From an uncultured Clostridia bacterium (GTDB taxonomy: Bacteria; Bacillota; Clostridia; TANB77; CAG-508), in the NCBI GenBank assembly GCA_963556905.1, contig CAUWAY010000003.1, forward strand, positions 920 through 64,919: a stretch of DNA of 64,000 bases, read 5' to 3'. Shown one piece after another: positions 1 through 64,000 of the stretch (positions within the stretch are counted from its first letter, which is position 1; the number at the start of each line of letters is the position of its first letter). The notes under the pieces were generated by a model that worked only from the letters and a program-made list of their open reading frames with translations, had not been told where the DNA came from and did no database searches. The translations under genes and the position numbers were made by a program.

Positions 1-680
1 ATTGCGTGGCGGATTGCACGTTCTACACGAGATGGAGTTGTATGATATTTTTCTGCTATTTTAGGATATAAACTTTTAGTAATTTGATTTATCACATCTA
101 TGTCAGTAACTACCATTATTATCGCCTCTCTTAAATATTGATATCCTTTGATATGTGCAGGAACTCCAACTTCATGAATTACATTTGTAACTAATGCTTC
201 TAAATTAGTTTTTTGGTCATCACTATTGTTTGAAATTTCAATATATTGGGGTTTTTGAATAGCCATATCTTTTGATATAAAGCTATTTGCTTGTGTTGGT
301 TTAAAATTTTTTAATTCTCTAATTCTTGTAATTAATAAATCAATGTCAAAAGGTTTTACTACATAATATTCTGCTCCTAATTCTACTGCCTTTCTTGTTA
401 TTTTGTCTTGTCCTACTGCTGATAACATTATGCAGATTGGTTTTTTACTTATTTTAATCATATTTAATTTTTCTAAAACCCCTATTCCATCTAAATGTGG
501 CATGATTACATCTAATAATACTACATCTGGCATTAAATTATGTATCATATCTAAAGCTTCATTTCCATCTTTTGCTCTTCCTACTACTACCATGTCCTCT
601 TGGCTCTTTAAATATGTAGCTAATGTCATGCTAAATTCTTGGTTGTCATCTGCAATTAAAACTGTGATTTTTTCTCTCAT
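1..680 (-). CDS. spo0A: Sporulation master regulator Spo0A (response regulator); 3' end of the gene runs off the window start
   Basis: Minus-strand ORF with ATG at 680 and a GGAGG RBS at about 687-692. It reads [16 protein letters not shown]... (receiver domain). At the window edge it reads ...[19 protein letters not shown], the signature Spo0A C-terminal helix. It is absent from the ORF track because no stop lies inside the window. The plus ORF 403-756 is antisense noise. Confidence 0.8.
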
Positions 681-770
681 GTTTTTTCCTCCTAATTTTT
701 CTACTGTAAAAATTTTACATTTTGATTATAATACTTTGCCCAAATTTTTGCAATAGTTTTTTGGAATTTT

Positions 771-1421
771 TTACCATTTATTTATTTTTTCAACAGTTTT
801 ATTTATATATTTATCTTTAAATCCTAGAATTTTCTTTATATTAATACTTTTTGTTTCAATATCATTTAATAAAATATTTTTTCTATCTTTTTCAATTTCT
901 ATTTTTATATTTATATTTTCTAAATATTCTATTTCTATAATTTTTATATCGTTTGTTTTACAATAATATTTAAAAAATTCAAAATTAGGATAATCTATGC
1001 TAATTTCTACTTCAAATCCTTCTACTTTATATATTAAATCACTTTTTTCAATTGCCTTTTGCGTTACTTCTGTATACGCTCTTACAAGTCCTCCAGTTCC
1101 TAGCAAAACTCCTCCAAAATATCTTGTGACAATTACTACTATGTTACATATTCTATTTTTTTGTAAAACATTAAGCATCGGTGCTCCAGCAGTGCCTGAT
1201 GGTTCTCCATCATCACTTGATTTTTCAATAATTTGCCCTTTTTCTAAGACTCTATATGCTATACAATTGTGTTTGGCATCATGGAATTTCTTTTTTATTT
1301 CTTTTATTTTTTGCTCTGCTTGTTCAATATCCTCTACATTAAATATTGTTGCTATAAATCTAGATTTTTTTTCTACTATCTCCTCTATTTCTTCATTTTT
1401 TATTGTATAAAAATTTTCCAT
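771..1421 (-). CDS. YigZ/IMPACT family protein (UPF0029)
   Basis: 216 aa with KKSRFIA...HNCIAYR...GEPSGTAGAP, typical of the IMPACT/YigZ N-domain. Confidence 0.65.
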   Translation of the reverse strand: MENFYTIKNEEIEEIVEKKSRFIATIFNVEDIEQAEQKIKEIKKKFHDAKHNCIAYRVLEKGQIIEKSSDDGEPSGTAGAPMLNVLQKNRICNIVVIVTRYFGGVLLGTGGLVRAYTEVTQKAIEKSDLIYKVEGFEVEISIDYPNFEFFKYYCKTNDIKIIEIEYLENINIKIEIEKDRKNILLNDIETKSINIKKILGFKDKYINKTVEKINKW

Positions 1422-1450
1422 GAATAGATATTCCTTTCTAAAAAAATAAT

Positions 1451-2713
1451 TTATTCATTATTTCCACAATGCATTCCTGCAGTAAATCCTGTTGAATAAG
1501 CTATTTGCAAATTAAATCCTCCTGTATATGCATCTACATCTATTATTTCTCCAGCAAAATATAATCCTTCTATTAGTTTTGATTCCATTGTCTTTGGATT
1601 AATTTCTTTTGTACTAATCCCTCCACTTGTAATTATCGCTTCTTCTACTGGTCTGAAGTCTTTTACTGTAAATTCGAGTTTCTTCAATAAATTTACTAAC
1701 TTTTTTCTTTCTTCTTTTGTTATTTCATTTACCTTTTTTTCTTCATCTATATTTGTTTTCTCTATAATTAGTGGTATCATTTTTTGTGGTAATAATTTAT
1801 CTAAACTATGTTTGAATTGTTTGTTTTTAAATTCTTTGAAATCTCTTAATATTCTTTCATTTAGTTGCTCTTCTGTTAATGCTGGCTTTAAATCTATATA
1901 AATTTTAATTTTTTTATTTCTAAGTAAGTTTTCAATTTCTTTATATCTTACTAAATGTGCAGAACTACTTAATATTATTGGTCCTGATATTCCAAAGTGT
2001 GTGAATATCATTTCTCCAAAGTCTTCATATATTAATTTGTTTTTATTTTCATCTATAATCTTTATTCCTACATTTTTTAAGCTTAATCCTTGAACTTTTC
2101 TACATTCTTCTTTTTCAAATATTACTAATGGTACTAATGATGGTTTGATTTCTGTAATTTTATGGCCTATTTCTGAAGCAATTTTATATCCATCTCCATT
2201 TGAACCTGTTAATGGATAACTTTTTCCTCCTGTTGCTAATATTATTTTGTCTGTTTGTATTATTTGTTTTTGTGTTCTTAGCCCTAATATTTTGTTATCT
2301 TTTATTAAAATTTTTTCTACTCTTGTATTTAACATACATTTTATATTTAGTTCATTTATTTTCTTTAAAAAGCAGTTTAATACGTCTACTGATTTGTCTG
2401 TTACTGGAAATATTCTGTTTCCTCTTTCTTCTTTTACTTCTAAACCTTGATTTTTCAGAAAGTTTATTATGTCTGTGTTTGTGTAATTTTGAAATGCACT
2501 GTAAAGAAATTGACCATTTCCTGGTGTATTTTTTATAAATTCACTCATATATAATGAACTTGTTATATTACATCTTCCTTTTCCAGTTATTAATAATTTT
2601 TTTCCAAATGATGGCATCTTTTCTATTATTGTTACTTCGTTTCCATATTCTGCTGCTGTTATGGCCGACATCATTCCTGCTGGTCCTGCTCCTATTACTA
2701 TTACTTTTGACAT
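1451..2713 (-). CDS. NAD(P)/FAD-dependent oxidoreductase, HI0933/BaiN-like flavoprotein
   Basis: 420 aa with N-terminal GAGPAG dinucleotide-binding motif (MSKVIVIGAGPAGMMSAITAA). Length and C-terminal motifs fit the HI0933 family. Confidence 0.65.
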   Translation of the reverse strand: MSKVIVIGAGPAGMMSAITAAEYGNEVTIIEKMPSFGKKLLITGKGRCNITSSLYMSEFIKNTPGNGQFLYSAFQNYTNTDIINFLKNQGLEVKEERGNRIFPVTDKSVDVLNCFLKKINELNIKCMLNTRVEKILIKDNKILGLRTQKQIIQTDKIILATGGKSYPLTGSNGDGYKIASEIGHKITEIKPSLVPLVIFEKEECRKVQGLSLKNVGIKIIDENKNKLIYEDFGEMIFTHFGISGPIILSSSAHLVRYKEIENLLRNKKIKIYIDLKPALTEEQLNERILRDFKEFKNKQFKHSLDKLLPQKMIPLIIEKTNIDEEKKVNEITKEERKKLVNLLKKLEFTVKDFRPVEEAIITSGGISTKEINPKTMESKLIEGLYFAGEIIDVDAYTGGFNLQIAYSTGFTAGMHCGNNE

Positions 2714-2931
2714 TTATTCATTATGTTAGCTTTGCTAACATTTCCCTCCTTCTAATTCTTTTATATTATATGTTAACAGATTTTATATCAAAAATCAATA
2801 TCTCCTTTTATGCTGTTTTACTACATTTAAAAAAAACTCTTGAAAAACTTAAAGAATTTCTTCAAAATGTCTTGACAAATTGCGAAAATCCTATTAAAAT
2901 ATATAATGTGCTCACAAATGAGCTAATTAAT

Positions 2932-3009
2932 GGTGGATGTGGCGTAGTTGGTTAACGCGCCAGTTTGTGGCACTGGAGACCGTGGGTTCGAGTCCCATCT
3001 TCCACCCCA
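2932..3009 (+). tRNA. tRNA-His (anticodon GTG), with extra 5' G(-1)
   Basis: Cloverleaf read by hand. D-stem is GCGT/ACGC. Anticodon stem is CCAGT/ACTGG with loop TTGTGGC (GTG anticodon). T-stem is GTGGG/CCCAT with TTCGAGT loop. The acceptor stem has one T-T mismatch. G-1 pairs with C73, as is typical of tRNA-His. CCA is encoded. Confidence 0.7.
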
Positions 3010-3025
3010 TTACTTTCTTATATAC

Positions 3026-3100
3026 TGGGCTGTAGCCAAGCGGTAAGGCATTAGACTTTGACTCTAACATGCGCTAGTTCGAATCTAGCCAGCCCAACCA
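3026..3100 (+). tRNA. tRNA-Gln (anticodon TTG)
   Basis: Begins TGGGCTGTAGCCAAGCGGTAAGGC, like Bacillus tRNA-Gln. Anticodon stem is TTAGA/TCTAA with loop CTTTGAC. T-arm is GCTAG-TTCGAAT-CTAGC. The acceptor TGGGCTG/CAGCCCA pairs perfectly. CCA is encoded. Confidence 0.8.
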
Positions 3101-3102
3101 TT

Positions 3103-3127
3103 AACGGATTTTATATCCGTTTTTTTA
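3103..3127 (+). terminator. Rho-independent terminator after the tRNA pair
   Basis: Hairpin ACGGATTTTATATCCGT followed by a T-run. Confidence 0.5.
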
Positions 3128-3221
3128 TATTATATAAAGGTAATACTTGCCTACCATATAAAAATCTACAATCACTTTTTCTATAAAATAAAAAGTATGC
3201 CAATTACTCAGCATACTTTTA

Positions 3222-4733
3222 TTATAAATCTTGCATATCTTTTGTATCAACTTCAAAGTAAAATTCTACTCCATTTTCTTTATTTTCGACTCCAAAATCA
3301 TTTCCATAATTATTCATAATTGCTCTTACAATTGAAAGTCCTATTCCGCTTCCTCCGTCTTCTCTATTACGTGCTTCATCAACTTTAAAAAATCTATTCC
3401 ATATACGTGGTACATTTTCATCCGAAATATTTTCTCCTGTATTAAACACTGTAACTTTAACTTTTTGCCTTTCTGGTATAATTGTATTTGTTATTTTTAT
3501 TTGCTTATCTCCATCTTTTTCTTCTACATGCTTTATTGCATTTGTTAAATAATTTGTAATTATTTGGCTTATATAAAAATCATCTGCAAAAACATTTATA
3601 TTTTCTTTTGTTTCAAATTCAACATCTACTTTTTTTTCTTGTAACATAACTTTAGAACTTCTAACAATTTCTTTTTCTAATTCTACAATATTAAAAATTC
3701 TATTATTAAATTCTCTTTTTTCATATTCAAGTTTAGTTAGTTCTATTAGTTGTCTTACTAATTTATCCATTTTCCCAGCTTCATCTAAAATTACTTCTGC
3801 ATAAAATTTTCTACTTTCTGGGTCTGTATTTATATTTTCTAAAAGTCCTTCACTATAGCCTTGTATTAGTGCTATTGGTGTTTTCAATTCATGTGATACA
3901 TCTGATATAAAACTTTTTCTCATCTCATCTATTTTTGATTTTTTTTCTATATCTTTTTCTAATTCTATATTAGTATTTCTTAATTGATTTATTGTCTTTT
4001 CTAATTTTTCTGACATTATGTTTATACTTTCACCAAGCTCATTTATTTCATCATCATCTGTTACTATATATTTTTGACTAAAATCTAAATTAGACATCTT
4101 TTTTGCTATTGCATTTAGTTCTGATATTGGACTACTAAATTGCTTAGATATATATATTATTGCAACTCCTCCTATTATTATTACAATACTTGCAATTAAA
4201 TATAAAAATTTATTTGATATTCGTACACTTTCTTGTATTGATGACATTGGCAGTCTTATATATGTTGTATATCCGTTTTCTAATTCTCCTGTCAATAACA
4301 TATATGTTATTTTTGTTTCAGTATCACTTATTTTCTTTATTTCTATGTCATCAGTTTTTTCTAATATATTTGCTTGTTGCTTTTTATCCATCCCCCAAAA
4401 GTCTATAATTCGTCTTATATTTAATAAAAAATCTTTATTTGAAAGATATACAGCTACATTTTCCTCATCTTTTACTATAATATCAAAATCATTTCTTATT
4501 GATATCTTATCTAGTTCATCAGTTATATTGTCTACTATTATTTTTCCGTTATAATAAGCATTTATAGTGTTATATACTGATTTTAATGTATTACTTTTGG
4601 TATATAGATAGTATTTTTCTAGCACAAAACTATTTACTAATATTAAGAATAAAATTATTGATATTACAACTACACATAATGAAAAAAATAGTTTTCCTCT
4701 AACAGATTTTGCTTGTTTTTGAATTATTCCCAA
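3222..4733 (-). CDS. Two-component sensor histidine kinase (HAMP-HisKA-HATPase)
   Basis: 503 aa. It has an N-terminal TM segment, a second TM segment, an H-box (SHELKTPIALIQGYSEGL), and N/G boxes (GGSGIGLSIV). Confidence 0.8.
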   Translation of the reverse strand: MGIIQKQAKSVRGKLFFSLCVVVISIILFLILVNSFVLEKYYLYTKSNTLKSVYNTINAYYNGKIIVDNITDELDKISIRNDFDIIVKDEENVAVYLSNKDFLLNIRRIIDFWGMDKKQQANILEKTDDIEIKKISDTETKITYMLLTGELENGYTTYIRLPMSSIQESVRISNKFLYLIASIVIIIGGVAIIYISKQFSSPISELNAIAKKMSNLDFSQKYIVTDDDEINELGESINIMSEKLEKTINQLRNTNIELEKDIEKKSKIDEMRKSFISDVSHELKTPIALIQGYSEGLLENINTDPESRKFYAEVILDEAGKMDKLVRQLIELTKLEYEKREFNNRIFNIVELEKEIVRSSKVMLQEKKVDVEFETKENINVFADDFYISQIITNYLTNAIKHVEEKDGDKQIKITNTIIPERQKVKVTVFNTGENISDENVPRIWNRFFKVDEARNREDGGSGIGLSIVRAIMNNYGNDFGVENKENGVEFYFEVDTKDMQDL

Positions 4734-4743
4734 TTTTATTTCC

Positions 4744-5424
4744 TCATTTCTTTATTTCAAATTTATATCCTATTCCTCTTATCGTTTCTATATACTTTCC
4801 CTTTTTCCCTAGTTTGTGTCTTATTTTTTTGATATGGCTATCTATTGTTCTTGAATCTCCATAATAATCATAATTCCACACATTGTTCAAGATTTTATCT
4901 CTTGATAGTGCTATATTTTCGTTATCTAATAAATATTTTAATAGTTCATATTCTCTTAAACTTAAATCTACTTGTTTTCCATCTACTTTAACTGTTCTTC
5001 CTTCTTGGTCTAATGTTATTCCGTCATAGTCTTTTATTTGTTTTATGTCTCCATATACTCTTTTTAAAATTGCTTCTACTCTTGCTACTAATATTTTAGG
5101 ACTAAATGGTTTTGATATATATTCATCTACTCCTAATTCAAATCCAAATAGTTCGTCTTGTTCTTCTCCTCTCGCAGTTAACATTATTACAGGCAAGTTT
5201 GATTCTTGCCTTATTTTTCTTAATACCGACCAGCCATCAAGTTTTGGCATCATAACATCTAATAGTATTAGTTTAATTTTGTTTCTATTTTCTTCAAATA
5301 CTTCTATTGCTTTTTCTCCGTCTTCTGCTTCTAAAATTTGAAATCCTTTTGCTGATAAAAAGTCTTTTAAAAGTTTTCTCATTCTTGATTCATCATCTAC
5401 TATTAAAATATATGTTCCTTCCAT
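4744..5424 (-). CDS. OmpR/PhoB-family DNA-binding response regulator
   Basis: 226 aa. It has a receiver domain (LIVDDE...LLDVMMP) and a winged-helix C-terminus (TIDSHIKKIRHKL...IETIRGIGYKF). It lies 10 bp downstream of the kinase gene. Confidence 0.85.
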   Translation of the reverse strand: MEGTYILIVDDESRMRKLLKDFLSAKGFQILEAEDGEKAIEVFEENRNKIKLILLDVMMPKLDGWSVLRKIRQESNLPVIMLTARGEEQDELFGFELGVDEYISKPFSPKILVARVEAILKRVYGDIKQIKDYDGITLDQEGRTVKVDGKQVDLSLREYELLKYLLDNENIALSRDKILNNVWNYDYYGDSRTIDSHIKKIRHKLGKKGKYIETIRGIGYKFEIKK

Positions 5425-5592
5425 TATTTTTCCTCCTCATTATAAATTTTCGTTTATATTTCTTTTTATATTATAGCTTTTATATATGTCTTTTTTGTGA
5501 AAATTTATTGGTAAAATAAAAACGAACCTAAGATTTTCTTTAATTTTCATTTGTTAAAAATCTTAAGTTCGTTTTTATTCGTAATCTTGGTT

Positions 5593-6732
5593 TTAGTTCA
5601 TATAGTCTCTTAGTTTTTTACTTCTACTTGGATGTCTTAGTTTTCTTAGTGCTTTTGCTTCTATTTGACGAATTCTTTCTCTTGTTACATCAAATTCTTT
5701 TCCAACTTCTTCTAGTGTTCTTGCTTTTCCATCTTCTAAGCCAAATCTTAATTTTAATACTTTTGCTTCTCTTGGTGTTAATGTACTCATTACATCTTCT
5801 AATTGTTCTCTTAATAGTGTATATGATGCAGCATCATGTGGTGCTGGTGAGTCTTCATCTTGTATGAAGTCTCCTAAGTGGCTATCGTCTTCTTCTCCTA
5901 TTGGTGTTTCTAATGATACTGGGTCTTGTGCTATTTTTTGTATTTCCATTACTTTTTCAACAGGTATTTCCATTTCTTCTGCTATTTCTTCTGGTGATGG
6001 TTCTCTTCCTAGTTGTTGTAATAGATGTCTTGATGTGCGTATTAATCTGTTTATTGTTTCTACCATGTGTACTGGTATTCTTATTGTTCTTGCTTGGTCT
6101 GCTATTGCTCTTGTTATTGCTTGTCTTATCCACCATGTAGCATATGTGCTAAATTTGAATCCTTTGGTGTAATCAAATTTTTCTACTGCTTTTATTAATC
6201 CCATATTTCCTTCTTGTATTAAATCTAAAAATAACATTCCTCTACCTACATATTTTTTTGCTATACTTACTACTAGTCTTAGGTTTGCTTCTGCTAGTTC
6301 TTGTTTTGCTTCTTCATCCCCTTTTAAAATTTTTTGTGCTAGCTCTAGTTCTTTTTCATATGATAGTAATGGTATTTTTCCTATTTCTCTTAAATACATT
6401 CTTACTGGGTCATCTACACTTATTCCTTCATAACTGCTATCTGTTATTTCGTCTAATTTTAAGTCTTCTACTTCTTTTAGGTCATCTATGTCTGGTTCTT
6501 CTTCAAAGTCATCAGTTAATATGTTTACTCCCATCTCTTCAAAAGCATCAAATACTTTGTCTATTTGGTCAGGATTTGTGTCTTCTAGTTCTTTGGCTAG
6601 TTCTCCATATGTCATTTTTCCTGCTTCTTTAGCTCTTTTTACAATGTCTTTTACTTTATCTATCTCTTGTATTTCTTTATTTTCTACTTTTCCTTCAATT
6701 TGCTCCTGATTTTCTTCTTTTTTCTTTTCCAC
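5593..6732 (-). CDS. sigA: RNA polymerase primary sigma factor SigA/RpoD
   Basis: 379 aa with an acidic N-terminus, region 2 ([28 protein letters not shown]), and region 4 at the C-terminus. Confidence 0.9.
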
Positions 6733-6744
6733 GAAAATTCACCC

Positions 6745-8541
6745 CTACTTAATTTTTGCTAATGATATTATTATATCATTTAATTTTTTACTTAATTGCT
6801 TTTTTGTTTCCCCATTTTGCTCAATATCTAATTGTTTTAATATTTTTTGCTTTTCACTTTCTAATCTTTCTCTTTCATATTTAGTTAATATGTCATCTAC
6901 TGCTTTGTCTACATTTTCTATTTCATAGTCTGTTGCCATTACCATTGTTATATGGTTTTTGGTTTCTTCATCAAATTCGTCTATTAATTTGTTTATATTT
7001 GCATCTTGCTTTTCTAATTCTGAATATAATTGCTTCGCTATTTTTTGATTTATTTCATCTCTAAAGTCTTCTGGCTTTACTTTTTTCTTTATTTTTTGAA
7101 ATATGTTTATATTGGCATCTAGTAATAATGCTATTATTGTGTTTTCTCTATTTTTTAATGATTCAGCTATTTGTGTTTCTTCTTTTTCTATTTTTTTTGC
7201 TATTTGTATTTCTTTATTTTTGCTTTCTGTTATTTTTTCTATTCTTGAATTTGTGTAAATTAGTTTATTTACTTCTGCATATATTGCTTCTTTTGATATA
7301 TTATATCCTTTTGCTATTTTTTCTATGTATATTTCTCTTTCCATTGTATTTTCTACTTTTGCAAGTATTTTTGCTATTTCGTTTAAGAATTTAATTTTGT
7401 CTGCTACATTTTCTAAGTTTATGTCTTTTTTTAAGTTTTTTACTTTGAATTCTACTAATGAGATTGCATTGTCTACTGCTAGTTTAAATCTTCCTTCTCC
7501 ATATTTTACTATAAATTCGTCTGGGTCTTTTGCTCCTTCTATTTGTAATACTCTCATATCACATCCCATTTTTTGTAGTATTTCCATTGATCTTTCTATT
7601 GCTGTTTGTCCTGCTCCGTCTGCATCAAACCCTAATATTACTTGTTCTGTGCTTTTTCTTAGTAACCAACCTTGTTGCTCTGTTAATGCGGTTCCTAATG
7701 ATGCAACTACATTTTTTACTCCTCTTTGGTGTAGTGATATTACATCCATGTAACCTTCTACTATTATTAGCTTTTTCTTACAGTCATTTTTGGCTATATT
7801 TAGTCCAAATAGATGCCTTCCTTTACTATATACTACATTTTCTGGCGAGTTTATATATTTGGGTTTTGAGTCATCTAGTACTCTTCCTCCAAATGCTATT
7901 ACTTTTCCTCTTACATCACAGATTGGTATCATTAGTCTGTTTCTGTACATGTCTATATATCCTTTGTCTTTTTTTACAATTAGACCTGATTCTAAGATTT
8001 CTTTTTCTCCAAATCCTTCTTTTTTTAGTTCTTTATATAGTTCATCATATTTTCCTGAAAATCCTATTTTATATGCTTCTAATGTTTCTTGTGTTAATTT
8101 TCTTTTTTTTACATATTCTTGTCCTAGTTTAGATGTGGGTTTATATAAGTTTTTATGATAAAATTCTGCTGTGAATTCATTTATTTTGTATATTTTTGCT
8201 TTTAATTCTTCTTTTGCAGTGTCTCCTGTATTTTCTAATGTTGGTAATTGTATGTTTGCTTTTTCTGCTAATTGCTCTATTGCTTCTTTAAATCCTATTC
8301 CTTCTATTTTCATTAAAAATGTGTATACATTTCCTCCTACTCCGCATCCAAAACAGTGAAATATTTGCCTGTCTGGTGACACAGAAAAAGAGGGAGATTT
8401 CTCACTATGGAATGGACATAGTCCAAAGTAGTTTCTTCCTTTTCGAGTTAAATGTACGTATTGCCCAATTATATCTACAATATCGTTGTTTTGCCTTACT
8501 TCATCTATTATTTCTTCGCTATATCGTATCATTTCCTCCAC
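6745..8541 (-). CDS. dnaG: DNA primase DnaG
   Basis: 598 aa with a zinc-binding CPFHSEKSPSFSV...FHCFGCG motif and a TOPRIM domain. It forms the classic dnaG-sigA operon arrangement. Confidence 0.9.
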   Translation of the reverse strand: MEEMIRYSEEIIDEVRQNNDIVDIIGQYVHLTRKGRNYFGLCPFHSEKSPSFSVSPDRQIFHCFGCGVGGNVYTFLMKIEGIGFKEAIEQLAEKANIQLPTLENTGDTAKEELKAKIYKINEFTAEFYHKNLYKPTSKLGQEYVKKRKLTQETLEAYKIGFSGKYDELYKELKKEGFGEKEILESGLIVKKDKGYIDMYRNRLMIPICDVRGKVIAFGGRVLDDSKPKYINSPENVVYSKGRHLFGLNIAKNDCKKKLIIVEGYMDVISLHQRGVKNVVASLGTALTEQQGWLLRKSTEQVILGFDADGAGQTAIERSMEILQKMGCDMRVLQIEGAKDPDEFIVKYGEGRFKLAVDNAISLVEFKVKNLKKDINLENVADKIKFLNEIAKILAKVENTMEREIYIEKIAKGYNISKEAIYAEVNKLIYTNSRIEKITESKNKEIQIAKKIEKEETQIAESLKNRENTIIALLLDANINIFQKIKKKVKPEDFRDEINQKIAKQLYSELEKQDANINKLIDEFDEETKNHITMVMATDYEIENVDKAVDDILTKYERERLESEKQKILKQLDIEQNGETKKQLSKKLNDIIISLAKIK

Positions 8542-8679
8542 TCCTAAACTTAACGAAAATAAAATCTATCTATCGCATAATTATATTATTCGACGTATTT
8601 TACATAATTCCCTCTTTTTTCTAAAAAAATTGTTATTTTTCTTATACATAAAAAATCCCCGTATTTTTACGGGGTCTTT

Positions 8680-10433
8680 TTATTCAATATCATATTTGGC
8701 TTTTGAACTGTATGCAGTATGTAAATATTTGTGTGCTAACTGACTTCCTGGTTTTTCTAAATATTCATTATATATTTGTTTTATTATTGGGTTTTCATGT
8801 GATTTTCTTATTTTGCTTTTTTCATCTATTTCATATAAACTGCTAGCTCTTAATTTTCTTACGTCAATTGTACTTCTTATTTTTGAACTTTTTATTGGTT
8901 GGCCTCCTCCCATTACACATCCTCCTGGACATGCCATTATTTCTACAAAATGATATGGTGATTCTCCTCTTTTTATTTGTTCCATTATTTTTTTTGCATT
9001 TGCAAGTCCACTTGCTACTGCTATTTTTATTTCTTTTCCTGCAATATTTATTGTTGCTTCTTTTATTTCTTTTTCTCCTCTTACTTCTGTATATTCAACT
9101 TTTTCTATATTTCTATTTTCTAATGTGTCAACTGCTGTTCTTACAGCAGCTTCCATTACTCCTCCTGTAGTTCCAAATATTGCTCCTGCTCCACTTGCTT
9201 CTCCCATAGGGTTGTCAAAGTTGCTTTCTTCTAATTGCGTAAAATTTATGTTTGCTTGTTTTATCATTTTTGCTAATTCTCTTGTTGTTATTACATAATC
9301 TATATCTCTAATTCCTTCTACTTCCATCTCTGGTCTACTACATTCATATTTTTTTGCTATACATGGCATTACTGATACTGTACAAATTTTGTTTTTATCT
9401 ATTCCATATTTTTCTGCAAAATATGATTTAATTATTGCTCCAAACATTTGATGTGGTGATTTGCAACTTGATAAGTGATCTAATAATTCTCCATAATTTT
9501 TTTCTGCAAATCTTACCCAACCTGGACTACATGATGTAATCATTGGTAATTTTCCACCATTTTGTATTCTTTCTATAAATTCGTTTGCTTCTTCCATTAT
9601 TGTGAAGTCTGCTCCTGTATTTGTATCAAATACTTTGTCAAATCCTATTCTTTTTAGTGCTGTTACCATTTTTCCTTTGGCATTTGTTCCTATTGGCATT
9701 CCAAATTCTTCTCCTATGGCAACTCTTACTGCTGGTGCTGTTTGAACTACTACATAAGTTTCTGGGTCTTTTAATTTTGCCCATACTTCATTTATTGATT
9801 CTTTCTCATGTAATGCTCCTGTTGGGCAACTTTGAATGCATTGCCCACAAAAAGTGCAGTCTACATCATTTAAACTGTGGTCATATGTTGTTGATATGCA
9901 AGAATCAAAACCTCTCTCAATACAGTCTATTGCTCCTATTTCTTGTACATTTTTACATGTTGCTACACATCTTCTACATAATATGCATTTATTAAAGTCT
10001 CTTACTATTGCTGGTGATTTATTGTCTATTTTGTGTTTTGACATTTCTCCAGGGTATTCTATGTCTAATATGTTAAATTTTACTGCTAGTGCCTGTAATT
10101 CACAGTTTCCTGAACGTGTACATGTTAAACAGTCTTTGGCATGGTTTGAAATTATTAAATCTAATATTACTCTTCTTGCTTCTAATACGTTTGGTGTATG
10201 TGTATGTACTACCATTCCTTCTTCAACTTTTTGTATGCATGATGTTGCAAATCCTTTTCTCCCCTCTACTTCTACTATACACATTCTACAGTCTCCAACT
10301 TCATTTATGTCTTTTAGATAACATAGTGTTGGTATATCTATTCCTACTTCTTTTGCTGCTTGTAATATTGTAGTTCCTTTTTTAGTCTTTACTTCTACTC
10401 CATCTATTGTTAGTGTAATGATTTCTTCATTCA
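8680..10433 (-). CDS. hydA: [FeFe]-hydrogenase catalytic subunit (HydA/HndD-like), part of a trimeric bifurcating-type hydrogenase
   Basis: The sequence carries an N-terminal 2Fe-2S ferredoxin domain, multiple CxxCxxC clusters, and the H-cluster motifs TSCSPGW and MACPGGC. The track ORF extends to 10632, but that extension overlaps the upstream gene. The likely start is the internal MNEEIITL at 10433. Confidence 0.85.
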
Positions 10434-10496
10434 TATTTATTTTTCCTTTCTTTACAACAATTGGGTATTTAGTTACTTTTTTATATTTTCTATGTA

Positions 10497-19033: not shown

Positions 19034-19427
19034 TTTCTACCTCCAGATAATCTTTTAACTTTTCAATAGCTTTATTTTTCAATTTACTCACTGCACTTTC
19101 AGTTATATTCATTCCATTTGCTATTTCTTTCAAATTTTTATTTTGGTAATAATACTGTATAATTACTTTTTTTTGTTTTTGAGTTAGCTTCTCTATTGCT
19201 CTTTCTAAATCTTCATTTTTACAGTCTTCTTCACTCAAAAAGGAATGAGTAAAATTGTCTACATTAGACAAAAATTCCCATTCCTCATTAGACATAGATA
19301 TTTCTTTATCTAGTAAGTATTTTTTATGCTTTAAATAATCAATTCTTTTATGTAATAATGCTATTCTCATATAATTTATATAATTAGCAAATACAATATC
19401 ATCTTTATATTCAATACTTTTTTCCAA
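19023..19427 (-). CDS. Sigma-70-family protein carrying regions 2.3/2.4 and 4 only (SigO-like subunit)
   Basis: 134 aa with a TTG start and a GGAGGT RBS. DDIVFANYINYMRIALLHKRIDYLKHKK is region 2.3-2.4-like. LTQKQKKVIIQYYYQNKNLKEIANGMNITESAVSKLKNKAIEKL is a region-4 HTH. Confidence 0.6.
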   Translation of the reverse strand: MEKSIEYKDDIVFANYINYMRIALLHKRIDYLKHKKYLLDKEISMSNEEWEFLSNVDNFTHSFLSEEDCKNEDLERAIEKLTQKQKKVIIQYYYQNKNLKEIANGMNITESAVSKLKNKAIEKLKDYLEVENEK

Positions 19428-19516
19428 TTTTTCTTACCTCCATTCAATTTTGTTTTTTATTGAACAGAGGTGGACTATGACAGCCACAACTAAAAAGTAA
19501 AAGAACGTTCATATAA

Positions 19517-19561
19517 AAAAAGAAGTCAATATTACTCTTTATAATCTTGACTTCTTTTTTT
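19517..19561. terminator. Palindromic rho-independent terminator upstream of the sigma pair
   Basis: AAGAAGTCAA-TATTACTCTTTATAATC-TTGACTTCTT with T-runs on both sides. Confidence 0.5.
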
Positions 19562-19951
19562 ATGTAATTATTGAAAAAAACTACCCCTCTTACTTTCACT
19601 AACATACTCCTTGTGTAGCGTAGAGTATGTACTTTGAAATAAATAGAACAACACTACACTAAAATATGATCTTATTTCACTTATCTTTGAGTAAATTAGT
19701 ATCTAGGTAGTTTATTTATTGGATTATTTTTTTCTAAAAATTAAAAACAAATATTGCTTTTGATTTTATCTTAAATTTATAACCCCTTTCCTTTCGTTTT
19801 TTGTACTTTCTTTTGTATTTACCTTTTTTGTTATATATTAACACTTTTAACACAAAAAATTTGTCGAAACTTGTAAAAGCACCAAATTTTTTTACAAAAT
19901 TTTACAACTTTCTTTTAATATTTACACTTTCTTATTCCTATAAATCACCTC

Positions 19952-19970
19952 TTGCACGATATTCGTGCAA
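19952..19970. promoter_or_regulatory. Operator palindrome TTGCACGA-TAT-TCGTGCAA (copy 1), overlapping the promoter of the XRE gene
   Basis: Perfect 8-bp inverted arms. A TATAAT sits 15 bp downstream, at 19985-19990. Confidence 0.5.
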
Positions 19971-20032
19971 GAAAATGAATTTTTTATAATAAAATTGGAA
20001 AAACTATATTTTAAAAGGAGGGAATGAGATAT

Positions 20033-20290
20033 ATGAAAACCAAAAGACTTAATTCTAAATCTAATATCATTGGAAAAAATGTAAAAAAATATAGAACAGC
20101 CAACAACTATACACAAGAAGAATTATGTCATAAATTAGACTTATTTGGTTTGAATTTATATCATTCTGATATTTATCTTATTGAATATAACAAACGAATT
20201 GTTAAAGATTATGAAGCTCTAGCTTTTGCTAAAGTTTTTAATATAAGTTTAGATGAACTTTATTCTGGAACAGAAAATGAATTAGAGTAA
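20033..20290 (+). CDS. XRE-family helix-turn-helix transcriptional regulator
   Basis: 85 aa from the second ATG (better RBS spacing). IIGKNVKKYRTANNYTQEELCHKL is a typical Cro/CI HTH. Confidence 0.8.
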   Translation: MKTKRLNSKSNIIGKNVKKYRTANNYTQEELCHKLDLFGLNLYHSDIYLIEYNKRIVKDYEALAFAKVFNISLDELYSGTENELE

Positions 20291-20303
20291 AAAATAATAA
20301 AAA

Positions 20304-20325
20304 TCCAGCTTTCACTGGATTTTTA
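20304..20325. terminator. Bidirectional terminator between convergent genes
   Basis: AAAAATCCAGCTTTCACTGGATTTTT. Confidence 0.5.
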
Positions 20326-20772
20326 TTATTTTTTGAAAAAGTTTACTATTTTTTTTATAATACTTTTTTCTTCAGTTAGTTTATTGTTAATTATTTCTTC
20401 TCTATCTTCTATTTGCGTAATTAATTCAATTTCATTAATTAGCTTTTCCATATCTACTGGTTTGCGATAGATATTTCTTACAGGTAAAGAATATAACTTT
20501 TTCATTACATCAGCACTAACACCTCCAGTAATAGCAATAAATTCTGGTACTTTCTCAAAGTCTTTTACAATTTCTATAACATCTACACCTGTTTTTTTAG
20601 GCATTTCTATATCAGTAATTACAACATCTGGAGAATATTGCATTATATATTTTAATTCTTCATCTCCATCATTTGCCACTCCAACTACCTCTATCTTATC
20701 ACTCTTTTTTATTTCATTTACAATATGTTCTAGTAAAACCTTATTGTCATCTGCTACAACTATTCTTATCAT
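20326..20772 (-). CDS. Stand-alone receiver (REC) domain protein, CheY/Spo0F-like
   Basis: 148 aa reading IRIVVADDN...PDVVITDIEMPKKTG...AITGG, with no output domain. Confidence 0.8.
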   Translation of the reverse strand: MIRIVVADDNKVLLEHIVNEIKKSDKIEVVGVANDGDEELKYIMQYSPDVVITDIEMPKKTGVDVIEIVKDFEKVPEFIAITGGVSADVMKKLYSLPVRNIYRKPVDMEKLINEIELITQIEDREEIINNKLTEEKSIIKKIVNFFKK

Positions 20773-20795
20773 AGTATTTTATCATCCTTTCTTTT

Positions 20796-20814
20796 TTGCA
20801 CGATATTCGTGCAA
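20796..20814. promoter_or_regulatory. Operator palindrome TTGCACGA-TAT-TCGTGCAA (copy 2), 24 bp upstream of the REC gene start
   Basis: This is an identical 19-mer to copy 1. Confidence 0.5.
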
Positions 20815-20832
20815 AAGTAAGCAAAAAAATTT

Positions 20833-21081
20833 TTATTTTGCTATTTTAAATATTTCTTGTATACATTTATCACATACTAAATGTCCTTTAAATTTTTTTC
20901 CTGCATTTTCACTATTACAAAATATACAATTTTCTACATATTTTTTTAATATTACTTTTTCTCCCTCAACAAATACTTCTAAAGGATCTTGCTCATAAAT
21001 CTCAAACTGACTTCTAATTTCTTTAGGAATTGTTATTCTGCCTAGCTCGTCAACTTTTCTTATAATTCCTGTACTTTTCAT
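20833..21081 (-). CDS. AbrB/SpoVT-family (swapped-hairpin) regulator with a C-terminal Cys4 zinc ribbon
   Basis: MKSTGIIRKVDELGRITIPKEIR matches the AbrB N-domain. The C-terminus has CIFC...CDKC. Confidence 0.75.
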   Translation of the reverse strand: MKSTGIIRKVDELGRITIPKEIRSQFEIYEQDPLEVFVEGEKVILKKYVENCIFCNSENAGKKFKGHLVCDKCIQEIFKIAK

Positions 21082-21179
21082 TTAATTACTCTCCTTTCAT
21101 AATTTTTCTTTATTATATATATTATACTATGTTTTCTCTCATTTTTCTGTCGAATTGTGTCATAAAAGCATAAAAACTT

Positions 21180-21292
21180 TACTTGAGTAAACTTTATTTT
21201 AAATTTTAACATATCTATTGTTTTACTTCAATAAACTACTTTACAAAAGTAAAGTTTTTTCAAAAACCTTTACTCGAGTAAATTATATTAAA
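21180..21292. promoter_or_regulatory. Cluster of three palindromes upstream of the second XRE gene
   Basis: The palindromes are TTTACTTGAGTAAA, CTTTACAAAAGTAAAG and TTTACTCGAGTAAA (perfect). A TATAAT lies at about 21307. Confidence 0.4.
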
Positions 21293-21318
21293 GTTACATC
21301 TTGCTATAATTTTTTTGG

Positions 21319-21564
21319 GTGAAAAAAATGAAACTTTCAGACGCTATAAGAAAAAGAATCAAAAATCTATTAAAAGAAAAGAATATGAAGCTATGGCATT
21401 TATATAAGAGAACTGGTATACCTATGTCTACACTTTCTGCTTTTATGAATGCTAAAAGAGAATTGCTCACTTTAAAAACTTTACTACATATTTGTGAGGG
21501 TTTTGAAGTTAGCTTGTCAGAATTTTTCCAAGATCCTTTATTTGATGATGTAGAACAAGATTAA
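21319..21564 (+). CDS. XRE-family HTH regulator
   Basis: 81 aa, KLSDAIRKRIKNLLKEKNMKLWHLYKRTGIPMSTLSAF. A terminator hairpin follows at 21569-21598. Confidence 0.7.
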   Translation: MKKMKLSDAIRKRIKNLLKEKNMKLWHLYKRTGIPMSTLSAFMNAKRELLTLKTLLHICEGFEVSLSEFFQDPLFDDVEQD

Positions 21565-21813
21565 AATAAAAACAATAGTTATTATGGCTATTGTTTTTAT
21601 TAATTAATAAATATAATTTGTATTATTCTTTAATATCTCTATTTATATGAGTTACATAAGTAACCGATAATGGCAAATAAATATGTTTATTCACTATAAT
21701 ATTTATTTTATTTGCTTCTTTACTAACTAAAATTACTTCATTAATTGCTTTGCTTATTTTAATTTTTGAATATAATATACTTATTGCATTATAAGTATAT
21801 CAATTACATCTTC

Positions 21814-22413
21814 TTCGCTATAACATTATAAATATGCCAGTGTTTCATTTTTCCTAATCCTGTCTTTCCATCTTTCTCAACTTCATTAAATTCTATTACT
21901 TCAAATGAGTTTTTAAATAATTCTAAAACTTGTTCTTTTGATAAAAACACCATTTGCTCTTTTACTTTTACCCATGAATCATTTAAACCAAAAAAATTTC
22001 CAACAAAGTAACCGTTCTTCTAAAATACTATCAGATATTTTATTCCAAAAGTCATTAAAATAATTTCTATTGCAAAATGGAATACTAAAATTAGCTACCA
22101 ATAAATTATTCTTCTCTAATTCTATATTTTCAAAATTTTGACACTTAAAATTAAATCTTTCTATTTCTTCATTGTCTAACTTACTGGTTATAAGTTCTCT
22201 AGTATCTTCTTTATCTATTGATAATACATTCCATCCGTTTTTTATTAAATATATTGTATCTCTACCTGCACCACACCCTAAGTCAACAGCATTTTTAGGT
22301 TTAATGTTCATATTTATAAATTTTTTAACCATTGGATGTGGTAAAGCATTTTCAGTATTTTCATAATATTTTTGTATATCTCCCATTAATATCAGTTCCT
22401 TTCCGTTTATCAA
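21814..22413 (-). pseudogene. TehB-like class I SAM-dependent methyltransferase, frameshifted at an A7 run near 22010-22020
   Basis: The N-terminal ORF has DLGCGAGRDTIYL (motif I). The C-terminal part ...KNGYFVGNFFGLNDSW... continues in another frame, to a stop at 21814. Confidence 0.55.
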
Positions 22414-22489
22414 CGATAATTATAACATATATTTCTATAAAAAGTAACAGGAGAGTGAAAATTTATTTTTTCACTCTCCTGTTGTGCTT

Positions 22490-23524
22490 TCAAAATTTTT
22501 TCCAGCACTGAGGATCTTTCGAATAAAAGTCACCAGTTAAACATTTGGCAACCGAAGGACAGCCTCTGCAAAAGTTCTTGATTTCACATTTGGAACAATG
22601 TTCGAACTTATCATACTGACGATATTTTTCCATTTCTTCTCCAGTAAAAATATCGTAGAAAGACTGTTCCGGAACTTTGCCAACAGGAGTTTCACTTCGT
22701 CTACAGGCATATACTGTTCCATCTGCCAAAGTTGTAATGTGGGTAATTCCACAATGACATCCATCAAGAACAAGGTCATTAGGATTGTTGACTTCCTCAG
22801 GATTAAATAATCCCTTCTCATAAAGATACAGTTTCCAAAGGTGGTCTTTTAATGCAAACCTTGTATCACATTCTTGGTTCTGCATATACTTTTCCCACAT
22901 TTTGTCCAGAAAATTTCTATATTCTTCTGGGGAAACCATCAAATCGAAGTCTTCTGGATTAGGACAATATCTTGCAAATCCAAAATTGCTAACTTTGTGT
23001 TCTACAACAATGTCTACCAGTTCCGGAATTTCCGCAATATTTGTCTTGGAAACGGTTGTCATAATAGCTGTTTTGATTTTGCTTCCCTCGAAATACTTTA
23101 ACGCATCTAAGGTCGCATCAAACGAGCCAGTTTTACGAATATAATCATGAGTTTCTTTCAATCCATCTAATGACATCTGAAAGTTAATACACCCTAAATC
23201 TTCCAGTCGTTTAACTACATCATAGTCTAAATGAAACGGATTGCCCAAAAGTCCGAAATGAACCTTCTTTTCTTTAAGGATTTCAAGGAAGTCCCAAATT
23301 CTTTCATAGAGCAACGGATCTCCACCTGTAATCACAAGAAAAGGATCTCTTTCCAGTTTATCACATGTCTGGAGAAAGTTCTCCAAAATTAATTTTAATG
23401 TGTCTAAATCGAGTTCAAGACCACATTTCTTGTCTTTTCCTTCATAGATGTAACAATGTTTACACCGCTGGTCACATCTGTCTGTAATATGCCATTGCAT
23501 ACTAAATTTCGTTCTTTCTGCCAT
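22490..23524 (-). CDS. Radical SAM / SPASM-domain peptide maturase
   Basis: CDQRCKHCY (CxxxCxxC) lies near the N-terminus. A C-terminal Cys cluster CSKCEIKNFCRGCPSV indicates a SPASM domain. The likely start is MAERTKF at 23524, with RBS AAAGGAGGA. The region is about 40% G+C against about 25% for flanks. Confidence 0.8.
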   Translation of the reverse strand: MAERTKFSMQWHITDRCDQRCKHCYIYEGKDKKCGLELDLDTLKLILENFLQTCDKLERDPFLVITGGDPLLYERIWDFLEILKEKKVHFGLLGNPFHLDYDVVKRLEDLGCINFQMSLDGLKETHDYIRKTGSFDATLDALKYFEGSKIKTAIMTTVSKTNIAEIPELVDIVVEHKVSNFGFARYCPNPEDFDLMVSPEEYRNFLDKMWEKYMQNQECDTRFALKDHLWKLYLYEKGLFNPEEVNNPNDLVLDGCHCGITHITTLADGTVYACRRSETPVGKVPEQSFYDIFTGEEMEKYRQYDKFEHCSKCEIKNFCRGCPSVAKCLTGDFYSKDPQCWKKF

Positions 23525-23547
23525 TACAAATCCTCCTTTTAGTGCAA

Positions 23548-23572
23548 GAGGCACCTCTAAAAGAGATGCCTC
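23548..23572 (-). promoter_or_regulatory. 10-bp hairpin between the precursor and maturase genes (possible attenuator)
   Basis: GAGGCATCTC-TTTTA-GAGGTGCCTC on the mRNA strand, between the precursor stop (23633) and the maturase RBS. Confidence 0.35.
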
Positions 23573-23632
23573 TGCTTTGTTGAAACTAATGTGTGTTGTC
23601 GACACTACACATTCTTAGTTCATCTCTCTGTA

Positions 23633-23848
23633 TTAGCTACAAGATGTACTACAAGATGTGCACGATCCACAAGAACTACTGCATGCCGAGCAACCGCTTG
23701 AGCAGTTACAGGAGCAATCTGCAGCAACTACTTTGACTCCAGCTCCAACTAATTTAGCCTTTGCAGACTTCATAAAGTTCTGAGCAGAGTTCTTCCCAAT
23801 GTAGTTTACACTAGGATTCCAATAATTTGTCCGTGTCATTTTGCTCAT
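23633..23848 (-). CDS. Cys/Ser-rich RiPP precursor peptide
   Basis: 71 aa. The leader is MSKMTRTNYWNPSVNYIGKNSAQNFMKSAKAKLVGAGVKVVAAD. The core is CSCNCSSGCSACSSSCGSCTSCSTSCS (9 Cys in 27 residues). The RBS is AGGAGAA. It lies directly upstream of the rSAM gene and shares its elevated G+C. Confidence 0.65.
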   Translation of the reverse strand: MSKMTRTNYWNPSVNYIGKNSAQNFMKSAKAKLVGAGVKVVAADCSCNCSSGCSACSSSCGSCTSCSTSCS

Positions 23849-24065
23849 AGTGTGTTCTCCTTTCTGTTAAATTTCAACGAGTTGCTTGGAACAATAATTA
23901 CTGCTCCAAATAATACATAAAAATGTACTACGGTTACATAATATCATATTTGGAATAATTTGTCAAGTTTATTCTGCAAATAAAATCCTATCCGTATTAC
24001 TAATGTTTATTCTAAATATAGCTATTATCTAATTTAAAATTTATTTGAACATAGCTAATTATATT

Positions 24066-24281
24066 TTACACATTCTTTATAAATGTTTCTAAAATATTAG
24101 AATATTGATTACTTAATTTAGGTATATCTCCATTTTTAGAACTATGTAACATTATAAATTCTTCTATGCTTCTTTCACATTTTCTTATTTCTTCTTTGCT
24201 ATAATCTCTATCTTCTACATTTATTCCTGCTTTTTTTAGCAACTTGATTTCTTCATTTCCAAATTCATTTTTTAAGTTCAT
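24066..24281 (-). CDS. Hypothetical small protein
   Basis: 71-aa ORF with no recognised motif. Confidence 0.35.
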   Translation of the reverse strand: MNLKNEFGNEEIKLLKKAGINVEDRDYSKEEIRKCERSIEEFIMLHSSKNGDIPKLSNQYSNILETFIKNV

Positions 24282-24296
24282 CTTTATTTTTCTCTC

Positions 24297-24560
24297 CTAT
24301 TCCTTAATTGCAACTAATAATTCATTGTCTTGTACTACTTTTTGTTGTTCTTTATATGTAAATCTTGCACCAGTAAAAAATACTTTATAATCTAAATTTT
24401 CTAATCTCGTTTTGCATAAAGCTAAAAATTCATCTGTTTGTTCTTCAGTTAGGTTATGTTTTATTCTTAATTCATAAAAAGTAAAGATAATTTTATTTTG
24501 CTCTACATTCATCTTGCTATTTATAAGTTTTTCTACAAATTGTGTTGTCATTGTTTTCAC
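24297..24560 (-). CDS. Hypothetical small protein
   Basis: 87-aa ORF with no recognised motif. Confidence 0.35.
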   Translation of the reverse strand: MKTMTTQFVEKLINSKMNVEQNKIIFTFYELRIKHNLTEEQTDEFLALCKTRLENLDYKVFFTGARFTYKEQQKVVQDNELLVAIKE

Positions 24561-24866
24561 TCCATTTCAATTTGAATTATAGCACTTATTCTTTGTTTTG
24601 TCTTTAAAAATCACAAAATAATAATAGAAATGATACTCATTATTTCTAACAAGTACCATTCCAATCTATTTTTTTATTTTTTCCTATAAATCACTTTATT
24701 TATTTGCCATTCTTCAATTTCTCTTTTATCTATCGTTTTCCCTTTATCATTTACTATTTCTGCATAATATTTATTCCTTTTGTATATTTCTAAAATGACT
24801 GCCTTATTTTTATCATTTAATTCTACTACATCAAACTTCTTTATTTTCATACTCTATCACATTCCT

Positions 24867-26487
24867 TTATTGATATGCCGGTGTTCCATAACCTAAAATA
24901 ACACTACTTCCAACATCATACACATTTTGTTTACACATATCTCCTCTAGTATTTCCTTCAATAGTATAAACTTTATTATTTTCTACTTTTTCTACAATAC
25001 CAACATGATCTGCTTTTCCATCATTTGAATCTGCCCAATCGAAGAAAATTATATCTCCGTGCTTTTGGTATATATCCTCTACTTTGCCATAATTCGCAAG
25101 TCTTAAACCAAGCAACTCCCTCACTTTCACATCCTGCAAATTTAGGTATTATTCCTGCCTCAATATAACCACATTCATTAGCACAAAAACTGACAAAACA
25201 AGCACACCATTCAACCCTAGATGAAAATCCATACCAACTCCAAAATGGTTGACCACCTATATTTCCTATATATTGTTTCGCCACTTCTACTATATCATTA
25301 CTACCTGCTGAAGAACCATATAACATATATGACCACATTGAATTATATTCTTCCTTTTGTAGTTCAGCAAGTTGTTGTTTTTGTTTTATATTCAAATTAT
25401 ACAATTCTATCATTTCTTGTACTGATTTACTCTTTACATCAATATGTAGCATTTTTATTTTTTTCTTTTCTTTTTTTATATTTCCGTTTTCATCTGTTGT
25501 TTCATATTCTTTTTCTATTTCACTTACACTTGAAGTTATTATATTCATTTTCCAGAATATTTCTTTAAGCTTGCCAATCTTATTATCATCTAATGTAATT
25601 ACATCTGTTTGTTCCTCTCCATTGCTTATTATTACGACATATAGTGAAATAATATCTTTCCACTCTGCTTTATTAGAACTGATCTGATACTCATTGTGTT
25701 CCGTATTTTTTTGAATATCTGCTATTTTATTTGTAAATTCTGTATTAAGTTCTCTTATAACAGAGCTCATTGTTTTTTCTCCTACATCTTTTTCATTTGA
25801 AAAGAAGATTCCAAAAATAGATGTGCATATCATAGCAATTAAGCAAATAACTATAATTACTACTACTGCCACCCAACCTCCTGCAATAATTGCTGAAATA
25901 AGTGCCTTTGTTGCCATAATTATAGCTTTTATTATTGCTATTGTTGTTTTTATTGCTATCTTTGTTGCTTGTATTGTAGCTTTTACAGCTTGTTTTGTCA
26001 TTTTTGCTGTTCTTTGAGCTAGTTTTACACTATTTTTTACCACTTGTTTTGTTGTCTTTATTGTTGTTTTTGCTGTTTTCCTTGTTGCTTTTACTGTATT
26101 TCTTGCTGATTTTACTGTGTTTTGAACTTTTTTTATACTTCTTTTTGCTTTGTTTATTGCAATTTTTCCTTTTTGTTTTACATTCTTTATTCCTTTCTCT
26201 GCCTTTTTTATTTGAGTTTTACCCTTTTTAATATTTTCTATTGTTTTTTGAAAATTTTGCTTTCCCTTTCTGTTTAATTGTGGTGTATTATATATAATAT
26301 CTTTCATTACACTATTTGCTTTGTTTTCTGCATATTCTTGTGCTGTATTTTCATTTTTTTCATAATTTTCTTTTGTTTTATCTCTTACACTTATTATATT
26401 TGATTTTAGGTTTTGACCTACTATCGTTGATCTATTAAGTTTCTTTATACTGGTTTCTTGTTTTTTCTTTGTTTTTATATCTGCCAT
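24867..26487 (-). pseudogene. Conjugation-associated cell-wall hydrolase with C-terminal CHAP domain, frameshifted near 25066-25072
   Basis: A Lys-rich repeat region is followed by a TM segment. The CHAP Cys region WCACFVSFC lies in one frame. GDIIFFDW...DHVGIV...TIEGNT lies in the next frame. Restoring one base gives PKAGDIIFFDW. The likely start is MADIKTKKKQ, with a GGAGGAA RBS. Confidence 0.7.
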
Positions 26488-26489
26488 TT

Positions 26490-27245
26490 CTATTCCTCCA
26501 ATTCTGTTTTTATTTTTTTTGCTACTACTACTAATCGCCCATCTTTGTTGGAATATTCGCAAGTAGATAATGTTATAAGTTTATCGCCATATTTTGCTGT
26601 ATTTTTTGTTTCATAAAAAGAAAGTTCTTTACATTTTTGTATAAATGTATCGAACTCCTGCTTTGAACTACTATTTACAAATTTATAATATTCAAAACCT
26701 GTATATGCAACTGTTTTAAATACTGCAACTATCTCATAATTTGCATTTTCATTTATTGTATTGAAACTTATTATTTTATGACTTTTATAAAATTCTTTCT
26801 TTTTATATTTTTCTAATTCTCCAAACATTTGATTATTCTTAATATGATGACCATATATAATAACATTATCACTTGTTTGTATATTACAATATTCAGCAAT
26901 ATAAGGTGTTCCTAATTGTGAATATTCTTTGTAAAAATTTTTTCTTAAATAATAATCTTTTCTACTATTTTTTGTCTGCATAACAGGATAACTTATATTT
27001 GTATTTTCTATTTTTAACCAACCTACAAAATCATTATTCAATTCATATAATTTTTTGAAATTTATAGTTTCTTTTTTTTGTTCTTTTTGTTCTTCTTCCC
27101 TGCTTTCTGTAATAATATTTTCTAGTTCTTCAAAAACTTCGTTTTGTTTTTTATCTTCTTTATAATTAATCATTATATAACTAATGCTAGTAACTAAACT
27201 AGCTACTAGCATTATAATTAAAAAAATATAGAACTTTTTATACAT
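26490..27245 (-). CDS. Class B sortase
   Basis: 251 aa. It has a signal/TM anchor, His (IIYGHH), the catalytic Cys in LSTCEY, and a conserved Arg (RLVVVAKK). Confidence 0.8.
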   Translation of the reverse strand: MYKKFYIFLIIMLVASLVTSISYIMINYKEDKKQNEVFEELENIITESREEEQKEQKKETINFKKLYELNNDFVGWLKIENTNISYPVMQTKNSRKDYYLRKNFYKEYSQLGTPYIAEYCNIQTSDNVIIYGHHIKNNQMFGELEKYKKKEFYKSHKIISFNTINENANYEIVAVFKTVAYTGFEYYKFVNSSSKQEFDTFIQKCKELSFYETKNTAKYGDKLITLSTCEYSNKDGRLVVVAKKIKTELEE

Positions 27246-27259
27246 ATTTCTACCTCTTT

Positions 27260-29591
27260 CTATATAACTTCATTTAATTTTGTTGTCATTAATTTATAAA
27301 GTTCAGTATCTTTTGGGAATTTATTTATAAAAGGTATCAATGAATTTCCTATCTTTAATAGTCCGTGTCCTGCCTCAACATTTGTTATAAAGCTTAACTG
27401 TTGATCTGATATATTAAGTAATTTTGCAAGTTCTATTCTATCTGTACTTGCTTGATTAAGCATTATAATCAATTCACTATTAGCAAGCATTGTTCTTGCT
27501 AAATCACTTCTCAATAAATCTTCCACATTTTGTGTAATACCTGTACAACAAGCACCATATTTTCTAACTCTTTTCCATAAAGTAAAAAGGAAGTTAGCTG
27601 AATATTCATATTGAAATAATAAATATATTTCATCAATATAAATATATGTGCTTCTTCCTTTTTGTCTGTTTGCTGTTATTCTATTAAATATACTATCTAG
27701 TATTACTAACATTGCAATAGGTTGTAATTGTTTTTTTAATTCTAATATATTATAACAAACTAATCTATTGTGAATATTTACATTTGTTTGTTTTGCAAAA
27801 GTGTTCAGACTACCATTACTAAATAATTCTATTGCTAATGCTACATCTTTTGCCTCTTTCTCATTTTGTTTTAGTAATTCTTCTCTAAAATCTTTTAATG
27901 TTGGTGGATCTCCCTCATAATCGTTATCTTGATATTTTTTATATACATTTGCTGTACATCTATCAATTATTGATCTTTGCTGTGGCTCTAATGCTTTTCC
28001 CATTAATTGCTCACATAATGAAAGTACAAACTCTGATTTTAGCACTATTGGATTTGCATTATCTCCATAAAATTTATTCATATCCATTGCATTTATATGA
28101 TTTTTACTTGTCGAAGATATTTCTACAAGTTCTCCTCCGAGTTCTTTTACAAGTCCTGCAAATTCATTTTCTGGATCAATTATTATTATATCTGCGTCTT
28201 TTTCTTTTAACATTATTGAGCTTATTTCTTGTTTTGCTGTAAAACTTTTTCCACTACCAGAAACTCCAAGTATAAAACTATTTCCATTTAGCAACTGTTT
28301 TCTATCTAGTAATATCATATTTTTTGAAATTGCATTTTGTCCATAATATATTCCGTTTAGGATGTTGTACTTCTTGTACTTTAAAAGGCATAAATACTGC
28401 TAGACTTTCTGTTGTTAATGTTCTTAATGTTTCTATTGTTTCTATTCCAATAGGTAATGTTGTGTTTAGTCCATCTAGCTGTTGAAACCTTAATATGCCA
28501 AACTGACACAAATTTTTTCTTGCTGTTGTTAATATTGTCTCTGTTGTGTTTTCAAGTTCTTTCTCTGTATCTGCAATAAATACTACTGTAATTAATCCTA
28601 AAAACATACGCTGATCTCTTGTCATTAAATCATTTAAGAAATCTCTTGCTTCCTGTTCTTGTTGTTCCATATCAAATGGAACTGATGCAAAAAAATTATT
28701 ATTTTCGCTTTGTTTTCTTATATAATTTGCTTTATTTGTTTCTACTCCTAGCAATATTCGTTCTGCGTCTTTTATTGCCTCATCTGTTGCTACTGGAGTT
28801 ATATCTATTGTTAATGTTAAGTTTTTGCTAATGTCTGTTAACTCTGCTATCATACTATCTTTTATAAATGAGGCATATTCTTTTAGAAATATTACTCTAC
28901 CAAATTTATCTCCCATTTTAAAGTAATCCTTTTTAAACTCAAAACTATCTGGACATATATAATCTTTGAAACTGTGTCCTTTTTGCATATTGTCTATCAT
29001 ATCAAAATTAAAACTACTTTCCTCTCCTATTCTATAAAAGTTATGTAGCATTTTTAATCTTTCGTTTGAATCTAATTCTATACAAATTGAATTTAACTTT
29101 TTAAAGTGTTTATTTAATTCTAATGCTATTCTTCTAAAAGCCGTTCGTGCCTCATCCAAGTTTTTCTTTTTTATAGTTATTGTTATATATTTTTCTTGCA
29201 CAATTCCGTTACTTGTTTTTGCCCCCTCATCAATTAGCCTATTATATTCACTTCTTAATCTGTCAAGTCTGTCTTTTTCATTTTCTATCTTAATGTTATT
29301 TTCTATATTTTGTTCATTCATTTTACTATTTAATATACTAATTTTTACAAGCATTTCGCATTCAAAAGAATTAAGTATCTGCATATAATCTAAAAACATT
29401 GACTCTTTATCTTCTTCACTTGCTACTATATAGTTAATATCTGTAAATTTAAAAGTCTTTGAATATTTGTTTTTACCTACTAGAAATACTCCATCTCGCC
29501 ATATTCTCTTTACTGGTATAACATCTTGCACACCTTTTGGAATTATATATTTTTCCTTATCTTTTTTGAATAAATCAAATAATCTAAACAT
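27260..29591 (-). pseudogene. VirB4-like conjugative ATPase (Tn916 Orf16/TcpF-like), split by a frameshift at about 28302-28318
   Basis: The 429-aa N-terminal part and the 352-aa C-terminal part overlap by 17 nt. The C-terminal part carries Walker A, GVSGSGKSF. A T6 run lies at the junction. Confidence 0.75.
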
Positions 29592-30000
29592 TTTTTGCCC
29601 TCCTTTTTCCTTTTCTGTTCTTTTTTTCTTTCTTATTTTGCTTTTCTTTTTTGTTCTTCTTTCGGTCTTTTTCGCATTGCCTATACATATCTAAATATAA
29701 ATTATTAGGTTTGAAGACTAATTTTTTAGGTGTTAATATCTCAGATTTAATCCAAGCTATTAAAAATTTTTCTGCTGTCATTCCGTTATATTTTGCAAAT
29801 CCTAATAATGCAAAAGGAACTGCACCTGCCATACATAGCCACGATACAGTTCCTGTATTATTAAATATTGGTTTTGATATAAAATATATTCCTACTGCTA
29901 CAATGCAAGCTAATGTCGAACATATAAATTGCCTCATTGTCAGTCCAAAAAATATATTTTCTTTGTACTGTCTTATTTCTTTGTTTATCTTAACTTCCAT
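29584..30000 (-). CDS. Small conjugation membrane protein (TcpE/Orf17-like, VirB3-like)
   Basis: 138 aa with two TM helices and a Lys-rich tail. Its position is directly upstream of VirB4. Confidence 0.45.
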   Translation of the reverse strand: MEVKINKEIRQYKENIFFGLTMRQFICSTLACIVAVGIYFISKPIFNNTGTVSWLCMAGAVPFALLGFAKYNGMTAEKFLIAWIKSEILTPKKLVFKPNNLYLDMYRQCEKDRKKNKKEKQNKKEKKNRKGKRRAKNV

Positions 30001-30006
30001 AATATT

Positions 30007-31182
30007 CTATCTTTCCCTTTCTTTGTTTTTTTTACTTTTCTTTTCTTCAAAAGTATCTGCTAGATTTCCTCCTGTTTTTACTTTTTCAAAATCTTTTTTT
30101 GCTCTTTTTAAGTCATTACCATAATAGTAACCATAGCCCCATTTTACCCTTTTATCATCTACTTCATAATGAAAAGCTACAATATATTCTTTTGTTCCAT
30201 CTTTAAATTGATGTTCTACAAGTGCTACTTTATCACTATTTCTTTTTCCTGTTTCAAGTATACATTTATTGTCTTTGTGTGAATAACATAGATATTCACT
30301 TTGTATTATTTCTTGATTGTCACTAAGCCATTCTTGTAACATTTCATAAGCAGAATATTTAGTATTTTTGTATCCTTCACTTTGTAAAAACCTATTTGCT
30401 ATTAAATTACAAAAGTCATAATTTATATCACATTCTGTTGTATCAGACTTTGATAGCATATCATTCAATAAGTCATAACCTAAAATAAAAGTAAAGTATG
30501 CTTTTTCACTTTCAATATTTCTATTCTTGATATATACATCATCTATATAATCTTTAATATTTTGTTTTAAACCTATTGTATTTAATGATATTGTTTCAAT
30601 ATTTTCTCCATTGATATAATCTTGCTGATTTTCATATATTTGAACTAACTTTTCTTTATTGTTATCTAAATTCATATCATCTGCCACACAGATATATCCT
30701 TTATATTTCATTGTTTCTCCAAATGCTAATCCTTCAAAATATTGCATTATATCTGGTGTATTTAAACCTGTTTTTTTATCTAAATATTCTTTTGTAATTC
30801 CATTATCTGCACAATATTGTAAGTAATTTTGTACTCCATCTTTATAATCTATATCTTCTGGATATAATTCGTGAATGGAGTTCCAGATACTATAATGAAC
30901 ATCATCAGTCATATATGCAATTTGTTTACCTTCTTCTAAATAATTATAAATATAATAATCAAAGTTATAATCCCATTCTGGAACATATTGAAAACCCTCT
31001 TTATAATTCTTTGAAAGTGGATTAAACTCTATTGCCTCATCTGCACCATCACTTGCTAATACATAAGTTTCATTTGTTTCTTGATCCACCAAAATATAAT
31101 CAATATGCTTATTTTGGTGTTCCATATTTTCCATTAAAAAAGTTTCTATATCTTCTTTTACTTTTTTGATTTTCTCGTTCAC
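30007..31182 (-). CDS. Hypothetical acidic protein inside the conjugation module
   Basis: 391 aa, intact, with no confident motif. Confidence 0.45.
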   Translation of the reverse strand: MNEKIKKVKEDIETFLMENMEHQNKHIDYILVDQETNETYVLASDGADEAIEFNPLSKNYKEGFQYVPEWDYNFDYYIYNYLEEGKQIAYMTDDVHYSIWNSIHELYPEDIDYKDGVQNYLQYCADNGITKEYLDKKTGLNTPDIMQYFEGLAFGETMKYKGYICVADDMNLDNNKEKLVQIYENQQDYINGENIETISLNTIGLKQNIKDYIDDVYIKNRNIESEKAYFTFILGYDLLNDMLSKSDTTECDINYDFCNLIANRFLQSEGYKNTKYSAYEMLQEWLSDNQEIIQSEYLCYSHKDNKCILETGKRNSDKVALVEHQFKDGTKEYIVAFHYEVDDKRVKWGYGYYYGNDLKRAKKDFEKVKTGGNLADTFEEKKSKKNKERER

Positions 31183-31194
31183 AATTTATACCTC

Positions 31195-32034
31195 CTATAA
31201 TCCCATCATTTCTCGCACAACTCTGTCTGACATTTTAATAGTTCCTACAAGAACCAACATATTGAAAACTAACTCTCCAATATAACTCCATACTTGCGTT
31301 GCAACAGGTGCATTAATATCAACAGCTGGTGGTGTAGACGCAAATAATGAAAATATGATACAAGAAAGAACAATAATTGCTCCCTCCAAACATACTGAAG
31401 TATAAGATTTTATAAAACTTTTGGCTACACTCTGCGATGGCTCTCCTGCCATTGCTGATAATGGTATTGGAGCTATTGCTGTATATAGATAAAGTTTGAA
31501 AAACCTACCATATACACTCATTATCATTACAAAAGAAAGTACAGTTATAAATAATCCTCCAATAATCGTAATTGCCCATAATGGAATGCTCTCGAAAAAA
31601 CCGGCAACTTTCTATTGCTGAAATTATTTCTGAAGGTATAACTGTACTTGTGCTGTTTCCAAAACCTGCTGAACTCATTATTGTAGAACTTACACCTTGT
31701 ACTATTTTAAATATTGCTAGCATTAAATCTAATCCATACACTACTACTGTATATGCTATTGCAAATCTCAAAAATAACTTAAATGCGTGTTCCGGTTTCT
31801 TTACTTCTGAAAATGAATTACAAGTCTTGATAACTCCTGCTAAAAAGAAAATTACTAGCAACGCAATTCCGTATTGCCTGCACTGCTCCGTGTATATTAA
31901 TAATTACATTCCATATACCACCGTCCCTTAAAGTCTTCTGGAGTTTGAGAAACTAATTGCCATATCTCTCCTAGTTTCCCATTCCAAGTATTTATTGCAT
32001 TTTGTAGATTCCCTACAATCCAATTATCACTCAA
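31195..32034 (-). pseudogene. VirB6/TcpH/Orf15-like multi-pass membrane protein with at least 3 frameshifts
   Basis: There is a TTG start after a GGAGG RBS. The hydrophobic reading frame jumps at about 31930, about 31885 and about 31598. Track ORFs 31505-31861 and 31195-31527 are fragments of one gene. Confidence 0.5.
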
Positions 32035-32086
32035 ATTTATCGCCTCCTATATTTTTTAGAGGGCATTCTTATTTTTCTTCAATTTT

Positions 32087-32431
32087 CTAGCCTAAAATTA
32101 GTTCTAGTATTTGTTTTGCAAAAGCTATAATTACTCCACCTGCAAGAGTCATAAATCCATTTGCCCTTTGTGATGGGTCGTGTGATTTTATAGCCATACC
32201 TATTTGCACAATTCCCCATAATAGCAAAATTGCTCCTATTGCTCCTATTATTTGATACATAAAACCTTTTAAATTGTTTATAACTGCTAAAGGATCATTT
32301 GTTGCAAATACAGTATTGTTTCCAACTACTAATACAATTCCAATTACTAAAACTTTTAGTATTATATTTAATAACTTTTGTTTACTTATTTTCTTTTTCA
32401 TAAAAAAATTCCTCTCTTTCTGAGAGGGCAT
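32087..32431 (-). CDS. Small membrane protein, possible VirB2/TrbC-like pilin-type subunit
   Basis: 114 aa with a signal-like N-terminus and two hydrophobic helices. Confidence 0.4.
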   Translation of the reverse strand: MPSQKERNFFMKKKISKQKLLNIILKVLVIGIVLVVGNNTVFATNDPLAVINNLKGFMYQIIGAIGAILLLWGIVQIGMAIKSHDPSQRANGFMTLAGGVIIAFAKQILELILG

Positions 32432-32456
32432 ATTAACTTATTTTATTTTCTTCAAA

Positions 32457-34329
32457 TTATTTATTCTTCATTGACTCTTTTTTTAAATAATCATCAATTT
32501 CTTCATCAACTAAAATTTCATATTTTTCTATATCTTTATACTCTCTGCATTTAATATCGTTTACAGCTGTTTCTATTGATATAGTAGCAATAGCATTTTT
32601 TGTATTGCCGTGAATATAAGGTTTGTACCCTCCATCTTCTGTTAGTTTGATATTAGGGTGTGCAAATGTATTATATTTTAAATCTATTATTGGTCTTTCT
32701 CCTCTTATAAATAATAAAGCATACTTATTATCTAGCATTCTCACTTCGTCTGGTGTCATTAGCTCCCTACCTGCTATTTGGTAGTTTGTACTATAACTTC
32801 CAGAATGCCCTGTACTTTTTCCATAGGTGTTTGTATCAATAGTTTCCTTTCCTAAAAGCTCACTGATATACTTATGTGTGGACTGTTCATTTCCTCCTAA
32901 ATACAAAAGTTCATCACAGTTACCAACTATGCTTTCCCATTGTTTCTCAAAAAGTGTCTTCAATTGTGCAAGATTTTGTAAAATAATGCTTACAGATATA
33001 CCGTCTTGACCTCATTGTAGCTAAAATTTTATCAAAATCGTCTGGCAAACTTACATTCGCAAATTCGTCCATTATAAAATGCACATTTACAGGCAATGCT
33101 CCTTTATATTTATGGTCTGCTATATAAAATAGTTGTTGAAATATTTGTGTATATAGCATTGAAACAATAAAATTAAATGATGTGTCATTATCTGGTATCA
33201 ATGCAAACAATGCAACTTTCTTTTCTCCTATGCTTGCTAAATCCATTTCATCATCCATTGTTAAGTTTGCTAAATCTCTCAAATTAAACTTTTCTAATCG
33301 TGAGGCTAGTGTTACTTGAATTGATTTCAATGTTTTAGCTGAACCAGAGTGATAACTCCTATAATATTTCAATGCTATATGCTGTGGATTTGTTTCTTCT
33401 ATCATTTTAAATAATGTATCTAACGGGCTTTCATATTCGTCATCATCTTCTTTTACATCTCCTGCCCTTAATAACTCTAATACCATATCAAAGTTTTGTT
33501 CATATTCTGGAGCTTCATATTTTAATAAAAAGATTAGGGACATCAAAAGCATTGACGCTGCCGTATCCCAGAACGGATCGTTGCTTTGACTTCCGTTTTG
33601 GTGTTGTACTTTTAAACAAGTTTGTTACTAACTTTTGAATATCATTATCAGTTTTTAAATATGCAAAAGGATTATAACCAGAACTTAAATTCATATTGAT
33701 TAAGTCTAATACTCTTACTTCAAATCCGTTTTGCTCTAACATATAACCTGTGTCCCTCAATATCTCGGCTTTTGGGTCTAAAATTATATACGAATTGTTA
33801 GAAGCTTGTAATAAATTTGGTTTTGCATAAAATAATGTTTTCCCTGCTCCGACTTCCGTCCAATTACTAATGTATTAAGATTTCTTCTGTGTTTTTTAGC
33901 ATTTAGTCCTAATCTTATATCTTGTGTTAATATTCTGTTTTCACTTTCTGGTAGTTGTTTATATTTTTTATTAACTTCTCTTGTATTTCCCCATTTAGCT
34001 GATCCGTGTTCTTTACCTTTTTTATAATTCTTTCTAGTAGAAAAGTATACTCCTATTCCTACAAAATAAGAAAGTAAAAAAATAAGAACAGTTTTTACAC
34101 TATTCTCAACAATAATTATTTTAAATGGCGTACTTAACACTATTGGTAATTCATTTATTATTTTTGCAAGTCCACCATTTAATAATGGTGCTACTAAAAG
34201 TGCAAACCATATCACAGGTATTATTCCAATAATAGTTAGTATTATATATATTCTATTATCTTGTTTCATCTCTATCTCCTTTTTTTCGATGGAATATTCC
34301 TTTTTGCTTTTTAGATGGTGCTTTTGCAA
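32457..34329 (-). pseudogene. VirD4/TraG/TcpA-type coupling protein (T4CP), fragmented into at least 4 ORFs
   Basis: An N-terminal TM region is followed by Walker A, VGAGKTLFYAKPN, which only appears in a shifted frame at about 33830. Downstream NTP-binding and C-terminal parts lie in the ORFs 33515-33760, 32947-33552 and 32457-32963. Confidence 0.7.
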
Positions 34330-34474
34330 TTTTTATTATAACTTTATCTATTAAGTCTGTTTCTTTTTCTTGCTGTCTTAATTCATTTTTCATACTTAAT
34401 AACGAATTTAATATAATTGCATACACTATTCTGTCCATTTCAACTACTCTTTTTTCATCTTCCATAAAACTTTC

Positions 34475-35362
34475 CTACCTTTCATATTCTCTATTAATTT
34501 TAGTTCTATTTTGCATTCCAACATCTATGTCCATTCCCTCTGCTAGTATTTCAAAACATTCTCGTCCTTTTCCTAACTCTGCTTTAATTTCTTGTGGTGT
34601 CATTTGTTTTAATTCTTCTGGTATTATTTCAAAATCAAAGTCTTTTGTTGATACTCCATATCTCTTACATACCATATATGCAACACTTTCGTTTTTGAAA
34701 GTATTTAATTCTGATTCTCCAAAGGATAATGTATGAATGCTTGCAATTTCTCTTACTAGCCCCTTAATTGTTTGTTCTACTTCTGCTCTTTCTGATACTT
34801 CTATTACTCTTTTATCTACATTAAAATTAACTAACTTATTGCTAAAGGTATTTGCCACAATAGTCACTTCTACTGGAGACATAGATAATATAGATTTCAT
34901 TATACTTTCTTTTGAAAATGGTATTGCATTTAACTGTTTTTTTACTCTCATATCTGAAATATCATAAACATTTTTAGGATTATAACTCTGTGCCTCTGTT
35001 CCATCATCCCTTTGGTAAATATCTCCTTGTTCTAATATAATTATTTTGTTTGGTTTTCCTGCAAAATTTATATTTTCTTTTTTCCATCCTTCTGCGTCCT
35101 TTAATTGTGTAGCTTTTGGATTTTGTGCTGTAACAAGTAGTGCATTTCCTACTGAATAAGTTGGGAACTTACTTTGTACATCTAAATAAGTTTTGTATAT
35201 TTGCCCATTTTCTGTTATTTTTCTTGCCATTTCATCTTGTGTACTATATGCAAATTCTCTATCTTGTTGTTTTCCTTTCCCCCATTCCTCTGCATCAAAT
35301 TCCTTTTTATTACTTTGAACATTATTAACTGCACTTTTTATAATATCATTTATCATACTCAT
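34475..35362 (-). CDS. Hypothetical conjugation-associated protein (weak ArdC/ssDNA-binding-like N-terminus)
   Basis: 295 aa. YLDVQSKFPTYSVGNALLVTAQNPKATQL...GWKK loosely resembles the ArdC N-domain. Confidence 0.3.
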   Translation of the reverse strand: MSMINDIIKSAVNNVQSNKKEFDAEEWGKGKQQDREFAYSTQDEMARKITENGQIYKTYLDVQSKFPTYSVGNALLVTAQNPKATQLKDAEGWKKENINFAGKPNKIIILEQGDIYQRDDGTEAQSYNPKNVYDISDMRVKKQLNAIPFSKESIMKSILSMSPVEVTIVANTFSNKLVNFNVDKRVIEVSERAEVEQTIKGLVREIASIHTLSFGESELNTFKNESVAYMVCKRYGVSTKDFDFEIIPEELKQMTPQEIKAELGKGRECFEILAEGMDIDVGMQNRTKINREYER

Positions 35363-35365
35363 AAA

Positions 35366-36172
35366 TTATTTGCTCCTTTCCTTTTTTCTATTTTTCTTTT
35401 TTGGTTGTTTGTGTTTTGTTTCATTTAATTTTTCTTTTTTTGGTGTTTCTTTTATTTCTTCATTTGCTTTTTGTTTTTCTTGTTCTTCGCTCTGTTTTTT
35501 TATTGTATCTAGTTTTTCTCTTATTGATGGTTTTTCTTCTTTTTTAGTCCCCTCCATCTTTTCGCTTACTTTCAATAAATTCTCTGATGGAACTTCTTTC
35601 TCCGTAACTGGAATGTTACTGGGATTGATATTCTCATTTTCCTCCTTATTGTTTTGTTTTTTCATTAGTTTATTTAATAAATCTTGTGATGTGTTTTTTT
35701 CTTGAATCTCTTTTTGTATTTTTTTTTTCTCTTTTGGTATTTGTGTAGGATTTTCTTTTTCTGCTTTTTCTAATACTTCATCTAATTGCGATTGTTGAAC
35801 TGTTGTTAAGTTATAATTTTCTACTATTCTATTTATTAAAACTGCATCATCTTCTTTAACAACAATATCAATAACACCATTTTGATTTCCTTTTAAATAT
35901 ATTGCACTATATGGAACTTTATATTTTTTTGCACCTTTTTTAAAGTCTTCTAAGTTCTCTTTTTGAATACTAAATATTTTAAAATTCCCCTTACTTTTTA
36001 ACATTTTATTTAGTCCTACTTTACCTGTTTTGTGTTCATTTCTTTCTTTTGACATAGCATATAACATTACTGCCATTTCTTTTGCCATACTTCCTGTTAG
36101 TTTTGCTACAACTTCAAATCCCTCTAAACTTAATCGTACAATTTCTTCTGCACTATCACTTGATGTACTCAT
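35366..36172 (-). CDS. PcfB/DUF3801-like conjugal transfer protein
   Basis: SAEEIVRLSLEGFEVVAKLTG...GKVGLNKMLK..FKIFSI...AKKYKVPYS...VIDIVVKEDDAVLINRIVE matches the DUF3801 pattern. The likely start is MSTSSDS. Confidence 0.5.
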   Translation of the reverse strand: MSTSSDSAEEIVRLSLEGFEVVAKLTGSMAKEMAVMLYAMSKERNEHKTGKVGLNKMLKSKGNFKIFSIQKENLEDFKKGAKKYKVPYSAIYLKGNQNGVIDIVVKEDDAVLINRIVENYNLTTVQQSQLDEVLEKAEKENPTQIPKEKKKIQKEIQEKNTSQDLLNKLMKKQNNKEENENINPSNIPVTEKEVPSENLLKVSEKMEGTKKEEKPSIREKLDTIKKQSEEQEKQKANEEIKETPKKEKLNETKHKQPKKKNRKKERSK

Positions 36173-37499
36173 AGTCTTTTTTCTCCTTTCCTTTTTGGAT
36201 TTTTTCTTTCTCATCTAATTCTTTTAGATTTTGTTTTATCTTTGGTACTCTTGCCTCAATTTCCTTACATTTTTTTATTTCGTGTTTTAGGTATTGAATT
36301 TTTCCTGCTATTTGAGAGAGTTTCGTATAATTTTCTTGTCTTTCTTCTTTCTTCAGTTTTGTATTTTGATAGTATAATTTATCTCGCTCCTCCTCAAGAT
36401 TTTTAAGTTCTCCGTCTAATGTTTGCATATATAAAGAAAGCTCCTTTGTAGTCTTAATATCATTACTACAAAGGAGTCTTGCTTCCTCTGATATTCTTTC
36501 CATTTTTTGTACATCTGCTTTAATTGAAATTGGTGTTTTTCTTCTTTTTTCTGTTTTAGGATATATCTTTAATAAGTAACAATAATATAAATATAATGCT
36601 TTAATTCCTTTTGCTTTTTTCTTGTTTTTTATCTTTCCTTTATAAATGTATAATTTATTTGAACGCTTTTCTGGAAATGGCAATTTTATTGCTTTTTCTG
36701 TTTTAATTCTTGATTTTATTTGTTCTATGGTATAATCATCTCCAAAGGCTCTTGCTACTCTTATATTTTTTGTATATGGTTCTTTTCTTATGCTCAACTT
36801 ACCTGCTCTATAAATAAGTTCATAGTTCATTGCTTTTAGTAAATTTTCAAATCCTTTATAGGTATTTGACTGTGTAATTGCATAATCAATATCTTGTTTG
36901 GTTTGTGTATGATAATTAGATTTTTTTGTATATTTTTCAAAATACTTGTTATAATCAATCTTATATTTTCCTGTTGGCTTTTCTGTCAAAACTGACAGTC
37001 CATATTCTCTGCACAGATTATCTGATGTATGTCTTATTAAAGCATAAGTTTCGTCATTATCATAATACTTTTTACCGTCTATAAATGAAACTGAATTGAG
37101 TACAAAATGGTTGTGTACACAATGAGTATTTAAGTGAGTAGTAACTACAACTTGGAAACGATCTCCCCATATTTCTTCTGCAAGTTTTATTCCTATCTTG
37201 TGTGCAACTTCTGGTGTTACTTCGCCCTCTTTAAAAGATTGAAATGCGTGGTAACCTAAAATTCCATCTTCTTTATCAAATATCTTTTTTGTTTCCATCA
37301 TTTCTTGTAATATAGTGTCTTCGCTACAATTTATTGCTGTAACATATAGTTGTTCTTCTGTTTTGTAACTTGCCTTTGCATATTCAACGACTCTGTGCAA
37401 ATTATAATAACTATCTGCATTTGTTTTCTTTTCATTTACTATATAGTCAATAACATTATCTAGTCTTGTTTGTATGTCCCATATTTTAGTTGTTGCCAT
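36156..37499 (-). CDS. Relaxase/mobilization nuclease (MobA/VirD2-type)
   Basis: 447 aa with the histidine triad HLNTHCVHNHFVLNSV and a coiled-coil C-terminus. Confidence 0.8.
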   Translation of the reverse strand: MATTKIWDIQTRLDNVIDYIVNEKKTNADSYYNLHRVVEYAKASYKTEEQLYVTAINCSEDTILQEMMETKKIFDKEDGILGYHAFQSFKEGEVTPEVAHKIGIKLAEEIWGDRFQVVVTTHLNTHCVHNHFVLNSVSFIDGKKYYDNDETYALIRHTSDNLCREYGLSVLTEKPTGKYKIDYNKYFEKYTKKSNYHTQTKQDIDYAITQSNTYKGFENLLKAMNYELIYRAGKLSIRKEPYTKNIRVARAFGDDYTIEQIKSRIKTEKAIKLPFPEKRSNKLYIYKGKIKNKKKAKGIKALYLYYCYLLKIYPKTEKRRKTPISIKADVQKMERISEEARLLCSNDIKTTKELSLYMQTLDGELKNLEEERDKLYYQNTKLKKEERQENYTKLSQIAGKIQYLKHEIKKCKEIEARVPKIKQNLKELDEKEKIQKGKEKKDYEYIK

Positions 37500-37514
37500 T
37501 GTATCTCCTCCAAA

Positions 37515-37844
37515 CTATTTTAAATATTTTTCTACTATTCTCATTCTTAATTCATCAATACCTTTTAGCATTTTTTCTACTCTTTTTGTATCTAATTCTC
37601 TTGTATATTTAGTTAAATCTTTTATCGTTTTTATTTCTTTTCTCAACTTTACAAGTTCTTTCATTGTTTCGTAAAATTCTAGTGGTGGCTTTTCTTTTAT
37701 TGTAGATCCCTTTATCAATTTTCTTACAATTTGTACTTCTGTCATTCCAGATAAGTTACTTAAATTTTTTAATGTATTATCTTCATCTTCGTCAAACCAA
37801 AAATTCTTTTTTATTCTTCTTTTTCTCATAATATTTCCTTTCAT
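37515..37844 (-). CDS. MobC-like relaxosome accessory protein
   Basis: 109 aa reading RKRRIKKNFWFDEDEDNTLKNLSNLSGMTEVQIVRKLI. Confidence 0.55.
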   Translation of the reverse strand: MKGNIMRKRRIKKNFWFDEDEDNTLKNLSNLSGMTEVQIVRKLIKGSTIKEKPPLEFYETMKELVKLRKEIKTIKDLTKYTRELDTKRVEKMLKGIDELRMRIVEKYLK

Positions 37845-37862
37845 TTATTTATATTTTAAAAT

Positions 37863-37882
37863 GGGGATTGGGGCATTGCCCC
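37863..37882. promoter_or_regulatory. Candidate oriT inverted repeat, a GC-rich IR in AT-rich DNA upstream of mobC
   Basis: TGGGGATTGGGGCATTGCCCC contains GGGGCA-T-TGCCCC. Confidence 0.3.
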
Positions 37883-37932
37883 ATAATATCGAATTTTTCT
37901 TGGGAGGAAAAATTCAGTGCTTGTTAGGAATA

Positions 37933-38280
37933 TCATTGGTGTATAATATCGTCCAATAACATACAAGTTCCACACTTTTTACAAGGAATTTTTATTTGTT
38001 CTTCTTTATTTTTTTCTATAATTTCTTCTGTTAGTTTTACAAATTTTTTATTTTTTTCTTCTACAATTTCTCCTAACATTTCTTTTAATTTTTTCTCTAA
38101 ATTATCAGAATAAAATTCTCCTATTTCATAATGAATTTCATCTTTATTTGCATCGTCAAAATTAATTGTTCCATCTACTATTTGTTTTACAACTTTTTCT
38201 CTTGATTCTTTCTCATTTCTTGCTCTTATTCCTACAATTTTTTCTACACTTTTTGTTACACAAAGTAAATAATTTTTCAT
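37933..38280 (-). CDS. Hypothetical protein with a C-terminal CxxC..C motif
   Basis: 115-aa ORF. Confidence 0.4.
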   Translation of the reverse strand: MKNYLLCVTKSVEKIVGIRARNEKESREKVVKQIVDGTINFDDANKDEIHYEIGEFYSDNLEKKLKEMLGEIVEEKNKKFVKLTEEIIEKNKEEQIKIPCKKCGTCMLLDDIIHQ

Positions 38281-38282
38281 AA

Positions 38283-39239
38283 CTATCTTGTCCTTTCTTT
38301 TTCCATTTTTTTAATACCTTTTTTCAAACATAAATATTCGTTTACATCTTTTCCATAAGGCATTGGTCTATCAAAAACTTTATATTTTTCACTCAATACT
38401 TGCTGAAAAAAAGCACTTGCATTTCTTCCTGCTAAATCTCTATCTAAGTGCAAATGTATTTCGTTTACATTAGGATTTTTTTCTAAAAATTCAGTTAATG
38501 AAACTGGAATTTTTGTTTTTTCTAAATCATATTTTGAGGAATAAATCCCTCCTAATGAAAGTAAATTTTCTTCCCTCCAGTTTCTATTTTCTAAACTTAA
38601 AAGAGTAGCAAATGATAATAAATCAATGCTACTTTCGAATAAATGAACTATATTATTTTTTTGTCCTGATTTTATTTTAAATGAATATTTTTTATTACTT
38701 CCTGTTGCCTCTCTCATAAATCTTTCTTGATTAGTTGCTCTGCAAAAAGCATATCTTGGAATTTTATTGTCATCATAACCAATAAATACTGCATTGTTTG
38801 TTCTTTCTTCTTGATAAAGTAATTTATTTTCAATGCAATATTTTATTATTTCTTTATCAATTCCTCTTGATAATAGATAATTCATTGCTCTATCATTATT
38901 AATTGCTTTTACTGGTATTTTTAATTTTTTTTCGTAGTTTTTTTCTTGCTGTTCACATCTAACTGGTGCTTGTATTTTTATATTTCCCATAACAGTTTGT
39001 ACTGCATTTATAAATGTGTAATTTTTGACTTTCATTAAATAGTCTATTGCACTTTTTCCACCTATTCCTTTTGAAAACCAATACCATAAACCATTACTAA
39101 TTTTTAAACTGTCGTGTTCTTTTGTTACAAAAGTATTTCTACATACCTCTACTAACTGGTTTGGCTCATAATTTTTTAAATAAGTAAGCAAATCAATTTG
39201 CCTTGCTTGTGCAACTATTTCTGGTGCAATATATGGCAT
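38283..39239 (-). CDS. DUF3991/TOPRIM-domain protein (primase-like, conjugation-associated)
   Basis: 318 aa. The TOPRIM acidic motif is IHLHLDRDLAGR. Confidence 0.6.
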   Translation of the reverse strand: MPYIAPEIVAQARQIDLLTYLKNYEPNQLVEVCRNTFVTKEHDSLKISNGLWYWFSKGIGGKSAIDYLMKVKNYTFINAVQTVMGNIKIQAPVRCEQQEKNYEKKLKIPVKAINNDRAMNYLLSRGIDKEIIKYCIENKLLYQEERTNNAVFIGYDDNKIPRYAFCRATNQERFMREATGSNKKYSFKIKSGQKNNIVHLFESSIDLLSFATLLSLENRNWREENLLSLGGIYSSKYDLEKTKIPVSLTEFLEKNPNVNEIHLHLDRDLAGRNASAFFQQVLSEKYKVFDRPMPYGKDVNEYLCLKKGIKKMEKERTR

Positions 39240-39248
39240 ATTTTTCGC

Positions 39249-40180
39249 CTACCTTTCTCTTTCTTTTTTATTTTTTTGTTTTATAACTTCGTCTTTATAT
39301 TCTCTAAATTTCACACCTTTATAATCTTCATAATCTAACATATATTCTTGATCTGAATATCTATTTTGAGCTATGTCTATTGCCTTATCTAGCGAATCTG
39401 CTTTTATTTTTACAACCTTTTGTAATGTTTCTTCTATTTCTATTTGATATATTTTTGCCATTTGTATTACCTCACTTTCTCTTTTCTTTTTTGCTTGTCA
39501 TACTCCATTGCCATTTTCTCTACTTTTTCTTGTACTTTATCTTCTAATAGTCCCCATATACTACCATCTGAGTGTTCCCAATAGTCATATAATTTATCTA
39601 TAATATTTTCTGTTTTTAATAATACTTTTATTTCTTGTCTACCTATCATTGAACTATCAATAATATCTCTAATCTGCTCTTTAAAATTGATTTTATAAGC
39701 CTCTTGTATTATTTCTTCTGAAGTATAATTTTTTATTAGATTTTGTTTATAATTAAATAATTCTTGATCAATTTTTTTCATTAACATATCTTTTAAATCG
39801 TCATAAATCATATAAAATTCTCCTTTCTAGTCATTATATGGTAATATATTTTTTTCCATATAACTCTTGTATGAATCTTCTGAATTATAATAATTTTTTT
39901 CTTGTGAATAATATTCATTATTGAAATCTACATATTTTTTAATTGTTTCTTTGTATATTTGTTTTATCTTTTTTTGTTCCTGAATTTCCTTATATCTTTC
40001 AAGTTCTAACTCTTTTAATTCTAATTTTAATTTTGCTAATTCATTTTTATATTTTCTTATTTCTAATTTTTTCTTTTTATATTTAATTTCAAGTTCTTCT
40101 AATTCTTTATTTTCTTTTGCAATTTGTATATTTATTTTTCTAATTTCTTCTGTTATATCTACCCTTTGCAAAATTATCAC
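39249..40180 (-). CDS. Three consecutive small hypothetical proteins (70, 114 and 117 aa; the last is coiled-coil)
   Basis: ORFs 39249-39461, 39467-39811 and 39827-40180, each with a plausible RBS. Confidence 0.4.
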
Positions 40181-40267
40181 TTCCTTTCATTTTAAGCGAA
40201 AAAAAAGAAGCTGATTTAATCAACTTCTAATCTTGTTTAATATTCAATTATCTCAATAATTTGTAGT

Positions 40268-43144
40268 TTACTTATTTAATTCTCTTTCTAAATCTTTCAT
40301 ATATCTTTTTTGTTGACTTTTTAAATAAGATTTTGCTAATAGTTTCATAATTAAACTATTTACTTCTATTTCCTCAGTAAAATCCAATTCAATATTACCA
40401 TTTGGAAGTTCATAAAAAATACCAATCCATTTACCTTTTAAATTAGCATTTTCTAACTCAAATTTATACTCTTTCAACTTTTCTTTTGCAGTAATAGTAA
40501 AATATGTAGGAAAGTTATTTTTAGTATATTCAACAAAATGTGTTTCATCGATTATTTCTATTTTGGATAGATCTGTTCTCCATTTATAATTTGAATTATC
40601 TATAATAATATTCCACAATTTATTTTTATCACAAGAAAATTGCTTTTTTATATTTGATTTAATCATATATACCTCCATAAATTACTATAAATCTCTCAAC
40701 TACAAAATTGTAATTTGTTTGTCTAATTATGCATTTTGTTTATTATTTCATCTAATTGTTTTTGTTGTTCATTAGATAATATAGCTTCACCTTTTTCTTC
40801 TGATGTAATATGGTATTCATTCTCAAATATTTCAATTCCATAAGTTATAAAGCCTTCTTTTTCTTCACTATTATACTTAATGAAATAGGTTGGAATTCCA
40901 TCACAGGTTTCTTTGGAAAAAGTCAAATTATCTATAATACTGAAAATTGTATATATTTCTTCTTGGTTTAAAGTATATTTTTTTGGTGGTGTTACGGAAC
41001 TTAAACCTGTTTCTTGAATATCTATTGTAGTAACTTTATTGTTAATTTCATTTTCTTGCTTTTCAACATCATCTCTTAAAAGTTGAACCTTTACAACTTC
41101 TTGCAAAGGCGTTGGACTAATGTCATTAATTGTTTCATCAGTAAATGTAATTGATATATCATCTCCTTCTTTTAAGTCTGAAATATTGATTTTCTTTCCT
41201 CTCCAAGTCATATCAATACTATTATCTACTTTAAATGTATAATTCCCCCTATAATTTATATCATTTACTTCTAAACCTTTTACATTAAGATGAAAACTAT
41301 CATCATTATATTGTTTTATGCTTTCTATATTAGCATAAAATGTTTGACCATATACTACTTTACTAATTGCTAAATCATCGTTCACTACATTCATTTTTCC
41401 TATAAATAAGCCAACTGTAAAACTTACCACAATAATTATTATCATTCCTATTATAATAAAAACTTTTTGTTTTCCACTCATATTTTTCCTCTCTTTCTAA
41501 TTTATAACTATAAATTACCATATCTATATATTGTAATTTCTTATTATCATTTTAAGCCCACATATATAATTGACAAATTTTATATGCTAATAAAATATTT
41601 AACACTAATATAGTTAAAACATATATAATTTTTAATTTTTTGCTTTCAATCTTTTTTGATAAAAATAAACCTAAAATAGTAATAGAAACAGCTAATAAAT
41701 TGTATACAATTAATCTCAAATCATTTGCATTAAAGTCTATGTTAAACATATTAGTTTGAGCAGAAGGCACACATCCACATCCAAATATTTTGACAAAGAT
41801 TTTTTGGTCTAATATGTTATAAATAGGTGTAAGAAAAATCATAAGTAAGTAAGGTAATGATAATATAACTTTTTTGTTCTTTAAATATATAACTATCCAT
41901 ACTACTAATATAATTAACAATATAATATCCCAAATCATATTTTATTTCCTCCTAAAATATAAATCACTAATTGTTTTCTACTCATATACTATAATTTTCT
42001 ATTCCTTTACTAATTTATCAATGACAAAATAAGCAATAACCATAATTAAAGACATTACTAATCCTATATAAAACTCTGGAAAAGCAAGATTAAAACTTTT
42101 TTGTATGCTCATTTCTCCTGTAATAGTTAATATATGCCAAGTTAAAAACTGATAAATCTCTGAAACAACAATACCAATTACACCTGTAATGCTTAATACT
42201 CTATTTATTGTAGAATTTTTAAAAGATATCCATACCCCCATAATAAACAATAAAACAGATATAATACCAATTGGATTAAGTAAATTGCCTAATCCAGATA
42301 TTTCTTGAACACCTTTTGCACCTCCATATTGTTTTAACAACATTGGTAATAGACTAACAATAAATGCACTAGATAATATAATTTTCTTTTTCATAAAACA
42401 CATCTCCTCTACAATTTACTATTCGTTTAAATGATTATATCATAAAACATTATAAAACAATATAGAAGATATCAAATTTTAATATCTTCTATAAAATACA
42501 AATTATAATAATCTCATCTGTTTTAGAAAAATTATCATTTCTCTAGCACCTAATTTAAAATTTTCTTTCATTTCAATAGTGTCAATATCATCTTCTACTT
42601 CTAAAATGTCTAAAACTGCGTTTAGTTCAACATCTGTTAATTCTACTGCCTCTTTATCTTCCATAAATGTTCGAACATTTGGATTAGCAACTTTTATTTT
42701 TTCTATTCTTTCTGTTAGTTTTTTATATTCTGTATTTCCTTTTAAAATTTTCATTCTATTTTTTTCTAAATAATCCATAAAGTCATCAGAATATTCATCA
42801 AAAAAAGCTGTTTCTATTCTTATATTTTCATTTTTGTCTTCTGTTTGTAATATTTTTTTCATTTCAACACAGTCATAAACTCCTAACTTATAATACATCT
42901 TGTTCCAAAATTCATTTTCATTTACAACTTCTAATTCATATTTATTTAGTAATTCTAATATTTCTTCTTGTAATTTCTTATTAGAAATAGCTTGTTTAAT
43001 TTTTTTCGTTAAATTTTCCTCAATATCTAATGAACTTAACTCTTTATTCTGCTTTGCCATTTCTTTCAAAATATTATCTTCAAATTCATCTCCTCTCATT
43101 TCATATAATTCGTCTAAAATATTTTGTTTTAAAAATTTTTCCAT
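40268..43144 (-). CDS. Cargo block of five hypothetical proteins, three of them membrane proteins
   Basis: ORFs 40268-40678 (136 aa), 40723-41481 (252 aa, membrane-anchored), 41552-41938 (128 aa, 4 TM), 41999-42403 (134 aa, 4 TM), and 42503-43144 (213 aa, acidic). Confidence 0.4.
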
Positions 43145-43241
43145 AATATAATTACCTCCTATGGGTTATATATTATGTTAAGTTTATATATAAAGGAAAT
43201 GTACTATTTTAATAAATTTTGTTATTTTATAGTATTGACTT

Positions 43242-46200
43242 TTACCTTACATATTCTCTTTTCTCCCTTTTTGAATATTCCTCTATTTCATCATTTTCTT
43301 CATCAACAATATCTATAACTTCTCTTTCTTTTGTTTCTCCTATTTTTAATAATTTGTTTACTTCTTTTAGTCTTGCTAAACTTTCTTGTAATTCTTGTTC
43401 ATGTCCAAATGGAATTTCTAATGTTTCCTGTGCATTCTTACATTGTAATTCTAAATTTTGTAGCTTTTGAATATTATTTTCTATCATTTTTTCTATTGAT
43501 TCTAATGTGTTATTTATACGAGTTATTACTCCAACCTTATCACTTCCAAGAGTTGTCCTATAAGTCTGTATATTTTTTAATGCTACTTGAAATACTTTCT
43601 CAAATGTATTGAACTCCAAATACATTTTAAACCCTCTGTAATCTCCTATATGAATTCCTTTTGTATCATTAATCTTTTTACACATTTCTAATATTTTCTC
43701 TCCTGCTTTTGCTCTTTCATTATAAATTTGATTATCTATTTTCATTGGAGAAAAGTTATCTGCATTTAAAGTTGTATTATCTTTTAGATATTGATTGTCT
43801 TGTTTTAAATTTTCTATTGTTTCTTTACATTCTTTTATTTGTTGAGGGTATTTTCTTTGTATCATTTCTTCTAAATCATATTTTTGACTTAAATAACTTT
43901 GTTTTAGCATTTTTAATTTTGTTGTTTTTGCCTCTAATTCAGTTTTTTCTTTAATATATTCATTACCTGTCGCAAGTGCTTTTATTTCAGCATAGTCTAG
44001 TGCTCTTTCATCTATATCTTCCATACTTCTAATAGGAGTTTTTGAAGTCATTATTTGGCTAGTAAATTCTTGTTTTTGTTGTATTAGCTGATACATATAT
44101 GCGTCAAAAGTCCTTTGCGTTACATAATTATATATATGTACCAATTTATTTTTATTTCCTTTTCTAACCATTCTTCCAATTCTTTGTATAAGATTTGCAC
44201 TTGTCCACGGACAATCTAAATTATGAAGTGCTATAATTTTATTTTGTATATTTGTTCCTGCTCCCATTTTTAATGTGCTACCCATTAAAATTCTTATTTC
44301 TCCATTACGCACTTTATCAAACATCTCCTCTTTTTTAACCTCTGATGTAGCCTCGTGAATAAAAGCAATTTCATTTTCTGGTATCCCTTTTTCAATTAAT
44401 TTTCTTTTCATATCTGTATATACATCTGTAAATTGTCTTTCTTTGCACTTCCATATACCATTTATTTGTTCCATTTCATAAGGGTTATCCATACTTCCTA
44501 ATGCTTTTGGCGTAGATAAATCACAAAATACTAACTGTGTAGAACTTTTTTCTTTTGTGCTTTCCCATATATTATAGATATTCTCAACACATTTATTTAC
44601 TTTGCTATTTTCATCATCTGGTAGCTGATTATTTATAAGTCTTTGATCTAAAGCTAGTTTTCTTCCCTCATTTGTAATTGCTAACATATTATCTTCCCAG
44701 ACATTAACTAAACCTGCTCTAATTCTTTCTGCTCTTTCTCCTAGCTCTGCTACCATATCTTTTTGTATTTGTGTTGCGTCTACTGCTATATTATGCTTTT
44801 CAACTTCTGGTGTTGGTAACTTTAAATTTTCTGCTGTTTGAATATCTGCAATTTCACGAAACATTGTCATTAGTTCTGGTATATTATGAAATCTTGAAAA
44901 CCTAGTCTTTACTTTAAACTTATCTCCGTTCCGGTGCAAGTTCTATTGCTGTTACTGTTTCTCCAAATGTACTTGCCCACGAATCAAAATGTTGTAAATG
45001 ATTTTTAACTAATGTATTATATTGCAAATATCGTTGCATTGTGTAAAGTTCTGTCATACTATTTGAAAGTGGTGTACCAGTAGCAAATATAATGCCTTTT
45101 CCACCGTGTAATTTCATCTATATATTGACATTTCATGAACATATCGGAACTTTTTTGTGCATCCCCACTTTGGACTCCTGCAATTCTTTTCATTTTGCTT
45201 TGTAGAAATAAATTCTTATAGTAATGTGCCTCATCTACAAACAATCTATCAACTCCGTAATTGTTCAAATGTAATTACATCATCTTTTCTATCTGTATTA
45301 TTTAACTTTTCAAGTTTTGTTTCTAATGCTTTTCTTGTCTTTTCTAATTCTCTTATTGTAAATTTTTCTCCATTTAATTCTTTCATTTCTTCTATACCAT
45401 CTATTATTTCTTCTATTTGTTTCTCTAAAAAATACCTCTGCCTTTCTAATGACATAGGTATTTTTTCAAACTGACTGTGTCCTATTATAATAGCATCGAA
45501 ATCTCCTGTTGCTATTTTTGAACAAAATTTTTTTCTATTATTTTTTGAAAACTCTTTTTTTGTTGTTACTAAAATATTGGCAGATGGATATAATTGTAAA
45601 AATTCATTAGAAAACTGTTCTACTATATGATTTGGTACTACAAAAAGACTTTTATTACATAATCCTAATCTTTTGCTTTCCATTGCTGAAGCAACCATTT
45701 CAAATGTTTTTCCTGCACCAACTGAATGTGCTAATAAAGTGTTTCCATTATATAATACCCTTGCAACTGCATTAGCTTGATGTTCCATCAATTTCATCTC
45801 TGGATTCATTCCATAAAATTTCAAATAACTTCCATCATATTGTCTATTTCTTACACTATTAAATTTTTCATTATATAGTTTTACTAGCTTTTCTCTCCTG
45901 TCTGGATCTTTAAAGATCCATTCTTCAAACTTTACTTTAATTTCATCTTGTTTAGCTTGTGCTATTGCTGTTTGTTGTTTATCTATAACACTTTTTTCAT
46001 CCTCAGTTCCCTCATTAATTTTTTTATATATTTTTACATCATTTAAATTTAAAGTAGTTTCAATTATTTTATATGCACTTGCTTTTTTTACTCCATAGGT
46101 TTTTGTAGCCTTAACTCCTTTATCTAGTGATTTCTCCGTAATATTCCAACTACCTGTATATTCAGAATAATGTACTTTTATCTTTTTTTTGTTCCAATAA

Positions 46201-49200
46201 TCTGTATCCAATAACTCATATACAAACTGCTCAATATATTCTTCTGGTATCCAAGTTGCACCAAGTCTTACTGATATTTCACTCGCTTTTATATCTTCTG
46301 GAATTACTTTTTCAAGTTCTCTTACATTTATTTCAAATTCTGGATTTCCCTCTGCAACTCTTTTAGCAATAACAAGTTTTTCTCTTACATTTCCAGAAAG
46401 ATACTCATCTGCTGTTACATATTTTCTTTCTTCAGCTAGTGTATTTGGTATTATAAATATTTGTCCTTCCAATTCATTTACTAATTCATCTTCTGTTTTG
46501 TCTGTGAGCGATTTCATATATTCAATATCAACTTTTGCTTTTTCTGAAAGAGATAATATAAGTGCTTCGTTTGCTGTATCTACTTTTGTTATTTCTTTTT
46601 TAGCTTTTATAGTTTTCTTCGTGAATATATCTGCTTTTCTATCAAAATTTCCCTTTGAATCTAATATTTCTAATGAGCATAAAAGATAATAACTACTATC
46701 TTCGGAAAATGCTTGATTATTTCCTCTGTTGTTAATTCTTCCATATTTTTTAACGAATTTATCATATAATTGGTTTAATCTTTCTTGTTCTGACTTTATT
46801 TCACTATCACTACTATCATCAACTTGTAGTTCTATTAGCTTTCTTGTACAATCTCGTATTTCTACCATACCCTTTATACGGTTTATTGTTGTTTCTGGCA
46901 AATCTTGTTCAAACATTCTACTGTTTTCTCTATAATATACTTTACCATCAATAATAGTATATGAATAATTCTTTACTGCCGGATCTGCTGGTATAGAATT
47001 GTCTTCGTTTTCTATTAGTTCATCCAAATCCAATTCTTCTATCTCTGTTTCTATATTTGAAATAGCATTAGATAACATATAATCTAAATCGCTACCCTCT
47101 ATCATTTTACAAGCCGAACTTTCTCCAAATCTAGTACTTTCCATTACCATTTGTCCCATAATCATTTGTGGATTATCTGCAAAATATTTATTCATTCTTA
47201 TTCCACTTTCAGCTGTATCAATATTTACCCAGTCTTCCTCTATGTCTGTAATTTTATCTCTTTTCTTTAAAAAGATAATATCTGATGTTACTTCTGTTCC
47301 TGCATTTCCTTTAAATGTATTATCTGGTAATCTTATTGCTCCTATTAATTCAGCTCTCTGTGATAGATATTTCCTAACACTATTATTTTCTTTGTCCATT
47401 GTTCCCTTAGAAGTTATAAATGCAACTATTCCTCCTGGTCTAATTTTATCTAAACTTTTTGCAAAGAAATAGTCGTGTATTAAGAATTTGTTTTTATCAT
47501 ATCTCCTATCATTTAGCTTAAATTCTCCAAACGGAACATTACCGAATTGCAATGTCAAAAAAATTATCTGGTATATTTGTTTTTTCAAATCCTTGTACAG
47601 CAATGGTAGACTTTTGATACAACTGTTGTGCAATTCTTCCAGAAATACTATCTAATTCAATTCCATACATTTTGCAATTTTCTAGTTCTTCTGGTAGCAT
47701 TCCTAAGAAGTTACCTACACCGGCAAGATGGTTCTAAAATATTCCCTTGTTTTAGTCCCATATTTTGTAATGCTTTATATATATTTCTTATAACTACTGG
47801 GGGTGTATAATATGCTGTTAAACTTGACTGTCTAGCATTTTTATATTCTTCTTCAGTAAGTAATTCTTTTAATTCCACATATTCGTTCGACCAGTTATCG
47901 TTTTGTTCTTCAAATACTGATTTTAAACCACCCCAACCAACATATTTTGAAAGTATCTTTTGTTCTTCTGGTGTTGCATATCTATTTTGTTTTTCACATA
48001 ATTTTAATAATCTTATGGCTTCTACATTATTTTTATATTTTTCTTTTACTGTTCCTATACCTAAATTATCATCTGTAATTTTAAAGTTGTTTCTTTCTTC
48101 AGTAGGTATTTCAGGATGTAAATCAAAATATTCAATATTTCTATTCTTTTTAATTAATTTTTCTGCAATAATTTCTTGTTCTTTTGTTACTTCTATTTGT
48201 TTCTCTGTTTTTTCTTCTTTTGAATTTTCTAGTTGTTTTTCATGATTTTCTACTAATGCTCGTGCTAAATGTCTAAAATAATCTACTACATCTCCATTGT
48301 GAAAGTCTATTTTGACTATCATATCTTTTATTCCTGCTTGTTCTTCTGGTGTTGTAGCTTTTATATTTTCAATAATATTTCCAATTTCAAAATAATGTGT
48401 ATTAATTTCTGTTTTTATTTCAATAATTTGTTCTAAATCAATTTCTTTTTCTTTAATAAATGTATTTAACCATTTATTAAAAGCACTTTCTACTTTTTCT
48501 TCTACTTCTGGTTTTTCTCTATCTTTTAAGTAATCATTCATAGGATTTTCAGATATTTTTTCTAATATATCTTTTATAGCTATTGTCCTTTGATCCAATG
48601 GAAATTGATTATCATACATTGTTATTGTTTGATCATCTATATTTAAAATTGTAAATTCTTGAAAACCTATATAGATAATATCTCCTATCATAAATATATA
48701 GTCATTTTTATTATCTTCTGCATTTGTTATTTTTCCATCAAAAAAAGAAGTATTGCCTACTTCCTTTTGATTATCTTGTTCTTCTAATTGTAAATTAGTT
48801 CCCTTATTGCTATCTGTTCTGCTGTTGCTCGAATATTGTTCATTCTGCCAATCCATTCCATCTGATTTATAGCTTTCATTTCTTCTGTTATATTCTCTTG
48901 TTTCTTCATCTGCTCCACTATTTGTTCTATTCTGTTTATTACTGTCATTTCTATCTGTTGTAGGTGCTGTGTTAATTTGTTGCTCGCTACTAACATTGTA
49001 TAAGTTCCTCTCTTGTTCTCTTTTAGGTATTTCAATCTCATTTTGGCGAACTTGCCTAGATTCACTTTCTTGTTTGTTTTCTCTATCGTTAAGTCTGGTA
49101 TTAGATAATTCCCTTTTTGTGTGTAAGTTAGATTCATTCTCAACACTTCCTTTCTCATTTTCTTTATTATAAATACTTTGTTTTACTTTCTCAAATGTAT

Positions 49201-49981
49201 GATTTTTCTTTTTTTCTTGTTTTTGTACATTTATTACTGTTTTTGAAATTTCTAATAATATTTCTTTTGAAAAATCCCTAGTTGCTGTTCCAAGTATTGA
49301 CATTGTTTCAAAAGTATTAAATTTTTCTATTCCAGAAAAATTTCCTTTTGAAATATACTCATTAACATCTAACCCACATCTTGACATTATTAAACCTATC
49401 GTACTATATAATAATATTTCTAAAAAAGCACTTTCTAATTGTTCATCATCTAATTCTTCTAGTTTACTACCTGTTGTTATATCTTTTAATTCTTCTAAAT
49501 AGTCTTGCATATTATCTACTACACGATTATATACAGTTGATATTATTGCAAGTGGCAAACTACTTTTGTCTTCCATTTTTCCAAATTTATCTTCTAATGC
49601 CTCTATAATATCATTTGTATATTTTTCTTCTGCTTGCCATAGTTTAAATTTTCTGCCATAAACATCACTATTAGTATCTGATACATCAAAAACAAATCGT
49701 AAACCTAATTCTCCATCTTTCTCTGTTATTAAAGCAATTCCTTTTGATCCTTTATTAATCCACCTTTTTAGCTTTTTATTCCATATTGTTGTTTCTGCAC
49801 AGGCTACTGCATCTGTTTTTTGTGCATATATTAATATCTGTTCATCAAATCTATATTTATAATTAAAACTTGCTCTTTTTAAAAATGAAATCCAGTTGTC
49901 TGCGTTTTTTCCTACATCTAGTGTTGTTTCAAAATATAATTCTGTTATTTGTTTTTCTTTTCTAGTTAGTTCTTTTGCCAA
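43242..49981 (-). pseudogene. Giant (about 2240-aa) N6-adenine methyltransferase / SNF2-family helicase fusion protein with at least 5 frameshifts
   Basis: MTase motif I EPSC|GVGNFLG and motif IV GNVPFG lie in different frames around 47548 and 47707. The helicase ATP-binding motif is LAHSVGAGKT. The DEAH box, FVDEAHYYKN, is in the 45059-45268 fragment. TGTPLSNS is in the 44920-45117 fragment. The helicase C-domain, QRIGRMVRKGN, is in 43242-44939. Confidence 0.75.
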
Positions 49982-50019
49982 TAGTTACCCTCCTCTCGTT
50001 TTTAATCTTTTATTATTTA

Positions 50020-50238
50020 TTATTTTATTTCTTCGCCTAAAAATAAAAATAATGCCTTTTTATTCTTTCTTATAGCTTTTCTCAAACTAATTAAAGTCTT
50101 TATATCTGTTATTGTATAATTAGGCATTTTTTCTAAATCTTCAAATTGCATATTTAATATCGCTTTTTCTGTATTTATTCCTATTTCGGCTAGTCTATCT
50201 ATCATCTTCTGTATTTGAGCTATATTGTACTTTGCCAT
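50020..50238 (-). CDS. Hypothetical small protein
   Basis: 72-aa ORF. Confidence 0.35.
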   Translation of the reverse strand: MAKYNIAQIQKMIDRLAEIGINTEKAILNMQFEDLEKMPNYTITDIKTLISLRKAIRKNKKALFLFLGEEIK

Positions 50239-50304
50239 TTTTCACTCCTTTTTAAACAAAAATGGTGGCTACTTATTGGCCACCATTTTGCTTATTTAAT
50301 TTTT

Positions 50305-53300
50305 TTATTTATTTTTTAACTTTGTAACTACTAATATTACAAGTCCTATTAGTGAAATAACAAAAATCATTAATGCTAATAGTATATTTCTTGTATCTCC
50401 AGTTTTTGGAGTTTCTATTTTTTGATTTTCAAATTCAAAACTATATATTGAATTATCTTCTTTAATTTCTATACCGTCTACAAAAACTCCCTTATCATTT
50501 ATTTCTACTTTTGCTATTCTATTTGATAATTCATACCCATTTGGTGCTTTAATTTCTTTTATATAAAATGTGCCATAGCGTAAATCTTCAAAAGTAACGA
50601 ATCCGTCCTCTTTATTTGCTTTTATTTTCTTAATTAGTTTAGTGCATTCATTATCTTCATAAATTCCAAAAGTGAATTTTTCTTTAATTATTTCTTTTGT
50701 TTGACTATCTACTTTTACTACTTTAATGTCTTTTAATATTGGCATATCTTTCATTCCAATTCTTTGTGTTTCTTTCTCATTTGTAACAGTAAATTCAATG
50801 TCTTCTGTTAATTCATAACCATAAGGTGCTGTTATTTCTTTTAATATATAGGTTTTATTTTCTTCAAGTCCTGTTACTATGTGTGGCTCTTTTCCAGAAA
50901 TCCATTTTTCTATTGTTTTTCCTGTTTCTTTATCAATAATTTCTAGTTCTGCCCCCTCTAATTTTTCTCCTGTTATAATGTCTGTTTTCACTATTTCTAC
51001 TATCTTATCTACCATTTCAATTCTTTGTGTTTCTTTCTCATTTGTAACAGTAAATTCAATGTCTGTTGCTTTTACATAGCCATCTATTGCAATTTCTTCG
51101 TGAAGTATATAAGTTTCTCCCTCTACTAATCCATTTACTTTATGAGGCTCTTTTGTAGATACCCATTTGTCTACAATATTCTTTGTTTTTGCATTTGTAA
51201 CAACTAAAGTTGCCCCCTCTAATCCTTCGCCTGCAATATTTACTTTTGATATTTCTACTACTTTATCTATCATTTTTATTTCTTGTGTTTCTTTTTCTTC
51301 GGTTACTGTAAATTCAATTTTGTTTGAAATAACAAATCCATTTGGAGCATAATCTTCATAAAGTGTATAAGTTTCTCCCTCAATTAGTCCTTTAATTTTG
51401 TGAGCTTCTTTTGTAGATATCCAACTATCTACTACATTTCCGTCCTTATCTACTACTTTTAATTCTGCTCCCTCTATTTCTTTTCCTGCAATATCTTCTT
51501 TTGTCATTATTACTAATTTATCTATCATAGTAACCTTTTGAATATCTGCTGTATTTTCTACCGTAAATTTTATTGAAGTTGCTTTTACATAGTTCTCTGG
51601 TGCAATTTCTTCTGTTAGTGTATAAGTTTTTCCTACCTTTAATCCCTCAATTTTATGAGTTTTTTCAGTAGATACCCAACTATCTATAACTTCGTTATTT
51701 TCATCTGTAACAGTTAGTTTTGCACCAACCAACTCCTTTTCTCCTGTTATATCTGTTTTACTAATTTCTATTGATGTTGTTTTATTTTCAATATTTTTTT
51801 CCACTATATATTCTTTGGTTATAGTATCTTTTTGTTCAAATATAATTTTGTGTTCTGTTTCATCTAATACAGCTCCCTCTATTGTTGTTAGTTCTTTTAA
51901 ATGATATTTTCCCATTGGTAAATTTGAAACTGTTAATGTTCCATCGATTTTTAGATTATATTTTCCTACTACTTTTCCTTTTTCATATATGGTTGATCCA
52001 TCAGCATAATCAATTATATTTTCATCTGCCACTAATTCAAAAGATATTTTTGTAAAATCAATATCTTTTATCATTGTTTTGTCTATATCTTCTCTTAATG
52101 CTATTTTTTTATTTAATTTTAATGTTCCTGTTGGTTGTTCATTTTGGGCTGTTACTGTAATCCAAGCGTCATAATCTTTATCATAGTTTAGTGTAGAGTT
52201 TCTTTTATCTACTTTAAAAGTTAGTTCTTTATCTAATTGTAGAAAGCCTGTTGGAATTTTTATTTCAGCTAGTTTATAATTCCCTGCTTCTAATTTTGTT
52301 TCCGTTTTTGCAATTCCCTCATTATTTGTTGTCCAAGATTTATGATATTTATCTCCTACTTTACACTCAACTTGTTCCCATTTCTTTGTATTTTCATTTT
52401 GTCTATATAATTCAAAAGTAGCATTAGAATAAGTTACAAATTTTCCTGTCTTTTTATCTTGTTTTTGTAATTTTATATATGCCTCAAATGGTAAATCATT
52501 TGCTACAATTTCTTTTATCGGTGTTTTGCTATCTTTATCTATTGTTACATAGAATTGTTCTACTGTTTCTATATCTGGAGATGGAGTATAAGTTTCATTT
52601 ACTGTATATTCTCCATAAGCTAAAAGTCCAGAAATTCCATGTCCATCTGCACCTGTTCTAAAAATTGAATATTCATCTTTTGCAAATTCGTTTAAATGTT
52701 TCTTTGCCTCATCAAAGCTTCCATAGAAATCTACATATTTTGTTAGTATTGCAGTAAATTCTGCATTTTCAACTATTTCTGCTGTTGTATTATTATTTGT
52801 ACTAATTTTTATTACTTCAAATGGTGCTTTTTGTACTGTATTTTTTACAATTCCACTTGTTTTAATAACTTTTGTATTACTATCTTTGTACGAAAGCGTG
52901 TAAGTATAAGTATTTGTGTCCTTTGTATAACCTTTTGGTACAACAGTTTCCTTTGAATAAAAATTGCCCATTGGAAGACCTATTAATTTACTTCCTTTTA
53001 CACTTATTTGTGCAGGTGTAGTATTATTTGTAATTTTAACACTTGCTACCCCTTTTCCATTAAACGTAAATTTTGCTATTTCTTCATCTTTTGAAAAATA
53101 TTTTATTGTACCTTTTTTATTGTAAATATCTTCACTTGCGTATAAAGTATATTCAGCTCCCTTTATACTTGCGTCTCCGTGATAGCTTGTTCCATCAACT
53201 CTATTTTTGTTTCCTGTTTCAATATCTATTTTTGTAATTTCTATTTCTCCTGTTGGCTCATCATTAACGATAGCTTGCGTTGCTGTTTGATTAGGTTTCA

Positions 53301-64000: not shown

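Follow-up and report, generated by a model that had tools for sequence, protein, structure and literature searches.

A putative three-gene radical SAM peptide cassette with a frameshifted methyltransferase gene, carried by an integrative conjugative element of a gut Clostridium

The window (the whole 64-kb stretch of DNA that was analyzed) contains a compact gene cassette on its minus strand, with the following features.

23938..23966, minus strand: cassette promoter (TTGACA, 17 nt, TATTAT, with TG upstream of the -10 box)
23886..23931, minus strand: structured 5′ leader of the precursor mRNA (hairpins 23910-23931 and 23886-23909)
23633..23848, minus strand: precursor gene, 71 aa (leader MSKMTRTNYWNPSVNYIGKNSAQNFMKSAKAKLVGAGVKVVAAD, core CSCNCSSGCSACSSSCGSCTSCSTSCS)
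23588-23613, minus strand: second intergenic hairpin
23544-23575, minus strand: precursor-maturase intergenic hairpin (11-pair stem)
22490..23524, minus strand: radical SAM (rSAM)/SPASM maturase, 344 aa, NCBIfam TIGR04340 (ACGX system)
22446..22483, minus strand: intrinsic terminator after the maturase gene (16-bp stem, then T-run)
21804..22386, minus strand: TehB-like class I SAM methyltransferase (Pfam TehB), 193 aa via a +1 frameshift (codons 1-124, 22386-22015; C 22014 skipped; codons 125-193 and stop, 22013-21804)
22012..22014, minus strand: proposed +1 frameshift site (zero-frame CGG resulting from one extra C 5′ of GGT, Gly)

The edges of the cassette were defined by cross-locus comparison. 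Similarity to a dozen loci in differing contexts started exactly at the -35 box (23966), and the conserved block stopped exactly at the stop codon of the methyltransferase gene (21804), giving a unit of 2.18 kb and three genes. A preliminary description had proposed a two-gene, 1.4-kb unit of foreign composition; the methyltransferase gene lies inside the conserved block, so this extent was too small. The composition is foreign as described. In a scan of all 1461-nt windows of the 64 kb (mean 27.2% G+C, sd 2.8), positions 22440-23900 had 37.4% G+C, essentially the maximum (37.7%, at 22447); the contrast with the neighbors is highly significant, and the true value is about 37% rather than the 40% first given. 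GC3 was 0.375 for the precursor gene and 0.322 for the rSAM gene, well above the 0.13-0.14 of neighboring genes, while the methyltransferase gene, unlike these two, had host-like G+C. Of 36 related loci, 24 share the G+C excess, which is therefore a long-standing trait of the cassette lineage in low-GC hosts and not, as had been suggested, the mark of a recent event in this genome. No protease or exporter gene was adjacent in the window, in agreement with the preliminary description, and none recurred in the flanks of 40 related cassettes.

An integrative conjugative element carries the cassette in its host, a gut Clostridium of about 27% G+C. The window contains a recombinase gene and conjugation genes of this element.

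14619-16181: large serine recombinase
27260-28318, 28302-29591 and 29584-30000: conjugation ORFs, matching the T4SS genes of contig L083 in lengths and order

The near-identical contig L083 encodes VirB4-like, PrgI and TraG/T4SS-DNA_transf families. Surface genes in the window encode a sortase and a SpaA adhesin, and the element lies between chromosomal DnaG and hydrogenase genes and a chromosomal PBP gene, its ends being approximate. Megablast of 17000-30000 against plasmid and phage collections gave no match. Exact look-ups of the flanking small proteins (21319-21564 and 24297-24560), made in search of a cassette-free element, matched no record, and no empty site was recovered for the element. 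The flanks of related cassettes were enriched in Mob_Pre (8), integrase (4), TnpV (3) and RepA_N (2). The precursor family is present in 40 species-level gut genomes, the exact precursor sequence of the window occurs on 12 metagenome contigs, and the cassette is frequent in human and farm-animal gut metagenomes. Given this commonness and the conjugative or mobilizable carriage, the product likely matters for gut fitness, via metal stress, signaling or competition.

The promoter is the best sigma-70 match of the region (11/12 positions); as a strong promoter, it would drive the structured leader RNA and the precursor gene. A consensus fold of the 5′ leader, built from 13 sequences, contains 18 pairs, 8 of which show compensatory changes; at one paired position of the second stem, 6 sequences have CG and another 6 have UA. 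This RNA could act as an operator or RNA stabilizer. Rfam searches over 21000-24600 returned only chance matches far below gathering scores. Between the precursor and maturase genes, the intergenic region had a minimum free energy of -34.2 kcal/mol (z = -4.75). The hairpin previously noted here is real, with compensatory changes in 8 of 11 pairs across 16 loci, and its stem is 11 rather than 10 pairs long. Since no U-run follows it in the window, it is not a canonical terminator; it is probably a partial terminator or a processing/stability element and, by analogy with other RiPP operons, would limit read-through into the maturase gene.

The precursor gene has no in-frame UGA or UAG. Its core carries 9 Cys separated by 1-3 Ser/Thr/Gly/Ala/Asn residues (a 71-aa Cys-rich ORF had been correctly described, with spacers of 1-4), has no ACG triplet and, as reported earlier, matches neither the SCIFF nor the CxxxD pattern. 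Among 23 family members, leader residue W10 was invariant, Y16, A22 and Q23 were nearly invariant (at least 90%) and the core was hypervariable, the leader consensus being ..TNYW..V.Y..K.SAQ.F... This TNYW/SAQ leader with a variable Cys-rich core (type B) was found in 40 of the 42 loci whose rSAM enzyme is at least 57% identical to that of the window. A small ORF beside a maturase, with conserved leader and variable core, thus recurs over many genomes, as expected of a RiPP precursor paired with its rSAM/SPASM enzyme, which was the central proposal of the preliminary description. Across type-B cores, of which CGGGCGGGCIGGCGGGC and SECESGCNNSCGTACASGCTDF are further examples, Cys is the only conserved residue and is flanked by small residues, a pattern that would suit modification local to each Cys.

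The precursor of the window had no NCBIfam or Pfam match, the sole NCBIfam match listed being TIGR04117 at E = 0.09. The ACGX precursor model TIGR04341 gave no match at E up to 10 for this or four other type-B precursors, while a classical ACGX peptide, run alongside as a positive control, reached 50.8 bits (cut-off, 28 bits). By sequence, the precursor belongs to an unmodeled family, which pairs a conserved leader with a hypervariable, Cys-rich core and is missed by current annotation models. At 34 loci with an rSAM enzyme at most 54% identical and a recognized precursor, the precursors were classical ACGX peptides; precursor type therefore switches in step with enzyme clade. At locus L001 the precursor gene is duplicated in tandem, and both copies have a promoter and leader of their own.

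By mechanical listing, the rSAM ORF spans 22490..23605; the start is likely the ATG at 23524, behind the ribosome-binding site AAAAGGAGG. The enzyme scored 466 bits against TIGR04340 (curated cut-off, 400 bits; E = 7.4e-140), ORF residues 33-370 aligning to profile positions 2-340 of 341, and matched Pfam Radical_SAM (76.6 bits) and SPASM (36.5 bits). An rSAM enzyme with a CxxxCxxC motif (residues 17-24) and a C-terminal SPASM Cys cluster therefore does lie just downstream of the precursor, as was first noted. In 24 homologues, C17/C21/C24, C256, C258, C274, C310, C313, C319, C322 and C340 were invariant, and C328 was nearly so (at least 90%). No N-terminal RRE domain is present. An AlphaFold model (pLDDT 88) was compared with the PDB; the nearest solved folds were SuiB and anSME (TM 0.72-0.75) and SkfB (0.60). 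At 16-20% identity these matches reflect the generic rSAM-SPASM fold, and the fold comparison does not separate the candidate chemistries.

The ACGX rSAM family is large: a threshold of E ≤ 1e-20 gave 3317 homologues, and 1054 members fell into the single 90%-identity cluster of the window maturase. An ammonium-transporter::rSAM fusion (L002/P0001) is best explained as an assembly chimera joined via the shared peptide GAMAER.KF, and two hits of the representative search (P0124 and P0129) were spurious, one being a repeat protein and one a eukaryotic thrombospondin-like protein. The preliminary description had raised a new ranthipeptide-like class as one option; of the two partners, the precursor family is indeed unmodeled, and the enzyme family is already catalogued. 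Literature searches for TIGR04340, TIGR04341 and the ACGX system found no paper, and plain 'ACGX' returned unrelated topics (xylan, neuroscience). The cassette thus offers an entry to a family for which no experimental literature was found; it is a compact member defined from promoter to terminator, and the chemistry of the family could be tested with two or three genes.

The ACGX system itself (TIGR04340 with TIGR04341) is an in silico definition. With it the window shares the enzyme family, the minimal rSAM-SPASM architecture, a precursor directly upstream with Cys among small residues, and gut Clostridia as hosts. It differs in the precursor: in place of the short MALSNVAEFAG leader there is the long basic TNYW/SAQ leader, and in place of ACGxACGxxD units with charged linkers between them there is a contiguous Cys run (C-x1-3-C), so the Ala-Cys-Gly-Xaa repeats of the system are absent. 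The window cassette also differs from classical ACGX loci in its foreign G+C and mobile-element location. A neighboring methyltransferase gene is present at 31 of 42 type-B cassettes, against 0 of 39 for classical ACGX loci.

The cassette at 21804-23966 (minus strand) is best explained, with modest confidence, as a self-contained, horizontally mobile three-gene RiPP module. The maturase, a minimal rSAM/SPASM enzyme, would recognize the conserved leader (TNYW...V.Y..K.SAQ.F), and 5′-deoxyadenosyl radicals together with auxiliary Fe-S clusters would modify the Cys of the hypervariable core. The chemistry placed first, credible but short of probable, is an SbtM-like H abstraction at the Cys β-carbon followed by cyclization onto the preceding carbonyl, which would give several thio-oxazoles and a soft-metal-binding intracellular peptide. 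Retention of the product inside the cell would account for the lack of linked protease, exporter and immunity genes. SbtM turns Gly-Cys into a thio-oxazole via H abstraction from the Cys β-carbon (PMC9204691). The SbtM/SbtA pair (TIGR04082; Bandarian laboratory, PMC9204691) is the closest characterized family, at 184 bits over the whole rSAM-SPASM region, which was counted in favor of thio-oxazoles, and the Cys or Sec that it modifies is preceded by a small residue (Gly-Cys), as are the Cys of the window core. Against this, SbtM as second-best family is far below its 350-bit cut-off, and AhbD and NirJ, of unrelated chemistry, also reach 100-120 bits. Only SbtM profile positions 197-515 were matched; the domain at 1-196, and with it the N-terminal 195 residues of SbtM, is missing from the window maturase. 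SbtM/SbtA has two sites and Geobacter/Desulfobacteria hosts, while the window has 9 Cys, no selenocysteine and a Clostridia host. The classical ACGX cores also count against thio-oxazoles, as all have C-x3-D like the thioether substrate of PapB.

Most characterized SPASM enzymes acting on Cys-rich peptides form thioethers. A serious alternative, although one that we doubt, is that the same module makes thioether rings: the maturase would join Cys S to the α, β or γ carbon of nearby Ser/Thr/Gly/Asn/Ala, and the resulting ranthipeptide or sactipeptide would serve in signaling or as an antimicrobial, as SCIFF peptides or bacteriocins do. Precedent for this is general, SPASM maturases being paired with Cys-rich precursors, and in the ranthipeptides (SCIFF/CteB, freyrasin/PapB), as in the window, one SPASM maturase serves a Cys-rich core. 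A linked protease or exporter is likewise often missing from SCIFF systems. The sactisynthase SkfB was among the closest solved folds, and many type-B cores terminate in C-x-D-x-[YF]. The strict C-x3-D of the same-family classical ACGX precursors resembles the CX3D of the PapB thioether substrate (PMC9413430). The scores and the cores point the other way. PapB reached 77 bits (the PapB-type model NF047865 has a cut-off of 340), SkfB 59 and StsB 58, against 184 for SbtM; no SCIFF model was among the best matches of the maturase, and the RRE domain and SCIFF motif are absent. In the window core, none of the Cys is followed by an Asp or Glu acceptor, and hence CX3D/E is absent; no acceptor position is conserved among type-B cores, and cores such as CGGGCGGGCIGGCGGGC supply almost only Gly. 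A chemistry that forms neither thio-oxazoles nor thioethers is unlikely.

A functional analogy for a metal-binding product is offered by bufferins and methanobactins, in which MNIO enzymes make thio-oxazole or oxazolone-thioamide metallophores that bind copper and protect against metal stress (PMC11626156). Cys-derived heterocycles would be common to both. Their enzymes are not rSAM proteins, and their peptides have signal peptides and are periplasmic or secreted. A metal role of the window peptide is a prediction by analogy.

The third gene is split. Pfam TehB matched the N-terminal part of the methyltransferase, and after frame correction the protein aligned to TehB profiles across the junction (residues 6-168), scoring 46-47 bits against a cut-off of about 218 bits for the TehB equivalog (NF008405/TIGR00477). 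The protein thus has a TehB-like fold without being an equivalog, and its substrate, as a guess, would be free thiolates or chalcogen compounds. The frame is broken at 24 loci or more. Taking the window together with 23 related loci, 23 distinct sequences carry an identical single-C insertion, and tblastn found the same frame change in 3 further loci. All 23 sequences, diverged to about 50% amino-acid identity, have NNN-C-GGN at the identical position, and intact relatives are identical at the site except for the missing C. The P-site codon varies (GAA, GGA, GAT, GAG, GGT, AAT).

Variability by codon position was 0.246/0.138/0.423 upstream of the site in frame 0 and 0.076/0.044/0.338 downstream in the +1 frame. 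Downstream, the +1 frame gave synonymous to non-synonymous differences of 811:394, as against 48:1268 for frame 0. Both halves are therefore under purifying selection, each in its own frame, which argues for a programmed +1 frameshift as the candidate route to the whole methyltransferase. Sequencing error was rejected as the cause of the split, which recurs in independent assemblies and diverged sequences, as was transcriptional slippage, there being no homopolymer at the site. Re-initiation at an internal Met to give a two-piece enzyme is unlikely: such a Met is missing from four loci, the frame-0 stop falls anywhere between 5 and 33 codons downstream, and the 17-codon stretch from the site to the internal Met already shows +1-frame selection. 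The predicted trans-frame junction peptide is ..DSILEE-GYFVGNFFGLNDSWVK.., and the truncated methyltransferase is 135 aa.

In host genes CGG accounts for 0.5-0.6 per 1000 codons and 1.4-1.6% of Arg codons. The full-length methyltransferase would be made only when ribosomes shift +1 at this rare codon (NNN C GGN), and the efficiency of the shift would hold the enzyme to small or tRNA-supply-dependent amounts. In glass-sponge mitochondria, +1 frameshifting occurs at rare CGG/UGG with the inserted base 5′ of GGA (PMC5009743). The window site shares with these and with Ty3-type 'hungry codon' +1 shifting (PMC5009743) a single pyrimidine 5′ of GGN, a very rare zero-frame CGG and no need of a slippery P-site codon; unlike in the sponges, the gene is bacterial and on mobile elements, and only cassette-linked copies are split, stand-alone paralogues being intact. 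The gene is a rare candidate for a bacterial programmed +1 frameshift outside prfB, with an unusually clean comparative signature, and if confirmed would be a bacterial counterpart of the mitochondrial mechanism. In low-GC Firmicutes, CGG is an unassigned or reassigned codon. Frameshifting at CGG would thus be a natural system for how vanishing codons get exploited.

An unlikely but substantial objection is that the unit has two genes and the methyltransferase gene is a hitch-hiking frameshifted pseudogene, overwritten by recombination with intact host paralogues. Such paralogues are abundant as stand-alone genes, 65-85% identical and with no rSAM gene nearby; cassette and stand-alone copies interleave in a neighbor-joining tree, and gene conversion from the intact copies could mimic purifying selection. 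The gene is also host-like in G+C, lies beyond a strong terminator as its own transcription unit and is absent from 11 of 42 type-B cassettes. However, conversion tracts would be expected to erase the extra C, and the insertion is instead kept in all 23 distinct sequences despite their divergence, including where the gene lies upstream rather than downstream of the cassette (its position varies to either side). Neither half has secondary stops or indels, except in L008 and L013, the coding pattern of each is strong in its own frame, and the linkage is specific, being absent beside all 39 classical ACGX loci. We thus retain the methyltransferase gene in the module. From its stand-alone relatives, host-like G+C and separate transcription unit, the enzyme may have a general role in the cell and not be a tailoring enzyme of the peptide.

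That the small ORF is a chance frame and the rSAM enzyme acts on another substrate (a cofactor or protein) is highly improbable: the named families that come next after SbtM, AhbD and NirJ, do act in tetrapyrrole metabolism, but an ORF and ribosome-binding site directly upstream of the enzyme are kept in 40 of 42 loci, the conserved leader with variable core is the classic RiPP pattern, the L001 precursors are in tandem, each with promoter and leader, and precursor type tracks enzyme clade. Least probable of all is the pairing of a CLI_3235-type clostridial Cys-rich bacteriocin with its rSAM maturase (TIGR04065/TIGR04068), which the preliminary description had raised and proposed to check by HMM search; the likeness, a small Cys-rich peptide beside an rSAM gene in Clostridium, is superficial, and in that search the enzyme passed the curated cut-off of TIGR04340 instead, no CLI_3235 model was among its best 25 matches (all at least 55 bits) and the precursor matched none at E up to 10.

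In its fullest form, which is speculative and rather unlikely to hold in every part, the three-gene module would represent an undescribed RiPP class on integrative conjugative or mobilizable elements of very-low-G+C gut Clostridia, in which a TNYW-leader, poly-Cys core precursor is converted by an ACGX-clade rSAM enzyme to a multi-thio-oxazole (or otherwise sulfur-modified) intracellular metal-binding peptide, and the methyltransferase is gated by a programmed +1 frameshift at the near-unassigned CGG.

Single CGG codons also occur near the start of each of the other two genes, at precursor leader Arg6 and maturase Arg20. Through these codons, expression of the whole three-gene unit might depend on how much tRNA-Arg(CCG) is available, a control that can be likened to the bldA/TTA system of Streptomyces. 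Selection for CGG at these two positions is no more than a weak lead, because CGT is likewise retained at another invariant Arg (24 of 41 loci) and common descent may be enough to explain the kept CGG.

Comparison of the window with related loci by BLAST (L-numbers denote other genome loci with a related radical-SAM gene) gave a conserved block from 21803 to 23966-23985 in many differing contexts. Its limits coincided exactly with the promoter -35 box at the start and, at the end, with the stop codon (21804) of a gene for a TehB-like methyltransferase; the likeness ceased at both points, and the cassette had no terminal repeats. The methyltransferase adjoined 31 of 42 type-B cassettes (window-like loci, with a TNYW/SAQ leader) and 0 of 39 type-A loci (with classical ACGX-repeat peptides), usually downstream of the cassette and upstream in L025, L031 and L033-L035. 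From this linkage and the shared block boundaries, the unit was defined as a three-gene module of 2.18 kb, replacing the two-gene, ~1.4-kb unit of the preliminary description. The methyltransferase linkage, the precursor family and the frameshift are undescribed in any source searched, while the enzyme family is catalogued but unstudied. Compact, abundant and open to direct testing, the module is of moderate to high interest.

Features of the cassette and of the surrounding element, in window coordinates
23966-23938, minus strand: near-consensus promoter (TTGACA, 17 nt, TG-n-TATTAT)
23886-23931, minus strand: two conserved, covarying 5′ leader hairpins where the precursor mRNA begins
23633..23848, minus strand: precursor gene, 71-aa ORF
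23831-23833, minus strand: CGG codon of precursor Arg6, the leader Arg before TNYW
23544-23575, minus strand: intergenic hairpin of 11 pairs between the precursor and radical-SAM genes
22490..23605, minus strand: radical-SAM ORF as listed, likely start ATG at 23524
23465-23467, minus strand: CGG codon of radical-SAM Arg20, within CDQRCKHC
22446-22483, minus strand: strong terminator between the radical-SAM and methyltransferase genes
21804-22386, minus strand: TehB-like methyltransferase, two ORFs in the window, frame break at 22012-22014
14619-16181: large serine recombinase, element gene
50305-54408: SpaA-repeat adhesin, 1367 aa, element gene

Covariation in the 5′ leader comprised a change from A-U to G-C in L009 and L014 and, in the second stem, a 6:6 split between C-G and U-A. 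The same segment could alternatively be a palindromic operator overlapping +1. No Rfam family was found for the leader, and no regulator gene lies inside the cassette. The intergenic hairpin, previously given as 10 bp, is real and conserved and has 11 pairs, 8 of them with compensatory changes across 16 loci (fold z-score -4.75).

An identical break in the methyltransferase was shared by the window and 23 related loci (L001, L003-L007, L009, L011-L018, L021, L022, L031, L033-L035, L042, L043), representing 23 distinct sequences, and tblastn indicated a like frame change in three further loci. In each, 124 N-terminal codons in one frame were followed by one extra C and then GGN TAY TTT.. in the +1 frame; intact relatives differed only by the missing C (TTA AAA GAT GGA TAT versus TTA AAA GAT C GGA TAT). 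Among the frameshifted sequences alone, variation past the site was concentrated at third codon positions when read in the +1 frame (0.076/0.044/0.338), and the ratio of synonymous to non-synonymous codon differences there was 811:394 for the +1 frame, compared with 48:1268 for frame 0 and 191:1206 for frame +2. The +1-frame pattern also spanned the 17 codons from the shift site to an internal Met, which 4 loci lacked, and the frame-0 stop lay 5 to 33 codons past the shift site, varying by locus. Both halves were under purifying selection, each in its own frame, and the frame-corrected protein aligned to TehB profiles straight through the junction. The predicted trans-frame junction peptide is DSILEE-GYFVGNFFGLNDSWVK, and the frame-0 truncated product would be 135 aa.

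The zero-frame codon at the shift site was always CGG, which in the host genes sampled was used 0.5-0.6 times per 1000 codons (1.4-1.6% of Arg codons) and which is unassigned or reassigned in low-GC Firmicutes (PMC8629427). The arrangement is the same as that of the +1 site in glass-sponge mitochondria, where T or C is inserted 5′ of GGA and the zero-frame codon is a rare UGG or CGG (Atkins et al. review, PMC5009743). On the shared extra C, the +1-frame coding pattern, the rare CGG and the sponge precedent, the split is probably a programmed, or at least a selected and tolerated, +1 frameshift; if real, it would be a rare case of a bacterium recoding a vanishing codon by a +1 shift. Intact homologues, 65-85% identical, were abundant; in the 3 contexts examined they stood alone, with no radical-SAM gene nearby. 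Stand-alone paralogues lacked the extra C. Because stand-alone and cassette methyltransferases interleaved in a neighbor-joining tree and intact paralogues abound, gene conversion could make the constraint look stronger than it is, but would leave the keeping of the extra C unexplained. The identity to stand-alone genes suggests that the methyltransferase may not tailor the peptide but still act on a general substrate.

Exactly one CGG occurs in each of the three cassette genes. The precursor Arg6 codon was CGG in ~22 type-B precursors and the radical-SAM Arg20 codon was CGG in 29 of 41 loci, with CGA, CGT and CGC never used there. A +1 slip at either codon would truncate the product, the opposite of its effect in the methyltransferase. 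Since another invariant Arg retained CGT in 24 of 41 loci, the evidence that CGG is selected at Arg6 and Arg20 is weak.

The ribosome-binding site AAAAGGAGG before the ATG at 23524 makes the maturase most likely 344 aa. It matched Pfam Radical_SAM (76.6 bits) and SPASM (36.5 bits), bearing out the enzyme class first proposed, and scored 466 bits on NCBIfam TIGR04340 ("radical SAM/SPASM domain protein, ACGX system"), above the curated cut-off of 400. The next families, SbtM (thio(seleno)oxazole maturase, 184 bits), AhbD (123), NirJ (107), PapB (77) and SkfB (59), were each under their own cut-offs. The CLI_3235 and SCIFF models were both absent among the best NCBIfam matches, so the tentative CLI_3235 assignment was wrong. 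Homologues numbered 3317 at E <= 1e-20, with 1054 members in the enzyme's own 90%-identity cluster; a few NCBI records use the name "ACGX system", and a literature search for that system found no paper. In a 24-sequence alignment C17, C21, C24 and eight C-terminal Cys were invariant and a ninth, C328, nearly so. The AlphaFold model (pLDDT 88) has a plain rSAM-SPASM fold, closest to SuiB, anSME and SkfB (16-20% identity). With the radical-SAM motif beginning at residue 17, an N-terminal RRE domain would not fit. At L002 (6001-7365; proteins P0001 and P0003, two metagenome assemblies), a 454-aa "ammonium transporter::rSAM" fusion was set aside as most likely an assembly chimera; its two parts join at the shared peptide GAMAER.KF, and likeness to the window begins exactly at the rSAM ATG.

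The Cys-rich 71-aa ORF was present upstream as first described and reads MSKMTRTNYWNPSVNYIGKNSAQNFMKSAKAKLVGAGVKVVAAD-CSCNCSSGCSACSSSCGSCTSCSTSCS. Profile searches gave zero NCBIfam or Pfam matches for it; a classical ACGX peptide, used as positive control, scored 50.8 bits on TIGR04341 (the repeat peptide of the ACGX pair) against a 28-bit cut-off. One genome per species was scanned, yielding 80 loci, and the DNA 5′ of each enzyme was read. Two clean types emerged. Type A (enzyme identity to the window's <=54%, precursor recognised at 34 loci) carries classical ACGX peptides such as MALSNVAEFAG..SACGSACGAGDK, with C-x3-D within every unit. Type B (identity >=57%, precursor at 40 of 42 loci) combines a long, basic leader, ..TNYW..V.Y..K.SAQ.F.., with a hypervariable core rich in Cys, for example CSCNCSSGC.., CGGGCGGGCIGGCGGGC or SECESGCNNSCGTACASGCTDF. 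Across 23 type-B members leader W10 was invariant, Y16, A22 and Q23 were nearly so and the core varied freely; a conserved leader with a variable core is the usual mark of RiPP precursors. When 1.84 billion representative proteins were searched with HMMER, only ~7 true type-B precursor clusters came up; the family is thus small, and gene finders mostly miss it. At L001 (5144-5902), where the enzyme is 84% identical to the window's, two tandem precursor genes (58 and 66 aa) have cores unlike each other, and the promoter and 5′ leader are repeated ahead of each gene.

To the observed gene set, enzyme family membership, leader/core pattern, RNA elements, linkage and mobility we add a proposed mechanism, in which the maturase would bind the leader without an RRE domain and modify the core cysteines by radical chemistry. 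SbtM-like thio-oxazole formation is tentatively favored, because SbtM is the nearest characterised family, because it acts on Cys after a small residue (PMC9204691) and because Cys alone is conserved in type-B cores. A fourth reason is that an intracellular metal-chelating product would account for why the cassette has no exporter, protease or immunity gene, why a TehB-like protein accompanies it and why mobile elements carry it. Thioether formation is nearly as likely a possibility: it has general precedent, and the C-x3-D of type-A cores resembles the substrates of PapB, which crosslinks this motif in freyrasin (PMC9413430). In the classical peptides (L044-L082) every repeat unit ends C-G-x-x-D, that is, C-x3-D; this raises the possibility that quite different core logics apply in the two clades of a single enzyme family.

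The foreign composition noted earlier held in a sliding-window analysis: 22440-23900 has 37.4% G+C (not ~40%), effectively the highest value when the 64 kb is read in 1461-nt windows, which peak at 37.7% (at 22447) and average 27.2% (sd 2.8). GC3 was 0.375 for the precursor and 0.322 for the radical-SAM gene, against 0.13-0.14 for neighboring genes; that of the methyltransferase was host-like (0.15-0.21), which is why the earlier compositional boundary missed it. Type-B enzymes had a G+C of 0.334 versus 0.263 in their flanks, with an excess of >5 points in 24 of 36 loci, and type-A enzymes matched theirs (0.415 versus 0.402). This suggests descent of the type-B cassette from a donor of higher G+C and points to a long-standing state rather than the recent acquisition first supposed.

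The window is chromosomal, with DnaG, [FeFe]-hydrogenase, histidine kinase and two tRNA genes at 1-13 kb and a PBP gene at 57.6 kb, and between these lies an integrated conjugative element of ~40 kb (approximately 14619-55000). Besides the recombinase and adhesin, it encodes a sigma-70 region-4 protein, a receiver-only response regulator, AbrB-like and XRE regulators, a sortase, a CHAP-like peptidoglycan hydrolase and T4SS proteins; the cassette sits at its accessory/regulatory end. A large membrane protein with a CHAP/NlpC-like C-terminus (24867-26562) is split by a frameshift or is a pseudogene, being read as two overlapping ORFs (25021-26562, for which no Pfam match was found, and 24867-25139). 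The exact precursor sequence occurred on 12 metagenome contigs, whose flanks, where present, agreed with the window. As first remarked, a dedicated protease or exporter is missing: no protease recurred beside type-B cassettes, and ABC transporters made up only 3 of 131 flanking ORFs. The commonest Pfam families flanking the other type-B cassettes were Mob_Pre (8), phage integrase (4), TnpV (3), RepA_N (2) and Recombinase (2), and Mob_Pre, TnpV and RepA_N genes were seen in the flanks of L003-L041. On the 367-kb contig of L043, a tyrosine recombinase gene (1492-2487) lies directly upstream of the cassette promoter, between ABC-transporter genes.
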